Shown here: positions 1-15,484 of the stretch, one piece after another
How the letters are laid out: each line of letters starts with the position of its first letter
Numbering within the stretch: position 1 is the first letter of the stretch
Source of the DNA: Bacteriovoracaceae bacterium
GTDB taxonomy: Bacteria > Bdellovibrionota > Bacteriovoracia > Bacteriovoracales > Bacteriovoracaceae
Assembly: GCA_041586955.1 (NCBI GenBank)
Contig: JBFGZE010000079.1
Coordinates: 1-15,484, forward strand
Length of the DNA stretch: 15,484 nt
Direction: 5' to 3'
Program-made: the position numbers and the translations under genes
The notes under the pieces: generated by a model
What the model saw: only the letters and a program-made list of their open reading frames with translations
Told to the model about the DNA's origin: nothing
Databases searched by the model: none

Positions 1-73
1 CTAAAATAAAGGAATTGGCAGAGAGAGGGGTAAAAGAGGCCAATACAATGAGGGTAACACCTTGTTTTAACAT
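1..73 (-). CDS. 5' end of a probable exported protein, running off the window edge
   Basis: Manual translation from ATG at 73 gives MLKQGVTLIVLASFTPLSANSFIL, open to the edge and signal-peptide-like. GGAG lies 5 nt upstream of the ATG. Confidence 0.6.
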   Translation of the reverse strand, partial: MLKQGVTLIVLASFTPLSANSFIL

Positions 74-101
74 AGAATCTCCGAGCTCAAACAAACGTTT
101 A

Positions 102-121
102 ATTAAAACACTTGTTTTAAT
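102..121. promoter_or_regulatory. Perfect inverted repeat, candidate operator between divergent genes
   Basis: ATTAAAACA-CT-TGTTTTAAT (9-bp arms). CTTGTTTTAA also occurs at 61-70. Confidence 0.35.
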
Positions 122-225
122 GTAGACCTATTTTCTAAATGGATCAACGAAAAACATGTCTTTTTTCCACCTAACCAATATCTCCATCATTTTCGCATTG
201 GGATAAGTGCACCTATAATATAAGT

Positions 226-1635
226 ATGGGAAATTTGAAGATTGTCTATATTGGGAATGAGGGTCGATTTTACGAAAAACTGCGACAAGAATTCGCCGAA
301 ATCACGAAATCCCAGCATGTTACTACCATTTGGGAAACGTTGAACTTCTTAGTCGATAGTAATCCACAAAAATTATTTTGGTCGCTAAGGGAAAGGTCTC
401 CCCATATCATTTATTTAGATATAAACCCCGATAACCCTGCCTGGTTCTATTTTTTAAAACTTCTTCACCGCAGTGAAGAGTTTAAAAAAATACCTAAAGT
501 TGGTCTTATTTCTAAGGGCCTTAAAAGAAATGTCACTAATTCTCTGCTCATGACCGGGCTACGCCTTCTCTACGTCAAAGATATTGGTCTTTTTGATGCC
601 GTCTATAACCCACTCAATCTTCTGGAAAAAATTATCGATATACGGCCGCGCTTTTTCAAAACGACAGCGGAACGCCCGACTAAAGCATATCAAGATTTGC
701 GTATTTCTTATCGAACAAAAAGGCGCCTTGGTGTAGAAAGTAATACTCCATTTAAAGATAATGACATTATCAAACTTTCTAACCCAGTTCTCTTTAATAA
801 ATTAATTCAGATTCCCTTTCAGGTCACCAAAGAGGAACGATCTCTAGGAAGTTATTATCATTACCGCTATTGTTATGAACTGAAAATGGATCCGGAGTTT
901 TCTCCGATGGAGTTTCAGGAGCAAGAAAGTCCCATTCAATTTATTAAGGTCTTATTTATTGATCTCGATGGTCGACTTCTTAATGAGTTTAATAAGGATG
1001 CTCACAAGGTCAATTTCGTTTATAATTTCCAAACCTCAATTAAGAAAGATAGTTTTATTTTTCAACGTTATAGGCCACAGATTATCATCATAAGTGGGCA
1101 GCAAGATGAAGTCCAAGACCTTATTCCCATAGTCCAACAACACCTCAACACAAACAAACTCATCAAAACGCCTATATTATTGTCATCTCCGGATGAGTTC
1201 GATGAACAAAAGCTTAAAGGTCATCATAATATTATTAATGCCGGCGCGAGCATTCCATTTAAAGTTCTCAACCAATTGGTTCAATTAAAAAAATCGCATT
1301 TTATGAAAGAAAATCCCGATTTCTTTAAAGGCAAGGAGTATATCAAACTTAAATCAATTGAAAAAAATCATGTTCAATTTGAGCGGGATATTACAATTCT
1401 ATCTATTAACGAGGTCGAGCTCACCTTTCGCAGTAAAGAAAAAATTCCCAATTGGACTAATCTACTCATAAAAGATCCATTTTATGCTCTACTCCTCACA
1501 GTTCCCAAGAGAGAGCTCGGATTCAATGATGAAAGTGTTCACCGGGCCGTTATTCATGGTGTAACAGAGGAACAAAAGGCAAAAATAAGGCTTTGTATTA
1601 ATAAAATGTTTATTGAGGTTAAAGAATCAAACTAA
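226..1635 (+). CDS. Hypothetical signalling protein with two degenerate receiver-like domains and possible PilZ-like barrels
   Basis: 469-aa ORF. REC-like strand pattern KIVYIG..PHIIYLD..IPKVGL..GLRLLYVK, and again IKVLFID..RPQIIII..TPILLS. C-terminus resembles a PilZ-type barrel plus helix. Confidence 0.6.
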   Translation: MGNLKIVYIGNEGRFYEKLRQEFAEITKSQHVTTIWETLNFLVDSNPQKLFWSLRERSPHIIYLDINPDNPAWFYFLKLLHRSEEFKKIPKVGLISKGLKRNVTNSLLMTGLRLLYVKDIGLFDAVYNPLNLLEKIIDIRPRFFKTTAERPTKAYQDLRISYRTKRRLGVESNTPFKDNDIIKLSNPVLFNKLIQIPFQVTKEERSLGSYYHYRYCYELKMDPEFSPMEFQEQESPIQFIKVLFIDLDGRLLNEFNKDAHKVNFVYNFQTSIKKDSFIFQRYRPQIIIISGQQDEVQDLIPIVQQHLNTNKLIKTPILLSSPDEFDEQKLKGHHNIINAGASIPFKVLNQLVQLKKSHFMKENPDFFKGKEYIKLKSIEKNHVQFERDITILSINEVELTFRSKEKIPNWTNLLIKDPFYALLLTVPKRELGFNDESVHRAVIHGVTEEQKAKIRLCINKMFIEVKESN

Positions 1636-1652
1636 AGAAGGACCTTGAAAGC

Positions 1653-1681
1653 AAAAAAAAGAGCTACTAGGTAGCTCTTTT
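1653..1681. terminator. Bidirectional rho-independent terminator
   Basis: AAAAGAGCTAC-TAG-GTAGCTCTTTT with A and T tracts, between convergent genes. Confidence 0.85.
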
Positions 1682-1693
1682 GATTGATTATCT

Positions 1694-4600
1694 TTAATAG
1701 GCCTTATAGGCCGGCATAATCTCAAGACTATCAAGTCCAACTTGAAGTCGTGCCTTCATTTGACCGCTATCAAAATCGATCAGGGTCTCCAGAGCAAAAT
1801 CTTTATAAAGAATATTCTCAGCGGCGCTGGCACCTGCAGGAGGGATCTTATCGACATTTTTCTTTGCGTCAAGGATCGTTACGATATAGGCTTCACCTTT
1901 TGTGTATACCGCCATAGTAAGATCCGCTAATTCTTGATTGCCACCAACAATACTTAAAATACGAGTGGGATCTAACGGTATCTTCGATCGTACCGCATAC
2001 AAAATCGCATCTAAAAGGTCTTTTTTCATTAGCTTAAAGGCGCTTTTTTGTAACTTATCAAAGCTTGAGGGAGCAATTGGATTTTTCCTTAAGTTTTGAC
2101 GACGATTAATAACTCTTTTAATAAGATCCTTTTTAAAGGTAGAGAGCTTGGTAACCTTCTCTTGAACATTAACTAAGGAGAATGCCATTGGTGTCAATTT
2201 CCGATGCGCATAATATGAAACACCATCATCACCTGTTTTAAGAAGAGTAAACTTCTCACTATCTAAAGCGATTGAATGAGCATCATTTTTAAAGATTGAA
2301 TATTTATTACTTAGCGCCATCGCCGATTTACGAAACTCGTTATTCGCTGTGTATGAATATTTTTTCGCTATTTTAAGGAATGGTTTTCCAAGTTTAGTTA
2401 AACCCTCACTATTAAGGCCTAAAAAGCTTCTGGCCCATGAGAATACCTCATCAACACCGTTGACTTCTTCATTACGGATCTCATAGGGGTAAGGAACCTC
2501 TTCATTGGTCACGGTCTTAAAAGGTACCGCTTTTTTTAAGGGAGTACCTAAAGTCATATGGGCCAAGATATTATCAATTTCATCAGAAAATTTTGGATGG
2601 TTAGCAAAGCCACGATAATAATTCTCGCGTTGGCCATAACGTTGGGTTAAGGCGAGGATCGCCATAATTCTATCAACACCAACTCCACGTATTGAAATAT
2701 CTGAGCTATATTGAATAAGAGAGTCACTATTATCTTTAATATTATTTAGAAATTTACCGACTTCAGCAATAGGTAAATCGCCAGTGTTTTTATCACCTAA
2801 ATACTCTATGATATTATTGTCAAAACAAGTCTGTGGGTAATATCCAACTCTATTATTAATAGTTTCAGACATTGGAGCGAGAGGAAAAACGCCGACAATA
2901 CTTAAAGGTGTATCTGGCGTTTTATTAATCACTAGACAAGATTTTTCAGGAGTTTTAGCGACATTGAGGAAAAACCTCCCCGCAATATCTGTGGCGCCAA
3001 TGATATCATTAATGCGTTCGCATATTGGATAAAGGAAAGCGGCTAAATCTGAACAACCCGTCACCATTTGCTTACTGGAAAAGATATCTTCAAAGAAAGT
3101 ATACTGTTCCATAACGGAGCGGATATTTTGAAATTCGCGGTAACGAGCAATTAAATAGGTCTCATCATCATATTGTGAGAATCTCTTTTTCCCACGTCTA
3201 AAGTTCCTATAATGATAGTATCTATTGTAGCGGTCAATCTTATGTTGAACCACCTCTTTCAAAGATGAACCCTCATCTCCTGCTTGACAGGATAAGGATA
3301 ACCCTTCATTTTCATCTGTACAAAAATCGAATTCGCGAAGTGAGTTCGCATCTGCTTCAGCTTGTGCCAACTGATATTCCTGGTTACTTGCGAGCATCTC
3401 TTTAATTTCATCAACAGTAACGTTTCTTTGTTCTTCCGCAATTATTTTTTTAGAGAAATCGGTTACCAATTGCATTCGCAAAGAATTAGCAGCTTCAACA
3501 AATCGTTTTCCTTTTTGCGCAATCGAGTCAATCGCTTTTTCTCCGACCTTCACAATTTCACCATTTTTCATCTCAACTTCTTGAGCATAACCATATCGTA
3601 AGGCGGCGATGTCATATTTACCAAAACTTAAAAGATCATTCAGCGATGTAAAACCATAATCCATTATAGAGCTATAAGGAGCATGAACTTCTAGGCCAAG
3701 TTCATCCGCCTCTTCTTTTGAATAATAATTATCCTTATCAAATGAGCCCGCAAAATTATGACGAAGGCCCAAGGCATGACCAAATTCATGAATCAACGTG
3801 GAGGTATAAAAAAGAGGAACTATAATTTTCTCGGCAGCTCTTTTTTGCTTAATCGTTAAAGTATCCCATTCTTTAAGAACTCCATCTCTAGTCATAACAC
3901 CTTTAATTTTATCAATCCCAGGATAAATATTCTTCGCGATACCGGCGATATTCACTAAGTCTTTATGGTAAGCATTATTTTTGGCCAAATCCTTTAAAAA
4001 ATCATTATGCTCTTTAAGCTTTTTTTGAAGTCTCGCATTTTCTTTACCTAATTTTTTTAAGTAAAGAGGTGTTTCCTTTGGATCACGTTTCATATTCCTT
4101 TCAGCAAGACGCTTAAGAACTTCTTCTTTCCCATCAAAATTATGGTCATGCGATTGGGCCGTGACCTTAAAAGAAAAATCTTTATTTGAAGTGGACAACG
4201 AATGATTGCCTGAGGCAATAATGCTCTTAACATGAGAATGTTCAGAGGCATCGGACGCCATTCCTTCATGGCCAACTTTTGCCAATTTTTTATTTTTAAG
4301 TTCACGAGAAAGATCGACCATCTCACTCCATACCCAAGAAGAGAATGACTTTAAAACCCCACCATACATATTAATATGAGATTTAACGATTTCGCCCGTT
4401 CGAGGGTTGGTGACAGAGGGAGCATATCCCAATAATCCTGTTTGAATTGGATCTTCAATCAAAACGACCATATTATTGCGAATATCGCCAGGCCTTTTTC
4501 CAGAAGGCTCGACAATTTCCAAACGAAGATTTGAATTTGATTTAATCAGGGCATCATTAATTCGTTCCGCCACTTGAAAAGTTCTTTCCTTAAGAACCTT

Positions 4601-5545
4601 ATTTATACTCATCTTAGTATTATTAAAACTATCACTAAGGTGAAAACGAAGAACACGTGGTCCTCCATCGGCCGTTTTATTATTCCAACGATTCATATAA
4701 TATTTTTCTACGGGGCGCCCAAAATCGTGAAACTCTCCAATCTTGCTTTCGTATCCCTTAAAGAAACCAAATTTTGAATGATTGTCTTTAATATAATTAA
4801 ATTTTTCGTAATTTTTGCTGACAACATTCGACAAACGAATGAAGGAATAGAACTCTCTCGCTTTAAAAGAAAGCTCGCTAAATTGCTCAACTCTCTCTAT
4901 TCCCATTCGCTCAAAGCAATCACCAGTCTGTGCGACTGTGTAAGCATTTTCAATTTCAAAATTAAGAACACCTTTGGAAATTTCTGAAAAGGTTAAACCG
5001 GCTTCGCCTTTTGAAACACAGGAATCAGAAGCGACTGATCCCCAAAGTGAAATCGTATTAACTTCTTTTATTCTAACGCCAGAAAAATCAGGTTTAAAAA
5101 ACTTTTTCTGATGCCATTCGACATCTGACACTGTCTCTTCAGTATTGGTACATTCACCATACTTATCTTCTCGACAACGATAATCAATATAGGTACCCGG
5201 AATAGTCATAACCAATGAATCATTCATATCGTTACTAGAACCAGAATTTTCTTTTTCTTTTTCCCAAACCTCTAGGCCATCTTCTGCAAATTTAAAGAAA
5301 ACAATCTTATGATTGCCATCATAGAAGGCCCGTCCAGAGGCAAACTTAGGAATTTTTGATGTGGTTGGAATATAAAGATACTCGACCTTTTTCCCATTTT
5401 CTTCAACAAGAAATGAGTCCTTAATACTAAGAACCTCTGGCTCCTTATAAAGACTTTCATAGGGAACTTCCTTGGCACAGCCGACAATAACCGTTCCAAT
5501 CGCCAAGAGATTAAGTACGCTTGTCATTTTTTTCTTGATCAACAT
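1694..5545 (-). CDS. Large zinc-dependent metalloprotease lipoprotein (Met-zincin, DUF4953/EcxA-like)
   Basis: Lipobox IVG-C23, zinc motif HEFGHALGLRH (3758-3790), Met-turn SSIMDY, family-typical PGDIRNN and NPRTGEI motifs, RBS AAGGAAGG. Confidence 0.9.
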   Translation of the reverse strand: MLIKKKMTSVLNLLAIGTVIVGCAKEVPYESLYKEPEVLSIKDSFLVEENGKKVEYLYIPTTSKIPKFASGRAFYDGNHKIVFFKFAEDGLEVWEKEKENSGSSNDMNDSLVMTIPGTYIDYRCREDKYGECTNTEETVSDVEWHQKKFFKPDFSGVRIKEVNTISLWGSVASDSCVSKGEAGLTFSEISKGVLNFEIENAYTVAQTGDCFERMGIERVEQFSELSFKAREFYSFIRLSNVVSKNYEKFNYIKDNHSKFGFFKGYESKIGEFHDFGRPVEKYYMNRWNNKTADGGPRVLRFHLSDSFNNTKMSINKVLKERTFQVAERINDALIKSNSNLRLEIVEPSGKRPGDIRNNMVVLIEDPIQTGLLGYAPSVTNPRTGEIVKSHINMYGGVLKSFSSWVWSEMVDLSRELKNKKLAKVGHEGMASDASEHSHVKSIIASGNHSLSTSNKDFSFKVTAQSHDHNFDGKEEVLKRLAERNMKRDPKETPLYLKKLGKENARLQKKLKEHNDFLKDLAKNNAYHKDLVNIAGIAKNIYPGIDKIKGVMTRDGVLKEWDTLTIKQKRAAEKIIVPLFYTSTLIHEFGHALGLRHNFAGSFDKDNYYSKEEADELGLEVHAPYSSIMDYGFTSLNDLLSFGKYDIAALRYGYAQEVEMKNGEIVKVGEKAIDSIAQKGKRFVEAANSLRMQLVTDFSKKIIAEEQRNVTVDEIKEMLASNQEYQLAQAEADANSLREFDFCTDENEGLSLSCQAGDEGSSLKEVVQHKIDRYNRYYHYRNFRRGKKRFSQYDDETYLIARYREFQNIRSVMEQYTFFEDIFSSKQMVTGCSDLAAFLYPICERINDIIGATDIAGRFFLNVAKTPEKSCLVINKTPDTPLSIVGVFPLAPMSETINNRVGYYPQTCFDNNIIEYLGDKNTGDLPIAEVGKFLNNIKDNSDSLIQYSSDISIRGVGVDRIMAILALTQRYGQRENYYRGFANHPKFSDEIDNILAHMTLGTPLKKAVPFKTVTNEEVPYPYEIRNEEVNGVDEVFSWARSFLGLNSEGLTKLGKPFLKIAKKYSYTANNEFRKSAMALSNKYSIFKNDAHSIALDSEKFTLLKTGDDGVSYYAHRKLTPMAFSLVNVQEKVTKLSTFKKDLIKRVINRRQNLRKNPIAPSSFDKLQKSAFKLMKKDLLDAILYAVRSKIPLDPTRILSIVGGNQELADLTMAVYTKGEAYIVTILDAKKNVDKIPPAGASAAENILYKDFALETLIDFDSGQMKARLQVGLDSLEIMPAYKAY

Positions 5546-5562
5546 ATTCCTTCCTTATGTAA

Positions 5563-6519
5563 TTAAATTCCAAATGTCACTGACAACGAAATGGTTGAGG
5601 CATCTGGGTCAAAAGCTTTAATTTTTAAATCGCGTCCATTGTAATCGTAGACTCCTCCTCCAACATTATGAGCAAGAGAAGCGGACCAGCCCTTGCCAAA
5701 AGAAGTCGATAAGGACTGGCCAAAAGCGTAGGTACTTGGTTTTCTAAAACCAGAATAGGTCCAACCATTATTATTGCTAAAATAAATCGCGAAATTATAT
5801 TTCTCTTTAAAGTCCTGAGAGATTGTTACAGCATTACTGACTGAAAATTGAGTGTTCTCAGTGTTATAGGCCGTTCTTTTATACTCATGAAAATATTCAT
5901 TAAGAGAGGTCGAAAAAATAATATTCGTCTCTTTAAGACCTATAGGCCTTAGCCCAATGACAAGGTTAGGTGCAAGGCCTAATCTTGTGCGAAAGCTTGT
6001 CTGCTCCCTATTATCTTTATTAATGGGTAAAATAACCTTTAAAGAGGCACCCGAGGATAAGTTTTTATAAGAAAATAAAGCACGTTTAATGCCAACCGCC
6101 CCATCATTGAAACTCTGCTGTCTGCCGTTGGTCATATTTTTACTACCGGAAAACGACATAAACGAACTCAACCCATAGGGAAGCTTAAAAGAGGCCGATA
6201 GGCCTAACGTAGAAATCAGAATTTTTTGCTCAGCAGATGCCTTTTGTAAATCTGTAGTATTGTCTACCGTTATCGCCAGGCCCCATTTTTTTTGAGCAGC
6301 GCTCGGATCTTCAATAAGGTTTGTCGATTTAACACCTGCCTGTTTTTTTTGCACCTTGTCTTCAATGATGTTATTTTTTTGGACAGTTTTGCCCTGGTTC
6401 TTGGTTTCTTCTACAGACTTAGATACTAGAGGACCCGTCCCTTTAATCGCCGCATGTGCCCCCACCATATGGTAACTAGCTAAAATAACAATAAAAAACT
6501 CATTAAGATTAAATCTCAT
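5563..6519 (-). CDS. Putative outer-membrane beta-barrel protein
   Basis: Signal peptide ending AHA, a polar N-terminal linker, many amphipathic alternating strands, and a C-terminal strand ISLSVTFGI. Lies 17 nt upstream of the protease gene. Confidence 0.7.
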   Translation of the reverse strand: MRFNLNEFFIVILASYHMVGAHAAIKGTGPLVSKSVEETKNQGKTVQKNNIIEDKVQKKQAGVKSTNLIEDPSAAQKKWGLAITVDNTTDLQKASAEQKILISTLGLSASFKLPYGLSSFMSFSGSKNMTNGRQQSFNDGAVGIKRALFSYKNLSSGASLKVILPINKDNREQTSFRTRLGLAPNLVIGLRPIGLKETNIIFSTSLNEYFHEYKRTAYNTENTQFSVSNAVTISQDFKEKYNFAIYFSNNNGWTYSGFRKPSTYAFGQSLSTSFGKGWSASLAHNVGGGVYDYNGRDLKIKAFDPDASTISLSVTFGI

Positions 6520-6563
6520 TCATTAAACCCATATCCTTGAGGCCATTTTTTACCCATTACTTA

Positions 6564-6579
6564 TGCAGGCCATGTGCCT
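6564..6579 (-). promoter_or_regulatory. Sigma-54 (-24/-12) promoter candidate
   Basis: Minus strand AGGCACATGGCCTGCA = GG-N10-GC, about 45 nt before the ATG at 6519. Confidence 0.6.
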
Positions 6580-6649
6580 ACAAAATGGGGCCAAAACAGA
6601 CCTAGCTGGTCAATTTTTCTACATTCTACCTGGCCAGCGGTGCCGCAGA

Positions 6650-6692
6650 CAGTCATTTCTTATTATCAAGTAATAGTTACTAGAAATGACTG
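6650..6692. repeat. 11-bp perfect inverted repeat
   Basis: CAGTCATTTCT (6650-6660) and AGAAATGACTG (6682-6692), with nested TATTA/TAATA. Confidence 0.6.
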
Positions 6693-6754
6693 AATTCTGC
6701 ACATCAAAATGGCCTCTTCAGAGGTCTCAACCCCTGGATATCGCTAACTAAATT

Positions 6755-7621
6755 TCATTTAGACCGATCGGCACCATAGAGAAAAAAGTCATCTGGAGTA
6801 GCTTCACTGGAGTTGGGATTATCAACTCCCTGGGAACCGTAAGATGCTCTGGAGTAGCGAGGTGCTTGATCAATATCAACTCTTTGAAGCTCGACTTCAA
6901 CCTTACCGACCTTCTGACTTACCTCTCGCTCAATATCCTCCATTCTAATTTTTGATTTCTGAATAGGCTCGCCACTTTGGCGTTTTCTTTCGCATTGAAG
7001 GTATTCAAAAATACGTATCGCTTCCCCGTCCATGCCATTTTTAAATTTGAAAGTATCGGGTTCTGAAGTTTTATTACGAGAAAAGAACCAAGCTGAATCT
7101 ATGGCGAGACCATTATATTTAAAGTCCACTTTATAATCGTCAATTAGAGCTCCTAAGCGATGACGAATGGCCTTATCAAAGCCTAAGTATTGACAGGCAA
7201 CATCAGGTTTCGTCACCCACATATCTTGAGAATCTCCATATTGGTTATATGTTGTTTTCAACCCGACGATAGGTAGTTCTGAAAAGTTATGCTCATGATA
7301 CACAATATCATCCAAGGTAAACTCTTTAATGACTTTCGCCTCACGGGCCTTTTGCCGTTCTTTATAAAGTTTTTTGGCATCACGATCGATGGTATCTGCC
7401 TTTTCTTTCTGGTCATCGATCATTTTTTCCAAATACAGACGATAATCGGACTTACCAAACTCTTTCCAACAAACTCTAAGATTTTCAACCGTCTTTTTCG
7501 TTGTTCCCGTTCGAATTTTTTCTTCCAAAATATCGCAAATATTTGTTTCTCGCTCTCTTGCCAATAAACTTGGACTTATTCCCATTAAAACAATTAAAGA
7601 AGGCCATAATATTGCTTTCAT
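6755..7621 (-). CDS. Secreted hypothetical protein
   Basis: 288 aa, signal peptide ending SLLA, four Cys, coiled-coil-like segment, and a VACQYLGF motif. Confidence 0.8.
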   Translation of the reverse strand: MKAILWPSLIVLMGISPSLLARERETNICDILEEKIRTGTTKKTVENLRVCWKEFGKSDYRLYLEKMIDDQKEKADTIDRDAKKLYKERQKAREAKVIKEFTLDDIVYHEHNFSELPIVGLKTTYNQYGDSQDMWVTKPDVACQYLGFDKAIRHRLGALIDDYKVDFKYNGLAIDSAWFFSRNKTSEPDTFKFKNGMDGEAIRIFEYLQCERKRQSGEPIQKSKIRMEDIEREVSQKVGKVEVELQRVDIDQAPRYSRASYGSQGVDNPNSSEATPDDFFLYGADRSK

Positions 7622-7656
7622 ACACTCACCCCATTTATTAAACTTTCTTTTATAGA

Positions 7657-7672
7657 AGCAATTACTGGGCCA
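7657..7672 (-). promoter_or_regulatory. Sigma-54 (-24/-12) promoter candidate
   Basis: Minus strand TGGCCCAGTAATTGCT, close to the TGGCAC-N5-TTGCW consensus, about 35 nt before the ATG at 7621. Confidence 0.7.
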
Positions 7673-7797
7673 AAGTCCTGATGGTTTTTTAGCTATTTAG
7701 CTCGTAGACTAAGGGCGCATAAATACCCTCTTGTCTAAAAACTAGGCAATGAGTGACCTTTTGGTCGAATAAAATTTAAACACACAACGAGGATTTA

Positions 7798-8319
7798 ATG
7801 AGAAGGGATATCTATAAAGGCAATTACATTCATGTTTTTGAGGAAGAAATCAATTCCCAAACCTTTGAAAAAGTATTGCTCCGTGATGCCGTCATTATTT
7901 TTCCCATAGCAGATGATGGAAAAATCCTTCTTATTAAAGAAAAAAGGATTCATGAAATTCCCAATACAAGACTTAAAGCAGTGACAGGTTTTATCGACGA
8001 TGGAATGGGTTGGCGAGAAACCTGTCAACAAGAGCTGCAGGAGGAGATCGGTCAAAAGGCCGAAGAATTACACCTCTTAAAAGTTATTCAACAACAAGGT
8101 AATATTAACGTAAATAAATACTTTGTAGTGGCCCAAGGCCTTCATCCCTCTAAAATTGATAATCCCGATGGTGATGACGTTATTGAAGAAATTATTCCCT
8201 ACTCCATTGATGAGATCATTTGCGGATGCCTCGATGAATCCATCCCACTCAATTTTGACACGATAGGCTTTTTCTTGATGCGGGAATATTTGAATAACAA
8301 CTTGAAATCACAAAGCTAA
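7798..8319 (+). CDS. Nudix hydrolase (ADP-ribose pyrophosphatase-like)
   Basis: Nudix-box-like GFIDDGMGWRETCQQELQEEIG, N-terminal IYKG, AVIIFP..DGKILLIKE, RBS GAGGA. Confidence 0.85.
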   Translation: MRRDIYKGNYIHVFEEEINSQTFEKVLLRDAVIIFPIADDGKILLIKEKRIHEIPNTRLKAVTGFIDDGMGWRETCQQELQEEIGQKAEELHLLKVIQQQGNINVNKYFVVAQGLHPSKIDNPDGDDVIEEIIPYSIDEIICGCLDESIPLNFDTIGFFLMREYLNNNLKSQS

Positions 8320-8361
8320 CTCTCCATGGACATTTAGGGCCAGAAACGCTAAATTCACGCC

Positions 8362-8610
8362 ATGAAAATAAGTACTATCTTTCTCCTTATGCTCGCTATC
8401 CTTGCTCTCCTTTTTATTTGGAGCTATTTTCGTACGGAAAAAGGTGAAAAAATTAAGGAAAAAGAGAGACTCTTTTTTGATGCCCGCCAATTATATCAAG
8501 ACCATCAAATTGACCTTGATGAATTTAAAAAAATTGCTTTTGATTATTATAGAGCAATGGGTATTAAAGAATCATTTCTTGAAAAACAATTTAAATCCGA
8601 TTTGGAATAA
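8362..8610 (+). CDS. Small single-pass membrane hypothetical protein
   Basis: 82 aa with an N-terminal hydrophobic helix and charged tail. Fills the gap up to the terminator. No clear RBS. Confidence 0.6.
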   Translation: MKISTIFLLMLAILALLFIWSYFRTEKGEKIKEKERLFFDARQLYQDHQIDLDEFKKIAFDYYRAMGIKESFLEKQFKSDLE

Positions 8611-8637
8611 AAAAAGGCCCCTTTTCTAAGAGGCCTT
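8609..8637 (-). terminator. Rho-independent terminator of the YceI-family gene, possibly bidirectional
   Basis: Minus strand AAGGCCTCTT-AGAA-AAGGGGCCTT with one G-U pair, ending in a T7 run. Confidence 0.75.
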
Positions 8638-8643
8638 AATTTT

Positions 8644-9306
8644 TTATAAAATTCCTGTTAACTTAACATCCACGACAACATCATCGTAAATCATTTTATC
8701 ACCGAGACCCTTGAAAAAAGAACCGGAGTTATATTTAATATTATAATGAACGCGGTTAAATTTAATTTGAGTTTTCGCAGTAATATTTTTTCCCTTAGGA
8801 ATTAAATTAACCATAAACATAATAGGCTTGGTAATACCCTTAATTGTCAGGTCCCCATTCACATCATAATGGCCACCTTTACCCATCATAACACTTTTGA
8901 TTTTTAGCTTCGCCTCTTTATGTTTTTCCACTGAAAAGAAATCATCTGATTTTAAATGGCCAACCAATTTCTTATTATAGTCTTTGTCTTTAAGATCAGT
9001 ACAAGTGATAGAAGTCATATCAATCACAAATGAACCACCAACCAAATCTTGTCCCATAAATTCTAATTGGCCTTTTTTAACTTTGACGTGGCCCGTATGT
9101 TGCCCTGTCACTTTGCGGCCAGTCCACTTAACAGAACTTTTGGCCACATTAATTGGCACGACTTTCTTTACGACCTTTATATTTGTTACTGTAGTTGTCG
9201 CTGTGCCCTTTTTGGCCGGCTTCACTTCAGGCTTTTGATTACCACTCGCTATCGCTGAAAAGCTAAGCACTGATAGTAAAAATAAATTAAATATCAACTT
9301 CATCAT
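8644..9306 (-). CDS. yceI: YceI-family lipid/polyisoprenoid-binding protein
   Basis: Signal peptide, SSVKWTGRK, HLKSDDFF and GDLTIKGITKPI motifs, RBS AGGAG. Confidence 0.92.
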   Translation of the reverse strand: MMKLIFNLFLLSVLSFSAIASGNQKPEVKPAKKGTATTTVTNIKVVKKVVPINVAKSSVKWTGRKVTGQHTGHVKVKKGQLEFMGQDLVGGSFVIDMTSITCTDLKDKDYNKKLVGHLKSDDFFSVEKHKEAKLKIKSVMMGKGGHYDVNGDLTIKGITKPIMFMVNLIPKGKNITAKTQIKFNRVHYNIKYNSGSFFKGLGDKMIYDDVVVDVKLTGIL

Positions 9307-9514
9307 GACAAACTCCTAAGTTAAAATTAGTCCCACTAGCCTAGGTATTAACATTAATAATGACAATACAAATCACAACCTTTCTTTTTGGCCAGATACA
9401 TTGTGATCGACTTTTATTTATAATGCGTCTCCCTAAAACCCGTTCCCTAGCTTATAATAATACTCTGCTGGCCCAAAGCATTAAAAAAAACCTCTACTTT
9501 TTGGCGAATTTAAT

Positions 9515-9542
9515 TTGATCTTGATTTGTTTTTTTATAGAAT
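9515..9542 (+). promoter_or_regulatory. Sigma-70 promoter candidate for the histone gene
   Basis: TTGATC-N16-TAGAAT. RBS GGGAG at 9566-9570. Confidence 0.55.
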
Positions 9543-9575
9543 AGTCTAAGGTTAAACCGTGTAAAGGGAGTTGAT

Positions 9576-9761
9576 ATGTCTAACCAAAAAGAAATGTTAT
9601 TAGTTGGATCAAAAACAAAAGAAGCTTTAAAAGGCACAGGGCTTAATGTATCTGGCGATGCCCTCGATAAATTAAATGAAAGAGTTCACGCCCTTGTTAA
9701 AGAAGCTCAAGAAAGATGCGAAGCTAACGGCAGAAAAACTGTTCGTTCAAGCGACTTCTAG
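9576..9761 (+). CDS. Bacterial histone-fold protein (DUF1931-like; Leptospira histone / Bd0055 type)
   Basis: 61 aa: LLVGSKTK (helix 1), NVSGDA (loop 1), long helix 2, NGRKTVRSSDF (loop 2 with R53-D60 clamp, truncated helix 3). Strong RBS and downstream terminator. Confidence 0.9.
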   Translation: MSNQKEMLLVGSKTKEALKGTGLNVSGDALDKLNERVHALVKEAQERCEANGRKTVRSSDF

Positions 9762-9765
9762 TTGG

Positions 9766-9791
9766 AGGGCCTTCAAGGCCCTTATTTTTTT
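9766..9791 (+). terminator. Rho-independent terminator after the histone gene
   Basis: AGGGCCT-TCA-AGGCCCT followed by TATTTTTTT. Confidence 0.75.
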
Positions 9792-10097
9792 ATGGAATCA
9801 AAAAAACTATACGAAAAATTACAAGAGGAAATTGAGAGTGCCCAATGGCATTTACTCAAACCTCATTATACTCGCGGCGCTCTTTATATTGTCGATCAAG
9901 ATCTTCAAATTGCAGAGGTTGCTCTTGCCCTCGCCGAAGACCGTGCTCAGCAAGTTAAACAATGGCTCGACGAAGGGGTTCTCTATCCTCCCATTGAGGA
10001 TGAAGTTAAACTTTGGGATTCCCAAGATACCACTCTTTTTTCTTTTTTAATTGTTCAGCCTTACGTACTTATTCAACAAGGTAGAGATAATGGGTAA
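9792..10097 (+). CDS. DUF2288-family protein (start moved to ATG 9792)
   Basis: AQWHLLKPHYTRGALYIVD, VALALAED..VKQWL and FLIVQPYVLIQ match my recollection of DUF2288. Confidence 0.8.
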   Translation: MESKKLYEKLQEEIESAQWHLLKPHYTRGALYIVDQDLQIAEVALALAEDRAQQVKQWLDEGVLYPPIEDEVKLWDSQDTTLFSFLIVQPYVLIQQGRDNG

Positions 10098-10491
10098 TTT
10101 TTTTCTTTTGGCCCTGATTTTTTCCTTCTCAATTGAGGCAAATCCCATAAAGGAATGTCCAGAAAAGCCTAATTGTGTCTCAACAAATACGAAGCAAAAA
10201 GAACGCCACATTAACCCCATTAAAATAACCGCGAATAAACAAGTGGCCTTCCAAAAAATCATTAAGATTTTAGAATCCACGTCAGGGTTCAAGATCATTT
10301 CAAAAACTGAAGACCATATTCAAGCGGAATACACCTCTTCGTTTTTTAAATTTGTCGACGATGTTGAGTTCTTTTTCTTGGATAAAGAAATTCATATGAG
10401 TTCGCGCTCGCGTAAAGGTCATTACGACTTTAATGCTAACCGCAAACGTTTAGAAAATATTCGCTTTCGCTTTCACCAAAACGATATTTAA
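10090..10491 (+). CDS. DUF1499-family exported protein (start moved to ATG 10090)
   Basis: CPEKPNCVST, FKFVDDVEF and SRSRKGHYDFNANRKR motifs. Signal peptide. Overlaps the upstream stop. Confidence 0.88.
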   Translation: MGNFFLLALIFSFSIEANPIKECPEKPNCVSTNTKQKERHINPIKITANKQVAFQKIIKILESTSGFKIISKTEDHIQAEYTSSFFKFVDDVEFFFLDKEIHMSSRSRKGHYDFNANRKRLENIRFRFHQNDI

Positions 10492-11027
10492 TTAAAACCT
10501 TCCGTCTCTTGGTATTGTTTCGTCGTCTCGAGATATGAGACGTAATGACTGCTATATTTTTTCAATTCATCTTTATTTAAGGCACGTACCACCTTAGCGG
10601 GATTACCTAAAATAAGAGAGCCCTCAGGATACTCTTTACCGGGAGGCACCACACTACCAGCGGCGACTAAAGAATTTTTACGAATAAGGGCTCCATCAAG
10701 GACAATTGCCCCCATGCCAATCAAACAATTATCTTCAATTGTACAAGCATGTAGGGTCGCTTGGTGACCGACAGATACCCCATTCCCGATAATGAGAGGA
10801 AGCTCTTCAGTCACATGCAACATACTCAAATCTTGTATATTAGTATTTTTGCCAATATGAACAGTATTCACATCACCACGGATAATCGTGTTAAACCATA
10901 TATTGGAATTTTCTCCCAAGCGCACGTCACCAATAACTTTAGCACCTGGAGCGAGGAACACTCCGGCCGCTAAGGCCGGGGACTTATCGAGAAAGGGAAA
11001 TATTTGGGTTTCTTTTATTTTTGCCAA
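10488..11027 (-). CDS. Gamma-class carbonic anhydrase family protein (YrdA/PaaY-like)
   Basis: Hexapeptide repeats, VIGDV, IRGD, NIQD, and three His ligands (LHV, GHQATLH). Confidence 0.92.
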   Translation of the reverse strand: MAKIKETQIFPFLDKSPALAAGVFLAPGAKVIGDVRLGENSNIWFNTIIRGDVNTVHIGKNTNIQDLSMLHVTEELPLIIGNGVSVGHQATLHACTIEDNCLIGMGAIVLDGALIRKNSLVAAGSVVPPGKEYPEGSLILGNPAKVVRALNKDELKKYSSHYVSYLETTKQYQETEGFN

Positions 11028-11503
11028 GGAATCTTACTGATATAATGAGCAAGATCCTTTAAATCTTGGGCAGATAGTTTTTTAATATAAGGAAGCATGA
11101 CCTTATTTTCACGCTCTAATGATTGCATCTTTACCAATGATGACTCGATATACCACTCATGCTGACCAGCAATTGCGGGGGCCTTCTGAGATTTTTTCCC
11201 TTGTCCGGCCTTACCGTGACAAACCATACATTTATTAAAAAGATTCGCTCCTCTTTTTAATTGGTCAGTTGTTAATTCAACAAGAGGTCCAGTTGCGACT
11301 TCCACCACATCAGCTTTTTTCATATCACGTTCATGACGAGCTTTCTCCAAAGCGGCCAATTCTTCAACTTTCTTTTGGTTCGCAATTTTTGTCTCTTTGA
11401 AACTAAAGCGAGTATTATCAGGTTCAATTTTTTGAAAATCTTTAAAATTGAGAACAACACTTAAACCAATAAAAAAACAAATAATAGCAACCAATCGGCC
11501 CAT
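11015..11503 (-). CDS. Membrane-anchored mono-haem class I cytochrome c (c553/c4-like)
   Basis: CMVCH haem motif, PAIAGQ..YI, distal Met in VMLPY, N-terminal hydrophobic helix. Confidence 0.9.
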   Translation of the reverse strand: MGRLVAIICFFIGLSVVLNFKDFQKIEPDNTRFSFKETKIANQKKVEELAALEKARHERDMKKADVVEVATGPLVELTTDQLKRGANLFNKCMVCHGKAGQGKKSQKAPAIAGQHEWYIESSLVKMQSLERENKVMLPYIKKLSAQDLKDLAHYISKIPWQK

Positions 11504-11600
11504 GAATTCCTCACAACTATTTTGACTAAATCTTAAATTAAACAGGATTATAGATTATAGTGCTAAAGTTGGCAACATAGCGCGCCGCACAATTAACAAC

Positions 11601-12134
11601 TTAAACCAACTTTTCTAAGAGCTCATCAATAGTAGAAACCACTTGAATAATTTCAAGATGTTCTTGCTTAAGAAAACCTTCATCACGGGCCCTAACAAGG
11701 TGTGCTATAAAATGATCATAGAAGCCATCTTGATTGAGAATGAAGCAGGGCTTTTCATGGTAGAGCAATTGATGCCAAGTCACTATTTCACAAAGCTCAT
11801 CCAAAGTGCCAATCCCACCAGGAATTGCGACGAAGGCGTCAGATAATTCATACATGCGGCCTTTACGTGTATGCATATCTTCAACGATATCCAATTGAGT
11901 TAAATTCTTATGGGCAATTTCCAAATCCTGTATGGCGGTTGGAATAACACCATAAACCTCTCCTTTTAATTCTAAGACAGCATCGGCGATCGCCCCCATC
12001 ACTCCAATGGAAGCACCTCCATAAACCAGAGCAATATTTCGAGCGACCATCTCCCTTCCTAATGCTTGCGCGAAGTCTACATACTTGGGCGATTTACCTC
12101 TACCCGAACCACAAAAAACACATAAACGCTTCAT
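11601..12134 (-). CDS. LOG-family nucleotide phosphoribohydrolase (TIGR00730-type)
   Basis: CVFCGS, LVYGGASIGVMG, MHTRK and PGGIGTLDE motifs. Confidence 0.95.
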   Translation of the reverse strand: MKRLCVFCGSGRGKSPKYVDFAQALGREMVARNIALVYGGASIGVMGAIADAVLELKGEVYGVIPTAIQDLEIAHKNLTQLDIVEDMHTRKGRMYELSDAFVAIPGGIGTLDELCEIVTWHQLLYHEKPCFILNQDGFYDHFIAHLVRARDEGFLKQEHLEIIQVVSTIDELLEKLV

Positions 12135-12895
12135 AACTGCTCCTCAACTTTTGAAAATGGCAAATCATCCCCTGGCCCATACTTAATATAGATCAAATAT
12201 TCCTGATTCCCAGTTTTACCTTTAATCGGTGAACGGCTTAGCCCCTGGGGATGAAGCTCCTTTTTAATAAGGTCATCCCAAAATTCATTTAAAACTTTTT
12301 TAATAATAATAAAGTTTTTAACAATGCCATTCTTGCCGATATTATCGCGACCGACCTCAAATTGTGGTTTAAACAATAAAACCATTTCCCCATAGGGAAC
12401 AAGAAGCTTGGCCATTTCATCTATCACTAAACGCAAAGAGATATAGGAGAGATCAGAAACAATCATATCGACCTTTTCTGGAAGCTCTACTCCCTCCCGA
12501 ATATTTTTCCCTTCTAAATTGATAACCCGGCCATCATTTCTTAATTTCTGCGCTAATTGGTCATGGCCTACATCAATGGCATAAACCTTCTTCGCCCCAT
12601 GCTGTAAAGAAAAATCTGTAAATCCCCCAGTGGAGGCCCCAATATCAGCAATAATTTTCTGAGTAAAATCTAATTTGAATGCCTCAAAGGCGCCCTCAAG
12701 CTTAAGAGCACCTCGCCCAACATAAGGAAACTCTTCTTTAATTTCTATCTTATCGTCCTCAGTAACATTAAATGAGGACTTTTTGATGAGGACTTCATTT
12801 ACATAGATTTGTTCATCTTTAATTAATTGTAATGCCCGTGACCGCGAATCCACTAATTTTCTTTCTACCATTTCTTTATCGAGACGATTTTTCAA
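12131..12895 (-). CDS. tlyA: TlyA-family rRNA 2'-O-methyltransferase (start moved to TTG 12895)
   Basis: S4-like RLDK..SR, YVGRGALKL, DIGASTGGFTD, DLSYISL, KPQFE and GNQEY. RBS-like AGGTG before the TTG. Confidence 0.95.
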   Translation of the reverse strand: MKNRLDKEMVERKLVDSRSRALQLIKDEQIYVNEVLIKKSSFNVTEDDKIEIKEEFPYVGRGALKLEGAFEAFKLDFTQKIIADIGASTGGFTDFSLQHGAKKVYAIDVGHDQLAQKLRNDGRVINLEGKNIREGVELPEKVDMIVSDLSYISLRLVIDEMAKLLVPYGEMVLLFKPQFEVGRDNIGKNGIVKNFIIIKKVLNEFWDDLIKKELHPQGLSRSPIKGKTGNQEYLIYIKYGPGDDLPFSKVEEQL

Positions 12896-12902
12896 AGGAC
12901 AC

Positions 12903-13316
12903 CTAGGGCAATTGGGGGGTGATGACGAGCTCATATAATTGGTCTTCCAACGAATGGGAGACCTTGATCGATTGGTCTTTATTCAAATCAAAAACAATTT
13001 TTTCAAACTTTTTAATTGGCCTAGAATGCTTATCAAAAATAATTCCCGAGAAAGAAAGAATCCAACTATTTAAATCATTTTTTTCACGGCCAATAATGTC
13101 AACATTAAGCTTTGTACCAATGCCATTTTTCATAATCATATTAATGGATTTCTTATGAGAAATTGTTTCTAGTTTATGCAGTTCAGAGGTTAAAACCAAA
13201 CCCTTCTTCATTCCCTGTCTAAAATTCAAAGATAATTTAATAGGTAAATTAGCTTGTAACTGGGTAGAAAAAAGTATTAATGATAAAATAAAGGGAACAA
13301 ATATTTGTTGAATCAT
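12903..13316 (-). CDS. Secreted hypothetical protein
   Basis: 137 aa, signal peptide ending LQA, beta-rich. Ends 7 nt before the revised tlyA start. Confidence 0.7.
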   Translation of the reverse strand: MIQQIFVPFILSLILFSTQLQANLPIKLSLNFRQGMKKGLVLTSELHKLETISHKKSINMIMKNGIGTKLNVDIIGREKNDLNSWILSFSGIIFDKHSRPIKKFEKIVFDLNKDQSIKVSHSLEDQLYELVITPQLP

Positions 13317-13335
13317 TTAAATCTGAGGTCCTATT

Positions 13336-13740
13336 TTGCTATTTAAAAAACTTACTCTCTGGCCATTATGGTATGGCATTGCCTTATTGCTTATTTTTAC
13401 CATTAGCTGGGGATCTTTGGCCAGAGCGTCGGAAGTTCCGACTTTAAGTCTCCCTTATTCCGACAAGCTTGTGCATTTTACGACCTACTTATGCTTGGCC
13501 GCCTGGCTGGGTTTCATTTGCCAAAAAAAGGCCTTCCCCTATGTTTTTTTATTTGTCGCCAGTATGGGGCTCGCGATCGAAATTCTCCAGCCCATTATTT
13601 CTAACCGCTTCTTTGAATGGGGCGATCTGGTCGCCAACACACTGGGTCAAGCAATAGGGCTCACCCTTGCCCAAACCCTATTGTTTAAATTTCCTGAAAA
13701 GTTGGAAATCTTTTTAAAGGTCAATCGTCCCGGCCTCTAA
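13336..13740 (+). CDS. VanZ-family membrane protein
   Basis: DKLVHF..Y, EILQ..R and DLVANTLG motifs, four hydrophobic helices, GAGG upstream of the TTG. Confidence 0.88.
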   Translation: MLFKKLTLWPLWYGIALLLIFTISWGSLARASEVPTLSLPYSDKLVHFTTYLCLAAWLGFICQKKAFPYVFLFVASMGLAIEILQPIISNRFFEWGDLVANTLGQAIGLTLAQTLLFKFPEKLEIFLKVNRPGL

Positions 13741-14505
13741 TTTTTCCACAGCACCACTAAGAAAAACGTTTTGAAAATCTTCATCAAACTCAACCCAGAG
13801 AGTTCCCCCCTTGGTTTGAACTTCGATTAACCCGTGCCAATCAAAAAATTCAAAGCAGGCCAAGGCCACCGCTGTGACACCAGTGCCACACGAAAGAGTC
13901 TCCCCCTCCACACCCCTTTCATAAGTACGAACTTGTATCTTATTTTCCGCAAGAACTTTAAAGAAATTAACGTTAGTGCCATTTTCAAATCGTGGTTCAT
14001 AACGAATTGGTCGCGCCTTCGCCACAAGATCTAATTCATCTAAATGTTCCTCTGAAAAAACACAATGGGGCACGCCCGTATTGAGATAATAGGCATGTTC
14101 ACTGGGATAAAGATCTAAGATATCAATAGAGCCATAATCTTTAAGCTCCGTCATTTGTAATTTAATTATTTGACCAATCTTCGCGCAGTACTCACCCCAA
14201 AGCGTTTCAAAATTGATCTCCTGGTCCGCATCTAATTCGATCCCTAGCTCCTCATGGGCAAATTTGGAAATGGCACGTCCACCGTTCCCGCACATTTCCA
14301 CCTCTCCGCCGTCAGCGTTCACATAGCGCATCAGAAATTGCGTTGGCCCCTCCGGTGGTTCCACAAATAATAGGCCATCGACCTGATAACGCTGACAAAT
14401 GCCGCTTAGAAGCGATTTAGCCTCTAAATTAAAGATCTTTTGCCTATTATCGAAGGCCAAAAAGGTATTCCCTGTTGCGGAATATTTAACATATGAAAAA
14501 GACAT
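13714..14505 (-). CDS. dapF: Diaminopimelate epimerase (ATG 14505 preferred over GTG 14517)
   Basis: KYSATGN, NADG..EMCGNG, NTGVPH, NVNF and RTYERGVEGETLSCGTG, with both catalytic Cys present. Confidence 0.96.
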   Translation of the reverse strand: MSFSYVKYSATGNTFLAFDNRQKIFNLEAKSLLSGICQRYQVDGLLFVEPPEGPTQFLMRYVNADGGEVEMCGNGGRAISKFAHEELGIELDADQEINFETLWGEYCAKIGQIIKLQMTELKDYGSIDILDLYPSEHAYYLNTGVPHCVFSEEHLDELDLVAKARPIRYEPRFENGTNVNFFKVLAENKIQVRTYERGVEGETLSCGTGVTAVALACFEFFDWHGLIEVQTKGGTLWVEFDEDFQNVFLSGAVEKLEAGTIDL

Positions 14506-14532
14506 ATTGTGCACCACGCTGTTTGTTTCTCA

Positions 14533-14561
14533 TAGACAATAATCACCTAAAACGATATAAC
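14533..14561 (+). promoter_or_regulatory. Sigma-70 promoter candidate for the tRNA
   Basis: TAGACA-N17-TATAAC. Confidence 0.4.
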
Positions 14562-14600
14562 TTTCATTAGATCTTTTCTAAGATTCTAACCAGGTATTAA

Positions 14601-14677
14601 GGGTCATTAGCTCAGTTGGTTAGAGCCCCCGGCTCATAACCGGGTGGTCGCAAGTTCAAATCTTGCATGACCCACCA
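14601..14677 (+). tRNA. tRNA with CAT anticodon, probably tRNA-Ile2 (lysidine) rather than Met
   Basis: Acceptor stem GGGTCAT/ATGACCC, D arm GCTC/GAGC, anticodon arm CCCGG-CTCATAA-CCGGG, T arm GCAAG-TTCAAAT-CTTGC, encoded ACCA. Confidence 0.95.
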
Positions 14678-14707
14678 TTTATGCCACTAGTTGAACTAGT
14701 GTCCATT

Positions 14708-14739
14708 AAGGCCCTCTTTGTGAGGGCTTTTGTGTTTTT
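14708..14739 (+). terminator. Terminator after the tRNA
   Basis: AAGGCCCTC-TTTGT-GAGGGCTTT then TGTGTTTTT. Confidence 0.8.
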
Positions 14740-15280
14740 GGCCAGAATATCGCCATAGATATGTAAGCGAAAGCTTCGATCTGATTTGCTTACAATCTTT
14801 TCGAATTTTTGCTCTGCCATCCACCGCCTCTTCTTATCTAGCAAATAAGCGCTCTTGTTGACAGTCCACTTTTTCAATTTTACCACAAATCGTGATCAAA
14901 CGACTCTACCTGAACAATTTATATCATCTTAATTGTAATTACTTATTATTCGATTTGTAGCGTTTCATATTCTGTAAATGATACGCATAAATCCTTCCTT
15001 CATTAGCGATACGATGGCAAACTTGGTCAAGAGCTCCCATGCTCGCTGATCCCTAAGCTAAGAATTCTGATTTTTTATGAACTACTGAAGGATTTTTCAA
15101 ATAAAAGGTGTTAGTTTTCCTTATTCATTTCAGGACAATACTCTTCTTGCCCAATATTACGGAGTTTATTTTAAGCTCAGAGTTTTTGGGTATATCTCAG
15201 GCAATACATAGAGAACTCAGATTACCGTTGAGCTTAGTTATTGTCTTAAGTTCATTTAAAGTTTATTTGCCACTTAAAGT

Positions 15281-15297
15281 TGGCAATTTAATTGCCA
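15281..15297. promoter_or_regulatory. Perfect palindrome that also matches the sigma-54 motif on both strands
   Basis: TGGCAATT-T-AATTGCCA = TGG-N10-GC with TTGC. Confidence 0.45.
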
Positions 15298-15441
15298 TTT
15301 TAAATAAGAACAAAATCTTCATGTATTGAAAAGTAGGCGATATTTATTTTTTTCTTGCAGATAGTTCACTGATCTTTTTGAGCGCAGCCTATACTCGATA
15401 TTAGAAATCAAAACGAGACGAGAGGTTGAGTAACTTCTCTG

Positions 15442-15469
15442 TTGCACACAATTTGTTGTTATTTATAGT
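15442..15469 (+). promoter_or_regulatory. Sigma-70 promoter candidate for a gene starting at or after the window end
   Basis: TTGCAC-N16-TATAGT, followed by ATGGAG at the edge (a start codon or an RBS). Confidence 0.35.
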
Positions 15470-15484
15470 GAAGTATCTATGGAG

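What the first reader, a model, noticed from the sequence alone, without database searches (positions are those of the whole stretch)
9576..9761. Stand-alone bacterial histone, apparently of the Leptospira-like face-to-face type
Seen: 61-aa ORF with promoter, GGGAG RBS and terminator; RKTV loop-2 motif; R53-D60 clamp; helix 2 of about 24 residues; helix 3 cut to SSDF; Ala where archaeal HMfB has its tetramer-forming His49; near-neutral charge (11 K/R versus 9 D/E). Established: bacterial histones exist, including Bdellovibrio Bd0055/HBb (dimer) and Leptospira histones. Inference from memory of those sequences: SGDA-x3-LNE and the terminal RxTVRxxDF fit the Leptospira face-to-face tetramer class better than Bd0055. 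This would imply histone-based, non-nucleosomal chromatin in this lineage that differs from B. bacteriovorus. The ORF is short enough to be missed or left hypothetical by pipelines.
Basis: partly seen in the sequence, partly recalled or inferred. Interest (0 to 1): 0.85.

Follow-up and report, generated by a model that had tools for sequence, protein, structure and literature searches.

The report
Face-to-face type bacterial histone gene

Summary
The 61-aa ORF at 9576..9761 (+) is real, with a conserved promoter-like pair of hexamers, a GGGAG ribosome site and a terminator. It is a histone-fold protein of the alpha3-truncated family. Its best solved relative is HLp of Leptospira perolatii, the tetrameric DNA-wrapping face-to-face (FtF) histone (phmmer E 1.7e-12). 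HBb/Bd0055 scores E 2.4e-5. The ORF carries the FtF dimer-dimer residues (R47, N51, R53) that HBb lacks. A four-copy model places a confident second interface on those residues (ipSAE 0.88, best control 0.00). That result may be memory of the solved HLp and HTkC tetramers. Named relatives are Bacteriovoracaceae and Halobacteriovoraceae assemblies. Schwab et al. 2024 already list Bdellovibrionota class Bacteriovoracia as a home of FtF histones, and Hu et al. 2025 solved HLp. So this is a new member of a known kind. The "histone-based chromatin" implication remains an inference, because the same genome holds four HU/IHF genes and expression could not be shown. Extras: a 75%-identical paralog with a lysine-rich N-terminal tail, a third, HBb-like histone fold behind a Cys/His-rich domain, and close copies in high-GC Gemmatimonadota assemblies.

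The parts
9515..9542 (+). Promoter-like site: -35 TTGATC (9515-9520), 16-nt spacer, -10 TAGAAT (9537-9542)
   Evidence: Consensus scan, 9 of 12 positions. The TTG and TA.AATA are invariant in 9 of 9 aligned upstream regions of the window and 8 relatives, although mean column identity is 50%. Function is inferred; no transcript start was mapped.
9566..9570 (+). Shine-Dalgarno-like GGGAG, 5 nt before the ATG
   Evidence: Read. A GGAG-type purine run at the same distance is seen in the 8 aligned relatives.
9576..9761 (+). [quoted passage not shown]
   Evidence: ORF. HLp 9qt0 is the best PDB match by sequence and by fold. R47/N51/R53/T55/D60 are invariant in 27 relatives. Four-copy model.
9765..9793 (+). 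Intrinsic-terminator-like hairpin (9765-9783) and T run
   Evidence: 8-pair stem, 5 G-C pairs, loop of 3, then ATTTTTTTAT. It lies between the histone's stop codon and the ATG of the DUF2288 gene at 9792.

Best explanation
[quoted passage not shown] It is the positional ortholog of a gene conserved across Bacteriovoracaceae and Halobacteriovoraceae.

Proposed mechanism, by homology to HLp of Leptospira perolatii:
- Two chains form the usual head-to-tail histone-fold dimer.
- Two dimers join face to face through two equivalent interfaces. These are made by the end of helix 2 (R47, A50, N51), loop 2 (R53) and the one-turn helix 3 (S59, D60, F61), giving a closed torus-like homotetramer.
- DNA is bound without sequence specificity through backbone contacts from helix 1 lysines (K13, K15, K19) and the loop1/loop2 bridge (G27, K54, T55). 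It is wrapped around the perimeter (about 60 bp in HLp), which compacts the nucleoid.

Shown here: the ORF and its conservation, the fold, the nearest solved relative, the signature residues, and a predicted tetramer interface.

Inferred: the tetramer in solution, DNA wrapping, abundance, and any role as a global chromatin protein.
For: Sequence:
- phmmer against PDB gives HLp (9qt0) E 1.7e-12, 49.9 bits, over residues 4-61. HBb (8cmp) gives 2.4e-5, HTkC (9f2c) 1e-4 and archaeal histone A 0.056.
- A profile of 27 relatives gives HLp 6e-18, HBb 1.1e-8 and HTkC 1.8e-8.

Fold:
- AlphaFold2 mean pLDDT is 83.4, with helices 12-20, 27-50 and a turn at 58-60.
- Foldseek ranks 1-9 are HLp, HBb and HTkC.

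Signature residues:
- The papers give R48, N52, R54, T56 and D61 of the FtF logo as the most conserved residues. They say bacterial dimers lack R48 and N52.
- In HLp these are R49, N53 and R55, with the clamp R55-D62.
- The window has R47, N51, R53, T55 and D60, all invariant in 27 of 27 relatives.
- HBb has S and D at the first two columns.
- Among the 150 listed library representatives, 148 gave 186 aligned domains, and 159 of the 186 carry R and N there.

Quaternary model:
- Four copies score ipSAE 0.88 (runs 0.88, 0.87, 0.89); the best of 3 controls is 0.00.
- The mark was reached by 20 of 30 proteins solved as pairs of one chain and by 1 of 23 solved as single chains.
- The runs agree in at least 94% of contacts, and the partner's pLDDT is at least 89.
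- The calibration used two copies, not four, and my own alignment was used.
- The scored copy touches one copy along the whole fold (the dimer). It touches a second copy at residues 46-47, 50-51 and 59-60, which are the equivalents of HLp R49, S52, N53, T61 and D62.

DNA contacts: 6 of the 9 HLp residues that touch DNA in 9QT1/9QT2 are identical in the window (S12, K13, K15, K19, G27, T55).

Lineage: most named relatives are titled Bacteriovoracaceae, Halobacteriovoraceae or Halobacteriovorax. This is the class in which FtF histones were reported.

Orthology: 40 of 91 relatives' loci keep at least one of the window's five neighbouring genes.
Against: - There is no experiment on this protein or on any Bacteriovoracia FtF histone in the papers read.
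- Curated histone models stay below their cut-offs: Pfam PF00808 19.1 bits against 21.4, and NCBIfam archaea_histone 17.3 against 50.
- Three HLp interface or contact positions differ: S52 to A50, T61 to S59, and T56 to K54. L47 of the HLp dimer core is Q45 here.
- The four-copy pass may be memory of the solved HLp and HTkC tetramers, and its calibration does not cover four copies.
- The tree (113 rows, 56 columns; 69 of 110 inner branches open) gives no supported grouping with the Leptospira clade. It nests the single HBb-like anchor inside the R/N sequences.
- The genome has four HU/IHF-family genes over the cut-off, unlike Leptospira, which is reported to have none. This histone therefore need not be the main nucleoid protein.
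- Net charge is only about +2.
Confidence: 0.8

Rival explanations
1. It is an HBb/Bd0055-like 'bacterial dimer' histone that stays a dimer and bends DNA rather than wrapping it.
For: It has the same alpha3-truncated fold. Foldseek TM-scores to HBb chains (0.75-0.76 by query length) are as high as to HLp (0.71). It keeps the R-K-T of HBb's loop 2, whereas HLp has R-T-T. It comes from the same phylum as Bdellovibrio.
Against: HBb scores 22-30 bits lower than HLp. R47 and N51 are present and invariant, whereas HBb has S and D and the HBb-like anchor P0257 has V and D. A confident second interface is modelled on those residues. The literature assigns dimers to class Bdellovibrionia and FtF to class Bacteriovoracia.
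Confidence: 0.07
2. It is an FtF-fold protein that works mainly in mixed dimers or tetramers with the lysine-tailed paralog of the same genome, as a variant subunit that dilutes tails rather than as a homotetramer.
For: A 75%-identical paralog with a Lys-rich N-terminal tail and the same R/N/R/T/D residues lies on contig C20. In 5 of the 7 public assemblies that contributed two loci to the 80 kept, one locus is tail-less and the other Lys-tailed.
Against: No co-assembly was modelled or measured. The two genes are unlinked and each has its own conserved neighbourhood: none of the 15 tailed loci shares a window neighbour. The paralog has a 3-residue insertion in loop 1, which sits at the dimer's loop1-loop2 bridge. 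The homotetramer model is already confident.
Confidence: 0.2
3. It is a true FtF histone but a minor or condition-specific DNA-binding protein. The nucleoid would be organised chiefly by HU/IHF, so 'histone-based chromatin' does not follow.
For: There are four PF00216 genes over the cut-off in this 88%-complete assembly. In Thermococcus the FtF histone HTkC is expressed 34 times lower than the main histone. No transcript evidence was found here.
Against: [quoted passage not shown] B. bacteriovorus has HU and IHF and still expresses HBb highly. The protein is very conserved (72-87% identity over 119 listed relatives), and its promoter elements are conserved.
Confidence: 0.25
4. The ORF is a chance open frame or a mis-called small gene.
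For: It is only 61 codons, and curated family models are below threshold.
Against: 774 homologs at E <= 0.001. There are 21 invariant columns in 27 relatives. Position and signals are conserved. The fold model is confident and matches solved histones.
Confidence: 0.01

Closest known systems
HLp of Leptospira perolatii (PDB 9QT0, 9QT1, 9QT2; Hu et al. 2025, PMC12701072), bacterial FtF histone
   Same: - It is the best match by sequence (E 1.7e-12) and by fold (50% identity over 54 columns).
- Same length class, short helix 2 and one-turn helix 3.
- Same tetramer residues R/N/R and the same R-D clamp.
- Same S-G-D-A-x3-L-N-E stretch.
- 6 of 9 DNA-contact residues are identical.
   Different: - The window protein has almost no N-terminal tail (the fold starts about residue 6), whereas Leptospirales histones are said always to carry one.
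- A50, S59 and K54 replace S52, T61 and T56.
- The genome has HU/IHF and two further histone-fold genes, whereas Leptospira is reported to have a single histone and no HU.
- There is no SMC / methionine aminopeptidase neighbourhood. The neighbours are YceI, DUF2288 and DUF1499.
HTkC of Thermococcus kodakarensis (PDB 9F2C; Schwab et al. 2024, PMC11390915), archaeal FtF histone
   Same: Alpha3-truncated fold, torus-like tetramer class, and R at the R47 column.
   Different: It is weaker by sequence (E 1e-4 single sequence, 1.8e-8 profile). It has E rather than N at the N51 column and a two-residue longer loop 1. It is archaeal.
HBb / Bd0055 of Bdellovibrio bacteriovorus (PDB 8CMP, 8FVX, 9EZZ), 'bacterial dimer' histone
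   Same: Same phylum, the same alpha3-truncated fold, and R-K-T-x4-D in loop 2.
   Different: HBb has S and D where the window has R47 and N51. It scores 22-30 bits lower than HLp. It is a strict dimer that bends DNA, according to the papers.
Histone doublets of Bacteriovorax sp. ICPB 3264 and Peredibacter starrii (PMC11789641, PMC13147790)
   Same: Same class (Bacteriovoracia) and same fold. Two-domain proteins of about 118-130 aa head the representative search with the window protein.
   Different: Those are two folds in one chain, and the authors describe them as like the HBb dimer. The window gene is a singlet. No doublet was found in its genome with this query (3 matches).
Archaeal nucleosomal histones (HMfB type; Pfam PF00808)
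   Same: Histone fold, R-K-T loop 2 and R-D clamp.
   Different: In the nucleosomal histones helix 3 is about 10 residues and helix 2 is 4-5 residues longer. The window protein is below the Pfam cut-off. Archaeal histone A chains score only E 0.056.

Membership tests
Face-to-face (FtF) alpha3 histones (Schwab et al. 2024) | Histone fold with helix 3 cut to 3-4 residues and a shortened helix 2 | tested here: met
   The AlphaFold2 model has helices 12-20 and 27-50 and a turn at 58-60, with mean pLDDT 83.4. Foldseek ranks 1-9 are alpha3 histones.
Face-to-face (FtF) alpha3 histones (Schwab et al. 2024) | Conserved dimer-dimer residues R48 and N52 of the FtF logo (HLp R49, N53) | tested here: met
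   R47 and N51 align with HLp R49 and N53. They are invariant in 27 of 27 relatives.
Face-to-face (FtF) alpha3 histones (Schwab et al. 2024) | R-x-T-x4-D motif (logo R54, T56, D61) with the R-D clamp | tested here: met
   R53, T55 and D60 are present and invariant. The salt bridge itself was not measured in the model.
Face-to-face (FtF) alpha3 histones (Schwab et al. 2024) | Predicted homotetramer with a confident dimer-dimer interface (the feature by which the family was defined) | tested here: met
   Four copies score ipSAE 0.88 against a best control of 0.00. Contacts with expected error under 8 A fall between the scored copy and a non-partner copy at residues 46-47, 50-51 and 59-60. The model may remember 9QT0 and 9F2C. 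The program differs from the one used by the authors.
Face-to-face (FtF) alpha3 histones (Schwab et al. 2024) | Tetramer in solution and DNA wrapping (shown for HLp) | not testable with these tools
   This needs SEC-MALS, MNase and tethered-particle assays on the protein.
Face-to-face (FtF) alpha3 histones (Schwab et al. 2024) | Clusters with bacterial FtF histones rather than bacterial dimers by sequence | tested here: inconclusive
   Pairwise and profile scores clearly favour HLp over HBb. The Leptospira anchor P0196 behaves the same way. However, the 113-row tree is largely unresolved and held only one HBb-like anchor. The published CLANS set was not available.
Bacterial dimer histones (HBb/Bd0055 type) | Absence of the FtF residues R48 and N52, and sequence clustering with HBb | tested here: not met
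   The window has both residues. HBb has S and D, and the HBb-like P0257 has V and D. HBb scores 27.6 bits against 49.9 for HLp.
Archaeal/eukaryotic nucleosomal histones (Pfam PF00808 / NCBIfam NF043032) | Score over the curated cut-off; helix 3 of about 10 residues | tested here: not met
   Scores are 19.1 bits against 21.4 and 17.3 against 50. Helix 3 is one turn.
DUF1931 pseudodimeric histones (the molecule name carried by PDB entry 9qt0) | Two histone folds in one chain; lack of DNA-binding signature residues | tested here: not met
   The window protein is a single fold of 61 aa. The paper that deposited 9QT0 treats DUF1931 proteins as a separate cluster and HLp as an FtF histone. The PDB molecule name is therefore not a family assignment. 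No DUF1931 Pfam hit appeared at E <= 10.

The most novel reading that the evidence does not exclude
Bacteriovoracaceae-type genomes run a small histone-variant system. It would consist of a tail-less FtF histone (this gene, at a conserved locus), an unlinked FtF paralog with a lysine/alanine-rich N-terminal tail, and a third histone fold fused to a Cys/His-rich domain. The tail-less and tailed subunits would co-assemble into mixed tetramers, so the tail dose per particle could be tuned, for instance between the attack and growth phases of a predator. That would be a bacterial analogue of histone variants. In the main text of Schwab et al. 2024, 'paralog' and 'heterotetramer' occur 0 times. Its supplements were not read.
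Probability: 0.15. Interest if true: 0.6.

Novelty: new member of a known kind. Interest (0 to 1): 0.3.

Why it matters
The gene itself adds a further member to a family that is already classified (Schwab et al. 2024) and structurally solved in bacteria (Hu et al. 2025), in the very class where it was reported. Its value is practical in two ways. First, the finding confirms that a 61-codon gene of this family can be recognised from sequence alone. In NCBI records its relatives are still named 'hypothetical protein', and curated Pfam and NCBIfam models miss it. Second, the Bacteriovoracia copies offer a natural contrast to Leptospira. They are tail-less, they coexist with HU/IHF, and they have a lysine-tailed paralog. 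Cultured Halobacteriovorax strains carry relatives, so tetramer formation, wrapping and the role of tails could be tested in a tractable, non-pathogenic predator.

Tried and rejected
- Pizza designer-protein hits: about 20 beta-propeller 'Pizza' chains appear between HLp and HBb in the single-sequence PDB search. They have 0 stretches passing on their own and are sums of six weak repeats (i-Evalue in the hundreds) to residues 4-32. They vanish with the profile query, so they are an artefact.
- Tree: 113 rows by 56 columns, quick method. I left out all proteins with two domains, rows with more than 4 gaps, proteins P0271-P0279, and 107 of the 119 close homologs (12 kept). 69 of 110 inner branches are open and 2 are starred. 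The window sits in a 15-row set (SH-aLRT 90) with close kin and its own tailed paralog. Nothing deeper is resolved, so the tree neither supports nor rejects a special tie to Leptospira.
- Expression: the run search for RNA found two runs, each holding 0.04 of the sampled words. When laid, one run gave nothing and the other gave a single 59-base piece at 9576-9634 that runs on unlike the window. This is no evidence of expression either way.
- Earlier notes of this scan: the look-up by genome for 'histone' returned nothing.
- Pfam ZZ domain in the third histone-fold protein: not found at E <= 1. The 'ZZ-like' label rests only on the Cys/His pattern and the published architecture.
- A Bd0055-like singlet or a doublet in the window's own genome: not found with the window protein (3 matches) or with PF00808 (4 weak matches, of which two are the FtF genes). 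The assembly is 88% complete.
- His49 of HMfB: not tested, because no HMfB sequence was obtained from a tool.

Full report

Yes. The ORF 9576..9761 (+) starts with ATG and gives 61 residues.
- GGGAG lies at 9566-9570, five bases before the ATG.
- A consensus scan finds TTGATC-16-TAGAAT at 9515..9542 and a hairpin plus T run at 9765..9783. Alone these are weak: 3 promoter-like sites against 1.6 +/- 1.2 in shuffles, and 1 terminator against 0.4 +/- 0.6.
- I aligned the 113 bases before the ATG with the same stretch of 8 relatives' loci, which I chose among the tail-less loci. The TTG of the -35 and TA.AATA of the -10 are invariant in 9 of 9, while mean column identity is 50%. That is a phylogenetic footprint of a promoter.
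- The AlphaFold2 model (27-row alignment, mean pLDDT 83.4, pTM 0.62) has helices at 12-20 and 27-50 and one turn at 58-60.
- The comparison with His49 of HMfB was not tested, because I had no HMfB sequence from a tool.

**2. Is it more than chance?**

- 774 of 775 candidates in the 5.8-billion-protein collection match at E <= 0.001. The 119 listed besides the window's own are 72-87% identical. JGI names some of them 'histone H3/H4', and NCBI names them 'hypothetical protein'.
- In 27 sequences that I picked from the 120 listed, for spread of identity and long contigs, 21 columns are invariant. These include R47, N51, G52, R53, K54, T55 and D60.
- In the library of 50%-identity representatives, 320 proteins match at E <= 0.001 and 25 at E <= 1e-10.

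**3. What is it?**

Curated family models only graze it. Pfam PF00808 gives 19.1 bits against a cut-off of 21.4. NCBIfam archaea_histone gives 17.3 against 50.

Solved structures are decisive.
- By phmmer, the best chain is 9qt0_A (E 1.7e-12, 49.9 bits, residues 4-61 on 8-65). After it come HBb chains 8cmp (2.4e-5) and 8fvx (3.6e-5), 9f2c (1e-4) and archaeal histone A (0.056).
- The 'Pizza' designer proteins listed in between are sums of six sub-threshold repeats. They disappear with a profile query.
- With the profile of the 27 relatives: 9qt0 6e-18 (67.7 bits), 8cmp 1.1e-8 (38.0), 9f2c 1.8e-8 (37.3), HmvA 1.5e-4, and archaeal histone A about 5e-4.
- Entry 9QT0 is HLp of Leptospira perolatii, although its PDB molecule name reads 'DUF1931 domain-containing protein'. 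The paper treats DUF1931 proteins as a separate family.
- Foldseek with the model puts HLp first (E 3.7e-4, TM 0.71/0.76, rmsd 1.9, 50% identity). HBb and HTkC chains fill ranks 3-9, and NF-Y and nucleosomal histones follow.
- TM-scores to HBb (0.75-0.76) are as high as to HLp. The monomer fold therefore does not separate the subtypes; sequence and interface residues do.

**4. Which subtype?**

I read the introduction, bioinformatic, structure, DNA-complex and discussion sections of PMC12701072. I also read the FtF section and passages of PMC11390915.
- Their most conserved residues are logo positions 48, 52, 54, 56 and 61.
- In the HLp crystal the dimer-dimer contacts are R49, S52 and N53 against F63, T61 and R55. 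The clamp is R55-D62.

The printed alignment gives window position = HLp position minus 2. The equivalents are R47, A50, N51, R53, S59, D60 and F61. Five are identical and two are conservative or smaller (S to A, T to S). HBb has S and D at the R47 and N51 columns, and HTkC has R and E.

I aligned all stored proteins to the profile. Of the 150 listed representatives, 148 gave 186 domains. Of those domains, 159 have R and N at the two columns. The HBb-like anchor P0257 (8cmp E 3.2e-13) has V and D. The Leptospira anchor P0196 (9qt0 E 1.4e-23, named Leptospira sp.) has R and N.

**5. Quaternary model**

- One job with four copies and the 27-row alignment gave ipSAE 0.88 (runs 0.88, 0.87, 0.89). 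The best of 3 controls was 0.00.
- The mark was reached by 20 of 30 proteins solved as pairs of one chain and by 1 of 23 solved as single chains.
- The runs agree in at least 94% of contacts, and the partner's pLDDT is at least 89.
- The calibration held two copies, not four, and used other alignments. Like complexes (9QT0, 9F2C) are solved, so the pass may be memory and shows likeness, not binding.
- What makes it informative is the interface list. The scored copy touches one copy along the entire fold, which is the handshake dimer. It also touches another copy at residues 46-47, 50-51 and 59-60, with expected error under 8 A. These are the positions that form the HLp tetramer interface.

**6. 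Tree**

A quick maximum-likelihood tree of 113 single-domain rows by 56 columns is mostly unresolved. The rows left out are listed under Tried and rejected.
- The window sits in a 15-row set (SH-aLRT 90) with its close kin and its own paralog.
- The Leptospira anchor sits in another set.
- The one HBb-like anchor and the genome's third histone fold nest among R/N sequences.

The tree does not contradict the subtype, and it does not show a special tie to Leptospira. 'Leptospira-like' should be read as 'same class', not 'same clade'.

**7. Whose genome?**

- The window is contig C79 of a 3.46-Mb assembly of 194 contigs, 88% complete. The window has 37.7% G+C.
- Of 226 pattern matches in the species-representative genomes, 174 encode a relative and the best 80 were kept. 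Most titles read Bacteriovoracaceae, Halobacteriovoraceae, Halobacteriovorax, Bacteriovorax, Bdellovibrionales/-ota or Oligoflexia. Two are cultured-strain records of Halobacteriovorax.
- In 41 genomes (the window's own and 40 relatives), 31 have a match at E <= 0.01, and 22 of 24 in the window's own family do. The weaker matches are to other alpha3 histones.
- This is the class for which Schwab et al. state that bacterial FtF histones occur: 'Bdellovibrionota (class Bacteriovoracia)'.

**8. Context**

- The gene stands alone between a divergent YceI gene and a DUF2288-DUF1499 pair, followed by a hexapeptide transferase. It does not have the SMC / methionine aminopeptidase neighbourhood reported for Leptospira.
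- Of 91 relatives' loci (11, 80), 40 keep at least one of five window neighbours: DUF1499 30, DUF2288 21, hexapeptide 16, YceI 13, NUDIX 7. The window gene is therefore a positional ortholog within the group.

**9. How it most likely works**

By homology to HLp, the protein forms a head-to-tail dimer. Two dimers close face to face into a rigid torus. The perimeter carries helix 1 lysines and the loop1/loop2 bridge. Of the nine HLp residues that touch DNA in 9QT1/9QT2 (A13, S14, K15, K17, K21, T27, G29, T56, T57), six are identical here (S12, K13, K15, K19, G27, T55). One becomes basic (K54). HLp wraps about 60 bp and protects 35-72 bp from MNase. For the window protein all of this is inference.

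**10. What tempers the chromatin claim**

- The genome has four HU/IHF-family genes over Pfam's cut-off.
- FtF histones range from top-2% expression (Leptospira, Haloferax) to 34-fold below the main histone (Thermococcus).
- I found no usable RNA data.

**11. Other histone genes of the same genome**

- The window protein finds two more places.
- On C20 there is a 78-aa paralog counted from its ATG. It is 75% identical, has a three-residue insertion in loop 1, carries the same R/N/R/T/D residues, and has a lysine-rich N-terminal tail.
- On C70 there is a 162-aa protein with a Cys/His-rich N-terminal part and a C-terminal alpha3 fold with Q and S at the two columns. This matches the published 'ZZ histone' architecture, but Pfam finds no ZZ domain at E <= 1.
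- Among the 80 public loci, 15 encode a Lys/Ala-rich tail and 65 do not. Seven assemblies contributed two loci. In five of these, one locus is tail-less and the other tailed.
[quoted passage not shown] Their main text has no occurrence of 'paralog' or 'heterotetramer', and I did not read their supplements.

**12. Novelty and verdict**

- The class, its defining residues, a bacterial crystal structure and its presence in Bacteriovoracia are all published. Doublet histones of Bacteriovorax and Peredibacter are published too.
- Literature searches run: 'bacterial histone' with 'face-to-face', 'histone' with 'Halobacteriovorax', and 'face-to-face histone' or 'Bacteriovoracia'. In their listings, and in the passages I read, I saw no experimental work on a Bacteriovoracia FtF singlet.
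This is a new member of a known kind, of modest interest.

Noticed in passing
Own genome contig C20:9442-9621 (-); locus L002 1501..1734 (-): A second FtF-type histone gene, 75% identical to the window's. It has the same R/N/R/T/D residues, a three-residue insertion in loop 1 and a lysine-rich N-terminal tail of about 18 residues (78 aa from its ATG). 15 of 80 public loci carry such tails. In 5 of 7 assemblies with two loci, one is tail-less and one tailed.
   Followed up: partly
Own genome contig C70; locus L003 882..1370 (+): A 162-aa protein with a Cys/His-rich N-terminal part and a C-terminal alpha3 histone fold that has Q and S at the FtF R/N columns. This fits the published 'ZZ histone' architecture, but Pfam finds no ZZ domain at E <= 1.
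   Followed up: partly
Own genome: C167:1204-1467, C20:29321-29587, C16:38154-38420, C1:100763-101035: Four HU/IHF-family (PF00216) genes over the curated cut-off coexist with the three histone-fold genes. Leptospira, by contrast, is reported to have no HU.
   Followed up: no
Loci L036, L044, L046, L051, L056, L059 (records titled Gemmatimonadota/-etes): These loci carry histones 77-86% identical to the window's low-GC protein. They lie in flanks of 63-68.5% G+C, and the genes themselves have 56-63% G+C. They therefore sit in truly high-GC genomes and are not mis-binned Bacteriovoracia contigs. This suggests transfer across phyla with very strong conservation of the protein. Gemmatimonadota is not among the phyla named in the passages I read.
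   Followed up: partly
Representative proteins P0121-P0126, P0128, P0129 and others: Many of the best library representatives are proteins of about 114-150 aa with two matched stretches, that is, tandem alpha3 histone doublets. Most of their domains carry the R/N pair. Doublets are published for Bacteriovorax and Peredibacter, but there they are described as HBb-like.
   Followed up: no
window 8644..11027 and loci L013-L070: Conserved neighbourhood of the tail-less histone: YceI (divergent), histone, DUF2288, DUF1499, hexapeptide transferase. 40 of 91 loci keep at least one neighbour, and none of the 15 tailed loci does.
   Followed up: yes
window 1694..5545 (-): A 1283-aa ORF with a Met-zincin (DUF4953 / Peptidase_M66) core at residues 580-685. 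The rest has no Pfam match. It is possibly a secreted protease of a predator.
   Followed up: no
PDB entry 9qt0 as listed: The molecule name 'DUF1931 domain-containing protein' attached to HLp is at odds with the depositors' own paper, which puts DUF1931 pseudodimers in a separate cluster. A name-based reading of the hit would mislead.
   Followed up: yes
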